In this document: positions 1 to 64,000 of the stretch, piece after piece | Numbering within the stretch: the first letter of the stretch is position 1 | Layout of the letters: each line of letters begins with the position of its first letter | Source of the DNA: Bryobacteraceae bacterium | GTDB lineage: Bacteria > Acidobacteriota > Terriglobia > Bryobacterales > Bryobacteraceae | Length of the DNA stretch: 64,000 bases | Reading direction: 5' to 3' | NCBI GenBank assembly: GCA_035484655.1 | Contig: DATHOT010000117.1 | Span: 16,414-80,413 of the forward strand | The notes under the pieces: generated by a model | Seen by the model: only the letters and a program-made list of their open reading frames with translations | Database searches by the model: none | What the model was told of the DNA's origin: nothing | Translations under genes and position numbers: made by a program

Positions 1-1
1 C

Positions 2-1249
2 GTGATCGCACCCTTTGGCGGATCGCCGGCATACAAAGCAGGTCTTCGTCCCGGCGATGTACTGATCCAGATAGACGACAAGCGCACGGACAATCTCTCG
101 ACTTCCGAAATAGCCGACCTGCTGCGCGGACACCGCGGAACGCACGTTCAGGTGACGGTGGGCCGCGAAGGCGCCGAAAAGCCACTGGTATTCGACATCG
201 TTCGCGATGAGATCCCGCGCTATAGTGTCGAAGCGGCGTTCTGGGTTCGCCCTGGCATCGCCTACATGCATGTCTCGCAGTTCAACGAGAATACCAGCCA
301 GGAGATGGAAGACAATTTCAAGAAGCTGGGCGAGAACAACATCAAGGGGCTAATCCTCGATCTGCGCGAAAATCCCGGCGGGCTGCTGAATGAAGGCGTG
401 GCCGTGGCCGGCCATTATCTGCGGAAGGGCGAGGTGGTGGTTTCTCATCGCGGCCGCGCGTCGGCTGAAAAGCCCTACTACGCCCGGGGCAGCGCGAGCG
501 GACAGAATTATCCGATCGTCGTTCTAGTGAATCGCTACTCCGCGTCCGCGGCCGAGATCGTCGCCGGCGCTCTGCAGGATCATGATCGCGCCTGGATTCT
601 GGGCGAGAACACCTTCGGCAAGGGTCTGGTGCAGACGGTGTTTCCGCTTCCCGAGAATACGGGTCTGGCGCTCACAACCGCGCACTACTATACGCCCAGC
701 GGCCGGTTGATCCAGCGCGACTATTCCAACATCTCGTTCCTCGATTACTATTACGGCAAACGGACCGATACCAAGAATTTACAGGATGTGAAGAGCACCG
801 ATAGCGGACGCACGGTCTACGGTGGCGGCGGCATTACGCCCGACGAAAAATACGAGCCGCCCAAGTACAACAAGTTCCAGACCGACATGCTCCGCAAGTA
901 TGAGTTCTTCAACTTCACGGCGAAATATTTTGGCGGGCGCACCAGCGCGCAGCTGCCCAAAGGCTGGGAGCCGGATGCCAGCGTGCTGAACGACTTTCAT
1001 GAGTATCTGTTGAAGCAGGGAACTCCCTTCAGCGAAGCGGAGTGGACCGAAAACATGACCTGGACCAAGCAGCAGTTGAAGAAAGAGATGTACGCCACCG
1101 GGTTCAGCATCGAGGAATCGCAGAAAGTAACTGTCGAGACCGATCCGATGGTGACCAAGGCGATCGATTCGCTGCCGCAGGCGAGGGCGCTGCTCGACAA
1201 ATCGAAAAAGCTGGTCGTCCAGCGAATGAATCGCGACGATCGTCCGTAA
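2..1249 (+). CDS. C-terminal processing peptidase, S41 family (5' end outside window)
   Basis: ORF is open from the window edge. PDZ-like LRPGDVLIQIDD. S41 core DLRENPGGLL and RYSASAAEIVAGALQD. Stop TAA at 1247-1249. Confidence 0.9.
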   Translation: MIAPFGGSPAYKAGLRPGDVLIQIDDKRTDNLSTSEIADLLRGHRGTHVQVTVGREGAEKPLVFDIVRDEIPRYSVEAAFWVRPGIAYMHVSQFNENTSQEMEDNFKKLGENNIKGLILDLRENPGGLLNEGVAVAGHYLRKGEVVVSHRGRASAEKPYYARGSASGQNYPIVVLVNRYSASAAEIVAGALQDHDRAWILGENTFGKGLVQTVFPLPENTGLALTTAHYYTPSGRLIQRDYSNISFLDYYYGKRTDTKNLQDVKSTDSGRTVYGGGGITPDEKYEPPKYNKFQTDMLRKYEFFNFTAKYFGGRTSAQLPKGWEPDASVLNDFHEYLLKQGTPFSEAEWTENMTWTKQQLKKEMYATGFSIEESQKVTVETDPMVTKAIDSLPQARALLDKSKKLVVQRMNRDDRP

Positions 1250-1252
1250 AGT

Positions 1253-3016
1253 TTGACCCACAATTCTTCGCCCCAAATTACCGTCCTGGACGCGGGCGGT
1301 CAATACTGCCATCTCATCGCCAGAAAGATTCGCGACCTGGGCGTGTATGCCGATGTGTGTCCCAGTGATACGCCGGCATCTGAGCTACGCGGCCGCAAGG
1401 GGCTGATAATTTCGGGCGGTCCGGATAGCGTCTATGAAAGCGATAGCTCGCGAATCGATCCAGCCATTCTTTCTCAAGGCGGCGCGGTACTCGGCATCTG
1501 CTATGGCCAGCAGTTAATGGCGCACGAATTGGGTGGTCGTGTTCGAAAAGGCACGAAGGGTGAATATGGCCTGGCCGTCCTGGAAAAAACTCGCCCGCAT
1601 GCGCTTTTTGCGGACCTGAACGGCGGCTCGCAAGTGTGGATGAACCATCGCGACCAAGTCGAGACTGTGCCGGAGGGCTTCGAGGTGCTCGCCAAAACCA
1701 ATACCTGCTCTGTCGCGGCGATGGCGCACCGCGACCGTCCGTTGATGGCTGTTCAATTTCATCCTGAAGTGGTGCATACGCCGCAAGGACACAAGATCCT
1801 GTCGAATTTTGTGTTCGGCGTCTGCCACTGCACTCCGGATTGGGACCCCAAGGATCGCATCCGGCCGCTCGAGGCTGAGATCCGATCTGTTGCAGGCGAT
1901 CGCAGTGTGTTCTTCTTCGTGAGCGGCGGAGTTGACTCGACTGTCGCGTATACGCTGTGCCTTCGGGCTCTCGGCGCGGATCGTGTGTATGGCATTTACG
2001 TCGATACGGGATTGATGCGCGATGGCGAGACAGAGTACGTGCGACGCCTGTTCGCGCAACTGGGAGCAACGGCGTTTCATATCGAGGCCGCCGAAGCCGA
2101 GTTTCTCGGCGCGCTGGCGGGTGTGTGCGATCCCGAGCAGAAGCGGCATATAATCGGCGAGCAGTTCGTCGCTGTTCAGGAGCGGGTCTTGAGCACCGGA
2201 CAATTTCTGGATGGCCGCTGGATACTGGGGCAGGGAACCATCTATCCCGACACCATCGAATCGGGCGGCAGCGCGCGAGCGGACGTCATCAAGACGCATC
2301 ACAACCGCGTTGCCGGTATTCAGAAGCTGATTGACGCCGGCAGGATTATCGAGCCGCTAGCATCCTTTTATAAGGACGAGGTCCGCGAGATTGGCGCCGA
2401 GCTGGGAATCCCCGGCGAGTTTCTGCACCGCCATCCGTTTCCGGGACCCGGTTTAGCGATCCGCTGTTTATGCTCGGAGACCGTCGCTCACGTCACGCGC
2501 CGCGACCCTGGCTGGCTCTTACCGATTCGATCCGTGGGTGTCAAAGGCGATTCCCGCAGCTATCAGTCCGTGCTGGCGCTTGACAACGTGCCTGATGAAG
2601 ATGTCGCTACTGATTTGGTTAACAGCATGCCCGACATCAACCGCGTCGTCGGCCGCGTGCTATCCGAAGAAACCGATATCCCAGAAATGCGATCGAGCCG
2701 CGGCACTCTCACTCCTGAACGGCTCAATCGTTTGCGGCGCGCCGATGCAATCGTGCGGCGGTTATCCGAAGAATGGGGCTTTGATCGCCACGTCTGGCAA
2801 TTCCCCGTGGTGCTAATTCCTCTCGGTGACGGCCGAGATCCGGATTCCATCGTGCTACGGCCCATCCATTCCGTTGATGGAATGACCGCGCAAGTCGTCC
2901 GCATGCCGAATATGCTGATGTGGAGTATTGCTGGTGAACTGTCCCAGATCGACGGCATCTGCGCAGTCTTCTACGACCTTACTCACAAGCCGCCCGGCAC
3001 CATCGAATGGGAGTAG
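1253..3016 (+). CDS. guaA: GMP synthase (glutamine-hydrolysing), long form
   Basis: GATase region ITVLDAGGQYCHLIARKIRDLGVY, nucleophile GICYGQQLM, FHPEVVHT. ATP-PPase P-loop FFVSGGVDSTVA. C-terminal KPPGTIEWE. TTG start 3 nt after the ctp stop; there is no in-frame ATG upstream of the conserved N-terminus. Confidence 0.9.
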   Translation: MTHNSSPQITVLDAGGQYCHLIARKIRDLGVYADVCPSDTPASELRGRKGLIISGGPDSVYESDSSRIDPAILSQGGAVLGICYGQQLMAHELGGRVRKGTKGEYGLAVLEKTRPHALFADLNGGSQVWMNHRDQVETVPEGFEVLAKTNTCSVAAMAHRDRPLMAVQFHPEVVHTPQGHKILSNFVFGVCHCTPDWDPKDRIRPLEAEIRSVAGDRSVFFFVSGGVDSTVAYTLCLRALGADRVYGIYVDTGLMRDGETEYVRRLFAQLGATAFHIEAAEAEFLGALAGVCDPEQKRHIIGEQFVAVQERVLSTGQFLDGRWILGQGTIYPDTIESGGSARADVIKTHHNRVAGIQKLIDAGRIIEPLASFYKDEVREIGAELGIPGEFLHRHPFPGPGLAIRCLCSETVAHVTRRDPGWLLPIRSVGVKGDSRSYQSVLALDNVPDEDVATDLVNSMPDINRVVGRVLSEETDIPEMRSSRGTLTPERLNRLRRADAIVRRLSEEWGFDRHVWQFPVVLIPLGDGRDPDSIVLRPIHSVDGMTAQVVRMPNMLMWSIAGELSQIDGICAVFYDLTHKPPGTIEWE

Positions 3017-3018
3017 CG

Positions 3019-4926
3019 CTAGATTCTGTGGAAGCTTTTCAGAATATCCCGCATTGAGTAACGCAGTGCGATCGGCCGCCCATGCGGACAGCTCATGGGG
3101 CACTCAGTCGCGCCCAATTGCGTCAGCAGCCATTCCATCTTGGCGCCATCGAGCCGCATGTTAATTTTTATGGCGGCCCGGCAGGCGATGCTGGCGGCCA
3201 TTGCGCGGCGCAGATCGCCCATAGATACTTTGCGAAGCTCACTTTCCGCGATTTCCAGGATTTCGAACACAAGCTTCTCGATGTCGCCGGGGCCGACGCC
3301 GGCGGGCGCTCCCTTCACTGCAATGGTGCGCTGTCCGAAAGGCTCGGTATCAAAGCCCGCTCGCTCCAGTTCGCCCGCGATCTGCGCATATTCGATCTGT
3401 TGGCCGGCCGTCAGCTCGATCAGGATCGGCATCAGTAATTGCTGGCGCTCAACGAGGCCGTGAGCCTGTTGGCGCAACACTTGTTCAAACAAAATGCGCT
3501 CGTGCGCCACGTGCTGGTCGATGATCCAGAGGCCGTCGCGGCCGGCGGCGATGATGAAGCTGTCGTGAAGCTGGCCCAGTGGCCGCAGGTCCGCAAGACT
3601 CGCGAGACTTTGGGGCGGCTCGGCCCCCAGCGGCAATGGCCCGTGCGTGTCAGGAACATGTGGCACAGGCGTCCCTGCCTGGTGTGGCACAGGTGTTGCT
3701 TCACTGAAATCAAACCTGGGCGCCGTTGCCGCCCCAGTCTTGAGTGTGAAAACGGGCAGGTCTTCCGCCCGTTCCGTTCCCGCGTCGATGTCCGCGGTCC
3801 CCTCGAAGCGCTGATTCTCGATACGCTGCGTGAAATCGGAAAACGGCAGGTCGGCGGCCGGCTGTGGCTGGGTTGAAACGGGGACGCTGGAGGCGGGGCG
3901 CGCCGCGATCAGCCGGTTGCGAATGGCGTCGCGGACGAAATCATGCACAAAGGTGCCGTGCCGGAAGCGCACTTCGGTCTTGGAGGGGTGCACATTGACG
4001 TCCACTTCCTCGCAATCGCAATCGACAAAGAGCAGCGCGAAAGGGTAACAGGCCGGCGGCATCAGGTTGTGATATGCCGACGAGAGCGCGTGCAGCAAGA
4101 CGCGATCGCGAATCAGCCGTCCATTCACAAACAAAAAAATCGAATTCCGGTTCAGCTTCTGCACCTGCGGCCCGGAGACAAACCCGCGTAGCGCAAACAC
4201 ACGGCTGCCGCGTTCTTCGGCCTCGACGACTTCGAGTTCGCGCTCGACGAAATCAAGATCGATCAGCTCTTCCAGCGTCTGGTTGCCGAATACCTGGTAG
4301 ACTCGTTCGCGCAGCGTTTCAACCGGTGTGACGTCCAGCAATTCGTTCCCGCCATGCCGCAATTGAAACGATTTTTGTGGATGCGCCAGGCTGTAATGCG
4401 TTGCCAACGACGCGATGTGCGCCAGCTCGGTTTGATCGGAGCGCAGAAACTTCTTTCGCGCCGGAACATTGAAGAACAGGTCGCGGACCGTGACCGTAGT
4501 CCCAGCCGGGCCGGGATACTCGTCGCAGCGCAGCAGCTTTCCGCCGTTGATTTCCACCGCAGCGCCAGTGGTCTCGTCCTCCGATCGTGTTTCCAGGACC
4601 AGGCGCGATACCGAAGCGATGGAGGGCAGGGCTTCACCGCGAAAGCCCAGCGTCGCGATCGAAAGGAGGTCACGAACGTCGCTCAGCTTGCTGGTGGCAT
4701 GCCGCTCGAAAGCGAGCAGGGCGTCATCGCGCAACATCCCGCAGCCGTTGTCGGCCACGCGGATGAGCCTGCGGCCGCCGCTTTCTACTTCAATGCGAAG
4801 TTCGGTGGCCCCGGCATCCAGGGAGTTTTCGATCAGTTCTTTGACAACGGAAGCCGGACGCTCGACAACCTCACCAGCGGCAATCTTATTTGCGACCGTA
4901 TCGGACAGGACGCGTATTCGGCCCAC
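3019..4926 (-). CDS. mutL: DNA mismatch repair protein MutL (endonuclease-type)
   Basis: GHKL ATPase N-terminus [28 protein letters not shown]-terminal [14 protein letters not shown] matches the DQHAxxExxxxE endonuclease motif. Confidence 0.95.
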
Positions 4927-4931
4927 TTGGG

Positions 4932-6500
<1,569 letters not shown>

Positions 6501-7078
6501 GTCACTGCCGAGAACGGCAGGGGCTCATCATCCTGGAACTGCCGGATGGCGGCCGCTGATTGCCGTTGGTCTTTCTGGGTTCTCAACTTATCTGTCTTAG
6601 TGGCGATCACAACGTACCGCCGGTTATGGAACTCCAACCACTTTTTGAGTTCCAGGTCCTTCTCCATCCAGCCCCGACGCGCGTCGAGAATCAAGAAGCA
6701 AAGCTCCAACGACCTTCGATGTAAAAGGTATTGTTCGATAAGCTGCTTCCACTGGAATGCAACATCCTTCGGGACACGGGCGTATCCGTATCCGGGCAGG
6801 TCGACGAAGTGGAATTGTCCTTCGACCCGGTAAAAATTTATTAACTGCGTGCAGCCGGGCCGAGCGCTCGTGAACGCCAGCCCATTCTGATGGACCAGAC
6901 AATTGAGCAAACTCGACTTGCCAACGTTGCTTCTTCCCAGAAAAGCGATTTCTGGGAGCGTTTCAGCCGGAAACTGATCCGGCCCCGCTGCACTTACTAC
7001 AAATTCGGCATCCATCAGGCCCCTGAATCTGGCGGAGCTGCTGGTCCACGCTCGATGGCGGACACGCCCCAGCCATGC

Positions 7079-9514
7079 CTAATGTGAAATTCGTTCCTCG
7101 CTCGGTCCGCGCACCAGTTCCACTGGCGGCGTCGTGCTGGCCAGCGGCAGCGCAATGATTTCTCTTTCCAGAGCCAGCTTCAACACTTCGTCCATCGAGC
7201 CCACGAAGTGGAGACTCATGTCTTTTCGAACGTTCTCCGGAATATCGGGGAGGTCTTTTTCATTATCCTTCGGAAGGATCAGTTCGTGAATCCCCTGGCG
7301 ATGGGCCGCCAGCACTTTTTCCTTCAACCCGCCGATAGGCAAAACCCGACCGCGCACCGTGATCTCGCCCGTCATTGCGATATTACAGCGAACCGGAATG
7401 TTAGTCAGCGCGCTGCAGATGCTGGTGGCGATCGTAATGCCAGCCGACGGACCGTCCTTGGGAATCGCTCCCTCCGGCACGTGTACATGAATATCCAGGT
7501 TCCGGTAGAAATCCCGCTGCAATCCGAGTAGTTGCGCTCGAGACCTTACGTAGCTCATCGCCGCGTGGGCCGACTCTTGCATGACATCGCCCAGCTTACC
7601 GGTGGTTTGCAGTTTACCCTTACCTTCCATCACCGCGGCTTCGGTGGTCAGAATCGATCCGCCCACTTCGGTCCACGCCAGGCCAACCGTGGCCCCAACC
7701 TCATTCTCCTTGTCGCATTGAAGATCCCGGAATTTCTGCGGGCCCAGGAAATCGCTCGCGGTCTCGGGATTGAGAATCGCTCTAGCGGTCTTTTTCGACG
7801 GTTTCGGCTCGCTTTGGGCGTTGACCACCTTGCGAGCAACTTTGCGGCAGACGTTTCCGATCTCCCGCTCCAGGTTGCGCACGCCAGCTTCGCGTGTGTA
7901 GGACTGGATCAAAGTCTGCAAGCCGTCGTCGGAGAATTCCAGGTCGTCTTTGCCGACGCCGGTCTGCTTCATCTGCTTCGGAACCAGGAATCGTTTCCCA
8001 ATCTCGAGCTTTTCGTGCTCGGTATAGCCGGAGAGCCGGATCACTTCCATGCGATCCTGCAGCGCCGGCGGCACAGTATGCAGCACATTGGCGGTAGCGA
8101 TAAAAAAGACCTGGCTCAAATCGTATTCGACATCCAGGTAGTGATCCATGAACATATAGTTCTGTTCCGGATCGAGGACTTCGAGCAGGGCGGCCGACGG
8201 ATCGCCCCGGAAATCCATCGACATCTTGTCCACTTCATCCAGCATGAAAACCGGATTCCGGGTCCCGGCCTTCTTCATCATTTGAAGAATCTGGCCTGGG
8301 AGAGCTCCGATGTAAGTTCTTCGATGACCGCGAATTTCGGCTTCGTCACGCACGCCACCTAAAGACAGCCGGACAAACTTTCGTCCGGTGGCCTTGGCGA
8401 TCGACATCCCCAGCGAAGTTTTGCCCACGCCGGGAGGGCCGACAAAGCACAGAATCGATCCTTTGGGATTTTGCACCAGGCGACGGACGGCCAGGAACTC
8501 AAGAATTCGCTCCTTGATCTTCTCCAGGCCATAGTGATCGGATTCGAGCACCTGCTGGGCGAATTTCAGATTCCGGATTTCCTTGCTCTTCTTTTTCCAC
8601 GGCACCGCTAGCAGCCAATCCAGATAATTGCGCGAAACCGTGGATTCAGCCGACATGGGCGGCATATTTTCCAGGCGCCGCAGCTCCGCGATGGCCTTCT
8701 CGTGGGCATCTTTGGTCATGCCCGCGGTATCGATTTTCTTCTTCAGCTCGTCGAATTCGCTTTTTTCGCCGCGCCCCAGCTCTTTCTGGATGGCCTTGAT
8801 CTTTTCGTTAAGGTAGTACTCTTTTTGTGCCTTTTCCATCTGGCGCTTCACGCGGCCCTGGATGGTGCGATCGACATTCAGCTTCTCGATTTCGATGTCG
8901 AGCATCTCGGCTACGCGGGTCAGCCGGTCTACCGGATCGAAGATTTCGAGCAGCTCCTGCTTCTCTTCGATGGTCAACTGCAGGTTGGCGCCCACTGTAT
9001 CGGCCAGCTTGCCGGGTTCGTCCACCCGGATAGCCGCAATCATCGTTTCATAGTTCAGATTCTGGCTGAGCTTGACGTATTGCTCGAACAGGCCGGTAAC
9101 GCGCGTAACCAGGGACTCCAGTTGCGGGCCGGCTTCAACCTTGAAGTTGAAGGTTTTCACTACCGCGCGAAAGTAACCTTCGTCTTCGCTGACGGAGATA
9201 ATCTTGCCGCGTTCCACGCCTTCGACAAGAACTTTGATGTTTCCGTCGGGCAGTTTCAGGCTTTGGACGATATTGGCAACGGTTCCAACACTATAGATCT
9301 CATCGGGACGGGGTTCGTCCACTGACGCATCGTGTTGGGTGGTGAGGAAAATCTTCTTGTCCGCAGTCAAAGCTTCTTCCAAAGCCCTGACGCTCGAGTC
9401 CCTTCCGACCACAAATGGGGTCATCATGTACGGGAAGATGACAACATCCCGTATGGGCATCATGGGCAAGCGCTTCGTATCGGATTTTTCTTTGGAGGTA
9501 AGCATTCGGTTCAC
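7079..9514 (-). CDS. lon: ATP-dependent Lon protease (LonA)
   Basis: N-domain [18 protein letters not shown]+ Walker [12 protein letters not shown], protease active-site region [10 protein letters not shown]. Size is 811 aa. Confidence 0.97.
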
Positions 9515-9591
9515 GAATCCGGAATTCAGCAGTCGGGATCTGGAAGGCGGCCAAACGGGTGCCTTCTTGATTCTGGCCCCGGATTCTCTTT

Positions 9592-10866
9592 CTAGCCAGC
9601 CTTTTCGAGCAAGGCCATATTGATCTTCTGCGTCATGACCATTTCCTTGGTCACCAGGAATTCCCTGACCTTCTTGTAGGATGGCAGATAATACATCAGG
9701 TCCAGCATCAGGTCTTCGAGAATCATGCGCAGGCCCCTCGCACCCACCTTCCGCTCCATGGCGAGCGCCGCAATGGCTTCGAGGGCATCATCATTAAATT
9801 TCAGTCTAACATTTTCAAATTCGAATAGTTTTTGGTACTGCCGGATAATGGCGTTCTTGGGTTTGCTGAGGATCTGCACCAGGGCTTCCTTACTCAAGTC
9901 TTCAAGAACGGCCACCACGGGCATTCGGCCTATGAATTCAGGTATAAAACCAAACTTGATCAGATCGACGGGCTGCACGTTCTCCAGCATGTCGACGTCC
10001 CGGCGGTTCGGACTAGCGCGATGCACGCCTTCGGGGCGGTGTTCTTCCGGGGGGATGAAGCCCATGGATTTAGTGCCGACCCGCTTGGAAATTACCTTCT
10101 CCAGGCCGACAAACGCGCCGCCGCAGATGAACAGAATGTTGGTGGTGTCTACCGGGGTGAACTCCTGGTGCGGATGCTTGCGGCCGCCCTGGGGAGGGAC
10201 ATTGGCGATGGTGCCTTCCAAAATCTTGAGAAGCGCCTGTTGCACGCCTTCGCCCGAGACATCCCGCGTAATTGACGGATTCTCGTCCTTGCGGCCGATC
10301 TTGTCGATTTCGTCGATATAGATGATGCCCTGCTGGCAACGTTGCACGTCCCAATCGGAATTCTGCAGGAGCCGCAGAATGATATTCTCCACATCTTCGC
10401 CCACGTACCCGGCTTCGGTGAGCGTGGTCGCGTCGACGATGGCGAACGGAACATCCAGAATACGGGCCAGTGTCTGAGCCAGCAACGTCTTTCCCGTCCC
10501 AGTCGGCCCAATCAATAGGATGTTGGACTTCGACAGTTCCACCTCGGCGCCACGCTGCTTATTCATCTGAATGCGCTTGTAGTGGTTATAAACTGCGACG
10601 GCCAGCTTCTTCTTGGTGGGATCCTGACCAATGACATACTGGTCCAGGTATTCTTTCAATTCCAATGGCTTAGGGAGCTTGTGCGGCGCCCCATAAGGTT
10701 GATCGTGACGATCGTCTTCCAGGATCGAGTTGCATACGGCGATGCACTCGTCGCAAATGTAAGCTCGGGGGTAATCGTTGGGGGAGGAGATTAACTTACC
10801 GACTACGTCCTGACTTTTATGGCAAAAGGAACAACGCAGCGCGTCGTCGGAACCAGCACGTTTCAC
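9592..10866 (-). CDS. clpX: ATP-dependent Clp protease ATP-binding subunit ClpX
   Basis: Zinc ribbon CSFCHK...CDEC. Walker [16 protein letters not shown] start at 10866. Confidence 0.97.
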
Positions 10867-10929
10867 GCGGATCTCCGTAAACTAAAGGATCTACACTCCA
10901 TCCTGAAATCGGATGCTTCCTGAAACTTC

Positions 10930-10938
10930 ATTATAACA
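10930..10938 (-). promoter_or_regulatory. Candidate extended -10 promoter element (TGTTATAAT) for clpX
   Basis: The minus strand reads TGTTATAAT about 65 nt upstream of the clpX start, inside an AT-rich leader. No good -35 was seen. It overlaps one copy of a direct repeat. Confidence 0.3.
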
Positions 10939-11064
10939 GAAGGCGTCTAAGCGTGCCCTGGAAACTTCATTTTTCACTCCAACACTGGTACTGGTAATAT
11001 TCCCAGCCAACGCCCTAAAAACAGTATATCACTGAAAAATCAGGGACAGTGCGCGAGTTTCCTA

Positions 11065-11527
11065 CCAGCCTGTCGTGTGATCCAGATAATCGCAAGTGTG
11101 CAGCGGCGGCATCGGGTATTCACGCCGGCGGGGACCTTCGTCAACATTGCCCGCTCGGATCGAGCTCACCTTGGGTATTGCCGGCCTTGCCCGAAACCCC
11201 GAGCTCGTGCTCGACAGTGTCGTAGTAGGGTTCGAGCTCGTCTTAGCTGCCCGGCCAATCTTCCAGCGAGAGTCTTTTCGGAATGAAATCTGCGCCGTAG
11301 CGTAGGGTCACCTCCAAGCGCGTCTTGATATCCCTCGGATGGGTCGTGCCTCGCCGCGTGGGCGACCCAGGGCTGGTGCGGCCTGGCCACCAAAGTTGCC
11401 GGACTCTAAGCGTGCACCTGGATAAATCCGGCCATCGACTTCAAACCTGACGAGATTCACGCCAGAGGCAGCATCGCGATGCCGCCCCGCCGCGCCCAAG
11501 CCGATCACGGGCTACATCGACAGGCTT
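11065..11527 (-). pseudogene. Decayed 5' fragment of a GMC-family flavoprotein dehydrogenase (gluconate 2-dehydrogenase large-subunit type)
   Basis: Minus-strand pieces lie in three frames: KPVDVA; VIGLGAAG...GVNLVRFEVDG (FAD GxGxxG plus beta-strand); LRYGADFIPKRLSLEDWPGS*DELEPYYDTVEHELGVSGKAGN, with an in-frame TAA at 11243-11245 where the family has Tyr; then a +1 shift to GNVDEGPRRREYPMPPL. Homology stops near 11065, about 150 aa into a family that I recall as roughly 550-600 aa. Confidence 0.75.
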
Positions 11528-11531
11528 TAGA

Positions 11532-12146
11532 CTAATGGCCATGGCCGTTTCCATAAGCCGACGAACGAAGCGGCTTGATGGCGACGCCCATTTTCTGGTC
11601 TTCAGGCGAAACCGCCAGCCGCGGCCCCGGATAACGGATCAAATCCCAACCTGCGAAGTTACGATTGCCGCCATAGGAAGGATCGCCGAACATCCCTTCC
11701 AGCGCCAGCCGGCGCACGCGGCCGAAGAATGCACGCGCGTCCGGAAATCCGGTGGCCGTGCCGTTGTCCATGGCCGTGAGCACGGCATCTTGCTTGTCGG
11801 GCGGGAGGTCGGCGAAGGCCTTATCCTCGGTACGGCGGGCGAATGCATCGGTCGCATCTATTCCGGCGCTGAACGCGGCCTTCTCCGGCGCCAGATAATC
11901 ACCCAGCGAACGATTGATGTAGACCGCCACGCCGCACTCGGTGGCGCCCGGGCCGAGTTCGTCCTTGGGAATCAGCCGATCGACGAAGGCTTCCAGTGTT
12001 CGAAGCTGCGTCGCCGAGAGGGCCGATTCGGATGCAGTTTGTGCCGCCGAAGTGATGGCAGCAACGGGCACCAGCGCGGCACTCGCGATCACGCTGCGCC
12101 GGGAAATGTTTCCAGTTTGTTGGTCTTGGTCAGCCATCGTCGACAA
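11532..12146 (-). CDS. Gluconate 2-dehydrogenase subunit 3 family protein (Tat signal)
   Basis: Twin-arginine N-terminus NISRRSVIASAALVPVAA. Size is 204 aa. It sits directly upstream of the GMC remnant, the usual partner arrangement. Confidence 0.8.
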   Translation of the reverse strand: MSTMADQDQQTGNISRRSVIASAALVPVAAITSAAQTASESALSATQLRTLEAFVDRLIPKDELGPGATECGVAVYINRSLGDYLAPEKAAFSAGIDATDAFARRTEDKAFADLPPDKQDAVLTAMDNGTATGFPDARAFFGRVRRLALEGMFGDPSYGGNRNFAGWDLIRYPGPRLAVSPEDQKMGVAIKPLRSSAYGNGHGH

Positions 12147-12151
12147 CCTCT

Positions 12152-13453
12152 TTACTTACCTGTGTAGCTCACGCGCCAGATGGCCTTGTAGCCATCGTCG
12201 GTGAAGTAGAGCGAGCCGTCCTTCGCTACGGCGACACCCACCGGCCTGCCCCAGGCGTTTCCGTCCGGAGTGACGAATCCGGTGACAAAATCCTCGTAGA
12301 CCCCACTGGCGTGCCCGTTCTCCAGCGGCACGCGAACCAATTCGTACCCGCCGCGCGTCGCGCGATTCCACGAGCCGTGCTCGGCTGCGAACAAATCTCC
12401 GCTGTAATCCTTCGGGAATTGATTGCCTTCGTAAAACGTGAGCCCCAGCGACGCGTTGTGCGCTTGCACCATAACATCGGGTACGATCACCTTGTCCTTC
12501 AGCTCCGGATGCTTGCCGCCCAAACGCGGATCCGGATGGCCGCCAAGGTAGTAAAAAGGCCAGCCGTAGAATCCGCCCTGCTGCACGTGCGTGATATAGT
12601 CGGACGGCAGATTATCTCCCAGTTCATCCCGCTCATTTACCGAACACCATACCTCGCCGGTCTGGGGATTGACGCCGAGGCCCACCGGATTCCGAATGCC
12701 GGACGCGTAGACGCCGACAAACTTTCCGTCCGGAGTGTATTCAAGTATGTCGGCGCGATGTAACTCGGACGGGTGAGTGTCGGGATCATCGATGTTCGAT
12801 CCTGAGCCAACGGCTACGAACATTTGCTTGCCATCTTTCGAAAACACCACATCGCGGGTCCAGTGATATCCACCGGAAGGAATATCGGTCACCAGCTTTT
12901 CCGCGGGCCCGCCCGCCTTCAAATCGCCGTTCTTATAAGGCAGCCGCACCACCGAGTCGGTGTTGCCCACATAAACCCATTGCGGATTCGGGCCGGGCGG
13001 ATAGAAGTTGACCCCGAACGGCCGCTTCAAGCCGGTCGCGAAGGTGGAGACGTGCTCAGGCTTGCCATCGGCACCGCGACCGCGAAAAATCTTGATCTCG
13101 CCCGCGTGGCTATCGGCGACGAAGAAATCTCCGTTCGGCGCCGTGCGAATCTGGCGCGGCTCACCGAGTCCCGACGCATAGAGCTCGACTTTGAACCCAG
13201 CCGGGGCCTGCGGCCACATATTGTCGGGTTTCGCAACCAGGCGCGGAGGATTGGCCGTCGATTTGGTGGCGAACGGCTGTGGAAGATCGTCGACAGTGAT
13301 TTTGTGGAACTCACCCGGCTTGATGGAACGGTAATCGGCAAAAGCCGCCTGGCCGGTCAGCACGCTCTTGCTGTCAACCTTGGCAAGGTCGGCGCCGGCG
13401 ATCCATCCGGCCGCCCCGAGAACCCCAACGATCAACCACGAAAGTATCTTCAT
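12152..13453 (-). CDS. PQQ-dependent sugar (sorbosone/aldose) dehydrogenase family protein, exported
   Basis: Signal peptide MKILSWLIVGVLGAAG. Beta-propeller motifs GFYGWPFYY, HGSWNR and WGRPVGVAV. Confidence 0.85.
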   Translation of the reverse strand: MKILSWLIVGVLGAAGWIAGADLAKVDSKSVLTGQAAFADYRSIKPGEFHKITVDDLPQPFATKSTANPPRLVAKPDNMWPQAPAGFKVELYASGLGEPRQIRTAPNGDFFVADSHAGEIKIFRGRGADGKPEHVSTFATGLKRPFGVNFYPPGPNPQWVYVGNTDSVVRLPYKNGDLKAGGPAEKLVTDIPSGGYHWTRDVVFSKDGKQMFVAVGSGSNIDDPDTHPSELHRADILEYTPDGKFVGVYASGIRNPVGLGVNPQTGEVWCSVNERDELGDNLPSDYITHVQQGGFYGWPFYYLGGHPDPRLGGKHPELKDKVIVPDVMVQAHNASLGLTFYEGNQFPKDYSGDLFAAEHGSWNRATRGGYELVRVPLENGHASGVYEDFVTGFVTPDGNAWGRPVGVAVAKDGSLYFTDDGYKAIWRVSYTGK

Positions 13454-13657
13454 TTGAGGCCCATTATATCCTGCACCGAAGTACTAGAAGCAGAGGTTAC
13501 GCAAGTCTCTTTTGTGCGCTATCTAGGTGGTTCTACTCATTTTCCTCAATGGCGGCTGGTGATACGTTACTTAAAGACTAGGGAATCCTACATATCCTAC
13601 CGCGAAACATTCCCAAGAATTGAGCATCCACAAAATATCCAACAAGAGGAGGTAATT

Positions 13658-14497
13658 ATGCTAGAAACATTCGGTTGTTATAGTGTTGTGACTACCACGT
13701 TCGCTCGACTTTGCAGGGTTGCCTCAATCGCTCTGGTCTCGTCATTGGCCGGCGGCATCGCGGCCGCTCAACCACCCCGATCGCTCGCCATCATCAACGC
13801 CGCCAGCGGAGCGGCCGTGGTCGCGCCGGGTTCGATCGCTTCCGCCTTCGGAAGGCAGGTCGGTGGACCGACGGTGTCGGCGCTCTCGCTTCCACTACCC
13901 ACAACTCTCGGCGGCATGAGCATCGACATCACCGATTCCGCTAACGCGGCGGGCGCCGGGTCGCTGTTTTATGTTTCTCCGAACCAGATCAACTTCGTGG
14001 TTCCGAACGCCACCAAAACAGGGACTGCGACGGTAAAGATCCTCGGCGGCGCCAACAGCCCCGAGAGTGCCACAGTTGAAGTCGACACCGTAGCACCGGG
14101 GCTCTTCACCGCGAATGGCGCCGGGGTCGGCGTCGCAGCAGCCATTGCTATCCGCCGCGACATCGCCACCCAGACTGACAATCCGGTTCCGGTCTACCAA
14201 TGCAATGCGAATGGATGCTCATCGATTGGAGTCGATATGGGTTCCGACGCGATGGTTTTCCTGGAGCTTTTCGGAACGGGCATCAAGGGGAGGACCTCGC
14301 TGGCCAACGTCACCGCAACCATCGGCGGAGAGAGCGTCAATGTGCTGTTCGCAGGTGCTCAGGGGCAGTTTCCCGGCCTCGACCAGGTGAACTTGTCGTT
14401 GCCGCAGACTCTTCACACCAGAGGCGAAACCGATGTAGTTCTCACCGTGGACGGCCAAGTGGCGAATAGGGTGCGCGTGAATCTCAAAGGGAATTAG
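13658..14497 (+). CDS. Exported protein with TIGR03437-like (Solibacter-type) C-terminal domain
   Basis: ATG at 13658, 6 nt after AGGAGG. The rest of the 557-aa ORF is antisense to the previous gene. Hydrophobic N-terminus, IINAASG...GSIASAFG, and C-terminal VNVLFAGAQGQFPGLDQVNLSLP. Confidence 0.7.
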   Translation: MLETFGCYSVVTTTFARLCRVASIALVSSLAGGIAAAQPPRSLAIINAASGAAVVAPGSIASAFGRQVGGPTVSALSLPLPTTLGGMSIDITDSANAAGAGSLFYVSPNQINFVVPNATKTGTATVKILGGANSPESATVEVDTVAPGLFTANGAGVGVAAAIAIRRDIATQTDNPVPVYQCNANGCSSIGVDMGSDAMVFLELFGTGIKGRTSLANVTATIGGESVNVLFAGAQGQFPGLDQVNLSLPQTLHTRGETDVVLTVDGQVANRVRVNLKGN

Positions 14498-14517
14498 CAG
14501 CTGGCGCCGCCACAAAA

Positions 14518-14709
14518 TCACCGTCCCAATTCCTTGGCAGTCTTGCCGGCGATGCCCCATTGCGACTTGGGGACATCTTGAATCATGATGCGAACATGAT
14601 CGGGCGGACCGCACCCGGCGTCGACGCAAGCATCCGTAACTTTTTCGATCAGGGTTTTCTTGATCTCGTCCGAGCGTCCTTCCAGCATGTAGATCTGAAT
14701 AAAAGGCAT
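14518..14709 (-). CDS. 4-oxalocrotonate tautomerase family protein
   Basis: 63 aa starting MPFIQIYMLEGRS, with catalytic Pro at position 2. Typical length. Confidence 0.8.
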   Translation of the reverse strand: MPFIQIYMLEGRSDEIKKTLIEKVTDACVDAGCGPPDHVRIMIQDVPKSQWGIAGKTAKELGR

Positions 14710-14738
14710 TTTATCCGCTCCTGTGATATCTTACCCGC

Positions 14739-16901
14739 ATGAAGCGCGCGCTCGCCCTCGTTCTCGCCATTACCGCATTGCAAGCCTCCGAGGCAATCCG
14801 CCTCCCCGGGCTCGATCAACAGGTCGAAATCCTGCGCGACCACTGGGGCGTGCCGCACATCTACGCCGCCACCACGCACGACCTCTTCTTCGCCCAAGGC
14901 TACATTACCGCTAAAGATCGCCTTTTCCAGATCGATCTCTGGCGCCGCGCCGGCACTGGAAGGCTGGCCGAAATCCTCGGACCCTCGGCCGTCGAGCGCG
15001 ACAAACTCGCCCGCGCAGTCAATTATCGTGGCGACTGGAACGCAGAGTGGTCCGCCTACGGCCCCGACACCAAAGCCATTGTCACGGCCTTCACCAACGG
15101 CATCAATGCTTACATCCGAACCCTCGGCGCAAAGCTTCCGTCCGAATTTGAAATGGCCGGCTACAGCCCCGCGCTCTGGGCTCCCGAGGATTGCTTGAGC
15201 CGTGTCGCCGGTCTCACCATGACCGGCAATCTCATGCGCGAGGTCTCGCACGCTGAAGAGATTCGACGCCTCGGTCTCGATCGCGCCCGCCAGTTTATTC
15301 GCCTGGAACCGGCCGTCCCGCTGGTGATCCCCGAAGGTCTGGACCTTTCCGCGATCAATCGCGACATTATTGCCGCCTACCGCGAGACGGTCGGCCCGGT
15401 GAGTGTGACTACCGAACAAGGCAGCAACAACTGGGTTGTCGATGGCACCATGACTACAACCGGCCGCCCGATTCTCGCCAACGATCCGCATCGCCCTGTT
15501 CAGCTTCCTTCTTTACGCAAGACCGTTCATCTGGTCGGGCCGGGTTGGGACGCCATCGGCTCCGGCGAACCCGCGCTGCCGGGCATCGCGATCGGGCACA
15601 ACGAAAACATCGCGTTCGGATTGACCATCGTCGGGATCGACCAGCAGGATCTGTATGTCGAAACCGTCAATCCCGCCAATCCGGCCGAGTATCGTTATCG
15701 CGGAGCGTGGAAGAAGTTCGACACCGACCGACAGAAACTTACGGTCAAAGGCCAAGGCGATCAGAACATCATCCTGCGCTACACCATCCATGGGCCCGTC
15801 ATCTATGAAGATCCCGCGCATCGCCACGCCTACGTACTGCGCTGGGTGGGCAGCGAACCGGGGACCGCCGGATATCTGGCCGGACTCTCCCTCGCTCGCG
15901 CTAACGACTGGAAGGAATTTCGCACGGCTATGTCCCGCTACCAGGTGCCCTCGGAAAATCTGGTTTATGCCGACACAAAAGGCAATATCGGGTGGCAGGT
16001 TGGCGGCCTGACACCGATCCGCGACGGATGGTCGGGACTTTTGCCTGTGCCTGGCGAGGACGGGCGCTACGAATGGAAGGGATTTCAGAAGCCGGACGTG
16101 TTGCCATTCGAATTCAATCCATCGCGCCACTACATCGCCACGGCGAACAACAACATCCTGCCCCCTGGCTACTCGATCCCGCTCGGGTACGACGGTTGGG
16201 CGCTTCCGTTCCGCGTCATGCGGATTCGCGAAATGCTCTCCGGCGGCAAGAAGTTCGACGTCCCCGACTTTGAGCGCATGCAACAGGACGTGACCTCGCT
16301 ACCGGCCCGCCGCTTCCAACAGATCCTGAAGAATTGGAACCCCGATCAGGGCACGCGCGCCGCCAAAATCGTCGACGAAATTCTCAATTGGAATGGTGTG
16401 CTAGGTGTGGATTCACGCCCGGCTCTCATTTACGAGGTCTGGCTCTCGAAGCTCCCGGTTGCCCCGCTCGACACCGAGCCCGATGGCCCGGCACTGAAGA
16501 AATCGCTGGATGCCGCGCTGCTTGAGATCGAGCAGCAATTCGGCGCCGACCCAGCCAAGTGGCAATGGGGCAAGCTGCACCAACTCACCCTAGTGCATCC
16601 GTTGGGCAAACGCGAATTCCGGCTCGGACCAGTGCCGCGGCCCGGCGATGCCAACACCGTGAATGCCACCAGTGGCGAGCATCTTCAGCAGACCAACGGA
16701 GCGTCCTGGCGCGAGATCCTGGACGTCGGCGATTGGGACCGCTCCGTCATGACCAACGTTCCCGGCGAGTCAGGCGATCCATCCAGCAAGCACTACAGTG
16801 ATCTGCTGCAGGATTGGGGCGCCGGGCGTTATCATCCGATGCCATTTTCGCGCCAGGCGGTTGAAGCCGCTACTGAAGAGCGCATTATGCTGAGGCCTTA
16901 A
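14739..16901 (+). CDS. Penicillin acylase family Ntn-hydrolase (possible acyl-homoserine-lactone or beta-lactam acylase)
   Basis: Signal peptide. Alpha-chain DRLFQIDLWRR. Nucleophile-serine context TTEQGSNNWVVDG. Size is 720 aa. Confidence 0.88.
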   Translation: MKRALALVLAITALQASEAIRLPGLDQQVEILRDHWGVPHIYAATTHDLFFAQGYITAKDRLFQIDLWRRAGTGRLAEILGPSAVERDKLARAVNYRGDWNAEWSAYGPDTKAIVTAFTNGINAYIRTLGAKLPSEFEMAGYSPALWAPEDCLSRVAGLTMTGNLMREVSHAEEIRRLGLDRARQFIRLEPAVPLVIPEGLDLSAINRDIIAAYRETVGPVSVTTEQGSNNWVVDGTMTTTGRPILANDPHRPVQLPSLRKTVHLVGPGWDAIGSGEPALPGIAIGHNENIAFGLTIVGIDQQDLYVETVNPANPAEYRYRGAWKKFDTDRQKLTVKGQGDQNIILRYTIHGPVIYEDPAHRHAYVLRWVGSEPGTAGYLAGLSLARANDWKEFRTAMSRYQVPSENLVYADTKGNIGWQVGGLTPIRDGWSGLLPVPGEDGRYEWKGFQKPDVLPFEFNPSRHYIATANNNILPPGYSIPLGYDGWALPFRVMRIREMLSGGKKFDVPDFERMQQDVTSLPARRFQQILKNWNPDQGTRAAKIVDEILNWNGVLGVDSRPALIYEVWLSKLPVAPLDTEPDGPALKKSLDAALLEIEQQFGADPAKWQWGKLHQLTLVHPLGKREFRLGPVPRPGDANTVNATSGEHLQQTNGASWREILDVGDWDRSVMTNVPGESGDPSSKHYSDLLQDWGAGRYHPMPFSRQAVEAATEERIMLRP

Positions 16902-18034
16902 CTCTTTCCCCAGACCTCGTTCGCAATCTCGACAATCAAAGACAACTTCGCCCACTGCTCTCCTTCGGCCAGCACATTCCCTTCTTCAGTACTCGCGAAT
17001 CCGCACTGCGGACTGAGACACAACTGCTCCAGGTCCACATATTTCGCCGCGTCATCTAAACGCCGCTTCAGATGATCGCGGGTCTCGAGCGTCCCGGTCT
17101 TGGAGGTCACCAGGCCCAGCACCACAGTTTTGTTCTTGGGCACGAACCGCAGCGGCTCGAACCCACCGGCGCGCTCGGTATCGTATTCCATGAAATAGCC
17201 ATTCGCATTGATCTTGTTAAACAGGATCTCGGCCACTGGTTCGTACCCGCCTTGCGCGATCCACAATGAACGGAAATTCCCACGGCAGAGATGCATGGTA
17301 ATGATCATGTCCGCGGGCCGATCGGAAATCGCCGTGTTAATCATCTCCGCGTAGACCAGCGGCAGTTCGTCCGGATCGTCGCCCCGGTCCCGCAACATCT
17401 GGCGCTGCTCCGGGTCGCAGAGATAGGCCAAGTTGGTCTCGTCGATCTGCAAATACCGGCAACCGGCGTCTGAGAACGCGCGCACCGCCTTGCGATAAGC
17501 GGCGCCCAGATCGTGGTAAAACCCGTCCATGGTTGGATAAATCGACTCCGGCACAGCTTTTCGCCCGCCGCGAAAATGCAGCACGCTGGGCGACGGGATG
17601 GTCATCTTGGGCGTGTTCCTGGTGTGCTCCTTCAAAAACTTGAAATGCTCGATCATCGGGTGACCCGAAAATCCGATCTTGCCGGTCACACGCAGAGCTA
17701 TCGGCTTAGTCTCGCCGCCTTGAAATTTGATGCCGTGACCGCCCGAGTACGACTCGACGCCATCCAGCCCTGCCAGAAAATCAATGTGCCAGAATTCCCG
17801 CCGGTATTCCCCATCCGTGACACCTCTCAGTCCGGTCGCCTCTTGTTTAGCGATGACGTCTTTGATCGCTCGATCTTCAATGGCCTTTAGTTGTTCGGCC
17901 TTGATCTCGCCGCGCTCCCTCTTGGCGCGTGCTTCTCTCAACTCCCGCGGGCGTAGCAGACTGCCGACGTGATCGGCTCGAAAGGGAGGGGTGTTTCGCA
18001 GCATATCCGCACCATTGTGACGCACGCGGCTCAC
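16898..18034 (-). CDS. Cobalamin-independent methionine synthase-like protein (MetE C-terminal domain only)
   Basis: Zn-ligand motifs ITMHLCRGNF and LSPQCGFAS. N-terminus FRADHVGSLLRP. By comparison with the paralog at 35233-36330 the true start may be the ATG at 18004. Confidence 0.85.
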   Translation of the reverse strand: MSRVRHNGADMLRNTPPFRADHVGSLLRPRELREARAKRERGEIKAEQLKAIEDRAIKDVIAKQEATGLRGVTDGEYRREFWHIDFLAGLDGVESYSGGHGIKFQGGETKPIALRVTGKIGFSGHPMIEHFKFLKEHTRNTPKMTIPSPSVLHFRGGRKAVPESIYPTMDGFYHDLGAAYRKAVRAFSDAGCRYLQIDETNLAYLCDPEQRQMLRDRGDDPDELPLVYAEMINTAISDRPADMIITMHLCRGNFRSLWIAQGGYEPVAEILFNKINANGYFMEYDTERAGGFEPLRFVPKNKTVVLGLVTSKTGTLETRDHLKRRLDDAAKYVDLEQLCLSPQCGFASTEEGNVLAEGEQWAKLSLIVEIANEVWGKS

Positions 18035-18197
18035 TCACGCAACACCTTTGCTGTATACTCCTCTCACTGGAGGCAAGACGACCAACAAAAGCATGGGCGC
18101 CCTTTCGCCAACCAGAATCTGCTATGTCAGACTACGCGTGAGTAGGGTATAATCGCAAGTCGCGGATTCATCGCGGCAATCAAAGGAGAGAAGCAAG

Positions 18198-18593
18198 ATG
18201 GTCAGTCTAGCAGACGCACGCAGAGTTATAGCGGCAGCCGAGAAGAAGGCCGCCGAAATCGGCCAACCGATGAACATCGCCGTGGCGGATGAGGGCGGCA
18301 ACATCGTCTCCCACGTCCGCATGGACGGAGCCTGGATCGGCAGCATCGATATTTCGATGAAGAAGGCATACACTTCCCGCGCGTTCGATATCGCGACCAA
18401 GGATCTGGCATCTCATTCGCAATCGGGCGGGCAGTTCTTTGGAATCCACGCGTCGAACAACGGTAAAATCATGATTTTCGCCGGCGGCATTCCGCTGAAG
18501 CGCGACGGAAAAGTGGTCGGCGCCATCGGCGTCAGCGGCGGGTCAGGAGATCAGGATCACGCCGTGGCCGAGGCCGGCGCGAAAGCGTTCTAA
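18198..18593 (+). CDS. GlcG/HbpS-like haem-binding (DUF336) protein
   Basis: 131 aa with AAEIGQPMNIAVADEGGN and GAIGVSGGSGDQD. RBS AAAGGAGAG upstream. Confidence 0.8.
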   Translation: MVSLADARRVIAAAEKKAAEIGQPMNIAVADEGGNIVSHVRMDGAWIGSIDISMKKAYTSRAFDIATKDLASHSQSGGQFFGIHASNNGKIMIFAGGIPLKRDGKVVGAIGVSGGSGDQDHAVAEAGAKAF

Positions 18594-18622
18594 TTTTTTA
18601 CGAGCACGAAAGGAGATGATTT

Positions 18623-19825
18623 ATGGCAAGTAATCGTGGAGTTGTCTATCTGGGACCGGGGAAGGTCGAGGTCCAATCGATCGACTATCCGAAATTGCAG
18701 AACCCCAAAGGCAAGAAAATCGACCACGGCGTAATTCTAAAGATCGTAACTACGAATATCTGTGGCAGCGATCAACACATGGTCCGCGGCCGCACGACTG
18801 CGCCATCGGGACTCGTGCTGGGCCACGAGATTACCGGCGAAGTGATCGAAAAGGGCAGCGACGTAGAATTCCTGAACGTCGGCGACCTGGTGACCGTGCC
18901 GTTCAATATCGCCTGCGGACGGTGCCGCAACTGCCGCGAAGGCAAGACCGGAGTATGCCTGACAGTGAATCCGGCGCGTCCCGGCGGCGCCTACGGCTAC
19001 GTCGACATGGGGGGATGGGTTGGAGGTCAAGCCGAATACGTTCTGGTTCCCTATGCGGATTTCAACCTGATCAAGTTCCCCGACAAAGCGAAGGCGATGT
19101 CGAAGATTAAAGATCTGACCATGCTTTCCGACATTTTTCCGACTGGCTACCACGGCGCGTTTACCGCCGGCGTGGGGACGGGTTCGGTGGTTTATGTGGC
19201 GGGCGCAGGGCCAGTGGGCTTGGCGTGCGCTGCGTCCTGCCACTTGCTGGGCGCGGCGGTGGTAATCGTCGGCGACATGATTCCCGAGCGCCTGGCGCAG
19301 GCCAAGAGTTTCGGCTGCGAGACGATCGACCTACGGAAAAAGGCGTCGCTGGCGGATCAGATCGAGCAGATTGTGGGCGTGCCGGAAGTGGACTCAGCGG
19401 TGGATTGCGTCGGTTTCGAAGCGCGTGGACACGGCGGTGACGCGGGAGTGGAGCGGCCGGCCACGGTGCTGAACTCCGTGATGACGGTCACGCGGGCCGG
19501 CGGGGCCATTGGAATCCCGGGGCTCTATGTCACCGACGATCCGGGTGGTGTGGATGCCAATGCGAAGGTCGGGAATCTCGGAATCCGCATCGGGCTGGGC
19601 TGGGCGAAATCGCATTCGTTCGCCACAGGCCAGTGTCCGGTGCTCCGATACAACCGGCAACTGATGATGGCGATTTTGCACGACAAGGTCCAGATCGCGA
19701 AGGCAGTGAACGCCACCATCATTACTCTCGACAAGGCGCCGCAAGGGTACAAGGATTTCGACAAAGGCGCGGCCAAGAAGTTCGTGATCGATCCGCACGG
19801 GTCGGCGAAGAAGGCCGCGGCGTAG
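18623..19825 (+). CDS. fdhA: Glutathione-independent formaldehyde dehydrogenase (Zn-dependent MDR family)
   Basis: NICGSDQHMVRG, GHEITGEV, structural-Zn cluster CGRCRNCREGKTGVC, Rossmann GAGPVGLA. Size is 400 aa. Confidence 0.85.
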   Translation: MASNRGVVYLGPGKVEVQSIDYPKLQNPKGKKIDHGVILKIVTTNICGSDQHMVRGRTTAPSGLVLGHEITGEVIEKGSDVEFLNVGDLVTVPFNIACGRCRNCREGKTGVCLTVNPARPGGAYGYVDMGGWVGGQAEYVLVPYADFNLIKFPDKAKAMSKIKDLTMLSDIFPTGYHGAFTAGVGTGSVVYVAGAGPVGLACAASCHLLGAAVVIVGDMIPERLAQAKSFGCETIDLRKKASLADQIEQIVGVPEVDSAVDCVGFEARGHGGDAGVERPATVLNSVMTVTRAGGAIGIPGLYVTDDPGGVDANAKVGNLGIRIGLGWAKSHSFATGQCPVLRYNRQLMMAILHDKVQIAKAVNATIITLDKAPQGYKDFDKGAAKKFVIDPHGSAKKAAA

Positions 19826-19830
19826 CGCTG

Positions 19831-20499
19831 TCACTTCGGAGGAAACGCGCATAGATCCGCCGCTGGGCATGCCCGGCACAACGGAGCGTTCGTTTTGCAA
19901 AGCGTCTTGCCATGTTCGCGGAGCAGAAGGTGGGCGCGCGCCAGATCCGCAGGGTTATGGGGGAGCTCGTTTTGCAAAGCCTCCTGTACCGATCGATAGG
20001 TGGCGCCGTAATTCTTTTGCACCCGGCCATAGCCAACGCGATTCAACACGCGCAGTCCGTTCGATTCGAGCGCTAGCTTGGGGCCCACGCCGCAGAACAT
20101 CAGGATCTTCTCCGCTCCGGGATCACCGATAGTCGGAAACTGCTTCAATGCGCGCTTGGCTTTCTCGTAGGGCTCCTCGAGAATCCGGTCGAGATCGCCG
20201 CCGAACTGGCTCTCGGTGATGCGCGCAATCTCGCGCCAGCGGAAAACGCGAGTCTCCGGACGCATGCCGCCCCGCTTGGCCAACGCAAGCAGCGTTTCGC
20301 CATTCGCCTTGAGAATCGCGGCGGCCTTGATCCCTACTTGCTTGCGCAACCCTTCAAACACCTCGGCGCGCCGCTCGTCCGGCAACAGGTAGCAAGCGTT
20401 CTCCCACATCACCAGCTCGAAGGGCCCGCGCGCCGGCGGCAGATTCGGTTCGCCGTAATGCCGCCTCAATCTCGCGATTAGCTTCTTGAAGCCGGGCAT
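19831..20499 (-). CDS. HhH-GPD / endonuclease III-like base-excision repair family protein
   Basis: HhH LKQFPTIGDPGAEKILMF. Terminal CKTNAPLCRACPAADLC fits the C-X6-C-X2-C-X5-C [4Fe-4S] loop. Confidence 0.65.
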   Translation of the reverse strand: MPGFKKLIARLRRHYGEPNLPPARGPFELVMWENACYLLPDERRAEVFEGLRKQVGIKAAAILKANGETLLALAKRGGMRPETRVFRWREIARITESQFGGDLDRILEEPYEKAKRALKQFPTIGDPGAEKILMFCGVGPKLALESNGLRVLNRVGYGRVQKNYGATYRSVQEALQNELPHNPADLARAHLLLREHGKTLCKTNAPLCRACPAADLCAFPPK

Positions 20500-20507
20500 C
20501 GGGCTTG

Positions 20508-21212
20508 CTAACGCGCTCGGCTTGAATCGGGCGACTTGGTCAGGATCAGGATGTGTTGGCGCGGAAGCGTCTCGATCACCGGGCCAAGCACGAACCCCTC
20601 CGGCTCAAGCTCGGTTTTCACTTCCGCGACGCTCATCTTGTGTTCCGGACGGATGGGGATTTTGGGATCTTCCTTGCGATATTCGAGCAGCACCAGCCGT
20701 CCGTCCGGTTTCAGTGCCTCCCGGATTTTCCGGACCATCGCCTGCGGCTGCGAGAACTCGTGATAGACGTCCACCAGCAGCACCAGATCCATCTGGCCCT
20801 TCGGAAGCTTGGGATCGGTCTCAGTTCCGAGGACTGTCTCGACATTGGAGAGCTGGGCCTGGACCGCATTCTCGCGCAACATTCGCAGCATCTCCGGCTG
20901 CAGGTCGTTGGCATAAACTTTTCCGGCCGGGCCCACGCGCTTGGCCATGCGCAGGCTCATGTAGCCTGTGCCCGCGCCGATGTCCGCGACGGTCATGCCG
21001 TGCTTCAGGCCGAGAGCATCCAGCGCTTTATCGGGCTGCTCTTCGGTCTCGCGCTCGGGCCGCTCCAGCCAATCCGCGCCGCCTACGCCCATCACGCCCG
21101 CGATCTTTCGACCGGTGATAGGATGCGTGGGCTGGAAGGCGGCGGACGGCCATGTCCCGGCGAAGAACGCCATCAGAACGCAATGGGCCAAGCTGATCCG
21201 TGTGAACTTCAT
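20508..21212 (-). CDS. Class I SAM-methyltransferase-fold protein with N-terminal signal peptide
   Basis: Signal-like MKFTRISLAHCVLMAFFAGTWPSAAF. Motif I VADIGAGTGY. Paralogous to the C-terminal half of 44560-45651. Confidence 0.8.
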   Translation of the reverse strand: MKFTRISLAHCVLMAFFAGTWPSAAFQPTHPITGRKIAGVMGVGGADWLERPERETEEQPDKALDALGLKHGMTVADIGAGTGYMSLRMAKRVGPAGKVYANDLQPEMLRMLRENAVQAQLSNVETVLGTETDPKLPKGQMDLVLLVDVYHEFSQPQAMVRKIREALKPDGRLVLLEYRKEDPKIPIRPEHKMSVAEVKTELEPEGFVLGPVIETLPRQHILILTKSPDSSRAR

Positions 21213-21265
21213 TCGAGACCATGATAGGGCAAATGCGTCTGCGGTAAAATCGTTGGCAATAAGTC

Positions 21266-21733
21266 ATGAATATCTATCGATTCGCACTGATGCTCTTTCC
21301 TCTCTTCTTCTGCTTGCCCGCGCAGCCCCAGGAACTGCCCCAAGCCAAGGGCCGGGACCTGTATGAAAAAATCTGCGGTTCCTGTCACGGAACGGACGTC
21401 GTCTTCAAGACTCGAACCACCAAGGAAAAGTGGAAGACCACGGTGGACGAAATGGCGGCGCGCGGCGCTGAGGGCACCGACGAGCAGCTCGACACGATCA
21501 TCGATTACCTGGCCAAGTGTTTCGGTCCGAGAGTCAACGTGAACAAGGCCGCGGCCAAAGAATTGGAGACGCAGTTCGAACTTACGGGCACCGAAGCAGA
21601 AGGAATTGTGAAATACCGGCAAGACAAAGGCGACCTTAAGGATGTGGCCGATCTGAAGAATGTGCCGGGGCTGGATTTCAAAAAGATCGAATCGGTGCGA
21701 TACCGAATTATTTTCGTGGACGGAGCCAAGTGA
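21266..21733 (+). CDS. Exported c-type cytochrome fused to a ComEA-like helix-hairpin-helix region
   Basis: Signal peptide, haem motif CGSCHG, then LTGTEAEGIVKYRQDKGDLKDVADLKNVPGLDFKKIE. Its stop overlaps the next gene's GTG (GTGA). Confidence 0.75.
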   Translation: MNIYRFALMLFPLFFCLPAQPQELPQAKGRDLYEKICGSCHGTDVVFKTRTTKEKWKTTVDEMAARGAEGTDEQLDTIIDYLAKCFGPRVNVNKAAAKELETQFELTGTEAEGIVKYRQDKGDLKDVADLKNVPGLDFKKIESVRYRIIFVDGAK

Positions 21734-23247
21734 GGGCGTTGTTTTTACTGGCCGCCTCAGGCGCGCTCGTGGGCGCGCCGGCCGACCGTGCCTCCTGCGT
21801 GAACCTGTCTAAGCTCATTCTGCCGAACACAACGATCACCAAAGCACAATTCTCCGCCGCCGGTCCCAACGCGCCGGCTCCCGATCATGGACTCGCACCC
21901 CCGAAGGACCATGAAGTAAGCGATCTGCCTGCCTTCTGCCGAGTGCTGGCGACGATTGCCCCTACTAGTGACTCCGACATCGTTGTCGAAATCTTTCTTC
22001 CTATCTCAGGTTGGAATGGCAAGTTTCAAGCCGTCGGCAATGGCGGCTGGGGCATAATTAACTACATGGCATTCAACGCAGCCCTACGCCGCGGATATGC
22101 GACGGCCACCACAAACACTGGTCACTCGAGCGGTGGCAGCGCCAGCTTCGCGCTCGGCCATCCCGAAAAGCTCACCGATTTCGCTTATCGGGCCGTACAC
22201 GAAATGACCGTCACCTCGAAGGCCATCATCACGAATTTCTACGGTAGTGGCCCGCGCTACTCTTATTGGAACGGCTGCTCGACCGGCGGCCGCCAAGGTT
22301 TGAAGGAAGCGCAGCGATTTCCGGCCGACTTCGACGGCATTATCGCGGGCGCTCCCGCCAACTATCAAACGCATCTGCATGTATGGTCTGTGGCGGTAGC
22401 CCAGGCAGTCCACAAAGAACCCGGAAGCTACATTCCGCCGGAGAAATATCCGGCCATTCACAAAGCAGCGCTGGAAGCCTGCGATGCGCTGGATGGATTG
22501 AAGGACGGCTTGATTCAAGATCCGACGCGGTGCCATTTCGATCCCCAGGTAATCGAGTGCCAGGGTGAAGATTCGCCCTCATGCTTGACCGCGCCGCAGG
22601 TGGAAGCCGCCCGCAAGATCTATGCAGCAGTGAAAAATTCTCGCACCGGCGCGGAGATTTTCCCTGGCATGGAGCCCGGCAGCGAACTGGGTTGGGCGGG
22701 GCTCGCCGGACCGAAAGCTGCCTCCGTAGCTACCGATACCTTCACCTACATCGTGTACAAAGATCCCAACTGGGACTGGCACACCTTGAATCCGGAAACT
22801 GACACCGAGCTCGCCGACAAGATCGATAATGGCCTGATCGACGCCATCGACCCCAATCTCAAGCCATTCTTCAGTCACAAAGGTAAGCTAATCATGTATC
22901 ACGGCTGGAGTGATCAGCTCATCGCGCCTGGCAACAGCGTGAATTATTACGAAAGCGTGGTGAAGAAGATGGGTGCTGCGTCGAAAGCCGCCGATGAGAT
23001 CCGGCTCTTCATGGTCCCCGGCATGGCGCACTGCGCGGGCGGCGAAGGACCCAACACTTTCGACATGGTCAGCGCCATGGAGCAATGGGTGGAGCAAGGA
23101 CACGCCCCCGAGCGGATCATTGCGTCGCACAGCCAGAACGGGACGGTAGACCGCATGCGTCCCCTCTGTCCGTATCCGCAGGTCGCGCGCTATAAAGGGA
23201 CCGGGAGCATCGACGACGCAGCGAATTTCACTTGCGCGGCGCCCTAG
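21730..23247 (+). CDS. Tannase/feruloyl esterase family alpha/beta hydrolase, exported
   Basis: Nucleophile context YWNGCSTGGRQGLKEAQRFP and FMVPGMAHCAGGEGP. Size is 505 aa. Confidence 0.9.
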   Translation: MRALFLLAASGALVGAPADRASCVNLSKLILPNTTITKAQFSAAGPNAPAPDHGLAPPKDHEVSDLPAFCRVLATIAPTSDSDIVVEIFLPISGWNGKFQAVGNGGWGIINYMAFNAALRRGYATATTNTGHSSGGSASFALGHPEKLTDFAYRAVHEMTVTSKAIITNFYGSGPRYSYWNGCSTGGRQGLKEAQRFPADFDGIIAGAPANYQTHLHVWSVAVAQAVHKEPGSYIPPEKYPAIHKAALEACDALDGLKDGLIQDPTRCHFDPQVIECQGEDSPSCLTAPQVEAARKIYAAVKNSRTGAEIFPGMEPGSELGWAGLAGPKAASVATDTFTYIVYKDPNWDWHTLNPETDTELADKIDNGLIDAIDPNLKPFFSHKGKLIMYHGWSDQLIAPGNSVNYYESVVKKMGAASKAADEIRLFMVPGMAHCAGGEGPNTFDMVSAMEQWVEQGHAPERIIASHSQNGTVDRMRPLCPYPQVARYKGTGSIDDAANFTCAAP

Positions 23248-23268
23248 CCTGCGGGCGATCTCCGTGTG

Positions 23269-23811
23269 TTAGTGCAGCACCGTAAACGGCACCGAAACTT
23301 CGGTCTTCTCCCAAGCGATTGCGAGCGTGCCTTTATTGCCGCCAGCGTTCGTTAGCGTGAATTTGAGCGTCTCCACCGGCTCGGGCAGCGTCTTAATGTT
23401 CATCGGAACCCGGCCGAAATCACGATCGGGATGATACTCGGTGTGAAACTGGCCGGTCTGCTTGTTGACGATCAGCTTCCACTCTTTCTCCGTGGGGAGC
23501 GTATACAGCGTGTAGTTGCCCTTGGGCAATTTCATGCCGTTGATATCCAGATCGGCCTCGGTCATGATGGACGTCTGGTCGTTGGCGCCGGTGCACCACA
23601 CTTCGCCGTAGGGCACCAATCCACCCATGACTTTTCGCCCGCGCGCCGAAGGTGCGCCGTAATCAATCCGAATGGTCTTGCCTTCGATCGTGACCGACGC
23701 GCTAGTCGGCGGGCTGAGCACAGGACGCCGCTGAAATTGTGCCGACGCGACCCATGCCAACCCTCCCGCGACCACAATCCCAATACCCATCGACTTCTGG
23801 AAACGGGTCAT
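23269..23811 (-). CDS. DUF2911-like exported protein
   Basis: Signal peptide. YGAPSARGRKVMGGLVPYGEVWCTGANDQT resembles the DUF2911 family as I remember it. Confidence 0.65.
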   Translation of the reverse strand: MTRFQKSMGIGIVVAGGLAWVASAQFQRRPVLSPPTSASVTIEGKTIRIDYGAPSARGRKVMGGLVPYGEVWCTGANDQTSIMTEADLDINGMKLPKGNYTLYTLPTEKEWKLIVNKQTGQFHTEYHPDRDFGRVPMNIKTLPEPVETLKFTLTNAGGNKGTLAIAWEKTEVSVPFTVLH

Positions 23812-23911
23812 AAGACAGCCTCCCGTCTCATCTTACGCCCAAGCACAATGCTCCGCACCGAACCCGCATGTTATTCTTTCCAATTCGAGGTTTTCCTTGG
23901 AGCCAGCACCC

Positions 23912-26338
23912 ATGGCCACCATCGCACCCACCACTACGCCCCTAACGTCCTCCACTAGAGACCGTCTTCCCCTGCTGCTGATCCTGGTCGCGGCTAGCGG
24001 CTGCGCGGCGCTTATCTACGAAGTGGTCTGGTACCAACTGCTGCCGCTCGCGATCGGATCCACCTCTGTATCGCTCGGCATTCTGCTGGCTGCCTTCATG
24101 GGCGGATTGTGCATCGGCAGTCTGTGGTTGCCGCGCGTACTCCCACGGCGCCACCCGTTGCAGATTTATGCCGCGCTCGAGCTGGGCATCGGCGTCTGCG
24201 CGATCCTGGTGCAGTTCGGTCTTCCCTTCCTCAATCGCATTTACATCGCCGGCGCCGAACATGGACTGCCTGGAATGCTGCTGCGCGGTTCATTGGCTGG
24301 AATCTGTCTGCTTCCGCCGACCATCCTTATGGGAGCGTCGTTCCCGGTCATCATTCGCTGGGTGGAGCGATCGCGCCCTCGCGTCAACTGGTGGGGATTC
24401 TTCTATGGCGGCAACACCGCGGGCGCCGTGTTCGGCTGCCTGCTGGCCGGCTTCTATCTGCTGCGGATTTACGACATGGCCACCGCGACGTACGTGGCGG
24501 CAGCCATCAATCTCGTTGTAGCCGCGGCCAGTCTCGCACTTGCGGCGAACATGCCGGACCACGGGGCAATTCATCCCCTCAGGGAACCCATCCGGCTAAT
24601 CACATCAGATAGCAGGTGGCCGATCTATCTGACCATCGCGCTGTCGGGTGCCTGCGCTCTCGCCGCCGAAGTGGTCTGGACGCGCCTGCTCAGTATGCTT
24701 CTGCTGGGCACGGTCTATGTGTTTTCCATCATCCTGGCCGTGTTCTTGACGGGCCTGGCGATTGGCAGCGCCGCGGGCTCTTCGCTCCTCAAGCGTATCG
24801 ACTCGCGCGCCGCACTCGGCTGGTGCCAGATCCTGCTGACTGTAACGGTCGCCTGGGCCGCTTACACGATCGTCCACATCCTGCCCGTCTGGAAGGACAA
24901 CGTGCTCGTGACCAACGATGCATGGCGGATGTACGGGCTCGATTTGAACCGCTGCCTGCTCGCGCTTCTTCCGGCCACTCTATTCTGGGGCGCAAGTTTC
25001 CCGCTCGCCTGCGCGGCTGCGGCTCAGCTCGGCGGAGAGCCGGGAATCGTGGCCGGTGAAGTCTATGCCGCCAACACCGTGGGCGGAATCGCCGGCGCAC
25101 TGCTGATGAGCCTGGTTCTGATCCCTGGGATCGGCTCGCAGCAGTCGCAGCGTCTTCTGGTCGTTGCATCCGCAATCGCCGGTTGGCTGATTTTGGTGCC
25201 GCTTTTCCGCCGTTCGATAGTCGCCGCGGCCGCTCTTGTCGCCTCCGTTCCGCTGGTCTGTTTTCTAGCCTGGAAGGTCGATCCGATCCCCGGAGACCTC
25301 ATCGCTTACGGCCGCCGCATGCCTATCAATGCCGGCAACTCGAAAATCCTGTATACCGCCGAGGGCCGGAACTCTTCGGTCGCGATTTCGCAATGGTACA
25401 ACGGCACCGTCTATGTCAACGTGAATGGCCACGTGGAGGCCACCACCGAGGCCTATGACATGACGCTGCAGCGCATGGTCGGACATCTGCCGGCGCTGCT
25501 GCATCCCGATCCGCGATCGGTGTTGGGCATCGGCTTCGGCGCCGGCGTTTCCGCTGGAACCTTCACCCGTTATCCAGGGATCCAGAAAATTACGATCTGC
25601 GAGATCGAGCCGGTCATTCCGCCGGCGTCGACCAAATTCTTCTCGGCGCAGAATTACGGTGTCGCGAATAACCCGAAGACTCACATCGTTTTCGACGATG
25701 CCCGCCATTATCTGCTCACCACCACCGAGAAGTTCGACATCATCGCGTCCGATCCCCTGGACGTGTTCATCAAAGGGACCGCCGCGTTGTATTCGCGGGA
25801 ATATTTCGACGCCGTCAAGGAACATCTGAATCCGGGCGGCATGTTCACGCTTTATGTGCCGCTCTATGAAACCGACGAACCCACCATTCGCAGTGAGCTG
25901 GCGACTTTCTTCGACGCCTTTCCGAACGGCACTCTGTGGGCCAACCTGCGCGAAGGCCAGGGTTACGACATGGTCTTCATGGGACAAGTCGAGCCGCTGA
26001 AGATCGACCTGGATGAAGTACAGCGCCGGTTCAGCCGCCCCGACTACGCGGCGGTCAGGCAGTCACTCGCCGACATCGAGATCAATTCTCCTTACGATCT
26101 TTTCTCGACCTATACGGGTACTGGATCCGATCTGCAGCCCTGGACCCAAGGCGCGCTGATCAACACCGACAAAGATCTGCGCCTGTCTTATCTGGCCGGG
26201 TGGGGAATCAATTCCGATATGGCCGACGCTCTGTATCGCGAGATGTTGAAGTACCGCCAGCCTCCCGTTGGAATATTTTCCGGATCGCCGGAGCGGCTCC
26301 GGCCACTGATGATAGTGCTCGGCGGCCGCGGGCAGTAG
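23912..26338 (+). CDS. Polytopic membrane domain fused to a spermidine synthase-like domain
   Basis: About 500 aa of repeated hydrophobic helices, then a class I fold with VLGIGFGAGVSAGT and FDIIASDPLD. ATG at 23912; the ORF also opens at TTG 23897. Confidence 0.8.
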   Translation: MATIAPTTTPLTSSTRDRLPLLLILVAASGCAALIYEVVWYQLLPLAIGSTSVSLGILLAAFMGGLCIGSLWLPRVLPRRHPLQIYAALELGIGVCAILVQFGLPFLNRIYIAGAEHGLPGMLLRGSLAGICLLPPTILMGASFPVIIRWVERSRPRVNWWGFFYGGNTAGAVFGCLLAGFYLLRIYDMATATYVAAAINLVVAAASLALAANMPDHGAIHPLREPIRLITSDSRWPIYLTIALSGACALAAEVVWTRLLSMLLLGTVYVFSIILAVFLTGLAIGSAAGSSLLKRIDSRAALGWCQILLTVTVAWAAYTIVHILPVWKDNVLVTNDAWRMYGLDLNRCLLALLPATLFWGASFPLACAAAAQLGGEPGIVAGEVYAANTVGGIAGALLMSLVLIPGIGSQQSQRLLVVASAIAGWLILVPLFRRSIVAAAALVASVPLVCFLAWKVDPIPGDLIAYGRRMPINAGNSKILYTAEGRNSSVAISQWYNGTVYVNVNGHVEATTEAYDMTLQRMVGHLPALLHPDPRSVLGIGFGAGVSAGTFTRYPGIQKITICEIEPVIPPASTKFFSAQNYGVANNPKTHIVFDDARHYLLTTTEKFDIIASDPLDVFIKGTAALYSREYFDAVKEHLNPGGMFTLYVPLYETDEPTIRSELATFFDAFPNGTLWANLREGQGYDMVFMGQVEPLKIDLDEVQRRFSRPDYAAVRQSLADIEINSPYDLFSTYTGTGSDLQPWTQGALINTDKDLRLSYLAGWGINSDMADALYREMLKYRQPPVGIFSGSPERLRPLMIVLGGRGQ

Positions 26339-26350
26339 GTCGGGCGAGCG

Positions 26351-27106
26351 TCACTTCGCCAGTGGGGGTGCCTTGATGTGGCCCTCGCGCAGATCCTTGT
26401 TGTTCTCCTCGCACGAGTATTCGAGCAATTCCCAGTCGGGCCGCAGCGTGAACGTTCGAACGTTTTTCCACGGTTTCGCATAGGTCTTTGGATCGTCCAC
26501 CGTCACCGTGTAAGTGACGTGGCCCGCATCCGCCCGTTCGAAGGTTTCGACCATATGCAAGGCGTCGCTATGGGGATGCCCGACGGTGTCGAGTCGTGTC
26601 TGGCCGTTGAAGTCGATCGTGTCGATGACCAGGGTGTCACCATCCCACTTGCCGACGGAGTTTCCAAACCACGTGGGATCCAGGTCCTTCGAATGGCCGC
26701 GCCCGTCCGTAGGGACAACGTGAAACCAGGTATTCTGCTCGTACAAGAAAGCAACGTACTTCGCGCTCTGCACGATCTGCATCGCGTGCGGCGAGTTCAT
26801 CGACCGCAGGAGGCCAAATGGCAGGCAGCTTCCGGTGTAGTCGCCATTCTTCGCCGGGTCGTAGGTTTTCCAATTGTCGGCGCCCCAGGCTGTGAACGAA
26901 AGTTCTGGAACGCCCTGCTGGCCGGGCCCGTTCTTAGTGATATCGGGAACATAGGGCCGCTGCCAGACGCCGTTGAGGTCGGGCTTGCCGTCGGGGAGCC
27001 TGGGCGCGGCACCGGTTGGAGCGGCCGGCTTTTGCCCAAAGGCGAACAAACCGGATAGAAGCAAGATGGTGGCTAGCGCCGCGGCGGACTTGGCGAATAA
27101 CATCAA
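26351..27106 (-). CDS. Exported protein of unknown function
   Basis: Clear signal peptide MMLFAKSAAALATILLLSGLFAFG. Coding-like 251-aa ORF. I recognise no family. Confidence 0.6.
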   Translation of the reverse strand: MMLFAKSAAALATILLLSGLFAFGQKPAAPTGAAPRLPDGKPDLNGVWQRPYVPDITKNGPGQQGVPELSFTAWGADNWKTYDPAKNGDYTGSCLPFGLLRSMNSPHAMQIVQSAKYVAFLYEQNTWFHVVPTDGRGHSKDLDPTWFGNSVGKWDGDTLVIDTIDFNGQTRLDTVGHPHSDALHMVETFERADAGHVTYTVTVDDPKTYAKPWKNVRTFTLRPDWELLEYSCEENNKDLREGHIKAPPLAK

Positions 27107-27171
27107 CCTAGAAGGTACGCCCAGGGCGCCATGCTGTCAAGGTACTGCAAGAAACCAACGCGACACACGAC

Positions 27172-27816
27172 TCACTTCTTTTTGATAAGAACATGCGTTG
27201 CACTTTCTCCGGAGACGGTCCTGAAGGGTGTGAAGCCGAGCTTAGGAAGATTGATTCCGGAAAATAGATGTTCCCCTTCGCCCAGAAGAACCGGCGAGAC
27301 GGCTAAGTGGATCTCGTCGATCTGGTCCGCGGCTAGGTATTGACGGATCACGGATACGCCGCCGCCGATTCGGACGTCTTTGCCTTCAGCCGCTTCTTTC
27401 GCCTTCTTTAAAGCAGACTCCAGCCCATCAGTGACGAAGTGGAACTTGGTACTGCCTTCCATCGCGAGGGGAGACCGCGCGTAATGCGTGAGCACAAAAA
27501 CAGGCGTATGGTACGGAGGATTGTCACCCCACCATCCCTTCCAGGAATCATCTTTCCATGGACCCCGAACCGGCCCGAACATATTACGGCCTAGAATCCA
27601 GGCGCCCACGTTTTCGAAAGATCGAGCGGCAAAATCGTTATCGATGCCTTGGGTGCCACCGCTTTGACCGTGCACCTTCTTGAATACTTCTGTGTTTTGG
27701 AACCACGTATGTAGCTCGAGGCCGCGAACCCCGAGGGGATTATTCAGGTCTTGCCGGGGCCCCGCCCCAAATCCATCCAGTGAAATTGAAAACGCACCGA
27801 CTTTAACTTTGCTCAT
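27172..27816 (-). CDS. Dihydrofolate reductase family protein (RibD C-terminal domain type)
   Basis: MSKVKVGAFSISLDGFGAG start and IDEIHLAVSPVLLGEG. Size is 214 aa. Confidence 0.8.
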   Translation of the reverse strand: MSKVKVGAFSISLDGFGAGPRQDLNNPLGVRGLELHTWFQNTEVFKKVHGQSGGTQGIDNDFAARSFENVGAWILGRNMFGPVRGPWKDDSWKGWWGDNPPYHTPVFVLTHYARSPLAMEGSTKFHFVTDGLESALKKAKEAAEGKDVRIGGGVSVIRQYLAADQIDEIHLAVSPVLLGEGEHLFSGINLPKLGFTPFRTVSGESATHVLIKKK

Positions 27817-27904
27817 TCGTTTGAAGCCTAGACTCTGAAATATCTGATCGGCCGCGATCCACGTAGCCGTGCTACATTATGAAACAATCCAGGAGGATTG
27901 CGCG

Positions 27905-29821
27905 ATGGCGAAATCCAAGAAGACTTCGGTTGCTCGTCGTAATTTCTTGAAGGGGGCGGCCGCCGGCGCGGCAGCTCTGGTTGCTAAGCCCCAACCTACA
28001 ATTGCACAGCAAACCGCGCAGAAAGGTGGCAACGCCACCGCGCCCATTCCGTCCAGCGCCGCCTTGGAGCGCGAAGCCCCCACCAGCGAGGGCGGACGCG
28101 GCTCCGAAGCTCCCGGAAAAATCATCGAGCATCCTGGCTCCGACTTCATGGTGGACGTGATCAAGTCGCTCAAGATTGACTATCTCGGTTCCAACCCCGG
28201 CTCAACCTTTGAATCGCTGCATGAGTCGCTCATTAATTACGGCAACAACCAGATGCCGGAGTTCCTGACCTGCTGCCACGAGGAATCGGCCGTCGCCATG
28301 GCGCACGGCTATTACAAGATCGAAGGCCGGCCGATGATGGCGCTTCTGCACGGCACCGTCGGGCTCCAGCACGCTTCGATGGCCATCTACAACGCGTACG
28401 CCGACCGTGTCCCGATCTATATGATCGTCGGCAACCACTCCGACGCCGCGGTCCGGCGGCCTGGCGTGGAATGGTATCACAGCGCGCAGGATCTGCCGGC
28501 GCTGGTGCGCGACTACGTAAAGTGGGACGATCAGCCGGCTTCGCTGCAGCATTTCGCCGATTCCGCCGTGCGCGCTTACAAAGTTGCGATGACGCCGCCC
28601 ATGGGTCCGGTGCTGCTGGTGGCGCATCACGAACTGCAGTCGCGGCCCAATACCGAACCCAGCAGTCTGCGCATTCCGCACATGACTCCGACCGCGCCTC
28701 CGCAAGGCGACACGGACGCCGTGAACGAAGCGGCCAAGCTGCTTGTCGCGGCCGAGCGGCCCATGATCATCGCGCAACGATCCGCCCGAACTCCCAAGGG
28801 TGTCACGCTGCTAGTGGAGCTGGCCGAGACTTTGCAAGCGCCGGTCGAGAACCAGGAGCGGATGAATTTCCCGTCGCATCATCCTCTCAACGGCGTCGGC
28901 TGGCCCGGTTACCAACCGGACGTCACACTCTGCCTCGAAGTCAACGACGTCTCGAATACCGAACGCATCGCCCGGGGCCGCAACGCCAAGGTCATCAACA
29001 TCTCTTCGGTCGATCTGTTCATGAAGAGCAACATCCAGGATTTCGGCCGCTATGCCGACGTCGACATCGATATCGGAGCCGATGCCGAAGCCACGCTACC
29101 GGCCTTGATCGAAGCCTGCAAGCGTCTCATCACGCCGGACCGTAAACGCGCCATGGAAGATCGGGGCGCCAAGCTGGCCGAGGCGCACAAGAAAGCTCGC
29201 GCGATGTCGATCGAGCAGGCGTCGTACGGCTGGGATTCGAGCCCCATCACTTTGGCCCGCCTCTGCGCGGAACTGTGGCCGCTAATCAAGAACGAAGACT
29301 GGTCGCTGGTGTCGTGGCAAGGTTTCATCAGCAACTGGCCGAACCGGTTGTGGAAGTTCGACAAGCACTACCAATACATCGGTGGCCAAGGCGCGGGCGG
29401 CATGGGCTACGGCGCTCCGGCGGCAGTGGGCGCGGCGCTCGCTAACAAGAAGTACGGCCGGTTCTCGCTCAACATCCAGACTGATGGCGATCTCAACTAC
29501 GCTCCCGGCGTGTTGTGGACCGCCGCGCATCACCGCATCCCGCTGCTCACCATTATGCACAACAACCGCGGTTATCACATGGAGGTAATGTTCGTCGAGC
29601 AGCAGGCCAGCCTGCACAATCGCGGCGCCGATCGCGCTCATATCGGCACCAAGCTGTGGGATCCGAATATCGATTACGCAAAAATGGCGCAAGCTTACGG
29701 CATGCACGGCGAAGGTCCAATCAGCGACCCTAAGGACCTGGTCGCGGCGCTCCAGCGTGGCATCGAAGTCGTCAAGCGCGGCGAGCCGGCCATGATCGAC
29801 GTGGTCACGCAGCCGCGGTAA
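27905..29821 (+). CDS. Thiamine-diphosphate-dependent enzyme (acetolactate synthase/pyruvate oxidase superfamily) with twin-arginine signal
   Basis: ATG at 27905, 8 nt after AGGAGG. Tat motif VARRNFLKGAAAGAAALVA. N-domain CCHEESAVAMAHGY. ThDP motif IQTDGDLNY...IMHNNRGY. Confidence 0.85.
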   Translation: MAKSKKTSVARRNFLKGAAAGAAALVAKPQPTIAQQTAQKGGNATAPIPSSAALEREAPTSEGGRGSEAPGKIIEHPGSDFMVDVIKSLKIDYLGSNPGSTFESLHESLINYGNNQMPEFLTCCHEESAVAMAHGYYKIEGRPMMALLHGTVGLQHASMAIYNAYADRVPIYMIVGNHSDAAVRRPGVEWYHSAQDLPALVRDYVKWDDQPASLQHFADSAVRAYKVAMTPPMGPVLLVAHHELQSRPNTEPSSLRIPHMTPTAPPQGDTDAVNEAAKLLVAAERPMIIAQRSARTPKGVTLLVELAETLQAPVENQERMNFPSHHPLNGVGWPGYQPDVTLCLEVNDVSNTERIARGRNAKVINISSVDLFMKSNIQDFGRYADVDIDIGADAEATLPALIEACKRLITPDRKRAMEDRGAKLAEAHKKARAMSIEQASYGWDSSPITLARLCAELWPLIKNEDWSLVSWQGFISNWPNRLWKFDKHYQYIGGQGAGGMGYGAPAAVGAALANKKYGRFSLNIQTDGDLNYAPGVLWTAAHHRIPLLTIMHNNRGYHMEVMFVEQQASLHNRGADRAHIGTKLWDPNIDYAKMAQAYGMHGEGPISDPKDLVAALQRGIEVVKRGEPAMIDVVTQPR

Positions 29822-29830
29822 GGAGTAAGC

Positions 29831-30172
29831 GTGAACAAGATAATCTTGATCCTGGTCTTGGCCGTTATGGCGGCGGCGCAATCGAAAGCGCCCTCGGGTG
29901 ACGCCGCGCGCGGCAAAGAGATGTACGTGAAATACACCTGCTACGCCTGTCACAGCTTCGATGGCCATGGAGGCGCCGGCGCGCGCCTGGTTCCGATGAA
30001 GATGCTGCTGCCGGTGTTCACGGCCTACGTGCGCGCCCCGCGCCAGATGCCGGCCTATCGGGAAAAGGTGATGTCCGACTCCGACCTCGCCGACGTGTAC
30101 GCGTACATCAAATCGATTCCCGAATCCCCCGCCGCCAAGAGCATTCCGCTACTGTCGCAATTGCCCCAGTAA
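29831..30172 (+). CDS. Exported monohaem c-type cytochrome
   Basis: GTG start 9 nt after the TPP gene. Signal peptide. Haem motif CYACHSFDG. Size is 113 aa. Confidence 0.8.
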   Translation: MNKIILILVLAVMAAAQSKAPSGDAARGKEMYVKYTCYACHSFDGHGGAGARLVPMKMLLPVFTAYVRAPRQMPAYREKVMSDSDLADVYAYIKSIPESPAAKSIPLLSQLPQ

Positions 30173-30177
30173 CGGCG

Positions 30178-30300
30178 TTAAGAATAAAGCTTCAGACCAA
30201 ACTGCAGCTCTCGCATAAAGAGCCCCGCTCGGATGCTGTTTATCGTGCCAAAATCTCCTGTACCTGGGGATCGGCTGCCAGCAGTAGCATAGTCTGTTCT
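30178..30300 (-). pseudogene. Orphan 3' fragment of a TonB-dependent receptor gene
   Basis: The minus-strand reading ends ...GTGDFGTINSIRAGLFMRELQFGLKLYS*. Compare the C-terminus TSRQIQFGLKLRW of the receptor at 49133-52402. No barrel or plug sequence lies upstream. Confidence 0.5.
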
Positions 30301-30543
30301 CGTTTTTATCAGCTTGCCATTTTGGGTCACTCCCCCTTGGATTCTCTTCCCGCGCGCCGCCACTCCAGGCGGCGTTAGGCCATTCTCACGGCGTCCGCAG
30401 GAGTCCAGCCACGGCACGTTTGAGAACGTGCGCAAGGCAGGCTCGCCCACGCCCGTGCCCACCCCCGGTGCGATCCAGCGCAGCTTGCTGTATACTGGCT
30501 GCTAACCCGGAACCACGACGAGATCCGGCTGAAAGGAGAGCAA

Positions 30544-31371
30544 ATGGAGATCGACAGACGCGCGTTCTTTGCCAGCCTCGGTGGCGCGGCCGCCATCAGT
30601 GCCATGGACTCGGAGGCAAAAGCAGACGCACTGGAAGATTATATGTCCGAGCAGTTGGACAACGGAGCAGCCAACAGCGCTTCCACCACCAGCCCCGACA
30701 AGAAGTTTCCAACCGTAGCCGAACTGGATGCCCAGATTACAACGCGTGACTATCGCAGAGGTGTCGGCACTCTTTTTGCCAACAACGGTAGAAACGTCAA
30801 GAAGCTCGAGCCGCTGCCCGCCAACCCAACCCTGCTCGATTTCTTCAAGTACCGGTTCGCTCCCGCCAACCACGTTCTCCAAAGCGCCACCCGCGCTATG
30901 AAAACTGGCATGACAGAGGAAATCATCCTGGCCTGCCTGCTTCACGACGTCGTGCAGTCTTTGATCAAGCCCGATCACGGATGGTGGGGCGCTCAGCTCT
31001 TCGAGCCCTATATTTCTCCCAAAGCAACCTTCGCCATTCGGTACCACCAGACCCTTCGTTTCTATCCCGATTCAGCGGCCGGATATGAGTACCCGGACCT
31101 GTACTACAGAATATTCGGGAAGGATTACACGCCGCCGCCGCACATCGAAGCCACGTATAAAATGCTCAAAAACCACAAGTGGTACATGGAACCACGGCTG
31201 GTAACTGTAAACGATTTGTACGCCTTCGACCCCAACGCAGTGGTGACCATCGATCCGTTCGTCGACATCGTCGGACGCCACTTCAAGCAGCCCAAAGAAG
31301 GCCTGGGCAACGACAACAGTCCGGTCGCCCACATGTGGCGCACCATCGCGCGGCCCGATTCGCCCCTGTAA
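30544..31371 (+). CDS. HD-domain protein resembling the myo-inositol oxygenase/PhnZ diiron oxygenase group, with Tat-like signal
   Basis: RBS AAAGGAGAG. N-terminus MEIDRRAFFASLGGAAAISAM. NHVLQSATRAM...ACLLHDV (H...HD), DHGWWGAQ, and AIRYHQTLRFYP, which resembles the MIOX IRYHSFYPWH region. Confidence 0.6.
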   Translation: MEIDRRAFFASLGGAAAISAMDSEAKADALEDYMSEQLDNGAANSASTTSPDKKFPTVAELDAQITTRDYRRGVGTLFANNGRNVKKLEPLPANPTLLDFFKYRFAPANHVLQSATRAMKTGMTEEIILACLLHDVVQSLIKPDHGWWGAQLFEPYISPKATFAIRYHQTLRFYPDSAAGYEYPDLYYRIFGKDYTPPPHIEATYKMLKNHKWYMEPRLVTVNDLYAFDPNAVVTIDPFVDIVGRHFKQPKEGLGNDNSPVAHMWRTIARPDSPL

Positions 31372-31425
31372 ATAAGACCGGCCGTACTTCTTTTCGACAG
31401 CTCGCCCTGATATGTCAAATTTGCC

Positions 31426-31454
31426 TTGACTTTCAGGTGCAGATCGCATATTCT
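31426..31454 (+). promoter_or_regulatory. Candidate sigma-70-type promoter (TTGACT-17 nt-TATTCT)
   Basis: TTGACT at 31426-31431 and TATTCT at 31449-31454, about 90 nt upstream of the receptor start at 31545. Confidence 0.3.
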
Positions 31455-31544
31455 CATCCAAAAGCAGGGTTAATGGACCCTGGCCATTGAAGTATTGCTA
31501 AGCGAAAAAAGGGGTTTTCCACCTCAGCGTTGGAGGAGAATTGT

Positions 31545-34500
31545 ATGCGCTCACTGTTCCGAGCAGTCGGCTTCTTCCTGTTGGCCTTGGCGGTATTTGC
31601 GCAAGGCGATCGCGGCACTATCACCGGCACTATCGTCGACCAGCAGGGCGCGGTCATCGCCAACGCAGCGGTTGAAGCCAGGCACGTGGAAACCGGCACG
31701 GCCTATCAGGCCGCAACCACGTCCACTGGCAACTACACCTTCGCTGAATTGCCGTTTGGCACGTACGAAGTTTCCGTCAGCGTGCCAGGATTTAAGAAGT
31801 ACATCCGGCAAAACCTCACCGTTCAGGTCGCACAAACCTTGCGCGTCGACATCACGCTGGAGGTGGGCTCTGCCACTGAAGCTGTCACTGTTCAGGCCGA
31901 GGCCTCGATGCTGAAGACCGAAACGGGCGACGTGAGCACCAACATCAACACGGAGACTTTGACCCAACTACCGCTGATGGGAGTTGGAGCCGCCGCCTCG
32001 GGTAGCTCCGGAATTCGCAATCCCAATAATGTTCTTAACGTCGTTCCAGGAACTTATTACGTTCCTAACGCGCAGGTTAAGATCAACGGCGCTCCCAGCA
32101 ACACGCAGACATATCACGTCGAAGGCCAGGACACCACCAATCAGGGCTACCCCTATGCTCCGGCTCAGGTGCAGCAGGGCGTGGACGCACTCCAGGAGGT
32201 CTCGGTCCAGACGAGCAATTTTGCCGCCGAGTACGGTGGTGTGGGCGGTGGGTTCTTCAACGTGACCATGCGCTCGGGCACTAACTCGATTCACGGTAGC
32301 GGCTATGACTACATCGTGAACGAAGTACTGAACGCTGGTACGCCTTTCACCGGCCCCCCATTCACAAACACACAGCCCGGAGAACTGGTGCGTCCCGTTG
32401 CAAGAAGACATGATTACGGCTGGACCGTCGGTGGTCCGGTAGTCATCCCGAAGATCTACAACGGCCGCGATAAGACTTTCTTCTTTTTCAATTTTGAGCA
32501 GTTCCGCGAAACTCAGGACGTTAACAACACTGCCATCACAGTTCCGAGCACGGGGTATCGCAACGGCGATTTCAGCGGCGCCATTGCGGCCGCAAACAAT
32601 ACTGTACTGACAACGGACGTTCTGGGGCGGTCCGTTCTAGCGAACGAAATCTTTGATCCGAACACTCAATACACCGATCCTGCCAGTGGGAGCCGAGTCT
32701 CGAATCCTTTCCCGGGCAACATGATTCCGATGTCGAGATGGGATCCGGTAGCGCTCAAGATCCAGAGCTTCATTCCGGCTCCGGCTCTGTCGTCGCTCAT
32801 AAACAATTTGATTCCCACCTACCCCAGCGTCCGTCATACGACCATTCCCGCAACGAAAATCGACCAACAGATCACAGAACGGCAACACTTGTCGTTCTAT
32901 TGGTCTTTCACGCACACCGACTCGCCATTCTCTCCGATCTACGGTCAATCCGAAGGACTGCCGAATCAGATCACAGCCGACCGTGGGACATTTATCCACT
33001 CCCATGTCGAGCGCCTGAATTACGACTACACTGTCTCGCCGACCTTCCTGCTTCATTTCGGCGCGGGATACCAGCAGAACAATTTCTTTGATGACGCACC
33101 GATTCTGAATTTCAACGCAGCCCAGACGTTCGGACTCGTAGGGGCCACCGTTAATAGGAATGTACCCGTATTCACCGGCTTCTGCCCGCCGGCTGGGATT
33201 GGAGGTGTAGCCTGCACAGCCGCAGGCGGCATGTACAACATGGGACCTAGTGCCGGGCAGAGCCATCAATACTATGAGAAGCCCACCGGGAATGTGTCGG
33301 GCACGTGGGTGAAGGGTAGTCACACGTTCAAGGCTGGCGCTGAAGTTTACTTCTTGGCGGTTCCAACTATTCCCTACACCAATACCAACGGATCGTACGG
33401 GTTCAGTGCCAACGAAACCAACGAGCCCTATCTGGTGGGCAGGACATTCGCCGGCGGGTCGCCGGGTTTCCCATACGCCAGCTTCCTGCTGGGCCTGGTC
33501 GACAATTTCTCCATCGCGGCGCCGGCTGAATACCGGAATTCAAAACAGGAATGGGGCGTCTTCGTTCAGGACTCGTGGAAGGTGACTCGCAACTTGACGG
33601 TGGATTACGGATTGCGGTGGGATTACGGAACCTACTTCAAAGAAGAGCACGGCCGCGGCGCCAATTTTTCCCCGACCACGCCTAACCCGACAGTCGGAGG
33701 ATTCCCGGGCGCGATTATCTTCGAGTCCACTTGCAACTGCAGCTTCGCCAAGAATTATCCTTATGCCCTCGGCCCCAGGGTAGGAGTCGCGTATCAGATC
33801 ACTCCAAAAACTGTTTTCCGGGCCGGCTTTGGCGTTATCTACAATCAAACCGGCACGACCCAGCTAGGCTACTCCTCGGCTGGTGTCGCCACCACTTCAA
33901 CATTTAGTTCCCCGGGCGCCGGCCAACCTGCCATGACGCTTTCCGGTGGCATACCGCCACAAGACGAGCCGACTTGGCCAGTATTTAAGCCGGGTCTTTT
34001 TCCCACTAGCCCGGCCGGTGGTCAAGCTCTCCCCACCGGCATCGGATTCCTGGATCCCAATGCCGGCCGTCCTGCCAGGCAGGCACAATGGAGCGTCGGA
34101 ATCCAGCGCGAGATCAGCCGGGATTTGATAGTCGAAGCCGCCTACGTCGGGAATCGTGGTGCCTGGTGGACGTCACCCTCACTCGAGGACATTAATGCCA
34201 TCACACCGCAAAGACTCTCGGCATTTGGGCTCGCCATAACCAACGCCAACGATCAAGCCTTGCTGCTTTCCACTCTGAACTCGACCACCGCGGCCGCCCG
34301 CGGCTTCAACAAGGCGCCGTATCCCGGCTTCGCTCTCACCAACACTGTCGCGCAGTCGCTGCGGCCATTCCCACAGTTCGGCAATATTCCCGCTATCGGA
34401 GATCCGACCGGCAGAACCTGGTACGATTCGCTGCAGATGAAAGGGACCAAGCGGTTCAGCCATGGCTTCGTCTTCAGCAGCTCTTTCAGTTGGCAGAAAT

Positions 34501-35231
34501 CACTGGAGGAAGGCATCGATCCCAACGTCAGTACGACGGCCGGCGTCCCGCCCGCTAATTACGTTGGCGCTGTCGGAAATCCGATGCTGGCCAAGAGTTT
34601 TTCGAGTTTCGATCAGCCGTTTATGTTCAATTTCGCAGGTACATACACAGTGCCGAAATTACCAGGCAACAAGGCTCTCTCGTATGCGCTTCGCGATTGG
34701 GAAATCAACGCTTTCTTCGATTATGCCAGCGGCTTACCGATCCCTAGTCCTCCGGCTACCACCAGTCTTGCCAACGAACTGTTCCAACCGACTTTGGCGG
34801 ATCGGATTCCCGGCGTGCCGCTCTATACGCAGAACATCAACTGCCACTGCTTCGACCCGTCGAAAACCTTTATCCTCAACCCGGCTGCCTGGGTTAACCC
34901 ACCTCAAGGCCAGTTCGGCACCGCGGCGCCTTTCTACGACGACTATCGCTACGCCCGCCATCCCATCGAAAATATGGGCCTGGGCCGTGTGTGGCGTCTC
35001 AAGGAAAGATTCAGTCTCGAGATGCGCGTTGATTTCGCCAACATCTTCAACCGCACGTATCTGAACAATCCCACCGCGACCGGTTTCTCGAACCCGCAAT
35101 CTACGAACAAAGTTGGGCCGCTAACCGGGCTGAATAGCGGTGGTTTCGGCTGGATTAATCTGGCCGTTTCGCCGACGACTCCGTATGCGCAGCCGCGCAA
35201 TGGAACGATCGTTTTGCGCGTCCGTTTTTAG
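31545..35231 (+). CDS. TonB-dependent receptor with N-terminal carboxypeptidase-regulatory-like domain
   Basis: ATG after GGAGGAG. Signal peptide. DRGTITGTIVDQQGAVIANAAVEARHVETG. Long barrel region ending in a terminal aromatic residue (...VLRVRF). Confidence 0.9.
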   Translation: MRSLFRAVGFFLLALAVFAQGDRGTITGTIVDQQGAVIANAAVEARHVETGTAYQAATTSTGNYTFAELPFGTYEVSVSVPGFKKYIRQNLTVQVAQTLRVDITLEVGSATEAVTVQAEASMLKTETGDVSTNINTETLTQLPLMGVGAAASGSSGIRNPNNVLNVVPGTYYVPNAQVKINGAPSNTQTYHVEGQDTTNQGYPYAPAQVQQGVDALQEVSVQTSNFAAEYGGVGGGFFNVTMRSGTNSIHGSGYDYIVNEVLNAGTPFTGPPFTNTQPGELVRPVARRHDYGWTVGGPVVIPKIYNGRDKTFFFFNFEQFRETQDVNNTAITVPSTGYRNGDFSGAIAAANNTVLTTDVLGRSVLANEIFDPNTQYTDPASGSRVSNPFPGNMIPMSRWDPVALKIQSFIPAPALSSLINNLIPTYPSVRHTTIPATKIDQQITERQHLSFYWSFTHTDSPFSPIYGQSEGLPNQITADRGTFIHSHVERLNYDYTVSPTFLLHFGAGYQQNNFFDDAPILNFNAAQTFGLVGATVNRNVPVFTGFCPPAGIGGVACTAAGGMYNMGPSAGQSHQYYEKPTGNVSGTWVKGSHTFKAGAEVYFLAVPTIPYTNTNGSYGFSANETNEPYLVGRTFAGGSPGFPYASFLLGLVDNFSIAAPAEYRNSKQEWGVFVQDSWKVTRNLTVDYGLRWDYGTYFKEEHGRGANFSPTTPNPTVGGFPGAIIFESTCNCSFAKNYPYALGPRVGVAYQITPKTVFRAGFGVIYNQTGTTQLGYSSAGVATTSTFSSPGAGQPAMTLSGGIPPQDEPTWPVFKPGLFPTSPAGGQALPTGIGFLDPNAGRPARQAQWSVGIQREISRDLIVEAAYVGNRGAWWTSPSLEDINAITPQRLSAFGLAITNANDQALLLSTLNSTTAAARGFNKAPYPGFALTNTVAQSLRPFPQFGNIPAIGDPTGRTWYDSLQMKGTKRFSHGFVFSSSFSWQKSLEEGIDPNVSTTAGVPPANYVGAVGNPMLAKSFSSFDQPFMFNFAGTYTVPKLPGNKALSYALRDWEINAFFDYASGLPIPSPPATTSLANELFQPTLADRIPGVPLYTQNINCHCFDPSKTFILNPAAWVNPPQGQFGTAAPFYDDYRYARHPIENMGLGRVWRLKERFSLEMRVDFANIFNRTYLNNPTATGFSNPQSTNKVGPLTGLNSGGFGWINLAVSPTTPYAQPRNGTIVLRVRF

Positions 35232-35232
35232 G

Positions 35233-36330
35233 CTAGCCCCAGACTTTGCGGGCGGTATTGACAACCAGTTCCAGCTTGCGCCACTGGTCGTCGATCGAAA
35301 GAAGATTGCCGGCGGCGACCGATGCGAAGCCGCATTGCGGGCTGATGGCCAGGTTTTCCAGCGGCACGTAACGGGAGGCATCATCTATGCGGCGCAGGAG
35401 ATCATCCTGCGATTCCAGTTTGGGTTCTTTGGTGGTGATCAGCCCTAGCACGACCGTTTTGCCCCGCGACACCCGGCGCAGCGCCTCAAAGCTGCCGGCC
35501 CGATCGCTATCGTATTCGAGCAGGAACACATCGACTTCGAGCATGCCGAACAGTTTCTCGGCGATGGCGTCGTAATCGCCTTCGGTGTACCAGCGGCTCC
35601 GGCTATTACCCCGGCAGACGTGCAGCCCGAGCGTGACATGATTACGGGGAACATCTTTCAACGCGGCATTGTCGCCCGCGACCGCATGCTCGAACTCCTT
35701 ATCGGGATCGACGCCGGATGCGCGGAGTTTCTCACGCTGCCGTGGATCGAGGAAGTGAGAATAATACGGTGCGTCGAACTGGATGTAGTGCACGCCTTGG
35801 GAAACCAGCCACCGGACCTCATCGCGCACGATGTCCACCAGATCGTGGAGCAACTCGGCCTGAGTTGGATAGTAGGAATCGGAAAGGCCGGGCTTGAAAC
35901 TCGCCACTAAGAAATTGGAAGGCGCTGGCACGGTGACCTTGAACGGACCAGCTGCATTCTTTTTCAGAAACGGTAATTCGTGGGCGGTCAGTTTACGGAG
36001 CTTGCGAAGCTTTGCCCCGACCGCCTGAGCGGTGCTGCCTTCCGCTCCGCCGCCGGGCCCTTTCCACTCCAGCATTACCTTCTGCGACACGAAACCGTCC
36101 ACGGCATCGGCCATATCGGTGAGCCAGGAGCCGCGCCGCAATTCGCCGTCGGTGCATACGTCGATCCCGATCTGTCGCTGCTTGTCGAGGGCCGAAAGAA
36201 TGGCTCGATCTTCTGCTGCACGCAATTCATCGAGAGTGAGCAGGCCTTCGGCATGCGAAGCGCGGGCTTCCAGTAATTCGGGCGGGCGCAGCAAGCTGCC
36301 TACCTGTTCGGCGCGAAACCGGTTAGTCAT
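35233..36330 (-). CDS. Cobalamin-independent methionine synthase-like protein (MetE C-terminal domain only), paralog 2
   Basis: By homology the start is ATG 36330 (MTNRFRAEQVGSLLRP). Zn motifs LGLHVCRGNS and ISPQCGFAS. The start overlaps the upstream tannase stop by 8 nt. Confidence 0.85.
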   Translation of the reverse strand: MTNRFRAEQVGSLLRPPELLEARASHAEGLLTLDELRAAEDRAILSALDKQRQIGIDVCTDGELRRGSWLTDMADAVDGFVSQKVMLEWKGPGGGAEGSTAQAVGAKLRKLRKLTAHELPFLKKNAAGPFKVTVPAPSNFLVASFKPGLSDSYYPTQAELLHDLVDIVRDEVRWLVSQGVHYIQFDAPYYSHFLDPRQREKLRASGVDPDKEFEHAVAGDNAALKDVPRNHVTLGLHVCRGNSRSRWYTEGDYDAIAEKLFGMLEVDVFLLEYDSDRAGSFEALRRVSRGKTVVLGLITTKEPKLESQDDLLRRIDDASRYVPLENLAISPQCGFASVAAGNLLSIDDQWRKLELVVNTARKVWG

Positions 36331-37837
36331 TTGCCGGGGCCGGAGAGGGCAGCTCGCAAGCGAAGTTGGCCTCATCGTCGATGCTTCCCGTGCCCTTGTA
36401 TTGGGCGACCTGCGGGTAAGGGCAGAGCGGCCGGGTACGATCGATTTTTCCGGCCGTGCGGTGAGACGCGACAATTCTAGCCGGAGCGTGGCCCTGCTCC
36501 TTCCACTGTTCCAGCACGCTCACCATGTCGAAAGTGTTGGGGCCTTCGCCGCCGCCGCAGTGGCCCATGCCGGGGACCATGAAGAGGCGGATGGAATCCG
36601 CAGGCCCCAGACCTGCACCACTCAGAGTGTCTACCGCAGCCTTGTAGTAATTGATGCTGGCGCGGGGCGCGACGCCCGGGTCGGCCCAGCCGTGATACAT
36701 CAGCAGCTTTCCGCCGCGAGCAAGGAAGGGCTTCAGATTCGGGTCGATGGCGTTGATGGTGTCGTTATCGATCTTGTCGGCGAGGGCGACGTCGCCATCG
36801 AGGTTGAGTGCGCGCCAATCCCAATTCGGATCTTTGAACACCACGTAGCGGAACTGATCGGTGGCGGCGGAAAATGGCTCGGGACCAGCCACCAGCATGC
36901 CCCAGCCGAGTTCACTGCCGGGCTCGACGGGCGGAAAGATTTCCTGATTGGTGCGCGGATTCCTGGGCGCGGCGTACATTCTCCGCGCCCCGTCGACTTG
37001 CCCCGGCGTAAGGCAGGTGGGGGCGTCACCTTCCTTGCACTCGATCACTTTGGGATCGAAGTGGCAGAGCGAAGGATCGTTGAGGAGACCGTCCTTCAAT
37101 CCATCGGCCGCGTCGCAGGCCTCGAGTACGGCTTTATGGATGGCCGGATATTTGCTTGCTGGAATGTAGTTGGGCGGGTCCTTGAGAACCCCTTGCGCAA
37201 GCCAAATCTGCCAGGTGGAAAGGTGGGTGCGAGGGTTGGCGGATGCGCCGGCGATGATGGCGTCGTAGTCGTTCGGGAACCGCTGCGCTTCCTTGAGCCC
37301 TTGGCGGCCGCCGGTGGAGCAGCCGTTCCAATAGGAGACCTTAGGCGGGCCGCCATAGAAAGCGGCGACGATTGCCTTGGCCTTGACGGTCATCTCGTGA
37401 ACCGCGCGATATCCGAAGTCGGTCAGTTTTTCCGGATGTCCGAGCGCAAAGCTGCCGGTTGCCCCAACGTGGCCGGTGTCGGTGGAGCTAGTAGCGTAGC
37501 CGTGCTCGAGCGCCTGCGCCATCGCTGGATAACTGATCACTCCGGCCCAGCCACCATTGCCGACCGCTTGAAACTTGCCGTTCCACCCGGAAGCCGGCAG
37601 CCAGACTTCGATCTTGATGTCGGAATCGGTGGTGGGCTTCAAAGTGGCGGTGACGCGGCAGAATGCGGGGAGATTCTTGAATCGCAGGTCGGGGACCTGT
37701 GCGACCGCAAAGACCTGGGCCACAGTGCTGACGTGGGCCAGCGTGATGGTGGTGTCTGGCAGTGTGAGGGAGCTGAGGCTATCGCATGAAGCAGCGTATG
37801 ACGGAATGGAAAGGAGGAAAAGCAACGTGGTTTTCAT
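36323..37837 (-). CDS. Tannase/feruloyl esterase family alpha/beta hydrolase, exported, paralog 2
   Basis: Signal peptide MKTTLLFLLSIPSYAAS. YWNGCSTGGRQGLKEAQRFP and FMVPGMGHCGGGEGP. Confidence 0.9.
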   Translation of the reverse strand: MKTTLLFLLSIPSYAASCDSLSSLTLPDTTITLAHVSTVAQVFAVAQVPDLRFKNLPAFCRVTATLKPTTDSDIKIEVWLPASGWNGKFQAVGNGGWAGVISYPAMAQALEHGYATSSTDTGHVGATGSFALGHPEKLTDFGYRAVHEMTVKAKAIVAAFYGGPPKVSYWNGCSTGGRQGLKEAQRFPNDYDAIIAGASANPRTHLSTWQIWLAQGVLKDPPNYIPASKYPAIHKAVLEACDAADGLKDGLLNDPSLCHFDPKVIECKEGDAPTCLTPGQVDGARRMYAAPRNPRTNQEIFPPVEPGSELGWGMLVAGPEPFSAATDQFRYVVFKDPNWDWRALNLDGDVALADKIDNDTINAIDPNLKPFLARGGKLLMYHGWADPGVAPRASINYYKAAVDTLSGAGLGPADSIRLFMVPGMGHCGGGEGPNTFDMVSVLEQWKEQGHAPARIVASHRTAGKIDRTRPLCPYPQVAQYKGTGSIDDEANFACELPSPAPAND

Positions 37838-38862
37838 GGCGCGCTTTTTTGGGTCTTGCTCTCCATGTTCATAAGGCGGAGGGCGTTTCGACGGTAGATC
37901 TTATCTTTGTCGTCGGCCGAAATATCGAGCCCTTCGATGCAGCGGATGGTTTCGCGGATGTAGAGGCCGGGCGAAGGCTCGAAGGGTAAGTCGGAAGCGA
38001 ACACGCAATGATCGACGCCGAAGAAATCAAGTCCGCACTTGGTGGCCGACAACCCGCCAAAAAGCGCGGTGTCGGCATAGAACATGCGGAAGTAGTCGAT
38101 GGGCCGCTTCTTCATGGAATGCAGCAGGGACTTGTAGTCCACGTCGGAAGTGCGCGTTCCAAGCTGATCCCAACCGTAGCCGACGCGGCCTTCAAAGTAG
38201 GGGATCATGCCGCCCATGTGGTGGGTAACGATCTTGAGATTGGGCAGGCGATCGAGCATGCCGGAGAAAACGATGCGGGACATCATGGCGCTGGTTTCGT
38301 AGGGCCAGCCGAAGGTCCACCAGATTTCATATTTGGATTTGTCTTCACTGAGGTAGTCGGGGAAATTGGCGCCGCGGGCGGGATGGATCCAGACGGTGAG
38401 ATTGCGGCGCGCGGCTTCCTCGAAGATGAGCGAGAATTCCGGAAGGTCGAGCGGCTTTCCAGCGACGTTGGTGAAGAACATCACTCCAGGCGAGCCAAGC
38501 TGGGTAGATGTGCGTTCCATCTCCCTGACGGCCGCATCGGGATTGTTCATCGGAAGAGAAGCGGCGAAGGCGATGAAGCGGTCGGGATATTTGGTCACTA
38601 ATTCGGCTAGGCCGTCATTGGCGACGCGAGCAAGCTCCGGCGACTTATCCGGCCCAGCGATGACTTCGAGCGGAGGCGCGGGCATGGAAAGGACCTGGCG
38701 GTAATCGCCGAATTCATCCATCACGCGGAAGCGCGCGTCGAGATCGGTGAGGGTGGGAATATTGGATACGCGTTTGCCGATATCCTGGCCGACAACCCCG
38801 GTCTTCACGTATTGGTCGGTGAAGCGCTTGGGGAAAAAGTGATTGAAGAGATCGATTTTCAT
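37834..38862 (-). CDS. Amidohydrolase_2 (ACMSD/LigW-type non-oxidative decarboxylase) family protein
   Basis: MKIDLFNHFFPKRF start, HPARGANF, IVTHHMGGMIPYFEGR, CVFASDLPFE. 4-nt overlap with the tannase start. Confidence 0.85.
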   Translation of the reverse strand: MKIDLFNHFFPKRFTDQYVKTGVVGQDIGKRVSNIPTLTDLDARFRVMDEFGDYRQVLSMPAPPLEVIAGPDKSPELARVANDGLAELVTKYPDRFIAFAASLPMNNPDAAVREMERTSTQLGSPGVMFFTNVAGKPLDLPEFSLIFEEAARRNLTVWIHPARGANFPDYLSEDKSKYEIWWTFGWPYETSAMMSRIVFSGMLDRLPNLKIVTHHMGGMIPYFEGRVGYGWDQLGTRTSDVDYKSLLHSMKKRPIDYFRMFYADTALFGGLSATKCGLDFFGVDHCVFASDLPFEPSPGLYIRETIRCIEGLDISADDKDKIYRRNALRLMNMESKTQKSAP

Positions 38863-38884
38863 CTGCAGGGGTATTATATCTTCT

Positions 38885-40222
38885 TCAGCGAGATTCCCGC
38901 GCTGCTGAGAATTGCACTCGGCTGGCCAGCAATCCGGCTGCCGAAGCGATCAGGACGGGGATTGCCGCGGCCCAGAAGACGCGACGGGTCTGGTGCTCAA
39001 ATGAGAGCAGGGCTCCACCGAGCAGAGGCCCGATAATGGAGCCGACGCGTCCGATACCGAGGGCCCAGCCGACACCGGTGGAGCGCATGGGTGTTGGATA
39101 GAATTCGGCGGTTAGCGCGTTGGCACCGCTTTGTCCGCCGATCACGCCGCATCCGGCCGCGAAGATGGCGAGAGCTAACCAGGCTACGGATTTACCGGCT
39201 GTGCCGATGCAGATGACGAAGATGCCAGCGGATAGATAGGCGCCGGCCAGGACACGAAAAGAGAGCAAGCGATCGAGGAGGCGCCCCATGATTAACGATC
39301 CGACTGCGCCGCCAACCTGGAAGAGAGCGGTGAGGATGATAGCTTGCTCGATGACGATTCCGGCGTCGTGAATTACCGTGGGCAACCAGGCGTTGAGAAA
39401 ATAAAGATCGAGCAGGCTCATGAAAAAGATGACCCAGATCAGCAGGGTCATTGATGTACGTCCGGCCCTGAAAAGCTCCTTGACGACGAATTCGCGGGCG
39501 GGTCGTTCTTCGAGGAGCAGCGATCGCGCGAGGTCAGGCGAGGTGCCGGGTGCGATTCTCCTGAGGCTCTGAGCTATTTTCTGGTCCTCGCCGCCTTTCA
39601 CAAGGAGGAACCGGATCGATTCGGGCAAAAGAGCGATCAAGAGCACGGCGATCGCGCAGGGCACGATCCCGCCGGTGACGAATACCGATTGCCAGCCGAA
39701 GCGAGCGATCAGGCCGGCAGCCGCGAAACCACCTACGGCGGCGCCGATGGAGAAGCCGACAAACATGAGCGTAACCGCGGTTGCACGCAGCCGCCTCGGC
39801 ATGAATTCCGACGTCAGGGCCACGGCGTTGGGCATTGCGCCGCCCAAACCGAAGCCGGTGATTAAGCGATAGACGAGCAGCGATGGAAGTGATGTGGCGG
39901 TGGCGGTGAGCAGCGAGCAGGCGCCGAACAGAACGGTACAGAATACGAGCACCGGCTTTCGTCCGAAGCGGTCGGCGAGGGGGCCGAAGATCAGTGCGCC
40001 GATCATGATGCCGACCAGTCCGCTGGAGAAAACCGGGCCAAGTGAGGCGCGCGCGATGTGCAGGTAGTCGATCAGCGCGGGTGCGACGAAGCCCATTGCC
40101 TGAGCGTCGAAGCCGTCCATGAAGAGCACCAGGGCGCAGAGGATGGCGACGAGAAGCTGGTAGCGGCTGAGCGGCAATTGATCGATGAAGTGGTGAATTT
40201 CGAGGCGTGCCGTCGGGCGCAT
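38885..40222 (-). CDS. MFS transporter, aromatic acid:H+ symporter (PcaK/4-hydroxybenzoate transporter-like)
   Basis: FMDGFDAQAMGFVAP, GPLADRFGRKP and GLGGAMPNAVALTSEFMP. Twelve hydrophobic segments. Confidence 0.85.
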   Translation of the reverse strand: MRPTARLEIHHFIDQLPLSRYQLLVAILCALVLFMDGFDAQAMGFVAPALIDYLHIARASLGPVFSSGLVGIMIGALIFGPLADRFGRKPVLVFCTVLFGACSLLTATATSLPSLLVYRLITGFGLGGAMPNAVALTSEFMPRRLRATAVTLMFVGFSIGAAVGGFAAAGLIARFGWQSVFVTGGIVPCAIAVLLIALLPESIRFLLVKGGEDQKIAQSLRRIAPGTSPDLARSLLLEERPAREFVVKELFRAGRTSMTLLIWVIFFMSLLDLYFLNAWLPTVIHDAGIVIEQAIILTALFQVGGAVGSLIMGRLLDRLLSFRVLAGAYLSAGIFVICIGTAGKSVAWLALAIFAAGCGVIGGQSGANALTAEFYPTPMRSTGVGWALGIGRVGSIIGPLLGGALLSFEHQTRRVFWAAAIPVLIASAAGLLASRVQFSAARESR

Positions 40223-40239
40223 AGAAGAAGTAGAGCACG

Positions 40240-40324
40240 AAAATTAGGGACAGTGCACTCAAATCCCAATTTCCTGCTCTCCGGTGTCGGAAAATCGGTA
40301 TTTGAGTGCACTGTCCCTAATTTT
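40240..40324. repeat. Perfect 25-bp inverted repeat with a 35-nt spacer
   Basis: AAAATTAGGGACAGTGCACTCAAAT at 40240-40264 is the exact reverse complement of 40300-40324. It fills almost all of the 106-nt gap between the NHL gene stop and the MFS start. Confidence 0.95.
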
Positions 40325-40328
40325 GCTA

Positions 40329-41366
40329 CTAAGCGACTTTGCGCAACTTCGTCACGCGCCCCACTTCCACCCACTCGACCACGATGATGTTGCCGACGTG
40401 ATCGAAAATGGCGCTGTGCGGCGCAATGAACTTTCCAGGCGTAAAATTATCTCGCTCCTTGGTGCGGAGCTGGCTCCATTCCTGATTGGTGTACTTACCG
40501 TCGCCCAGATGCGCGATCACTTTGTTGTCCTTGTCCATCAGGGTGACGCGGGCGAGAAGATCGGGCACAACAACCACGTCGTTTTGCTCGTGAAAATGGC
40601 AGGGGAGCTGGGTGCCTTCGACGAAATCGATGTGCTTGCCCTCCAGCGTAAAGCGCTGGATGCGGCGATTGGTGCGGTCGGCGACCAACAGAACCGGCGT
40701 GTTTTCGCGCGTGTCCACCATCAAGCCGTGCGGCGTGTTGAGTTGGCCGGGCTCTTTCCCGGGACCGCCGAACGTAGCGATCAGCTCGGGCTTGCTGTTG
40801 TACTTGTTGATATAAGACGAGCCGTATCCGTCGCCGACAAAGAAATCGCCGTTGGGCGCGATGGCCACGTTGGTGGGCCGGTAATTCAAGCCGGGTTTGC
40901 CGGGCCCCTTCTCATAGGCTTTCGATTCGCTCGGATAACCCAGAGTCCAGACTTCCTCGCCTTTCAGCGTTCGCTTGGTGACGATGCCGTGCAGTTGATC
41001 GCAAATATATAGGTACTCGTCTTTGCCCTCTTTGCGCAGATGCAGGCCGTGCGCGCCGAGCTTGTATTGCTTGCCCCAGGAGCGAATGAACTTGCCCTTC
41101 TGATCGAACACCACGATGGTGTCGTTGCTCTCGCTCGCCGCGCCAACGGTGTGATGGATGTAGATGTTCCCATGCGAGTCTTCACAAACGCCGTGCGTGT
41201 TGCCGTATTTGATATTGCTCGGCAGCTCGCCCCAGTCGTGAATGCATTCGTACTTGTATTCGCCATCGCCCAGGACGGGTGCTTTGGTGCCGGCTTTGTC
41301 GGTGGCTCCAAGAATCAATGGCGCTGCGGCGGTTGCGGCCAGAAAACTGCGGCGGGTGGTATCCAT
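40329..41366 (-). CDS. NHL-repeat six-bladed beta-propeller protein with Tat signal
   Basis: MDTTRRSFLAATAAAPLILGA. Repeated HG..VD/GDGY blade motifs (FFVGDGYGSSYINKY, PHGLMVD, LVADRTNRRIQRF). Confidence 0.75.
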   Translation of the reverse strand: MDTTRRSFLAATAAAPLILGATDKAGTKAPVLGDGEYKYECIHDWGELPSNIKYGNTHGVCEDSHGNIYIHHTVGAASESNDTIVVFDQKGKFIRSWGKQYKLGAHGLHLRKEGKDEYLYICDQLHGIVTKRTLKGEEVWTLGYPSESKAYEKGPGKPGLNYRPTNVAIAPNGDFFVGDGYGSSYINKYNSKPELIATFGGPGKEPGQLNTPHGLMVDTRENTPVLLVADRTNRRIQRFTLEGKHIDFVEGTQLPCHFHEQNDVVVVPDLLARVTLMDKDNKVIAHLGDGKYTNQEWSQLRTKERDNFTPGKFIAPHSAIFDHVGNIIVVEWVEVGRVTKLRKVA

Positions 41367-41485
41367 TTCCGTTGTTCCTTTCGACGGCCATCGGTTCGTG
41401 GCCTCTCCCGAGAGCATACACCAAACCTGACCGAGCCGGGCTTTGGATACACTGTCTGTTGCGTTAACCGAGGAGGGCTGAACCT

Positions 41486-41857
41486 ATGGCCAAGCCGGCA
41501 GCTGGATCCGTGCCGCTAGCAAAACTTGAGTTGTACGAAAAATTAGTGGCCACCAATCCGAACGTCGAACGGAAAGGTGCTACCGTGCCGTACACATCTT
41601 TGAACGGCCACATGTTCAGTTACCTTAGCAAAGAGGGCAAACTGGCTCTCCGGCTTCCGGCTAAGGAGCGGGCGGCCTTTCTCGAGAAGTACAAAGCGAA
41701 GTTGTGCGACGCCTATGGAAAGGTTCAGCCCGAGTACGTCGAGGTTCCCGACTCGTTGCTCGCGTCGACGCGCGAATTGAAGAAGTACTTCGACAGCAGT
41801 TACGAGTACGTAAAGTCCCTCAAACCGAAGCCCACCGCAAAAAGTAAGAAGACTTGA
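41486..41857 (+). CDS. Small hypothetical protein with Lys-rich C-terminus
   Basis: Coding-like 123-aa ORF with GAGGAGGG upstream. Family not confidently recognised. Confidence 0.5.
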   Translation: MAKPAAGSVPLAKLELYEKLVATNPNVERKGATVPYTSLNGHMFSYLSKEGKLALRLPAKERAAFLEKYKAKLCDAYGKVQPEYVEVPDSLLASTRELKKYFDSSYEYVKSLKPKPTAKSKKT

Positions 41858-41893
41858 GCTTGCAGATGCGGGAAGGGCGTGATATATGGCCGT

Positions 41894-44092
41894 TCAAAAG
41901 TGAAACCGGTACCTGATCTCACCGTAAATCTGCCGAGGGTTGATATAGTGGGTCCCGCCAAAAGTGTTGCTCGTATCCAGCAGATAGCGAGAGTTGGCGA
42001 TATTTACCGCGTTGGCGGAAACGGTCCAGTTTTCTCCAAAACGCTTGCCGATGGACAGATCGAAAGTAGAGTGCGGCGGAAGGTGCGACGGCCCGTTGCC
42101 ATTGAGAAAGCCGGAGCCGAACTGGTATGCCGGTGTTGCCCACATGTTGCCCGGCAATGTCAGAGAGAGAACGGAAGTCGCAGTGTTGCGCTGATCGTGA
42201 TCGAGAAGAAAATTCCCCGTCGGCGCGTCCTCCAGTAACCCTCCGGTAATTGGGCCGATTCCATGCCCAATCTGATTTGAGTACGCCACTCGCCATTGAG
42301 CCATATGGAAAAGCCGGGGCGAGCGCAAAGTGACCTCGGTGCCGCTGATGATGGCACCCACATCCGTCAATGGAATAAAAATACCGGAGTCGCCGAGTAC
42401 ATCGTGATCCAGGAAGTTACGCGCGCTGGTGTGAAAATTATCCACATCGATCGACCATCCGCGTACCGGAATGCTCAATCCGACATCATGCTGGATATCG
42501 CGCTCACCCGGCAGCGGAATGAAGCCGAAACCTAGTGACACCGCAAAATCGAGCGACGGTCCGGCCAGACTATCGAGTGGAGGAGGCTGGTAGTAATACG
42601 CGTAGTAGCCGTGCAGCGTCCAATTCAGGCGCGGAATGCGGATGGCCGCGCCCAGCCGGGGATCGAAGGCGTTTTCATTGAGCAGTCCGGCGTAGTGCGT
42701 GAGCCGAAGGCCGAGGTCCAGGGTGAGCCAGGAGGTGACTCTGTATTGATCCTGCAAAAAGAAAGCGGTCGAGCTGGCCCAATGTGTTTCCACGTGATTC
42801 AGAACATTTCCACCGGGATTGGCCGTGAGCCCGAAAAAGATGTTGTCATGCTGGCCCCACGCTTCGATGCCTGCCAGCGCGTTATGTCTGTTCTTCTGCA
42901 CCTGGACGACGGAGCGGCCGCCTAAGTAGTTCGAACGGGCGTTGTCGTTCAGAACGAATGGATTGTCATTGGGCCCACCGAGGTAATGAGCGCTGTTGTA
43001 ATGGTAATAGGGTGAGAGCGTGAACGTGATCCCATCGGCGAAGCTATGTGTCCAATGGAAGCCCACCAGATCATCTTGCTCGAGATCGAGATCGCGAATT
43101 CCGGCGGCCTGATCGTCTTGGGTATTGGGAATCTGATAGTGGTCTTCGCGAAACGAACCGATCCAGCGGAGTTGATCCTTGGCGTTCGGATTATAGAGCA
43201 AAGAAAGAAATCCGCCCACCCCGCTGTACTGATCGTGGATCACTTGCGAAACCGGCGGCGCCAGCCCCAACTCCGACCGGCTTCCGTCTACGCTGGCGTA
43301 GTAGGCAAAGCGTTGGGTATGACTGCCGATCTTGATCTGATCGTCGGTGGAATAGAAGTTGCCCGCTGACGCGATCACTTCGCCCTGATTGTAGCTTTCG
43401 AAGCCGGAAGGCGTTACTACGTTGAAAAATCCGTAGGTGCGATCGCCGTACTGGCTCGAAAAACCGCCGCGCTCCACCTCTAGCTCGGCGACGTTCTTGG
43501 GATTGATGAGGGGCGCCACATTGGCTGCAATATTGGTATTGACCACCGGTATGCCGTCGAAAAACCAGTTCACCTGATGGCCGCCGCGCATGTGAAGCAT
43601 GTCGTGAACCATGTAAGCTCCCGGAGTAAAATCGGTGATCATCGCGAGGCTGTTGGTTTGATCTGCCCCTGCGGTCTGGGCGATTTCCTGAGGCGAGACC
43701 TCGGTCTGAACCGTCGCCGTCTGTGTGTTCAGCTTACTGGTGGCGCCCGACACCTCAATCGCTTGATGCACTGCGGCGAGCTCGAGCTGGAAATGTAGAA
43801 CTGGCATCTTTCCGGCGGTTACGGTGGCTTGCTGTTCGAGCGGTTGCATGCTGGCAGCAGAGACCGTGACTTGATAGGTGCCTTCCGGAAGATCGTCCAC
43901 TTGAAATTCACCATTGGAGTTGGCCTGCAAGGTTCTGGTCGCGGTGGAATCGCGGCCGCGAATCAGCACTTGGGCGTCCGGAACCGGGCGATGCTGCGGG
44001 TCGTGCACGACGCCTTTCAGAGTGCCATTGGCGGCCGGCAAAGGCGTCGCCGACAAGAAAAAGACTATACAAGCTAGGGACACGGATTTCAT
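41894..44092 (-). CDS. TonB-dependent receptor with carboxypeptidase-regulatory-like N-domain
   Basis: Signal peptide. NGTLKGVVHDPQHRPVPDAQVLIRG. Plug/barrel region. Terminal ...YGEIRYRFHF. Confidence 0.9.
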   Translation of the reverse strand: MKSVSLACIVFFLSATPLPAANGTLKGVVHDPQHRPVPDAQVLIRGRDSTATRTLQANSNGEFQVDDLPEGTYQVTVSAASMQPLEQQATVTAGKMPVLHFQLELAAVHQAIEVSGATSKLNTQTATVQTEVSPQEIAQTAGADQTNSLAMITDFTPGAYMVHDMLHMRGGHQVNWFFDGIPVVNTNIAANVAPLINPKNVAELEVERGGFSSQYGDRTYGFFNVVTPSGFESYNQGEVIASAGNFYSTDDQIKIGSHTQRFAYYASVDGSRSELGLAPPVSQVIHDQYSGVGGFLSLLYNPNAKDQLRWIGSFREDHYQIPNTQDDQAAGIRDLDLEQDDLVGFHWTHSFADGITFTLSPYYHYNSAHYLGGPNDNPFVLNDNARSNYLGGRSVVQVQKNRHNALAGIEAWGQHDNIFFGLTANPGGNVLNHVETHWASSTAFFLQDQYRVTSWLTLDLGLRLTHYAGLLNENAFDPRLGAAIRIPRLNWTLHGYYAYYYQPPPLDSLAGPSLDFAVSLGFGFIPLPGERDIQHDVGLSIPVRGWSIDVDNFHTSARNFLDHDVLGDSGIFIPLTDVGAIISGTEVTLRSPRLFHMAQWRVAYSNQIGHGIGPITGGLLEDAPTGNFLLDHDQRNTATSVLSLTLPGNMWATPAYQFGSGFLNGNGPSHLPPHSTFDLSIGKRFGENWTVSANAVNIANSRYLLDTSNTFGGTHYINPRQIYGEIRYRFHF

Positions 44093-44144
44093 ATAATGCT
44101 CCTCTCGGCAGGTCAGGGACCTGCCCCACGACTACAGGATTCGC

Positions 44145-44522
44145 TTATGAGAGAGGTGTGGGAGGCCCGCGCTTTTGACGAGTGCGGCTGTAGGAGATTC
44201 GCCCCAGCGCTTCAGTCTGTGGACGCGACGCTGGATGATTGACGAGACCCGCAAAGATTGCCCGTGACGTTCCAGGCAAACTTACGGTTGGACTGGCTGG
44301 AACGCCCTTCGCCGCGGGATAGTAGGGGCACTTGGCAGCTTCCGCCGAGGGACCCGACGACGATTCCGATTGGGTCGCTGTCATCGTGCAATGATGCTGT
44401 CCTGCACGTTTGCAGCACGCCGGAACGCTGGAATATGCATCCCAGGCCAACACCGCCGGGCTGATCAGCGAAAAGCTGAGGAGACCCACCAACAGTATTG
44501 CGGACATGCGGCCCATCGGCAT
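44145..44522 (-). CDS. Small exported Cys/His-rich protein
   Basis: ATG at 44522, 8 nt after AGGAG. Signal peptide MPMGRMSAILLVGLLSFSLISPAVLA. Mature part has PACCKRAGQHHCTM and KCPYYP. The longer ORF to 44642 would overlap the upstream gene. Confidence 0.55.
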   Translation of the reverse strand: MPMGRMSAILLVGLLSFSLISPAVLAWDAYSSVPACCKRAGQHHCTMTATQSESSSGPSAEAAKCPYYPAAKGVPASPTVSLPGTSRAIFAGLVNHPASRPQTEALGRISYSRTRQKRGPPTPLS

Positions 44523-44559
44523 TATTGTACTCCTCTGCACGAAGTTGGTAGGGGGCATG

Positions 44560-45651
44560 TCAGGGCCGCTTAGTGAAAATGAGACCATGCTGAACGGGCA
44601 GCAAATCCAGCACCCGGTCCAGTTCGAATCCAATCGGTTCAATTTCTGCGCGGATTTGATTGATGGTCATCCGCTCCGCTTTGTCTTGTGGGCCAAAGGG
44701 GTGCCCTTCGGCAAATTCGATTACAACCAGACGTCCATCCGGCTTTAGAGCCCGATTGACAGCGGTCAGCATGGCTTCCGGCTCAGAGAATTCGTGATAG
44801 GCATTAGCAATCAGGACCAAGTCGAACGATGTGGCCGGCAGATGGGGGTCTTTCTCGCCGCCCAATACCAGCTCGACATTGGAAAACTGATGCTTCTTTA
44901 TCGTCTCGGCGGTCAGGTCGAGCATCTTTTGCTGCACGTCGACGGCGAAGACCTTGCCCATCGGCCCGACTTTTCCAGCTAGGCGCCACGCGAAGTAGCC
45001 CGTGCCGGACCCTATCTCGGCAACATTGGCGCCAACTGGAATCTCCAGGGCGTTCACTAGCGAATCGGGACGTTCTTCTGCGTCGCGCCCGATCCGATTG
45101 AGAAAGCTCACATCCGAATAGGCGTGGTTCGGTTGACGCGTACGCTTCATGGTTGCGGCGATGGGAGGTCCCTTCAACGTACACAGGTAAGCCACCACAT
45201 CGTCGATTTCCGCGCCCGAAAGCCGAGTCGCATAGGATGGCATCAGCGACCGCTGCTCCCGCCAGGTGCTCTTTAGGTCGTCCTTCAGAAACGATCTGGG
45301 GCTGCCATCGATATCACGAATCTGGATCGAGAGGTCGTCTTCATTCAAGGCTAGACCCTGAATTGTTTCTCCGCGCTTGGGGACGATGACGACGGTGTAA
45401 TATTGGGGAGAAATTTCGGCATTCGGTTCGATCAGCGATAACCGCAGCGACTTCGCAGAACGCCGGATACCGATATCGCCCAAATCCGGTCCCAAACTGG
45501 CGCCGCGATCTCCGATGGAATGGCACGCTCCGCACCCGCCCTTGCCTTCGAATATTGACTTACCGGCCGGGGCATTACCGGTCACTCTTAACTGACCAGT
45601 TTGCGCGGCGAGAGTGAGCGCCAGCATTGCCGGCCCGATCTGTTTGAACAC
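44560..45651 (-). CDS. Fusion: exported c-type cytochrome domain plus class I methyltransferase-fold domain
   Basis: Single uninterrupted ORF. N-terminal signal-like segment. Haem motif CGACHS with SLMPSY. C-terminal motif I VAEIGSGTGY...LKPDGRLVVIEF. Confidence 0.8.
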   Translation of the reverse strand: MFKQIGPAMLALTLAAQTGQLRVTGNAPAGKSIFEGKGGCGACHSIGDRGASLGPDLGDIGIRRSAKSLRLSLIEPNAEISPQYYTVVIVPKRGETIQGLALNEDDLSIQIRDIDGSPRSFLKDDLKSTWREQRSLMPSYATRLSGAEIDDVVAYLCTLKGPPIAATMKRTRQPNHAYSDVSFLNRIGRDAEERPDSLVNALEIPVGANVAEIGSGTGYFAWRLAGKVGPMGKVFAVDVQQKMLDLTAETIKKHQFSNVELVLGGEKDPHLPATSFDLVLIANAYHEFSEPEAMLTAVNRALKPDGRLVVIEFAEGHPFGPQDKAERMTINQIRAEIEPIGFELDRVLDLLPVQHGLIFTKRP

Positions 45652-45658
45652 CTTGCTT

Positions 45659-47353
45659 TTAATCCAGGCCGAAAGTGACGATCAGGTCTCCGGCTGCAAT
45701 AGACACCATCTGTTTTCCATTGGCAAGATAACTGATCGGCGACGCGAACACAGGGCCATTAGATGAGAAAGTCCACAGCCGTTCGCCGGTGGTAGAGTTC
45801 AACGCGAATATCATGCCTTCGAGCGTTCCCCCGAACACCAGGTTTCCACCCGTCGCCATTACGCCTCCCCAAGGAGGAGTGAGGACTTTATGCTGCCACT
45901 TGATCGTTCCTGTTCCGGGATCGATAGCTGTGACCGCGCCCCAGCTTTCCTCCGGCGCGCCGATACCTTGAGTTTTGGCTCCGCCCAGTGCCGGATCATA
46001 CGCCCCCGCATTGGCTAAGCCCCCGCCGGCGGGCGGCCTATCCGGCTGATCGGTAGTCGGATGAGGAACCGCGTTCTTCGAGAACCTGCGGTGTTCCTCC
46101 CGCGCAAAGACGTAGAGAAGTTTGGTGAGGGGGCTGTAGCTGTGCGACATCCAATTGGCGCCGCCATCCACGCCGGGCCAAGTATGATCGTTGCCTTCGG
46201 GCGTCGGCTCGTTGCCCGGAATGACTTCCGGACGGCCGTTGTCATCGAAGCCTTTTGCCCAGGTTTGCTTCACAAAGGCCTTGGCCGTCAGGAATTTTCC
46301 GTTGGTGCGGTCAAGGAGATAATAGAATCCATTGCGGTTGGCCCAGGCCAGCGTCTTTTTCATCTCTCCGCGGAACTCGGTATCGAGCAGGATCGGAATC
46401 TGCGTCGAATCCCAATCGTGCAGATCGTGCGGAGTAAACTGGAAAAACCATTTCAGCTTTCCGGTGTCTGGATCGAGCGCCAGCACCGAGCACGAATACA
46501 GGTTGTCGCCCAAGCGAAAGTCGTCGTTGTAATCCGGCCAGGGATTGCTGGTGCCCCAGAAAAGGGTATTAGTTTCCGGATCGTACGAGCCGTTATTCCA
46601 GGTGGTCACGCCGCCGGTCTTCCAGGAATCTCCAGCCCAGGTTCCGAAGTTCGCTTCGCCCGGCTGTGGAATGGTATTGAAGCGCCACAAACGCTGCCCG
46701 GTCTTCGTATCATAAGCGTCCAGGAATCCATTGACGCCATGCTCGCCGCCCGCCATTCCGACGATCAGTTTGTCTTTCACTACCAGAGGCGCGCCGGGTG
46801 CCGCGTAACCGCCGGCCGCGGTGTAGTCGCCCATCTCGGTCTTCCACAGTTCGTGACCGGATCTTGCGTCGACTGCGACGACGTGCATGTCGAGCGTATT
46901 CATGAATAACGTATTGCCGAGTATCGCGAGCCCGCGATTCACTTTCCCGCAGCAATTGAAGGTGCGCGGCGGATTCCGGTATTCGTAGTTCCACAATTGC
47001 CGTCCGGTGGTTGCATCCAGGGCATAGATGGCATTCTCCGGGCGCGTCAGATACATGATGCCGTTCGCCACCAGCGGCGTGGTCTCGAACTTTTCGATGT
47101 GCCGGCCCTGGAACAGCCACTTGACATGGAGGTTTTTAACGGTCTGTTCATTAATCTGATTCAAGTTGCTGTAGCGCCAGCTATTGTAGGTATGCGAATA
47201 CATGAGCCAATTGCCGGGCTCGTCCGCGGCCTTCAGCAACCGCTCGTAGGTTACCGGGCCCTGGGTTGGGGGCGCCTGACCTTTCAAGGTCCAGACCAGT
47301 GCCGCGGCCAACGCTACGGTTCCGAGGCAAATGCTTCTCTTCTGTATTCTCAT
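45659..47353 (-). CDS. PQQ-dependent alcohol dehydrogenase (methanol/ethanol family) with D-x-D (lanthanide-type) signature
   Basis: Signal peptide. Vicinal-Cys ring FNCCGKVNRG. TPHDLHDWDS aligns with TPHDEWDYDG (XoxF) and TPHDEWDYAG (MxaF). NRNGFYYLLDRTNGK. Confidence 0.9.
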   Translation of the reverse strand: MRIQKRSICLGTVALAAALVWTLKGQAPPTQGPVTYERLLKAADEPGNWLMYSHTYNSWRYSNLNQINEQTVKNLHVKWLFQGRHIEKFETTPLVANGIMYLTRPENAIYALDATTGRQLWNYEYRNPPRTFNCCGKVNRGLAILGNTLFMNTLDMHVVAVDARSGHELWKTEMGDYTAAGGYAAPGAPLVVKDKLIVGMAGGEHGVNGFLDAYDTKTGQRLWRFNTIPQPGEANFGTWAGDSWKTGGVTTWNNGSYDPETNTLFWGTSNPWPDYNDDFRLGDNLYSCSVLALDPDTGKLKWFFQFTPHDLHDWDSTQIPILLDTEFRGEMKKTLAWANRNGFYYLLDRTNGKFLTAKAFVKQTWAKGFDDNGRPEVIPGNEPTPEGNDHTWPGVDGGANWMSHSYSPLTKLLYVFAREEHRRFSKNAVPHPTTDQPDRPPAGGGLANAGAYDPALGGAKTQGIGAPEESWGAVTAIDPGTGTIKWQHKVLTPPWGGVMATGGNLVFGGTLEGMIFALNSTTGERLWTFSSNGPVFASPISYLANGKQMVSIAAGDLIVTFGLD

Positions 47354-48162
47354 TGCGCCCCCTTCAGGGAATTCAAGTAAGCCACCAGATCGTCGAGTTC
47401 TTTCTTGCTGAACGTGGTTTCATAGGACGGCATAACGGTAGGTTTATCCCGGCGAACTTCCTTGATGTTTTCTTTCAGGAAGGACCGCGGGTTGCCGCTG
47501 ACGTCCCGTACCTGCACGGACAGGTCATCTTCATTGAGCCGGATACCCGAAACTGTTGAGCCGGACGTCGTGACCACTTGGACAGCACGATATTTATTCG
47601 GCACGAACGCTTCCGGCTTCACGATGGATTCCTCGAGAAACGCCAAGCCCCGCCGCCGCCCTATATCCGTCAGGTCCGGTCCCAAATCCGACCCTTCGTT
47701 GCCGATTCGGTGACAGGCGACACATCCGCCTTTGGCGTAGTTGACCTTGCCGGCTTCGGCATTGCCGGGCGCCTTCTCCTTAAGGCCCTGAGATCCGATT
47801 CGCTTCACAAAGCCGACCAGCCTCCAGACGTCATCATCGCCCACCCGCACCGCAGGCATTTCAGTTCCGGGAATTCCGCTGCGGATGGTCGTGAACAATT
47901 CCCGATCCGATCCCCCCATTTCATATTCGCCCGCCGTCAAATCAGCACCCCGGCCGCCTTCGCCGTGGCCGCCGTGGCAGTAGGAGCAATGCAGCTGGAA
48001 TAAGCCACCACCCTGCTGGACATCCGCCTCAGTGTTAAAGGGATTAGTTTGCGCGATGTTCTTGCCACGTACTGCCTCGCCCGTCAGTGCGGGGTTTTGC
48101 ACTCCCTGCGCTGTTAGCAATATCGTTGGGACCAAAACGAAGAAAGAAACTCTTAGCCACAT
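47350..48162 (-). CDS. Exported dihaem c-type cytochrome
   Basis: Two haem motifs, CSYCHGGHG and CVACHRIG. The second domain is paralogous to the N-domain of 44560-45651. 4-nt ATGA overlap with the dehydrogenase start. Confidence 0.85.
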   Translation of the reverse strand: MWLRVSFFVLVPTILLTAQGVQNPALTGEAVRGKNIAQTNPFNTEADVQQGGGLFQLHCSYCHGGHGEGGRGADLTAGEYEMGGSDRELFTTIRSGIPGTEMPAVRVGDDDVWRLVGFVKRIGSQGLKEKAPGNAEAGKVNYAKGGCVACHRIGNEGSDLGPDLTDIGRRRGLAFLEESIVKPEAFVPNKYRAVQVVTTSGSTVSGIRLNEDDLSVQVRDVSGNPRSFLKENIKEVRRDKPTVMPSYETTFSKKELDDLVAYLNSLKGAQ

Positions 48163-48276
48163 ACCGATCTCGACTCCTCAGTCAATGTCGACCTCATCAA
48201 TGCCGGAATATCTTATGATGCCAAATAACACTCATCCTAGCAGTACTGCCGGGATAGGCGTTGATGCGGGCCAACT

Positions 48277-49017
48277 CTATGGCAGCAGATACCCGCTGTT
48301 GGCCAGGATCGCGCGGCCGTCTGAGCCGAGCAGAAATGAGCGAAACTGTTTCGCTTCTTCGATTCGCGCCGATCCGGTGACAATTGCTATCGCCTGCTCA
48401 ATCGGATGATAGAGCTGCGGATCGATTTTTGAAACGGTTCCTCCGTCGTGCAGCACGAGTGAATAGGCCGTGAACGCAGCGTCGGCATTTCCGGATACCG
48501 CCATCTGCTTGGCTTGACTAATGCTATTGGCGTACACAATCTTTGGCTGAACGGCTTCCCAAAGATGTGAATTCTTCAGGACCTCTATGGTCGCTTTACC
48601 GTAAGGCGCCAGCTCCGGTTGAGCAACGGAAATAAAGCGAACCTGCTGCCTGCCCAAGTCTCTCAATTCGCGGATACCGCTTTGCTCGCCCTTGGGAATC
48701 CACAGGGCAAGTTGGCCTCTGGCATACACGGCTCGGCTGTCGGTGATCAGCTTGCGGGACGTCACGAGGGAATCCACATGTTCGGTATCGGCGGAGGCGA
48801 AAAGGTCGAATGGAGCGCCGTTGTCGATCTGTTGCGCTAATTGCGCAGTGGGGCCGTAGCTAAAGATCACCTCGATGCCTGTTTTGGCCTTAAACGCGCG
48901 GCCGACCTGGCCGAAAACGTCCATGAGGTTTGCAGCGGCTGCCACGGTAAGCGTCGCCGGCAGTTCGGGACTCGGCCGCGAGCCGCACGAGCCCAGAATA
49001 ACTGCCGCGCATAGCAT
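48277..49017 (-). CDS. modA: ModA-like (molybdate/tungstate-type) periplasmic binding lipoprotein
   Basis: Start at ATG 49017 with lipobox ILGSC. LTVAAAANL...SYGPTAQLAQQIDNGAPFDLFASAD and PYGKATIEVL. The rest of the 337-aa ORF overlaps the divergent gene. Confidence 0.8.
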   Translation of the reverse strand: MLCAAVILGSCGSRPSPELPATLTVAAAANLMDVFGQVGRAFKAKTGIEVIFSYGPTAQLAQQIDNGAPFDLFASADTEHVDSLVTSRKLITDSRAVYARGQLALWIPKGEQSGIRELRDLGRQQVRFISVAQPELAPYGKATIEVLKNSHLWEAVQPKIVYANSISQAKQMAVSGNADAAFTAYSLVLHDGGTVSKIDPQLYHPIEQAIAIVTGSARIEEAKQFRSFLLGSDGRAILANSGYLLP

Positions 49018-49132
49018 CCATTCTGCATGACGGGGGTGGATTGACACTGTTGCGTTAATTATATAGTGTCTCGTAGACTCCACACCGGCGGATGTTGTGT
49101 TAACATAACGAGGTTCGTTTAGCACACCAGTT

Positions 49133-52100
49133 ATGTCTAAACCATCGCGGCTCAGCTTTTTCTGGCTTTTGTTGGGGCCATGCATCTCGGCCCTAACCGC
49201 CCAGGTTTCGGCGGTCGTCTCGGGCACGGTAACGGACCAGTCCGGCGCGATCGTTTCAAGGGCCACCATCACAGTGAAGAGTGTCGACACGGGGGCGGTC
49301 CGAACTACTTCAACGGACGATTCTGGCCTGTATCGAGCCTTCTCTCTGCCGGTTGGAGAATACGAGATTCGTGCGCAGAAGCCGGGTTTTACCGATGCGG
49401 TGAGGACAGGTGTTCACTTAGTAGTGGGCCAGAGCGCCACAGTGGACTTGGGCCTGCGCGTGGGAGGGTCAACCCAAGAGGTCACGGTGAACGCGGACGC
49501 TCCCTTGGTTAGTGTTGCCACTCGGGACATATCCGGGCTGGTTGGCGAGCAGCAGGTCAAGGATCTTCCGCTGAATGGACGAAGCTATGACGAGCTGCTC
49601 ACATTAAATCCTGGAGTCGTCAACTTCACCTGGGAGAAGACCGGCGGAATCGGCGTATCCAATTCCACAAATGGGAATAACTTCGCGGTTTCTGGCAATC
49701 GGCCTCAGCAGAATTTGTTCCTACTGAACGGGATTGAATTCACTGGGGCGGCTGAGAACAACATGCAGCCGGGTGGAACCAGCCAGCAACTTCTCGGCGT
49801 CGACGCCGTGCGGGAGTTCAACGTACTGAGAGACTCCTATGACGCAGAGTACGGCAAGCGCCCTGGAGCACAGGTGTTAATCGTCACTCAATCTGGGACT
49901 AACGCGTTCCACGGCTCTTTGTACGAATTCCTCCGGAATAACGCTTTCGACGCCCGGAATTTCTTCGACCCTCCTTCCGTTCCCGGTTTTCATCGGAATC
50001 AGTTTGGCGTGGCTCTAGGAGGAGCGATCCGGAAGGATAAGACCTTTGTGTTTGGTAATTACGAAGAATTTCGCCAGCACCTGCACCAGACCGGAGTAGA
50101 TCTGGTACCGGACAACAACGCGCGAAATGGATTCCTTCCGTGCGCGATCGTCAGCCCGACGCCGAATCCCTGCCCCAGTTCTGGATTGGCGTTCGTCGGG
50201 GTTTCGCCACTTATCTCGGCGTGGGCCGCGCCAACGCCGGGCGCTCCGGACTTCGGCGGAATCGCGGAGGCGCTCAATAGCCCGCTCCAAACCATCCGCG
50301 ATGACTTCGGTACCTTCCGCCTGGATCATAATTTTTCGCAAAATGATTTTCTGAACGGGATATACACCATCGATGACAGTGCGGATTTCACACCCACCAG
50401 CACGAATCTTTACGCCGCGGATGTTGCAACTCTAAGAGAGCAGGTCGTGAGTCTGCAGGAAACGCACGTTTTTTCATCGACCTTGTTGAACACCGCTCGT
50501 GTGGGTTTTTCGCGCGCCGGTTATTTCTTTACGGGGGAGCCGACGCCCGGCACGCCCGCGGCGAATCTGCCTGGTTTCCTAGCCGGCGATCCGATCGGTG
50601 CGCTCGTCGTCGGGGGTAGCGCCGCATCGAATCCAACGGCCCAAATCAGCCTCGCTGGAAGCAATAACGGAAGCAATCTGCGCGTCGCTCGAAACCTGTT
50701 CACCTATGAAGACCAGGTCTCTTTTACGAAAGGCCGCCATCAATTCAACTTTGGCGCGTGGTTCCAGCGGCTTCAGTCAAATGAGCTTCTCGCGCTCAGT
50801 CAGTACGGACAGGCGACGTTCACTAGTCTTCAAACCCTCCTGCAAGGAACGGTTGGAACTCTTCTATACGATCCCGCGCCGACTCCGCTCGGCTGGCGGG
50901 CATGGTTCGGAGCGTTCCATGCCGAGGATGTCATTCGACTGAATTCAAGGCTTACCTTGTCGTTGGGATTCCGAGACGAGTTCACGAACGGATGGAATGA
51001 AGTTCACGGCCGTGCGTCCACGTATACTTTCCCGAACGACGTTATCTCCACCCAGCCCCACATCGGTGACTCGGCCTTTACCGTGAATAACGGGAAATTT
51101 CTGCCGCAACCGCGCATTGGATTGGCTTGGAGCCCATTCGGCAATCAAAACAGGACCGTGATCCGGGCGGGCTTCGGAATGTACAACGACCTTCAGGACG
51201 CCCTCGGTTATCGCACCGATCAAAACGCGCCGTTCAATCCAACGTACAGCCTTCCTAGTGAGCCGGTTTCGCAATTGCCTTTGTCGCCGTCGGGCCCGGT
51301 GCCGTCCACTGCGAAGTTAGTGCCGGGCGGAGTGCAACCGGACCTGCAAACTCCCACCCTGATCTCCTGGTCCTTTCGAATCGAACAAGAACTCACCGCG
51401 AACACGGCCTTGACGGTCGGATACGTTGGATCTCACGGTTATCATGAAATTCTTGGCATCGACGCCAACGAACCCTTTCCCGTCATTTGCCCCGCTACTC
51501 CTTGTCCGGCGAACTATCCCAACAATTTCCCGGCTGGCATCGCTGGCACACCCGTTCCGGCAGGGACTTATTACGTCCCGACTGCAACAAAACCCAACCC
51601 CGCGATCGCCAATACGTGGACCTATTTTTCCGAGGCCGACAGCTCCTATCACGCGCTGCAGTTGGATGTGAATCATCGGTTCAGCACCGGCTTTGCGCTA
51701 CGCGGAGTGTATACGTGGTCGAAGACCATCGATGACGGTGACTCGCTCAACGCGACTACGTCAGGTGGTGAACCCGCACTGGCATCCAATCCGTTCAACC
51801 TCCGAGCGGATCGTGGATTGGCTAACTTTGATGTCAGAAACGCAGCTGCTGTCAGTGGAGTCTATGAACTCCCATTTGGACGAGGAAAGCGTTTGCTGAA
51901 CAATGCGCGCGGCTTCGGAAACGGGTTGGCGAGTGGCTGGACGATCAACTCGATTCTCACGCTTCAGCAGGGATTCCCGTTTACGCCGCAGCTCAGCTAC
52001 AACCCATCGAACAATGGCGACACGCGAAACCCTGTGCGTCCTTTCGTGAACCCCGCTTTTGGTAGTTCGGTTATCCTGGGCACCCCGAATCAGTGGTTCA

Positions 52101-52402
52101 ATCCCGCGGCATTTCTTGCGCCGCCAAACAACAGTGGATTCTATGGGAATCTCGGACGAGACACCTTGATTGGCCCTGGCTTGGCCACACTGGACTTTTC
52201 CGTCTTCAAGGAGACTCGGATACGCGAGCGATTGAGTTTGCAGTTTCGCGCGGAGTTTTTCAATATCCTGAACAAGGCCAACTTCAATACGCCGAATGCT
52301 ATTGTGTTCACACCTTCCGGCGTTTCGCCGACCGCCGGAGTGATTACGAGCACGGCCACAACATCGCGGCAGATTCAGTTTGGTCTGAAGTTGCGTTGGT
52401 AA
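49133..52402 (+). CDS. TonB-dependent receptor with carboxypeptidase-regulatory-like N-domain
   Basis: Signal peptide. VSGTVTDQSGAIVSRATITVKSVDTG. Size is 1089 aa. Terminal ...QIQFGLKLRW. Confidence 0.9.
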   Translation: MSKPSRLSFFWLLLGPCISALTAQVSAVVSGTVTDQSGAIVSRATITVKSVDTGAVRTTSTDDSGLYRAFSLPVGEYEIRAQKPGFTDAVRTGVHLVVGQSATVDLGLRVGGSTQEVTVNADAPLVSVATRDISGLVGEQQVKDLPLNGRSYDELLTLNPGVVNFTWEKTGGIGVSNSTNGNNFAVSGNRPQQNLFLLNGIEFTGAAENNMQPGGTSQQLLGVDAVREFNVLRDSYDAEYGKRPGAQVLIVTQSGTNAFHGSLYEFLRNNAFDARNFFDPPSVPGFHRNQFGVALGGAIRKDKTFVFGNYEEFRQHLHQTGVDLVPDNNARNGFLPCAIVSPTPNPCPSSGLAFVGVSPLISAWAAPTPGAPDFGGIAEALNSPLQTIRDDFGTFRLDHNFSQNDFLNGIYTIDDSADFTPTSTNLYAADVATLREQVVSLQETHVFSSTLLNTARVGFSRAGYFFTGEPTPGTPAANLPGFLAGDPIGALVVGGSAASNPTAQISLAGSNNGSNLRVARNLFTYEDQVSFTKGRHQFNFGAWFQRLQSNELLALSQYGQATFTSLQTLLQGTVGTLLYDPAPTPLGWRAWFGAFHAEDVIRLNSRLTLSLGFRDEFTNGWNEVHGRASTYTFPNDVISTQPHIGDSAFTVNNGKFLPQPRIGLAWSPFGNQNRTVIRAGFGMYNDLQDALGYRTDQNAPFNPTYSLPSEPVSQLPLSPSGPVPSTAKLVPGGVQPDLQTPTLISWSFRIEQELTANTALTVGYVGSHGYHEILGIDANEPFPVICPATPCPANYPNNFPAGIAGTPVPAGTYYVPTATKPNPAIANTWTYFSEADSSYHALQLDVNHRFSTGFALRGVYTWSKTIDDGDSLNATTSGGEPALASNPFNLRADRGLANFDVRNAAAVSGVYELPFGRGKRLLNNARGFGNGLASGWTINSILTLQQGFPFTPQLSYNPSNNGDTRNPVRPFVNPAFGSSVILGTPNQWFNPAAFLAPPNNSGFYGNLGRDTLIGPGLATLDFSVFKETRIRERLSLQFRAEFFNILNKANFNTPNAIVFTPSGVSPTAGVITSTATTSRQIQFGLKLRW

Positions 52403-52438
52403 GACGTATTCCGGCTGACGTTACAATGTGAGGTAGTC

Positions 52439-52927
52439 ATGTATACACGACGCTCGCTGGGTTTGGCGATTCTTACAGCTATTCTTCTGCCGGCGCAGGA
52501 CGCGCAGCCATCCGTTCAAGTCACCGGATCGGTCAAGCAGGCGCTCACATTAACCGCCGACGATCTCGCGAAAATGCCACGGGCGACCGTCCGAACCACA
52601 AACAACGGAATGGAGACGGTTTATGAAGGAGTCTGGCTCCACGAAATATTGAAGAAGGCGGGCGTTCCACAAGGAAGCGAGCTTCGCGGCAAAGCGCTTT
52701 CGAGCTATGTGATTGCCGAGGCTCAGGACGGGTATCAAGTCGTCTTCTCGCTCGGTGAACTCGACCCGGCGTTTATCGATAACGAGATCTTGCTGGCGGA
52801 TACCGCGAATGGCAAGCCCTTGTTCGGCGCGCAGGGCCGGTTCAGGCTGGTTGTGCCGAAGGACAAACCAGGCGCGCGCTCGGTCCGAATGTTGACCAAG
52901 CTCGAAGTCGTTCAGTTGAGGAAATAG
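52439..52927 (+). CDS. Small exported Oxidored_molyb-like domain protein lacking cysteine
   Basis: Signal peptide. Pattern VQVTGSVKQALTLTADDLAKMP ... GKPLFGAQGRFRLVVPKDKPGARSVRMLTKLEVV is typical of short sulfite-oxidase-fold proteins. There is no Cys in the 162 aa. Confidence 0.6.
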   Translation: MYTRRSLGLAILTAILLPAQDAQPSVQVTGSVKQALTLTADDLAKMPRATVRTTNNGMETVYEGVWLHEILKKAGVPQGSELRGKALSSYVIAEAQDGYQVVFSLGELDPAFIDNEILLADTANGKPLFGAQGRFRLVVPKDKPGARSVRMLTKLEVVQLRK

Positions 52928-52932
52928 TCATT

Positions 52933-54054
52933 GTGAAAACACGCGTCGAGAACCGGCTGGGCCAAATTCGAAAGAGCAGAGGCGTAGGCGCCTCGGACTT
53001 GGCTCGAAGGGTACACGTGAGCCGGCAGACGATTTACGCCATCGAAGCCGGGACCTACGTTCCCAACACCGAAGTTGCGTTGAATCTCGCCCGCGAGTTG
53101 GAAGTCACGATCGACGAGCTGTTTTCGCTGCAGGAACGATCCCGGCAGTCGCCCGAGTCGCTGGCGGCAGAAGTGCTCAGCGCGGAAGCACCTTCAAAGG
53201 GCCAGCCCGTGCGCGTCTGCCAGATCGGATCGCGGTGGGTCAGCGTTCCAGTCAGCGCCTCTCCTTACTATATGCCGGAAGCCGATGGCATCATCCAGCG
53301 CACTGGACGAACGAGCGGTCGTGCTGACCTGGTTGTGTTTGCCAAGGACGAAGCGGCCCAGAAACGGCTCATTTTAGCTGGTTGCGACCCGGCTACCGGT
53401 CTTCTCGCCAGAATGGTGGAAAAAATCAGCGGTGTGGAAATCGTCTCAGCCGCGGCCTCCAGTAAGCTCGCCCTATCCTGGCTCTCGGAAGGGAAGGTGC
53501 ACATCGCCGGCTCGCATCTTGAAGATCCGAAAACAGGCGAATTCAACCTGCCTTTCATCCGCAAACATTTCCCGGACGAAGATTTCACTGTCGTCACGTT
53601 TGCGCGCTGGGAGGAAGGATTGGTAATCGCGTCCGGAAATCCCAAAGGTGTTCGCAAAGTTGAAGATCTGGCGCGGAAAAATATCAGGTTCGTGAATCGG
53701 GAGCCGGGCTCTGGCAGCCGTGGGCTATTAGATCAGCTTCTGCAGAAGAATGGGATGGAGGCTCTGAGGGTCCAGGGATATGATCGGGTTGCGTATGGCC
53801 ATCTCGCGGCCGCTTATTACGTCGTCTCACGGGAGGCAGATGTTTGCCTGGCGACTCGATCTGCCGCTCAGACCTTTGGTTTGGATTTCATACCGCTGCA
53901 CAGCGAGCGCTACGATCTGGTGATGCGCAAGCGCACCGCGGATCTGCCGGCGGTTAAAGCCTTCCTGGATGTCTTGCAACGTGCCACGCTGCGCCGCAAG
54001 TTGGAGGTACTGGCCGGCTATGACACGTCGGAAACCGGAACGCTGGTTGCTTAA
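52933..54054 (+). CDS. XRE-family HTH regulator fused to a PBP-like (COG1910/PF12727-type) ligand-binding domain
   Basis: HTH LARRVHVSRQTIYAIEAGTYVPNTEVALNLAREL. C-terminal LAGCDPATGLL, FVNREPGSGSRGLLDQLL and GLDFIPLHSERYDLVMRK. Confidence 0.75.
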   Translation: MKTRVENRLGQIRKSRGVGASDLARRVHVSRQTIYAIEAGTYVPNTEVALNLARELEVTIDELFSLQERSRQSPESLAAEVLSAEAPSKGQPVRVCQIGSRWVSVPVSASPYYMPEADGIIQRTGRTSGRADLVVFAKDEAAQKRLILAGCDPATGLLARMVEKISGVEIVSAAASSKLALSWLSEGKVHIAGSHLEDPKTGEFNLPFIRKHFPDEDFTVVTFARWEEGLVIASGNPKGVRKVEDLARKNIRFVNREPGSGSRGLLDQLLQKNGMEALRVQGYDRVAYGHLAAAYYVVSREADVCLATRSAAQTFGLDFIPLHSERYDLVMRKRTADLPAVKAFLDVLQRATLRRKLEVLAGYDTSETGTLVA

Positions 54055-55150
54055 GCGCGTCACCCTTGCGTTCGCCATCGGGGCGGCCTTGATGGGCGCT
54101 GATTTCGATTGGAGATTGCCCAAAGGTTTCCCTCGTCCCGCAGTCCCCGCCGATAACCCGATGAGCGCCGCAAAGGTCGAACTCGGCCGGCGCCTCTTCT
54201 ATGACAAACGGATCTCGGTAAACGGTAAGGCGTCTTGCGGGACTTGCCACCGGCAGGATCTGGCTTTCACCGATGGACTGGCTCGTGCGGAAGGTACAAC
54301 TGGACAAGTCCATCCGCGCAGCAGTATGAGTCTGGTCAACGTGGCATATGCGCCGCTATTGACATGGGCGAATCCTACACTCGATTCTTTGGAAGAGCAG
54401 GCAGTGACTCCGATGCTGGGGGAGGAGCCCATCGAACTTGGGCTGAAGGGACATGAGCAGGAGTTTCTGAATCTTTTACGGAGTGATCCGCTCTATCAGC
54501 GGCTGTTCCCCAAAGCTTTCCCGGAAGTAGGCGACGTTTATACGCTCAAGAACGTCACAAAAGCAATTGCCGCCTTCGAACGGACGATCATCTCCATGAG
54601 GTCGCCCTATGACCGATACCGCTGGGGCGGCGACTCATCGGCCATCTCGGATTCGGCCAAGCGAGGAGAACTCCTTTTTTCCTCGAGCGAGCGAGGGGGA
54701 TGCTTTCAATGCCACGGCGGCTGGAATTTTACGACAATCCGATTCGACGGAAAGCGGGATGGACGCGCCGAAGGCGATCCGCGCGGCGGGTTTTTCAACA
54801 CAGGCGTATCGCTGTATGCGCCGCCGAACCGCGGTCTCTATGAACGCACGCTAAGGCTAGAGGACGTTGGAAAATTTCGAGCACCGTCGCTGAGGAACAT
54901 CGCACTTACAGCGCCGTACATGCACGATGGCAGTCTGACCACGCTGGAAGAAGTGATCGATCACTACGCGGCCGGCGGCAAAATGGATCACCCGAATAAA
55001 TCGCGGATCCTTCGGCCATTCCGCCTGACGGACGATGAAAAGCGCGATCTAATCGAGTTCCTCAAATCGCTCACTGACGAAGAGTTGCTTCACGATCCTC
55101 GGTGGAGCGACCCTTGGACCACAATAAGCAGACCAACCGCCTCGAAATAA
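54020..55150 (+). CDS. Dihaem cytochrome c peroxidase / MauG family protein
   Basis: ATG at 54020, 11 nt after GGAGG, overlapping the regulator gene by 35 nt. Haem motifs CGTCHRQ and CFQCHGG. APYMHDGSLTTLEEVIDHY. Confidence 0.9.
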   Translation: MTRRKPERWLLKRVTLAFAIGAALMGADFDWRLPKGFPRPAVPADNPMSAAKVELGRRLFYDKRISVNGKASCGTCHRQDLAFTDGLARAEGTTGQVHPRSSMSLVNVAYAPLLTWANPTLDSLEEQAVTPMLGEEPIELGLKGHEQEFLNLLRSDPLYQRLFPKAFPEVGDVYTLKNVTKAIAAFERTIISMRSPYDRYRWGGDSSAISDSAKRGELLFSSSERGGCFQCHGGWNFTTIRFDGKRDGRAEGDPRGGFFNTGVSLYAPPNRGLYERTLRLEDVGKFRAPSLRNIALTAPYMHDGSLTTLEEVIDHYAAGGKMDHPNKSRILRPFRLTDDEKRDLIEFLKSLTDEELLHDPRWSDPWTTISRPTASK

Positions 55151-55160
55151 TATAAGGGCT

Positions 55161-55290
55161 CTAGTCCTTCTGGAGCATGACCCCCGTCGACTTGATTACG
55201 ACGGTGACCTTGTCTCACGTTTTCCATAATGTCGCTTAGCGTCACTTCCACGACTTTTCCTTCGAGCTGGTTTCTCGCTGATATGGGCCC
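55161..55290 (-). pseudogene. Remnant of a Mop/TOBE (molbindin) gene with internal out-of-frame deletion and no start codon
   Basis: The minus strand reads ISARNQLEGKVVEVTLSDIMENV in one frame, then DKVTVVIKSTGVMLQKD* in another. These match the N- and C-terminal ends of a TOBE domain of about 68 aa. The middle is missing and no ATG/GTG precedes ISARN. Confidence 0.6.
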
Positions 55291-55436
55291 GACCTCAGGA
55301 TGCCACGATTACGATCACATGGCCGAGACTCACGATCCCAGCTCAATGAAAACAGACGTTCGTGGCCAAGCCGAGCCGGACTGTTGCCTGAATGTAGGGC
55401 TAAACCAGACGCGCAGAGGCGCGGGCAGTGCATCGC

Positions 55437-57233
55437 TCAAAAGCCGGGCGGGCGTTCGGCCGCCACATTCAAGGTTCGCTCCAGGGCCAGCCCGGCCCGT
55501 CCGATGGTCCCCTCGTCGAACAGGCGTCCAATGAGTGTGACCCCGTGAGGCACTCGTCGGGGCGGGGAAAATTTGGGAAGCGGGTGCGCGGGGTCCGGAG
55601 CCCAATCGCTGCGCGCTTCCGACACTTCAACAAATCCGGCCCGGAGAGTAAGAGACGGATGGCCCGTGAAATTGGTGATCGTAAGGATCTCATCGCGAAG
55701 TGACGGGACGAGCAGCAGGTCCACTTGGGAAAAAATGCGAGCCATTTCTTGCGCCACGCTGCGTCGAAAACGATCGGCCTGGACGAAGTCCACGGCGGAC
55801 AGGAACCGGGCCTGGCGAAAGAGGTTGGGCCATGCGTCGGGAACCTGCGCCTTGAGTTCTTTGAGGCCCCCGGAGAGTGTGAGCTCCTCGAAAGCAGCGG
55901 CGCCTTCAGCGAAGAGAATCAGGTCTAGCGAATCATAGGGCCAATCCGGAAGCGACACTTCGGTCGGAACCATACCGAGCTTGCGGACAGTTTCCAGAGC
56001 GGCGCGATCGACATCGGTGGCGGGCGCTTCCTTCATCCAAACGGGAATGTAGCCGACCCGCAGACCAGTAACGGGCGCAGAAACGTCGAAATCGAGGTGG
56101 CTCGGGACGCTGGATACATCCCCGGGGTCTGGGCCGGAGATCGCTTGCAACACAAGCAGTCCGTCTTCCACGCCACGAGTCATGGGCCCGAGTTTGTCGA
56201 GCGACCAGCAGAGCGTCATGGCTCCCGTGCGCGGAACCCGTCCATAGGTCGGGCGCAGCCCAGTGACGCCACAGCGCACGGAGGGGCTGACAATGCTGCC
56301 ACCGGTTTCGCTCCCGATGGAAAAGCCGACCAATCCCGCGGCGGTCGCGGCGCCCGGGCCAGCGCTGGATCCGGACGCACCTTCCTCCAAAAGCCATGGA
56401 TTCACGGTCTGGCCACCGAACCATATGTCATTGAGCGCAAGTGCACCGAGGCTCAATTTGGCAACGAGTACGGCTCCGCCATCGTGAAGGCGCTTCACAA
56501 CCACGGCATCTTGCTGGGGCACGCGATTGCGATATGGTTCGGCGCCGTAGGTGGTAGGAATGCCGGCGGTATCCAGCAGATCTTTGGCGCCCCAAGGTAT
56601 GCCATGCAGCGGTCCGCGGTAGTGTCCGGCGGCGATCTCGCGGTCGGCCTGCCGGGCCTGTGAAAGGGCCAAATCGCTAGTGAGCGTTATGACGCAACGG
56701 AGCTTGGAATCGAACCGCTGTAAGCGGTCCAGATAGATCCGTGTGAGGCGTTCAGACGTTAGTTGGCGCGTTTCGATCCAGCGGGACAGTTGGGACACCG
56801 TAGCAAAAGCGATGTCCTGGTCGCTAGAGGGAAGGGGATTGTGCGTGCTGGGTGTGCGGATGAAGCGGTCACTCCTCGGGCCTGCCTCTAGCCCCGGTAA
56901 CATAGGATCCCAGCGCGTAGCGGGCGCGACCGACTGCGGCGGAAAGAACTTACGCGGTCCGGCGCGGCGTTCGTAGAGGGGCGCCATCATTTTGCGCCAA
57001 TTGCCAGCCGCTGTTTGGCGGTCGATGGGGCTTAGCTCAAATTGGACGAGTTTTTCGGCCTCGGCGAAGGTGGAAGTTGAGACCGGCGGTCCCGCGTCCG
57101 GCGCAGTTCCGAAAGCCGGCGGGGCTCCGGGCGGAAGAACCCCCGAGTCTTGCGTCGGCTTACGGCAAGCAGTGAGGGCGGATATGAGAGCGGTTGATGC
57201 ACGATTGAGAAATAGGCGGCGCGAGTTTGGCAT
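55437..57233 (-). CDS. Amidase-signature family enzyme, Tat-type lipoprotein
   Basis: MPNSRRLFLNRASTALISALTAC (RR motif plus lipobox), GIPWGAKD, and GFSIGSETGGSIVSPS amidase signature. Confidence 0.88.
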   Translation of the reverse strand: MPNSRRLFLNRASTALISALTACRKPTQDSGVLPPGAPPAFGTAPDAGPPVSTSTFAEAEKLVQFELSPIDRQTAAGNWRKMMAPLYERRAGPRKFFPPQSVAPATRWDPMLPGLEAGPRSDRFIRTPSTHNPLPSSDQDIAFATVSQLSRWIETRQLTSERLTRIYLDRLQRFDSKLRCVITLTSDLALSQARQADREIAAGHYRGPLHGIPWGAKDLLDTAGIPTTYGAEPYRNRVPQQDAVVVKRLHDGGAVLVAKLSLGALALNDIWFGGQTVNPWLLEEGASGSSAGPGAATAAGLVGFSIGSETGGSIVSPSVRCGVTGLRPTYGRVPRTGAMTLCWSLDKLGPMTRGVEDGLLVLQAISGPDPGDVSSVPSHLDFDVSAPVTGLRVGYIPVWMKEAPATDVDRAALETVRKLGMVPTEVSLPDWPYDSLDLILFAEGAAAFEELTLSGGLKELKAQVPDAWPNLFRQARFLSAVDFVQADRFRRSVAQEMARIFSQVDLLLVPSLRDEILTITNFTGHPSLTLRAGFVEVSEARSDWAPDPAHPLPKFSPPRRVPHGVTLIGRLFDEGTIGRAGLALERTLNVAAERPPGF

Positions 57234-57347
57234 GCTCTGTTTCGCCCTACATTGTAGCGGGCGGACCATACGAGAAAGGTGTCGCATTCTCTTTGCTAGG
57301 AATCCTGGGTTATCATGAGGGACAATTCCGAGCTAAGGAATCATCCA

Positions 57348-60300
57348 ATGAACCAAAACCTGTTTCGATTTGCTCTCGCCGCCGCAGTGGCGTTTACGGT
57401 GTTCGCGGCGACCGAGCGGGCCACTTACAACCCGGCGCTGTGGTCGGGAATGAAGTATCGCATGATTGGCCCGGAGCGCGGCGGGCGTGTGACGACAGTG
57501 ACCGGAGTCCCGTCCCAGCCGTACACGTTTTATATGGGGTCGACGGGCGGCGGCGTCTGGAAGACCACCGATGCCGGACACACGTGGGTGAACGTGTCGG
57601 ACGGATTTTTCGCGGTGGCGTCGATGGGCGGGGTGGAAGTCTCGCTTTCGGATCCGAATATCGTGTACGCGGGCACGGGCTCGTCGAAGATCCGTAGCAA
57701 TGTATCGATCGGCCGCGGCATCTACAAATCAACGGACGCCGGTAAGACTTGGTCCTTCGCGGGCCTGCGTGACATTGGACAAGTCTCGACTGTGCGGATT
57801 CATCCGACCAATCCAAATGTCGTTTATGTCGCCGCCCTGGGGAATCCTTTTGTCCCCAACAAAGAGCGTGGCGTGTATCGCAGCAACGATGGCGGGAAGA
57901 CCTGGAAGAACGTCCTGTTCATTTCCGACACCGCCGGCGCGGCCGATCTCGAGCTTCAGCCCGGCAATCCGAATGTGGTCTTCGCGACGATGTGGCACGG
58001 CCAGCGCAAGCCATGGACGATCATCAGCGGCGGGCATGAAGGTGGGATTTATAAGAGCACGGACGGCGGGGATAACTGGACTAAGCTTTCGGGCGGGTTG
58101 CCGAACGAGCTGTTCGGGCGCAGCAACGTAGCTATTTCCTCTGCGATGCCGAATCGGATCTACGCGCTGATCGAAGCTAAGCCGAGCTCTGGCTTGTACC
58201 GGTCGGAAGACGCGGGCGCGACGTGGGCTCTAGTCAACGGCTCCGGCTCGCTGATCACGCGACCTTTTTATTACGACACACTCGGCGTCGATCCCAACAA
58301 CGCGGATGTCGTGTGGGTGGGCGACGAGGGTTGGTTCAAGAGCGTCGACGGCGGCAAGAATTTCCGCCGGTCGCCGGTTCCGCATGGCGACAACCACGAT
58401 GTTTGGATTAATCCGAAGAATTCGATGTTCATGATCCAGGCTAACGACGGCGGTGCGAATGTCTCGCTCGACGGCGGCCAGACCTGGAGCACGCAATCGA
58501 ACCAACCGACGGCCGAGATCTATCAAGTCGCGTTGGACAATCAGTATCCATATCGCGTTTACGGCGCCCAGCAGGATAACACCACGGTGATCGCACCCAG
58601 CCTGCCGCTCGGCAACGGGCAGGATTTTCGAGTGGGGCCGGGATGTGAAACGGGTCCGATTATTCCAGACCCGGTCAATCCTGAAGTCGTATATGGAAGC
58701 TGCAAGGGCCAGTTCAGCCGTTTGAATCTCACCACCACCGACGAAGAGCGCTACTGGATCGGCGCGCAGTCACTTTACGGCAACGCCGGTAGCGACCTGA
58801 CGTACCGTTTCCAGCGCGTGTCGCCGATGGAGTTGTCGCCGCACGATCCGCACGTTGTTTATTACGGCTCGCAATATCTGCATCGGACGCGCGACGGCGG
58901 TGTGACCTGGGAGAAGATCAGTCCCGATCTAACGGCTCATCCGCCGGGGACGCAGGGTTCGAGCGGCGAGCCGATCACGCGCGACGACACTGGCGAAGAG
59001 GTCTATAGCACGCTGTACTCGATACGCGAGTCGCCGGCGCAAAGGGGTGTCATCTGGACCGGCTCCAATGACGGCCTGGTGTATGTGACGCGCGACGACG
59101 GAAAAAATTGGGCCAACGTCACACCGGCCGGTCTCGAGCCAGGCGGCCGCGTTCAGAATATCGAGCCGAGTCCGCATCGCGCCGGCACGGCTTATGTGGC
59201 CATTTATCGCTACCTGCTGGGCGATTTCGCGCCGTACATTTATCGGACCGATGACTTTGGCAAGAGCTGGGCACGGCTTACGGATGGAAGTAACGGAATC
59301 GCGAAAGACGAGCCGACGCGAGTGGTACGAGAAGATCCGGATCGTGCCGGGCTGTTGTACGCCGGCACCGAATTCGGAATGTATATTTCATTTGACAACG
59401 GGGCGCACTGGCAAACGTTCCAGTTGAATTTACCGGTGACGCCGGTCACGGATATCAAGATCGCTCACAAGGACCTGGTGCTTTCGACACAAGGGCGCTC
59501 CTTCTGGATTTTGGATGACTTGACGCCGCTGCATCAGTTGAACGACCAGATTGCGACGGCGCAGGCAGTTTTATTCGAGCCGCGAGAGGCGATCCGTACT
59601 CCGCAAAGAGGTGGGGGAGGATTGGGAGGACGTTCGGGAGTTCAGTATCCACAGCCCGGCGCGATGATCGATTACTACGTCGCCAGTGCTCCGGCGGATG
59701 AGATTACGCTGGACGTGCTCGACGGTTCGGGCAACGTGATCCGGAAATTTAGTAGCGCAGCCGGTGCCGGCGAAGAGCGCGCGACGGACGCCCAGGCCGG
59801 CGGCGGTGACGACGAAGAGGGCGGATTTCGCATTCGCAGCGGACCGACGCGGCTGGAGAAAAGCGCCGGCATGCACCGCTTCACTTGGGACTTGCGCTAT
59901 CCGGGTCCGTGGATGAACAACGCTCGGCCGGAGGGTCCCAACGGTCCGGTGGCCGCGCCGGGCAAGTACGCGCTGCGGCTGACGGTCGGGTCTTGGACAT
60001 CGACTCAGCCTCTGACTGTGATCGAAGATCCGCGCGTCACCAAGACAGGCGTAACCACCACCGACCTGCGCGAGCAGTTCGATCACAATCTCCGCGTTCG
60101 CGACATGGTGAGCGAGGTAAACAAGGCCGTGGCGCGGGTGCGCGCGGCACAAGCGAGTTTGCGCGACGCCGCCGGAGGATCAGGCGATAAGCTCGCACAA
60201 TTGAACGGCCTGGCATCGCATTTGATCACGCCGTCGATCCGCTACAGCAAGCCGGAGCTGCAAACGCATATCACCTATCTCTACAGCTTGACCAACGCGA

Positions 60301-60407
60301 CAGATCAGAAGATCGGACGCGACGCCGTTGAGCGGTATCAGGAGCTTCGGAAGGAGCTGGATGCGATGATCGCGGCGCTCAATCAAGTCCTGGGGACGGC
60401 GAAGTAG
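57348..60407 (+). CDS. Exported sortilin/VPS10-like BNR (Asp-box) repeat protein
   Basis: ATG at 57348 after AAGGAA. Signal peptide. About ten Asp-boxes (TTDAGHTW, STDAGKTW, SNDGGKTW, STDGGDNW, SLDGGQTW, TRDGGVTW and others). Confidence 0.85.
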   Translation: MNQNLFRFALAAAVAFTVFAATERATYNPALWSGMKYRMIGPERGGRVTTVTGVPSQPYTFYMGSTGGGVWKTTDAGHTWVNVSDGFFAVASMGGVEVSLSDPNIVYAGTGSSKIRSNVSIGRGIYKSTDAGKTWSFAGLRDIGQVSTVRIHPTNPNVVYVAALGNPFVPNKERGVYRSNDGGKTWKNVLFISDTAGAADLELQPGNPNVVFATMWHGQRKPWTIISGGHEGGIYKSTDGGDNWTKLSGGLPNELFGRSNVAISSAMPNRIYALIEAKPSSGLYRSEDAGATWALVNGSGSLITRPFYYDTLGVDPNNADVVWVGDEGWFKSVDGGKNFRRSPVPHGDNHDVWINPKNSMFMIQANDGGANVSLDGGQTWSTQSNQPTAEIYQVALDNQYPYRVYGAQQDNTTVIAPSLPLGNGQDFRVGPGCETGPIIPDPVNPEVVYGSCKGQFSRLNLTTTDEERYWIGAQSLYGNAGSDLTYRFQRVSPMELSPHDPHVVYYGSQYLHRTRDGGVTWEKISPDLTAHPPGTQGSSGEPITRDDTGEEVYSTLYSIRESPAQRGVIWTGSNDGLVYVTRDDGKNWANVTPAGLEPGGRVQNIEPSPHRAGTAYVAIYRYLLGDFAPYIYRTDDFGKSWARLTDGSNGIAKDEPTRVVREDPDRAGLLYAGTEFGMYISFDNGAHWQTFQLNLPVTPVTDIKIAHKDLVLSTQGRSFWILDDLTPLHQLNDQIATAQAVLFEPREAIRTPQRGGGGLGGRSGVQYPQPGAMIDYYVASAPADEITLDVLDGSGNVIRKFSSAAGAGEERATDAQAGGGDDEEGGFRIRSGPTRLEKSAGMHRFTWDLRYPGPWMNNARPEGPNGPVAAPGKYALRLTVGSWTSTQPLTVIEDPRVTKTGVTTTDLREQFDHNLRVRDMVSEVNKAVARVRAAQASLRDAAGGSGDKLAQLNGLASHLITPSIRYSKPELQTHITYLYSLTNATDQKIGRDAVERYQELRKELDAMIAALNQVLGTAK

Positions 60408-60408
60408 G

Positions 60409-62040
60409 GTGGTTATGAGGAAAACCTCTTTAGCGCTCACCGCCGCTTTCGTCTCAAGTGTGCTGGGCGCGAACCTGGCGCCTCCGCCGGACGCGCGCGC
60501 CAAGATCGACAAAATTTTCGAGCGCTTCAACCACACGAATACTCCCGGGTGCGTGGCCGGCGCGACGATCGATGGCGGCACCGTACTTTCGAGTGCCTAC
60601 GGCATGGCCGATCTCGAACATGGCATTGCGCTCGCGCCCGAGTCGATTTTGGAACCCGGCTCCATCGCCAAGCAGTTCACCGCCGCGGCTGTGCTTCTTT
60701 TGGCTCAACAGGGCAAGCTCTCGCTGGATGATCCGGTGCGGAAATATATCCCTGAGGTTCCCGATTACGGCACTCCCATCACCATCCGGCACCTGATCAA
60801 CCACACCAGTGGACTGCGTGACTGGGGCAGCGTGGAAGGCATCGGCGGTTGGCCTCGTACCACGCGCGAGTACACGCATGCCCATGTACTGGAGATTGTC
60901 AGCCGCCAGCGCGCGCTCAATTACCCGCCGGGTGCTGAGTATTCTTACACCAATACAGGTTTCAACTTGGCCGCGATACTGGTGAGCCGAGTGTCCGGCA
61001 AATCGTTCCCGGAATTTACGCGGGAGCAGATCTTCGCTCCGCTCGGCATGGAATCGACCCAGTGGCGCGACGACTTCCGGCGCATCGTGCGCAATCGCGC
61101 CGTCGCCTATTCGCCCAGCGACAACACCTTTCGGCAGGACATGCCGTTTGAAGATGTGTTCGGCAACGGCGGCTTGCTCACCACGGTCGGCGATCTGCTG
61201 CGCTGGAACCGCAATTTCACCGACGCCAAGGTGGGCGGGCGCGCCTTCGTCGATTCCCAGCATCGACAAGGTCGATTGTCAGACGGCCGAACAATCGCCT
61301 ATGCGGCCGGCCTGATGGTGCTGCATTGGAAGGGACTGAACGAGGTTAGCCACAGCGGCAGCACGGCGGGATATCAAGCCTGGCTGGGACGGTATCCCGA
61401 GCAAGGCCTTTCGGTAGCGGTGCTTTGCAACGTGTCATCGGCCAACGCCACCGAGCTCGGGCATCAAGTGGCGGATGTTTATCTGGCAGGCGTCGTCCGT
61501 GAGCCTCCGCACGAAAACGTTGTGATCGAGCCGGTCACTCTCGAAGCTAAGACCGGCTTGTATCGAAGCGTACGCGATCATCAGACCCTCTTGATCGAGG
61601 TTCAAGACGGAAAGCTGCGCATCGACCACCGCGGAGTCCTGGCTCCGGTCTCGGGCGAGGTGTTCCGCCTCGGCGAAGATGGTCCTCGGGCTGAGTTCGA
61701 CTCAACCGGCAAAGGCCTTCGTATGAGCACCCAGGTCGACGAGGGTAACTATTACGAAAAGGTGGAGCGCTGGAATCCGACTCCGTCTGAGCTCGAAGCC
61801 ATTACCGGAGAATATGCCAGCGACGAGGCCGAAGTGAGTTTTCACGTTGCGCTCGAGAAAGATCGTCTGGTCATTCACCGGCGTCCCGACGCCACCATCG
61901 CGTTGACGCCCACTTATCGAGATGGCTTCAGCTCGTCGCTCGGCAGTGTTCGATTCCTGCGCGATTCAGCGGGTCGTTTTACTGAACTCAGCATCGGCGA
62001 ACAGCGCGTCTGGGACATGCGATTCCGAAGAGTGCGCTAA
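60409..62040 (+). CDS. Serine hydrolase, beta-lactamase (class C/esterase) family with C-terminal extension
   Basis: Signal peptide. S-x-x-K motif GSIAKQF, YSYTN, HSGSTAGY. Start is GTG 60409 or ATG 60415. Confidence 0.85.
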   Translation: MVMRKTSLALTAAFVSSVLGANLAPPPDARAKIDKIFERFNHTNTPGCVAGATIDGGTVLSSAYGMADLEHGIALAPESILEPGSIAKQFTAAAVLLLAQQGKLSLDDPVRKYIPEVPDYGTPITIRHLINHTSGLRDWGSVEGIGGWPRTTREYTHAHVLEIVSRQRALNYPPGAEYSYTNTGFNLAAILVSRVSGKSFPEFTREQIFAPLGMESTQWRDDFRRIVRNRAVAYSPSDNTFRQDMPFEDVFGNGGLLTTVGDLLRWNRNFTDAKVGGRAFVDSQHRQGRLSDGRTIAYAAGLMVLHWKGLNEVSHSGSTAGYQAWLGRYPEQGLSVAVLCNVSSANATELGHQVADVYLAGVVREPPHENVVIEPVTLEAKTGLYRSVRDHQTLLIEVQDGKLRIDHRGVLAPVSGEVFRLGEDGPRAEFDSTGKGLRMSTQVDEGNYYEKVERWNPTPSELEAITGEYASDEAEVSFHVALEKDRLVIHRRPDATIALTPTYRDGFSSSLGSVRFLRDSAGRFTELSIGEQRVWDMRFRRVR

Positions 62041-62048
62041 CTTAAACT

Positions 62049-63800
62049 TTGACGCCAACGCCAACCCGGATTTCTCAATGGCTCATCCCGGAAGTGGATG
62101 CGCAGTCTGCGCGCGAGCTGGAGGCGGATCTGGGGATTCAGCCGATCACGGCTCGTGTGCTTCTAGGCCGAGGACTAACTGACGCCGACACCGCCCGGCG
62201 ATTCCTAAGTCCTTCGATCGAACATCTGCACGATCCGCTGCTGCTGACTGGAATGGACCAGGCCGTCCAGCGACTGCGCGCGGCTATCGCCGCTAAAGAG
62301 AAAATCCTGATATACGGCGATTACGATGTGGACGGCACGGTCTCGGTCGTGATTTTGAAAAAGGCGATCGAGCTAGCGGGCGGGGAAGCGAACTATCATG
62401 TGCCGCACCGCCTTCGGGATGGGTACGGAATGCGAGCCGAGGTGATTGAGCGCGCGGCCGCGATGGGCGTCCGTCTGATCATCAGCGTGGATACCGGAAT
62501 CCGGGCCACGGAAGTGGTTCGAGGAGCGGGCGAACTTGGGATCGACGTAATCGTCACCGATCATCATCTGCCGGAAGCCGAGCTTCCGCCCGCGCTGGCG
62601 GTGTTGAACCCTAATCGGCGTGATTGCGGCTATCCCGATAAGAACCTGTGCGGCGCGGGAGTCGCATTCAAGCTAGTGCAGGCGTTGCTGCGAACGCTCG
62701 GATGGCCGGAGGAAAAACTGGCGCGGATGCTGAAGTCGTTCCTGAAGCTGGTGGCCGTGGCTACGGTGGCGGACGTGGTGCCGTTGCTGGGCGAGAATCG
62801 CATCATCGTCAAGTACGGTCTGGAAGGGCTGCAGCGTGTCCACAATCCCGGTTTGCGGGCCTTGCTGGAGGTCTCGGGAATGCTGGAGGGTCGCGCGCCC
62901 AATGCTCGTCAGGTTGCATTTCAGATCGCGCCCCGTATCAACGCGGCGGGCCGTATGGACGATGCGCAGAATGTTATAAAAATGTTCCTGACCGACGATC
63001 TGGAGCAGGCGCGCTATTTCGCCGGTCAGCTTCACTCACTCAACAAGGAGCGCCAGGAGACCGAGGCCGACATCGTGCGGCTGGTGCTGGAGGAATGCTC
63101 GAAAGTTCCCGTTACCGAAGACCAATTCGCGCTGGTGTTCACAGGCGCCAACTTTCATCGCGGTGTGGTGGGAATCGTTGCGAGCCGCCTGGTGGAAAGG
63201 TTCTGCCGTCCGGTATTTGTATTGAGCGAAGAGGAGGGTGAGGCAAGCGGGTCCGGCCGAAGCATCGCCCGATTCCATTTATTGGACGCGCTGGAATCGA
63301 TGCCCGATCTGTTCACGCGCTTTGGCGGTCATCGTCAGGCGGCGGGCGTTACATTGCCGTCCGAACAGGTGATCGAGTTTCGCCGCCGGCTCAACGCCTA
63401 TGCTGCTGAGCGGCTCACTCCCGCAGATTTCCGGCCGCAACTTGCGATCGATGCGCTCATAGATTTGAAAGAGCTGACCACCGGGCCGGCAGTGGAAGAG
63501 ATTTTCGCGATGGCGCCATTTGGTTTCGGGAATCCGGCACCCATACTGGCGATCCTGGACGCCGAGATCGCGGCTACTCCCGTAGTTGTAAAGGAAAAAC
63601 ATCTGCGCGTGCATTTGCGGCAAAACGGAAGAAATCTGCTCTCTACTGCCTGGAATTTCGCGGAACGCGCCGGAGAGTTTTCGGCTGGCGCGCGTACCGA
63701 CGCTGCCTTTTCACTCGAAGAGGACGCCTACTCGGCCAATCGCGGCTGGGGCGGCTGGGCGGCGGTGCTGAAGGATGTTCGTCCTGCCCGCGTGACTTAA
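62049..63800 (+). CDS. recJ: Single-stranded-DNA-specific exonuclease RecJ
   Basis: DHH motifs ILIYGDYDVDGT, ISVDTG and VTDHH. GGHRQAAG (DHHA1). The TTG start is uncertain. Confidence 0.9.
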   Translation: MTPTPTRISQWLIPEVDAQSARELEADLGIQPITARVLLGRGLTDADTARRFLSPSIEHLHDPLLLTGMDQAVQRLRAAIAAKEKILIYGDYDVDGTVSVVILKKAIELAGGEANYHVPHRLRDGYGMRAEVIERAAAMGVRLIISVDTGIRATEVVRGAGELGIDVIVTDHHLPEAELPPALAVLNPNRRDCGYPDKNLCGAGVAFKLVQALLRTLGWPEEKLARMLKSFLKLVAVATVADVVPLLGENRIIVKYGLEGLQRVHNPGLRALLEVSGMLEGRAPNARQVAFQIAPRINAAGRMDDAQNVIKMFLTDDLEQARYFAGQLHSLNKERQETEADIVRLVLEECSKVPVTEDQFALVFTGANFHRGVVGIVASRLVERFCRPVFVLSEEEGEASGSGRSIARFHLLDALESMPDLFTRFGGHRQAAGVTLPSEQVIEFRRRLNAYAAERLTPADFRPQLAIDALIDLKELTTGPAVEEIFAMAPFGFGNPAPILAILDAEIAATPVVVKEKHLRVHLRQNGRNLLSTAWNFAERAGEFSAGARTDAAFSLEEDAYSANRGWGGWAAVLKDVRPARVT

Positions 63801-63847
63801 TAGATATAATCGATTTTCGTCGTTGCAAGAATACTTCAGGAGGAATC

Positions 63848-64000
63848 ATGCGGGGATTTGTGCGCGTATTTATTGGAATAGTGTTGGGGGCCGCGGTTGC
63901 GCTGGCACAGTTGGTGCCCGGCCGGTATGTCGTGGAACTCAACGGCGCTCCACTCGGAGCCGGCGTACGAACCAAGGGACGGGACGCGCTGAGGGATCAA
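63848..64000 (+). CDS. Exported protein, 5' fragment only (3' end outside window)
   Basis: ATG at 63848, 5 nt after AGGAGG. MRGFVRVFIGIVLGAAVALAQ signal peptide. The ORF is open to the window end. Too short to assign a family. Confidence 0.4.
   Translation, partial: MRGFVRVFIGIVLGAAVALAQLVPGRYVVELNGAPLGAGVRTKGRDALRDQ

Follow-up and report, generated by a model that had tools for sequence, protein, structure and literature searches.

Introduction

Can an enzyme that depends on ThDP act in the periplasm and pass electrons to a cytochrome c encoded beside it? The question is posed by two adjoining genes in the window, by which we mean the whole stretch of 64,000 nucleotides of DNA from a soil acidobacterium (Bryobacteraceae) that was analysed; the first encodes a ThDP enzyme opening with a twin-arginine (Tat) leader and the second a small cytochrome c. 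As far as could be found, ThDP enzymes of the DC superfamily (decarboxylase/ALS/POX/BFDC) are regarded as cytoplasmic proteins, and the cofactors usually listed for the Tat pathway do not include ThDP. The first-pass annotation knew of no characterised example, and we found no description of a Tat-exported ThDP enzyme with a cytochrome c in the literature searched; a paralogue group named ‘acetolactate synthase’ is listed for Solibacter, with nothing more on such a system (PMC3174227).

Results

Gene layout

27891..27896, + strand: Shine-Dalgarno AGGAGG, 8 nt 5' of the ThDP-enzyme ATG at 27905 (read from sequence)
27905..29821, + strand: Tat-leader ThDP enzyme gene, P0002, 638 aa (translation; Pfam TPP_enzyme_N/M/C; AF2; Foldseek)
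27905..28009, + strand: putative twin-arginine signal peptide, residues 1 to ~35 (motif, conservation, Pfam TAT_signal sub-threshold)
28010..28129, + strand: variable Ala/Pro/Gln-rich linker, residues ~36-75, ~40 aa (alignment of relatives)
28130..28654, + strand: PYR (N-terminal ThDP) domain (Pfam TPP_enzyme_N, residues 78-185)
28667..29254, + strand: middle (TH3/R) domain, of which the first half alone matches Pfam TPP_enzyme_M
29327..29803, + strand: PP (C-terminal ThDP) domain (Pfam TPP_enzyme_C, residues 475-633)
29822..29830, + strand: intergenic spacer of 9 nt containing GGAG (read from sequence)
29831..30172, + strand: monohaem class I cytochrome c gene, P0001, 113 aa, start GTG at 29831 (Pfam, alignment, AF2)

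The first-pass annotation had described this layout, and its coordinates, the AGGAGG with an ATG after 8 nt and the cytochrome gene 9 nt downstream held exactly when the sequence was re-read. Its assignment of a Tat motif to a protein of the ThDP superfamily (ARRNFLK leader; Pfam TPP_enzyme_N/M/C) and of an exported CxxCH cytochrome to the gene directly following (113 aa, Sec-type N-terminus, CYACH) held as well. The ThDP enzyme begins MAKSKKTSVARRNFLKGAAAGAAALVAKPQPTIAQQ in the translation of ORF 27905-29821 and stops at TAA (29819-29821). The 9-nt spacer is consistent with co-transcription and coupled translation, an inference from sequence alone, and spacers or overlaps of like size occur in related loci.

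The first gene encodes a member of the DC superfamily, with the PYR - middle - PP architecture, the catalytic Glu and the Mg/diphosphate motif all present. Pfam gives 72 bits for TPP_enzyme_N, 32 bits for TPP_enzyme_M (a partial match of residues 273-333 to profile positions 1-62 of 137) and 88 bits for TPP_enzyme_C, and the AF2 model of residues 70-638 has a mean pLDDT of 95.9. The catalytic Glu126 (GAG at 28280-28282) lies within the motif CCHEES of the PYR domain, which also holds His149, and aligns to the conserved Glu of the BFDC-like chain 4q9d. The middle domain carries IIAQ-R292-SA-R295-TP. In the PP domain the Mg/diphosphate motif reads T-D527-G-D ... N553-N554 (29483-29566), and the GDG-X(24-27)-NN criterion is met by T526-D527-G528 ... 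N553-N554, with 24 residues between G528 and N553. E126, D527, G528 and N554 are invariant, the first two and N554 across all 68 of 68 aligned sequences; the same domain bears the signature H552-NNR-G-Y-H558-x-E560-x-M562, discussed below. The gene and its catalytic and cofactor motifs are intact; catalysis itself is inferred.

The partner has a hydrophobic, Sec-type N-terminus, the haem motif C37-Y-A-C40-H41 (CYACH, 29939-29953), a candidate distal ligand M73 (30047-30049) followed by P74, and a conserved IPLL at its C-terminus. Pfam Cytochrome_CBB3 (PF13442) and Cytochrom_C (PF00034) both match above their cut-offs, and C37, C40, H41, R68 and M73 are invariant in the alignment of 39 family members. 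The AF2 model (pLDDT 88) finds only weak Foldseek matches, the best at E = 4.4e-3, to class I cytochromes c (c552, c6, QcrC, PchC, SorU). The criteria for a class I c-type cytochrome, namely a signal peptide, a single CxxCH, a distal Met and an all-alpha fold, are met.

Leader and linker

The leader motif is ARRNFLKGAAAGAAALVA, with the RR codons at 27935-27940 (R11-R12). A Lys-rich n-region is followed by A-R11-R12-N-F-L-K, an h-region GAAAGAAALVA and a c-region KPQPTIAQQ with its Lys and TIA/QQ, and this ARRNFLK leader meets the Tat-substrate motif criterion (S/T-R-R-x-F-L-K, then h- and c-regions). The Pfam TAT_signal model (PF10518) scores 18.5 bits on it, under the 22.7-bit cut-off. An RR.F[LI] leader recurs in about 74 of 80 related genome loci, and all four ThDP-enzyme paralogues of the Bryobacteraceae genome carry it too; it is no chance N-terminal extension. 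The RR pair is present in every full-length representative at ≥44% identity and absent from all at ≤43%; the motif is conserved over sequences of 44-97% identity, while the linker behind it drifts, being poorly conserved and variable in length in the alignment of relatives. Such a variable stretch between leader and catalytic core is as expected for a signal peptide and linker. Close homologues carry the NCBI name ‘twin-arginine translocation signal domain-containing protein’, and TatC (PF00902) is encoded in the genome (208 bits, G000:C114:37971-38624). Tat export of the ThDP enzyme is thus inferred from the motif, its conservation and the presence of TatC, with no export experiment behind it.

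Conservation of the pair

Directly after the enzyme's stop codon, 55 of 73 loci have a CxxCH ORF; six further loci have a cytochrome orthologue (E ~1e-44) within 5 kb, two of them with it directly upstream of the enzyme. An orthologous cytochrome c is found within 5 kb in 61 of the 71 assessable loci and was not found within that distance in the remaining ~10. On all four of the deepest branches it follows the enzyme gene after 0-13 nt; one of these is the chromosomal locus of Sphingomonas wittichii RW1, at about 1,694,600-1,696,923 of CP000699.1. The partner cytochromes form one orthologous family, co-inherited with the ThDP enzyme and co-varying with it: the pairwise identities of the two proteins correlate with a Mantel r of 0.75, a value reached by none of 999 permutations. 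Of three observations named beforehand as refuting, two were put to the test: orthologues that lack the RR leader and absence of a conserved pairing with the cytochrome. Neither refuted the reading, the leader marking a clade set apart from its leaderless relatives with 99% local support and the pairing extending to the deepest branches of that clade.

No third component appeared in more than 10 of the 73 loci when all ORFs of ≥90 aa were clustered, and among ORFs of 40-250 aa lying no more than 1.2 kb from the module no conserved small ORF reached more than 10 loci. A Tat-leader protein at 30544-31371 was considered as a part of the module and rejected; it recurs in a single 97%-identical locus alone and is unrelated to a recurrent 286-aa neighbour family. 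Fused ThDP-cytochrome forms were absent from the best 120 near-length matches and the 150 representatives, the longest protein being 665 aa; because a fusion of ~750 aa would lie inside the length range searched, no separate search of longer proteins was made. Tannase and TonB-receptor genes are occasional neighbours of the module, and PQQ dehydrogenase-cytochrome genes lie near a few loci.

The relatives at ≤43% identity are leaderless and form a separate clade, the dividing branch having 99% local support. The catalytic core is colinear in both groups; the leader-bearing proteins add the N-terminal leader and the linker, which the leaderless ones lack, and there are besides three indels of 1 to 3 columns. 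Only the leader-bearing clade has H552, H558, E560 and M562; in the leaderless proteins F, Y, D and E stand in their places, and W in that of N376. Nearly all conserved active-site residues are retained by the leaderless proteins (H125, E126, H149, R184, H192, K206, W207, R223, H326, R420, R573). Of their loci two were inspected, L093 and L094: one has no CxxCH ORF near the gene, and L094 has a convergent dihaem ORF nearby. Because L094 was the only leaderless control to turn up within Acidobacteriota, any claim that leaderless genes lack the cytochrome rests on these two loci. Since the leaderless relatives share the active-site residues and one of the two has no nearby CxxCH ORF, the core chemistry need not be oxidative.

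Family assignment

The ThDP enzyme lies outside every curated family, the nearest being PRK08327-like, BFDC and HACL enzymes. None of the cut-offs is met for NF006203 (PRK08327; 253 bits vs 456), NF005485 (benzoylformate decarboxylase; 158 vs 493), TIGR00118 (acetolactate synthase large subunit; 122 vs 538) or NF006377 (pyruvate oxidase / PoxB; 88 vs 742). NF006203, ‘thiamine pyrophosphate-requiring protein’, is the best full-length profile match (residues 76-636 against positions 9-569 of 571); the leaderless relatives fall below the cut-off too and are colinear with the core of our enzyme at 30-43% identity, differing by the absent leader and clade signature, and the family is itself uncharacterised. 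Structure did not yield a specific family either, and this route was rejected: Foldseek gives TM 0.75-0.80 against GCL, BAL, HACL, BFDC and AHAS alike, with identities of 18-24% and nothing more specific than the DC family. Searched by itself, the middle domain finds as its best solved structure the actinobacterial 2-hydroxyacyl-CoA lyase (E = 9e-4), and all its matches are weak.

Among solved structures the best sequence match is the BFDC-like 4q9d (E = 1e-32). BFDC (MdlC) and BFDC-like enzymes (PDB 4q9d, 1bfd, 7orx, 6qsi) have the same three-domain fold, and their catalytic Glu, following His (H149) and Mg/diphosphate motif align with ours; identity is merely ~20-25%. The actinobacterial lyase (PDB 7pt1-7pt4) shares the (G/Q)R-x-AR-T motif past the first middle-domain strand and has a Foldseek TM of 0.78; its acyl-CoA substrate is not expected in the periplasm, and it is cytoplasmic and not redox-active.

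Discussion

We favour, with moderate confidence, the reading of the two-gene module as a periplasmic ThDP-dependent oxidoreductase. Export, a physical complex between enzyme and cytochrome, the redox chemistry and the lack of a flavin are all inferred. The large subunit would fold, bind ThDP-Mg2+ and oligomerise in the cytoplasm (the active sites of ThDP enzymes form between the two subunits of a dimer), and would then be exported folded through Tat by its RRNFLK leader, while the small subunit would cross unfolded by the Sec route and receive its haem in the periplasm. There the ThDP subunit may form the C2-alpha carbanion/enamine, either by decarboxylation of a 2-oxo acid or by addition to an aldehyde or alpha-dicarbonyl. 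Oxidation of this intermediate in two one-electron steps would send electrons to the dedicated cytochrome c and on to a terminal oxidase, and hydrolysis of the acyl-ThDP would release a carboxylic acid. The substrate has not been identified; an aromatic or plant-polymer-derived carbonyl compound is no more than a weak guess from the BFDC/BAL/HACL-like ancestry and the occasional tannase and TonB-receptor neighbours.

Several points weigh against this reading. The solved structures closest to the ThDP subunit, those of BFDC, BAL and HACL, belong to lyases or decarboxylases that do not oxidise and carry no redox cofactor. The proposed oxidoreductase would thus need to release electrons from ThDP with no flavin or Fe-S relay to take them; to our knowledge no such transfer from ThDP to a cytochrome c has been described. 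In about 10 of 71 loci the 5 kb around the enzyme gene contain no cytochrome, the TAT_signal score is sub-threshold, and neither export, complex formation nor redox activity has experimental support. A bolder version, in which a flavin-free periplasmic enzyme passes enamine electrons directly to the dedicated haem c, possibly via H552, H558 and M562, we consider tentative and slightly more apt to be wrong than right.

The first-pass annotation had proposed a periplasmic 2-oxoacid (or related) dehydrogenase donating electrons to cytochrome c, which is supported with its redox function inferred; we do not favour a PoxB-like picture with a flavin as mediator, since the closest relatives are of the flavin-free BFDC/HACL type and pyruvate oxidase models score far below cut-off.

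The most serious alternative, and a possible one, is that the enzyme works in the periplasm without redox chemistry, as a BFDC/BAL-like ThDP decarboxylase, lyase or carboligase, and that the cytochrome is not its direct acceptor. The cytochrome might then serve another enzyme, for example a dehydrogenase oxidising the aldehyde product, or be a structural or regulatory subunit. Such a scenario is in keeping with the non-oxidative character of the closest solved relatives, with conserved active-site residues common to the leaderless proteins, with the loci that have no nearby cytochrome and with the PQQ dehydrogenase-cytochrome genes near a few loci. Against it, a dedicated, orthologous and co-varying cytochrome adjoins or overlaps the enzyme gene in all parts of the clade between Acidobacteriota and Sphingomonas, the pair has no conserved third enzyme beside it, and a cytochrome has no obvious role beside a pure lyase. 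A flavin-containing, pyruvate-oxidase-like 2-oxo acid:cytochrome c oxidoreductase, with FAD in the middle domain relaying electrons from ThDP to haem, would solve the relay problem, Tat export suits flavoproteins, and the Foldseek TM is equal for FAD-binding glyoxylate carboligase, AHAS and flavin-free enzymes. We nevertheless regard it as unlikely: the NCBIfam pyruvate oxidase model falls far short, TPP_enzyme_M matches over the first 62 of 137 positions only, and the middle domain is closest to AcHACL, whose nucleotide site is occupied by side chains (PMC8760513). FAD/ADP-binding members have a Gly-rich loop past the first middle-domain strand, where our enzyme has AQRSAR instead. Least likely of all, and very improbable in our view, is that the leader is no working export signal, the protein staying cytoplasmic or being anchored in the membrane by an N-terminus that is not cleaved, with the cytochrome gene beside it only incidentally. 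The sub-threshold TAT_signal score and the lack of experimental support for Tat export leave room for this. The leader, however, fits the Tat consensus down to the c-region Lys, its motif persists while the linker drifts, its presence tracks exactly with the periplasmic partner, and the genome encodes TatC.

Returning to the oxidoreductase reading, its closest functional analogy is found in the pyruvate oxidases of the same superfamily (E. coli PoxB, a pyruvate:quinone oxidoreductase, and L. plantarum POX), which oxidise hydroxyethyl-ThDP and pass the electrons on, PoxB feeding the respiratory chain. Unlike what we propose here, they relay through FAD, work in the cytoplasm or attached to the membrane on its inner face, and have quinone or O2, not cytochrome c, as acceptor. 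The BFDCs differ from the proposed enzyme in being cytoplasmic, without leader or cytochrome partner, and in decarboxylating non-oxidatively. In architecture, a cofactor-loaded catalytic subunit with an adjacent gene for a small Sec-exported class I cytochrome c, the module resembles PchCF (p-cresol methylhydroxylase), FccAB (flavocytochrome c), SorAB/SorT-SorU (sulfite dehydrogenase) and XoxF-XoxG. The SorA catalytic subunit is Tat-exported. Foldseek similarity of our cytochrome to PchC, SorU and XoxG/cL-type cytochromes is weak (E 0.15-0.3), and the cofactors of those systems are FAD, molybdopterin or PQQ, in no case ThDP.

If the reading is correct, ThDP would be a new cofactor class for periplasmic dehydrogenase-cytochrome c systems, which so far comprise PQQ, flavin and molybdenum, and soil Acidobacteriota and other bacteria would have a new way of gaining respiratory energy, from small carbonyl compounds that need not be imported. 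An enzymological problem would arise as well, namely by what path electrons depart from ThDP when neither a flavin nor an Fe-S cluster is there. Were the bolder version true, respiratory ‘carbonyl/2-oxo acid:cytochrome c oxidoreductases’ would become a new enzyme class with this module as its founder, and its large subunit would be the first ThDP protein documented as exported by Tat. The enzyme family is widespread, with at least 589 confirmed stretches among one-genome-per-species contigs, and because one carrier of the module, Sphingomonas wittichii RW1, is in culture, the idea is directly testable.

The gene pair

The first-pass annotation had described an enzyme gene of the ThDP superfamily with a twin-arginine leader, followed 9 nt later by a small cytochrome c gene, and the coordinates and description of both genes held when the sequence, its ORFs and their Pfam matches were read out.

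27891-27896, +, Shine-Dalgarno AGGAGG, with the ATG at 27905 coming 8 nt later
27905-29821, +, ThDP enzyme gene (P0002, 638 aa; ORF translation)
29819-29821, +, stop codon TAA of P0002
between the TAA and the GTG at 29831, +, intergenic spacer of 9 nt including GGAG
GTG start at 29831, +, cytochrome c gene (P0001, 113 aa; ORF translation)

P0002 begins with MAKSKKTSVARRNFLKGAAAGAAALVAKPQPTIAQQ, in which a Lys-rich n-region is followed by A-R-R-N-F-L-K, an Ala/Gly-rich h-region and a Lys-containing c-region, and a low-complexity stretch of ~40 residues separates this leader from the catalytic core, whose onset is at about residue 76. Its Pfam matches are TPP_enzyme_N (78-185), the first half only of TPP_enzyme_M (273-333) and TPP_enzyme_C (475-633); TAT_signal reaches 18.5 bits, under its 22.7-bit cut-off. 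P0001 starts with a hydrophobic stretch of Sec type and contains C37-Y-A-C40-H41 and M73-P74; its Pfam matches are Cytochrome_CBB3 and Cytochrom_C.

The leader defines a clade

The leader of P0002 is conserved and defines its clade, and it is therefore a real feature rather than a mis-called start; export itself is inferred. RR.F[LI] stands at the same position in ~74 of 80 loci fetched from one-genome-per-species contigs (where at least 589 stretches of the family were confirmed), and the loci without it mostly resemble broken high-scoring segments. The source genome, a Bryobacteraceae-like acidobacterial MAG that is ~91% complete and encodes TatC, holds four paralogues of the enzyme at 59-64% identity, with RR(N/D/G)FLKGAA in 4/4. 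When 1.84 billion cluster representatives were searched exhaustively, every full-length match of at least 44% identity (620-665 aa) had the RR leader; those at 43% or less (560-617 aa), which begin 5-35 residues ahead of the GSD..VD motif, all lacked it. The two groups split with 99% local support in a FastTree phylogeny. The catalytic core is colinear across both groups; barring three indels of one to three columns, the leader-bearing one has no block of its own other than the N-terminal leader with its linker. Residues particular to this clade are N376, H552, H558, E560 and M562, where leaderless relatives carry W, F, Y, D and E respectively; in place of the following signature, these relatives read F-NNR-x-Y-Y-N-D-x-E-H-Q.

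29558-29590, signature H-NNR-x-Y-H-x-E-x-M of the leader-bearing clade (P0002 residues 552-562), directly after the Mg-binding NN

Only 9 of 401 genomes in a sample of the phylum carry the enzyme gene, so that its distribution is patchy, though the family is numerous overall.

Pairing with the cytochrome gene is conserved

Among 73 loci in which the enzyme gene is complete, a CxxCH ORF begins within a few nt of the enzyme stop codon in 55, sometimes overlapping it and in a few cases encoding a dihaem protein. In 6 of the remaining 18 loci, a cytochrome-family profile detects an orthologue (E about 1e-44) at another site, two of these orthologues sitting directly upstream of the enzyme gene. 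With two loci left out as not judgeable, being cut off at the enzyme gene, the partner is present, adjoining or profile-found, in 61 of 71 assessable loci. Each of the four loci that branch deepest in the leader-bearing clade was fetched separately, and the cytochrome lies 0-13 nt downstream of the enzyme gene in 4/4; one of them is on the finished Sphingomonas wittichii RW1 chromosome (CP000699.1). Loci without the cytochrome are scattered over the tree and require at least 9-13 changes, a pattern consistent with ancestral pairing followed by repeated secondary separation.

The partner cytochromes form one family, with C37, C40, H41, R68 and M73 invariant and a conserved C-terminal IPLL. Pairwise identities of enzyme and cytochrome co-vary (Mantel r = 0.75, matched in 0/999 permutations), which shows co-inheritance; since kin share history, this correlation alone is no proof of physical interaction. 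The P0001 model (pLDDT 88) has no Foldseek match at E <= 0.001, and its weak matches (best E = 4.4e-3) are all class I cytochromes c, among them the partner cytochromes PchC, SorU and cL/XoxG of periplasmic dehydrogenases. Of the outcomes that the first-pass annotation had named as refuting its reading, neither orthologues without the RR leader nor a lack of conserved pairing with the cytochrome was borne out.

An intact ThDP enzyme outside curated families

When P0002 is aligned with the BFDC-like structure 4q9d, E126 (motif CCHEES) pairs with the conserved ThDP-activating Glu and H149 with the next conserved His. T-D527-G and N553-N554, separated by 24 residues, make up the Mg/diphosphate motif, and all 68 sequences of an alignment spanning 28-86% identity have E126, D527 and N554. 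The AlphaFold2 model built on that alignment is confident (mean pLDDT 95.9, pTM 0.94). Its Foldseek matches, namely glyoxylate carboligase, benzaldehyde lyase, 2-hydroxyacyl-CoA lyase, BFDC and AHAS, all lie at TM 0.75-0.80 and 18-24% identity, so that no one family stands out by structure; P0002 likewise reaches no curated NCBIfam family when scored against model cut-offs. For the middle domain the best match is actinobacterial HACL, in which side chains fill the nucleotide pocket (PMC8760513).

NCBIfam scores of P0002 (cut-off in brackets)
PRK08327: 253 bits (456 bits)
BFDC: 158 bits (493 bits)
Acetolactate synthase (TIGR00118): 122 bits (538 bits)
Pyruvate oxidase: 88 bits (742 bits)

Proposed mechanism and alternatives

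We lean towards a periplasmic dehydrogenase-type pair in which the cytochrome oxidises a ThDP intermediate, with both export and redox chemistry inferred. The catalytic subunit would gain its cofactor and oligomeric state in the cytoplasm, and would for that reason leave by Tat, while the small cytochrome would go by Sec and accept electrons. The oxidisable species would be the C2-alpha carbanion/enamine, which would form when a 2-oxo acid is decarboxylated or when ThDP adds to an aldehyde or diketone; giving up two electrons one at a time, it would become acyl-ThDP, to be hydrolysed. The electron path out of ThDP is where this proposal is weakest. The closest relatives carry no flavin and catalyse no oxidation, the middle domain is HACL-like and pyruvate oxidase models score poorly. 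H552, H558, E560 and M562, right after the Mg-binding NN, might belong to a remodelled site or electron relay, but this is speculation. The first-pass reading of a periplasmic 2-oxoacid (or related) dehydrogenase donating electrons to cytochrome c is supported as far as sequence analysis reaches, with its function unproven and its substrate unknown.

A non-redox periplasmic lyase or decarboxylase, which the non-oxidative nearest relatives of P0002 would favour, seems to us unlikely. Less likely still is a flavin-containing POX-like enzyme, against which stand the pyruvate oxidase score of 88 bits versus 742 and a middle domain closest to HACL, with its side-chain-filled nucleotide pocket. That the leader is non-functional we consider very unlikely; against this reading stands a leader that is conserved and clade-defining.

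The dehydrogenase-type pair that we prefer resembles PoxB in chemistry, and PchCF, SorAB and XoxFG in architecture, these being two-subunit periplasmic dehydrogenases; the module of enzyme and cytochrome genes belongs to none of them, and P0002 lies outside BFDC, ALS and PRK08327 by curated thresholds. The literature searched, which left most subscription journals uncovered, described neither a ThDP enzyme exported by Tat nor one paired with a cytochrome c.

Neighbours of the module

When all flanking ORFs were clustered, no family reached beyond 10 of the 73 loci, and no conserved small ORF was found near the module; in the leader-bearing clade it is a two-gene unit to which nothing else belongs.

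21730-23247, +, tannase/feruloyl-esterase family gene, window
26351-27106, -, secreted protein of an unnamed family, 251 aa, no Pfam match
30544-31371, +, protein with Tat-like leader RRAFFASLGGAAA, 275 aa, no Pfam match
related loci L011, L013, L014 and L066, tannase/feruloyl-esterase family genes upstream of the ThDP gene
L012:6913-8430, tannase/feruloyl-esterase family gene, 14 nt downstream

Tannase/feruloyl-esterase genes occur near the module in 7 loci, mostly of the window's own subclade, where they are directly adjacent, and weakly hint at a possible substrate derived from aromatic esters. The secreted-protein family (median ~286 aa in related loci) is among the commonest neighbours after the cytochrome, with homologues at 34-42% identity within 5 kb of modules in 8 other loci. 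TonB-dependent receptors and PQQ dehydrogenase-cytochromes are occasional neighbours. The 30544-31371 protein was rejected as a component, its single recurrence near modules being at locus L008, which is 97% identical.

In RW1 (L090, CP000699.1:1690600-1700558), the ORF of a 178-aa predicted membrane protein without Pfam match (3465-4001) ends exactly at the ThDP gene start; the module has a resolvase/recombinase beside it, and genes for alpha/beta-hydrolase, thiolase and acyl-CoA synthetase come after it. A tandem second ThDP paralogue occurs in some loci (L013, which also has a second cytochrome gene, and L018); counted over the 73 loci, 11 further ThDP copies fall within 5 kb of the query gene.

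In the source genome, the partner-cytochrome family has a third, orphan member (contig C46, 8578-8844, -; 53% identity) with no ThDP gene adjoining, and the next same-strand ORF downstream (7572-8558) encodes an unannotated 328-aa protein; this cytochrome might possibly serve the paralogue on contig C170, which is without its own. One leaderless relative was found in an acidobacterial genome (L094, G112:C1:3421783-3426507), with a convergent 215-aa dihaem CxxCH ORF (3338-3982, -) ~100 nt past the enzyme's stop codon, which may be coincidental or a remote trace of the pairing.
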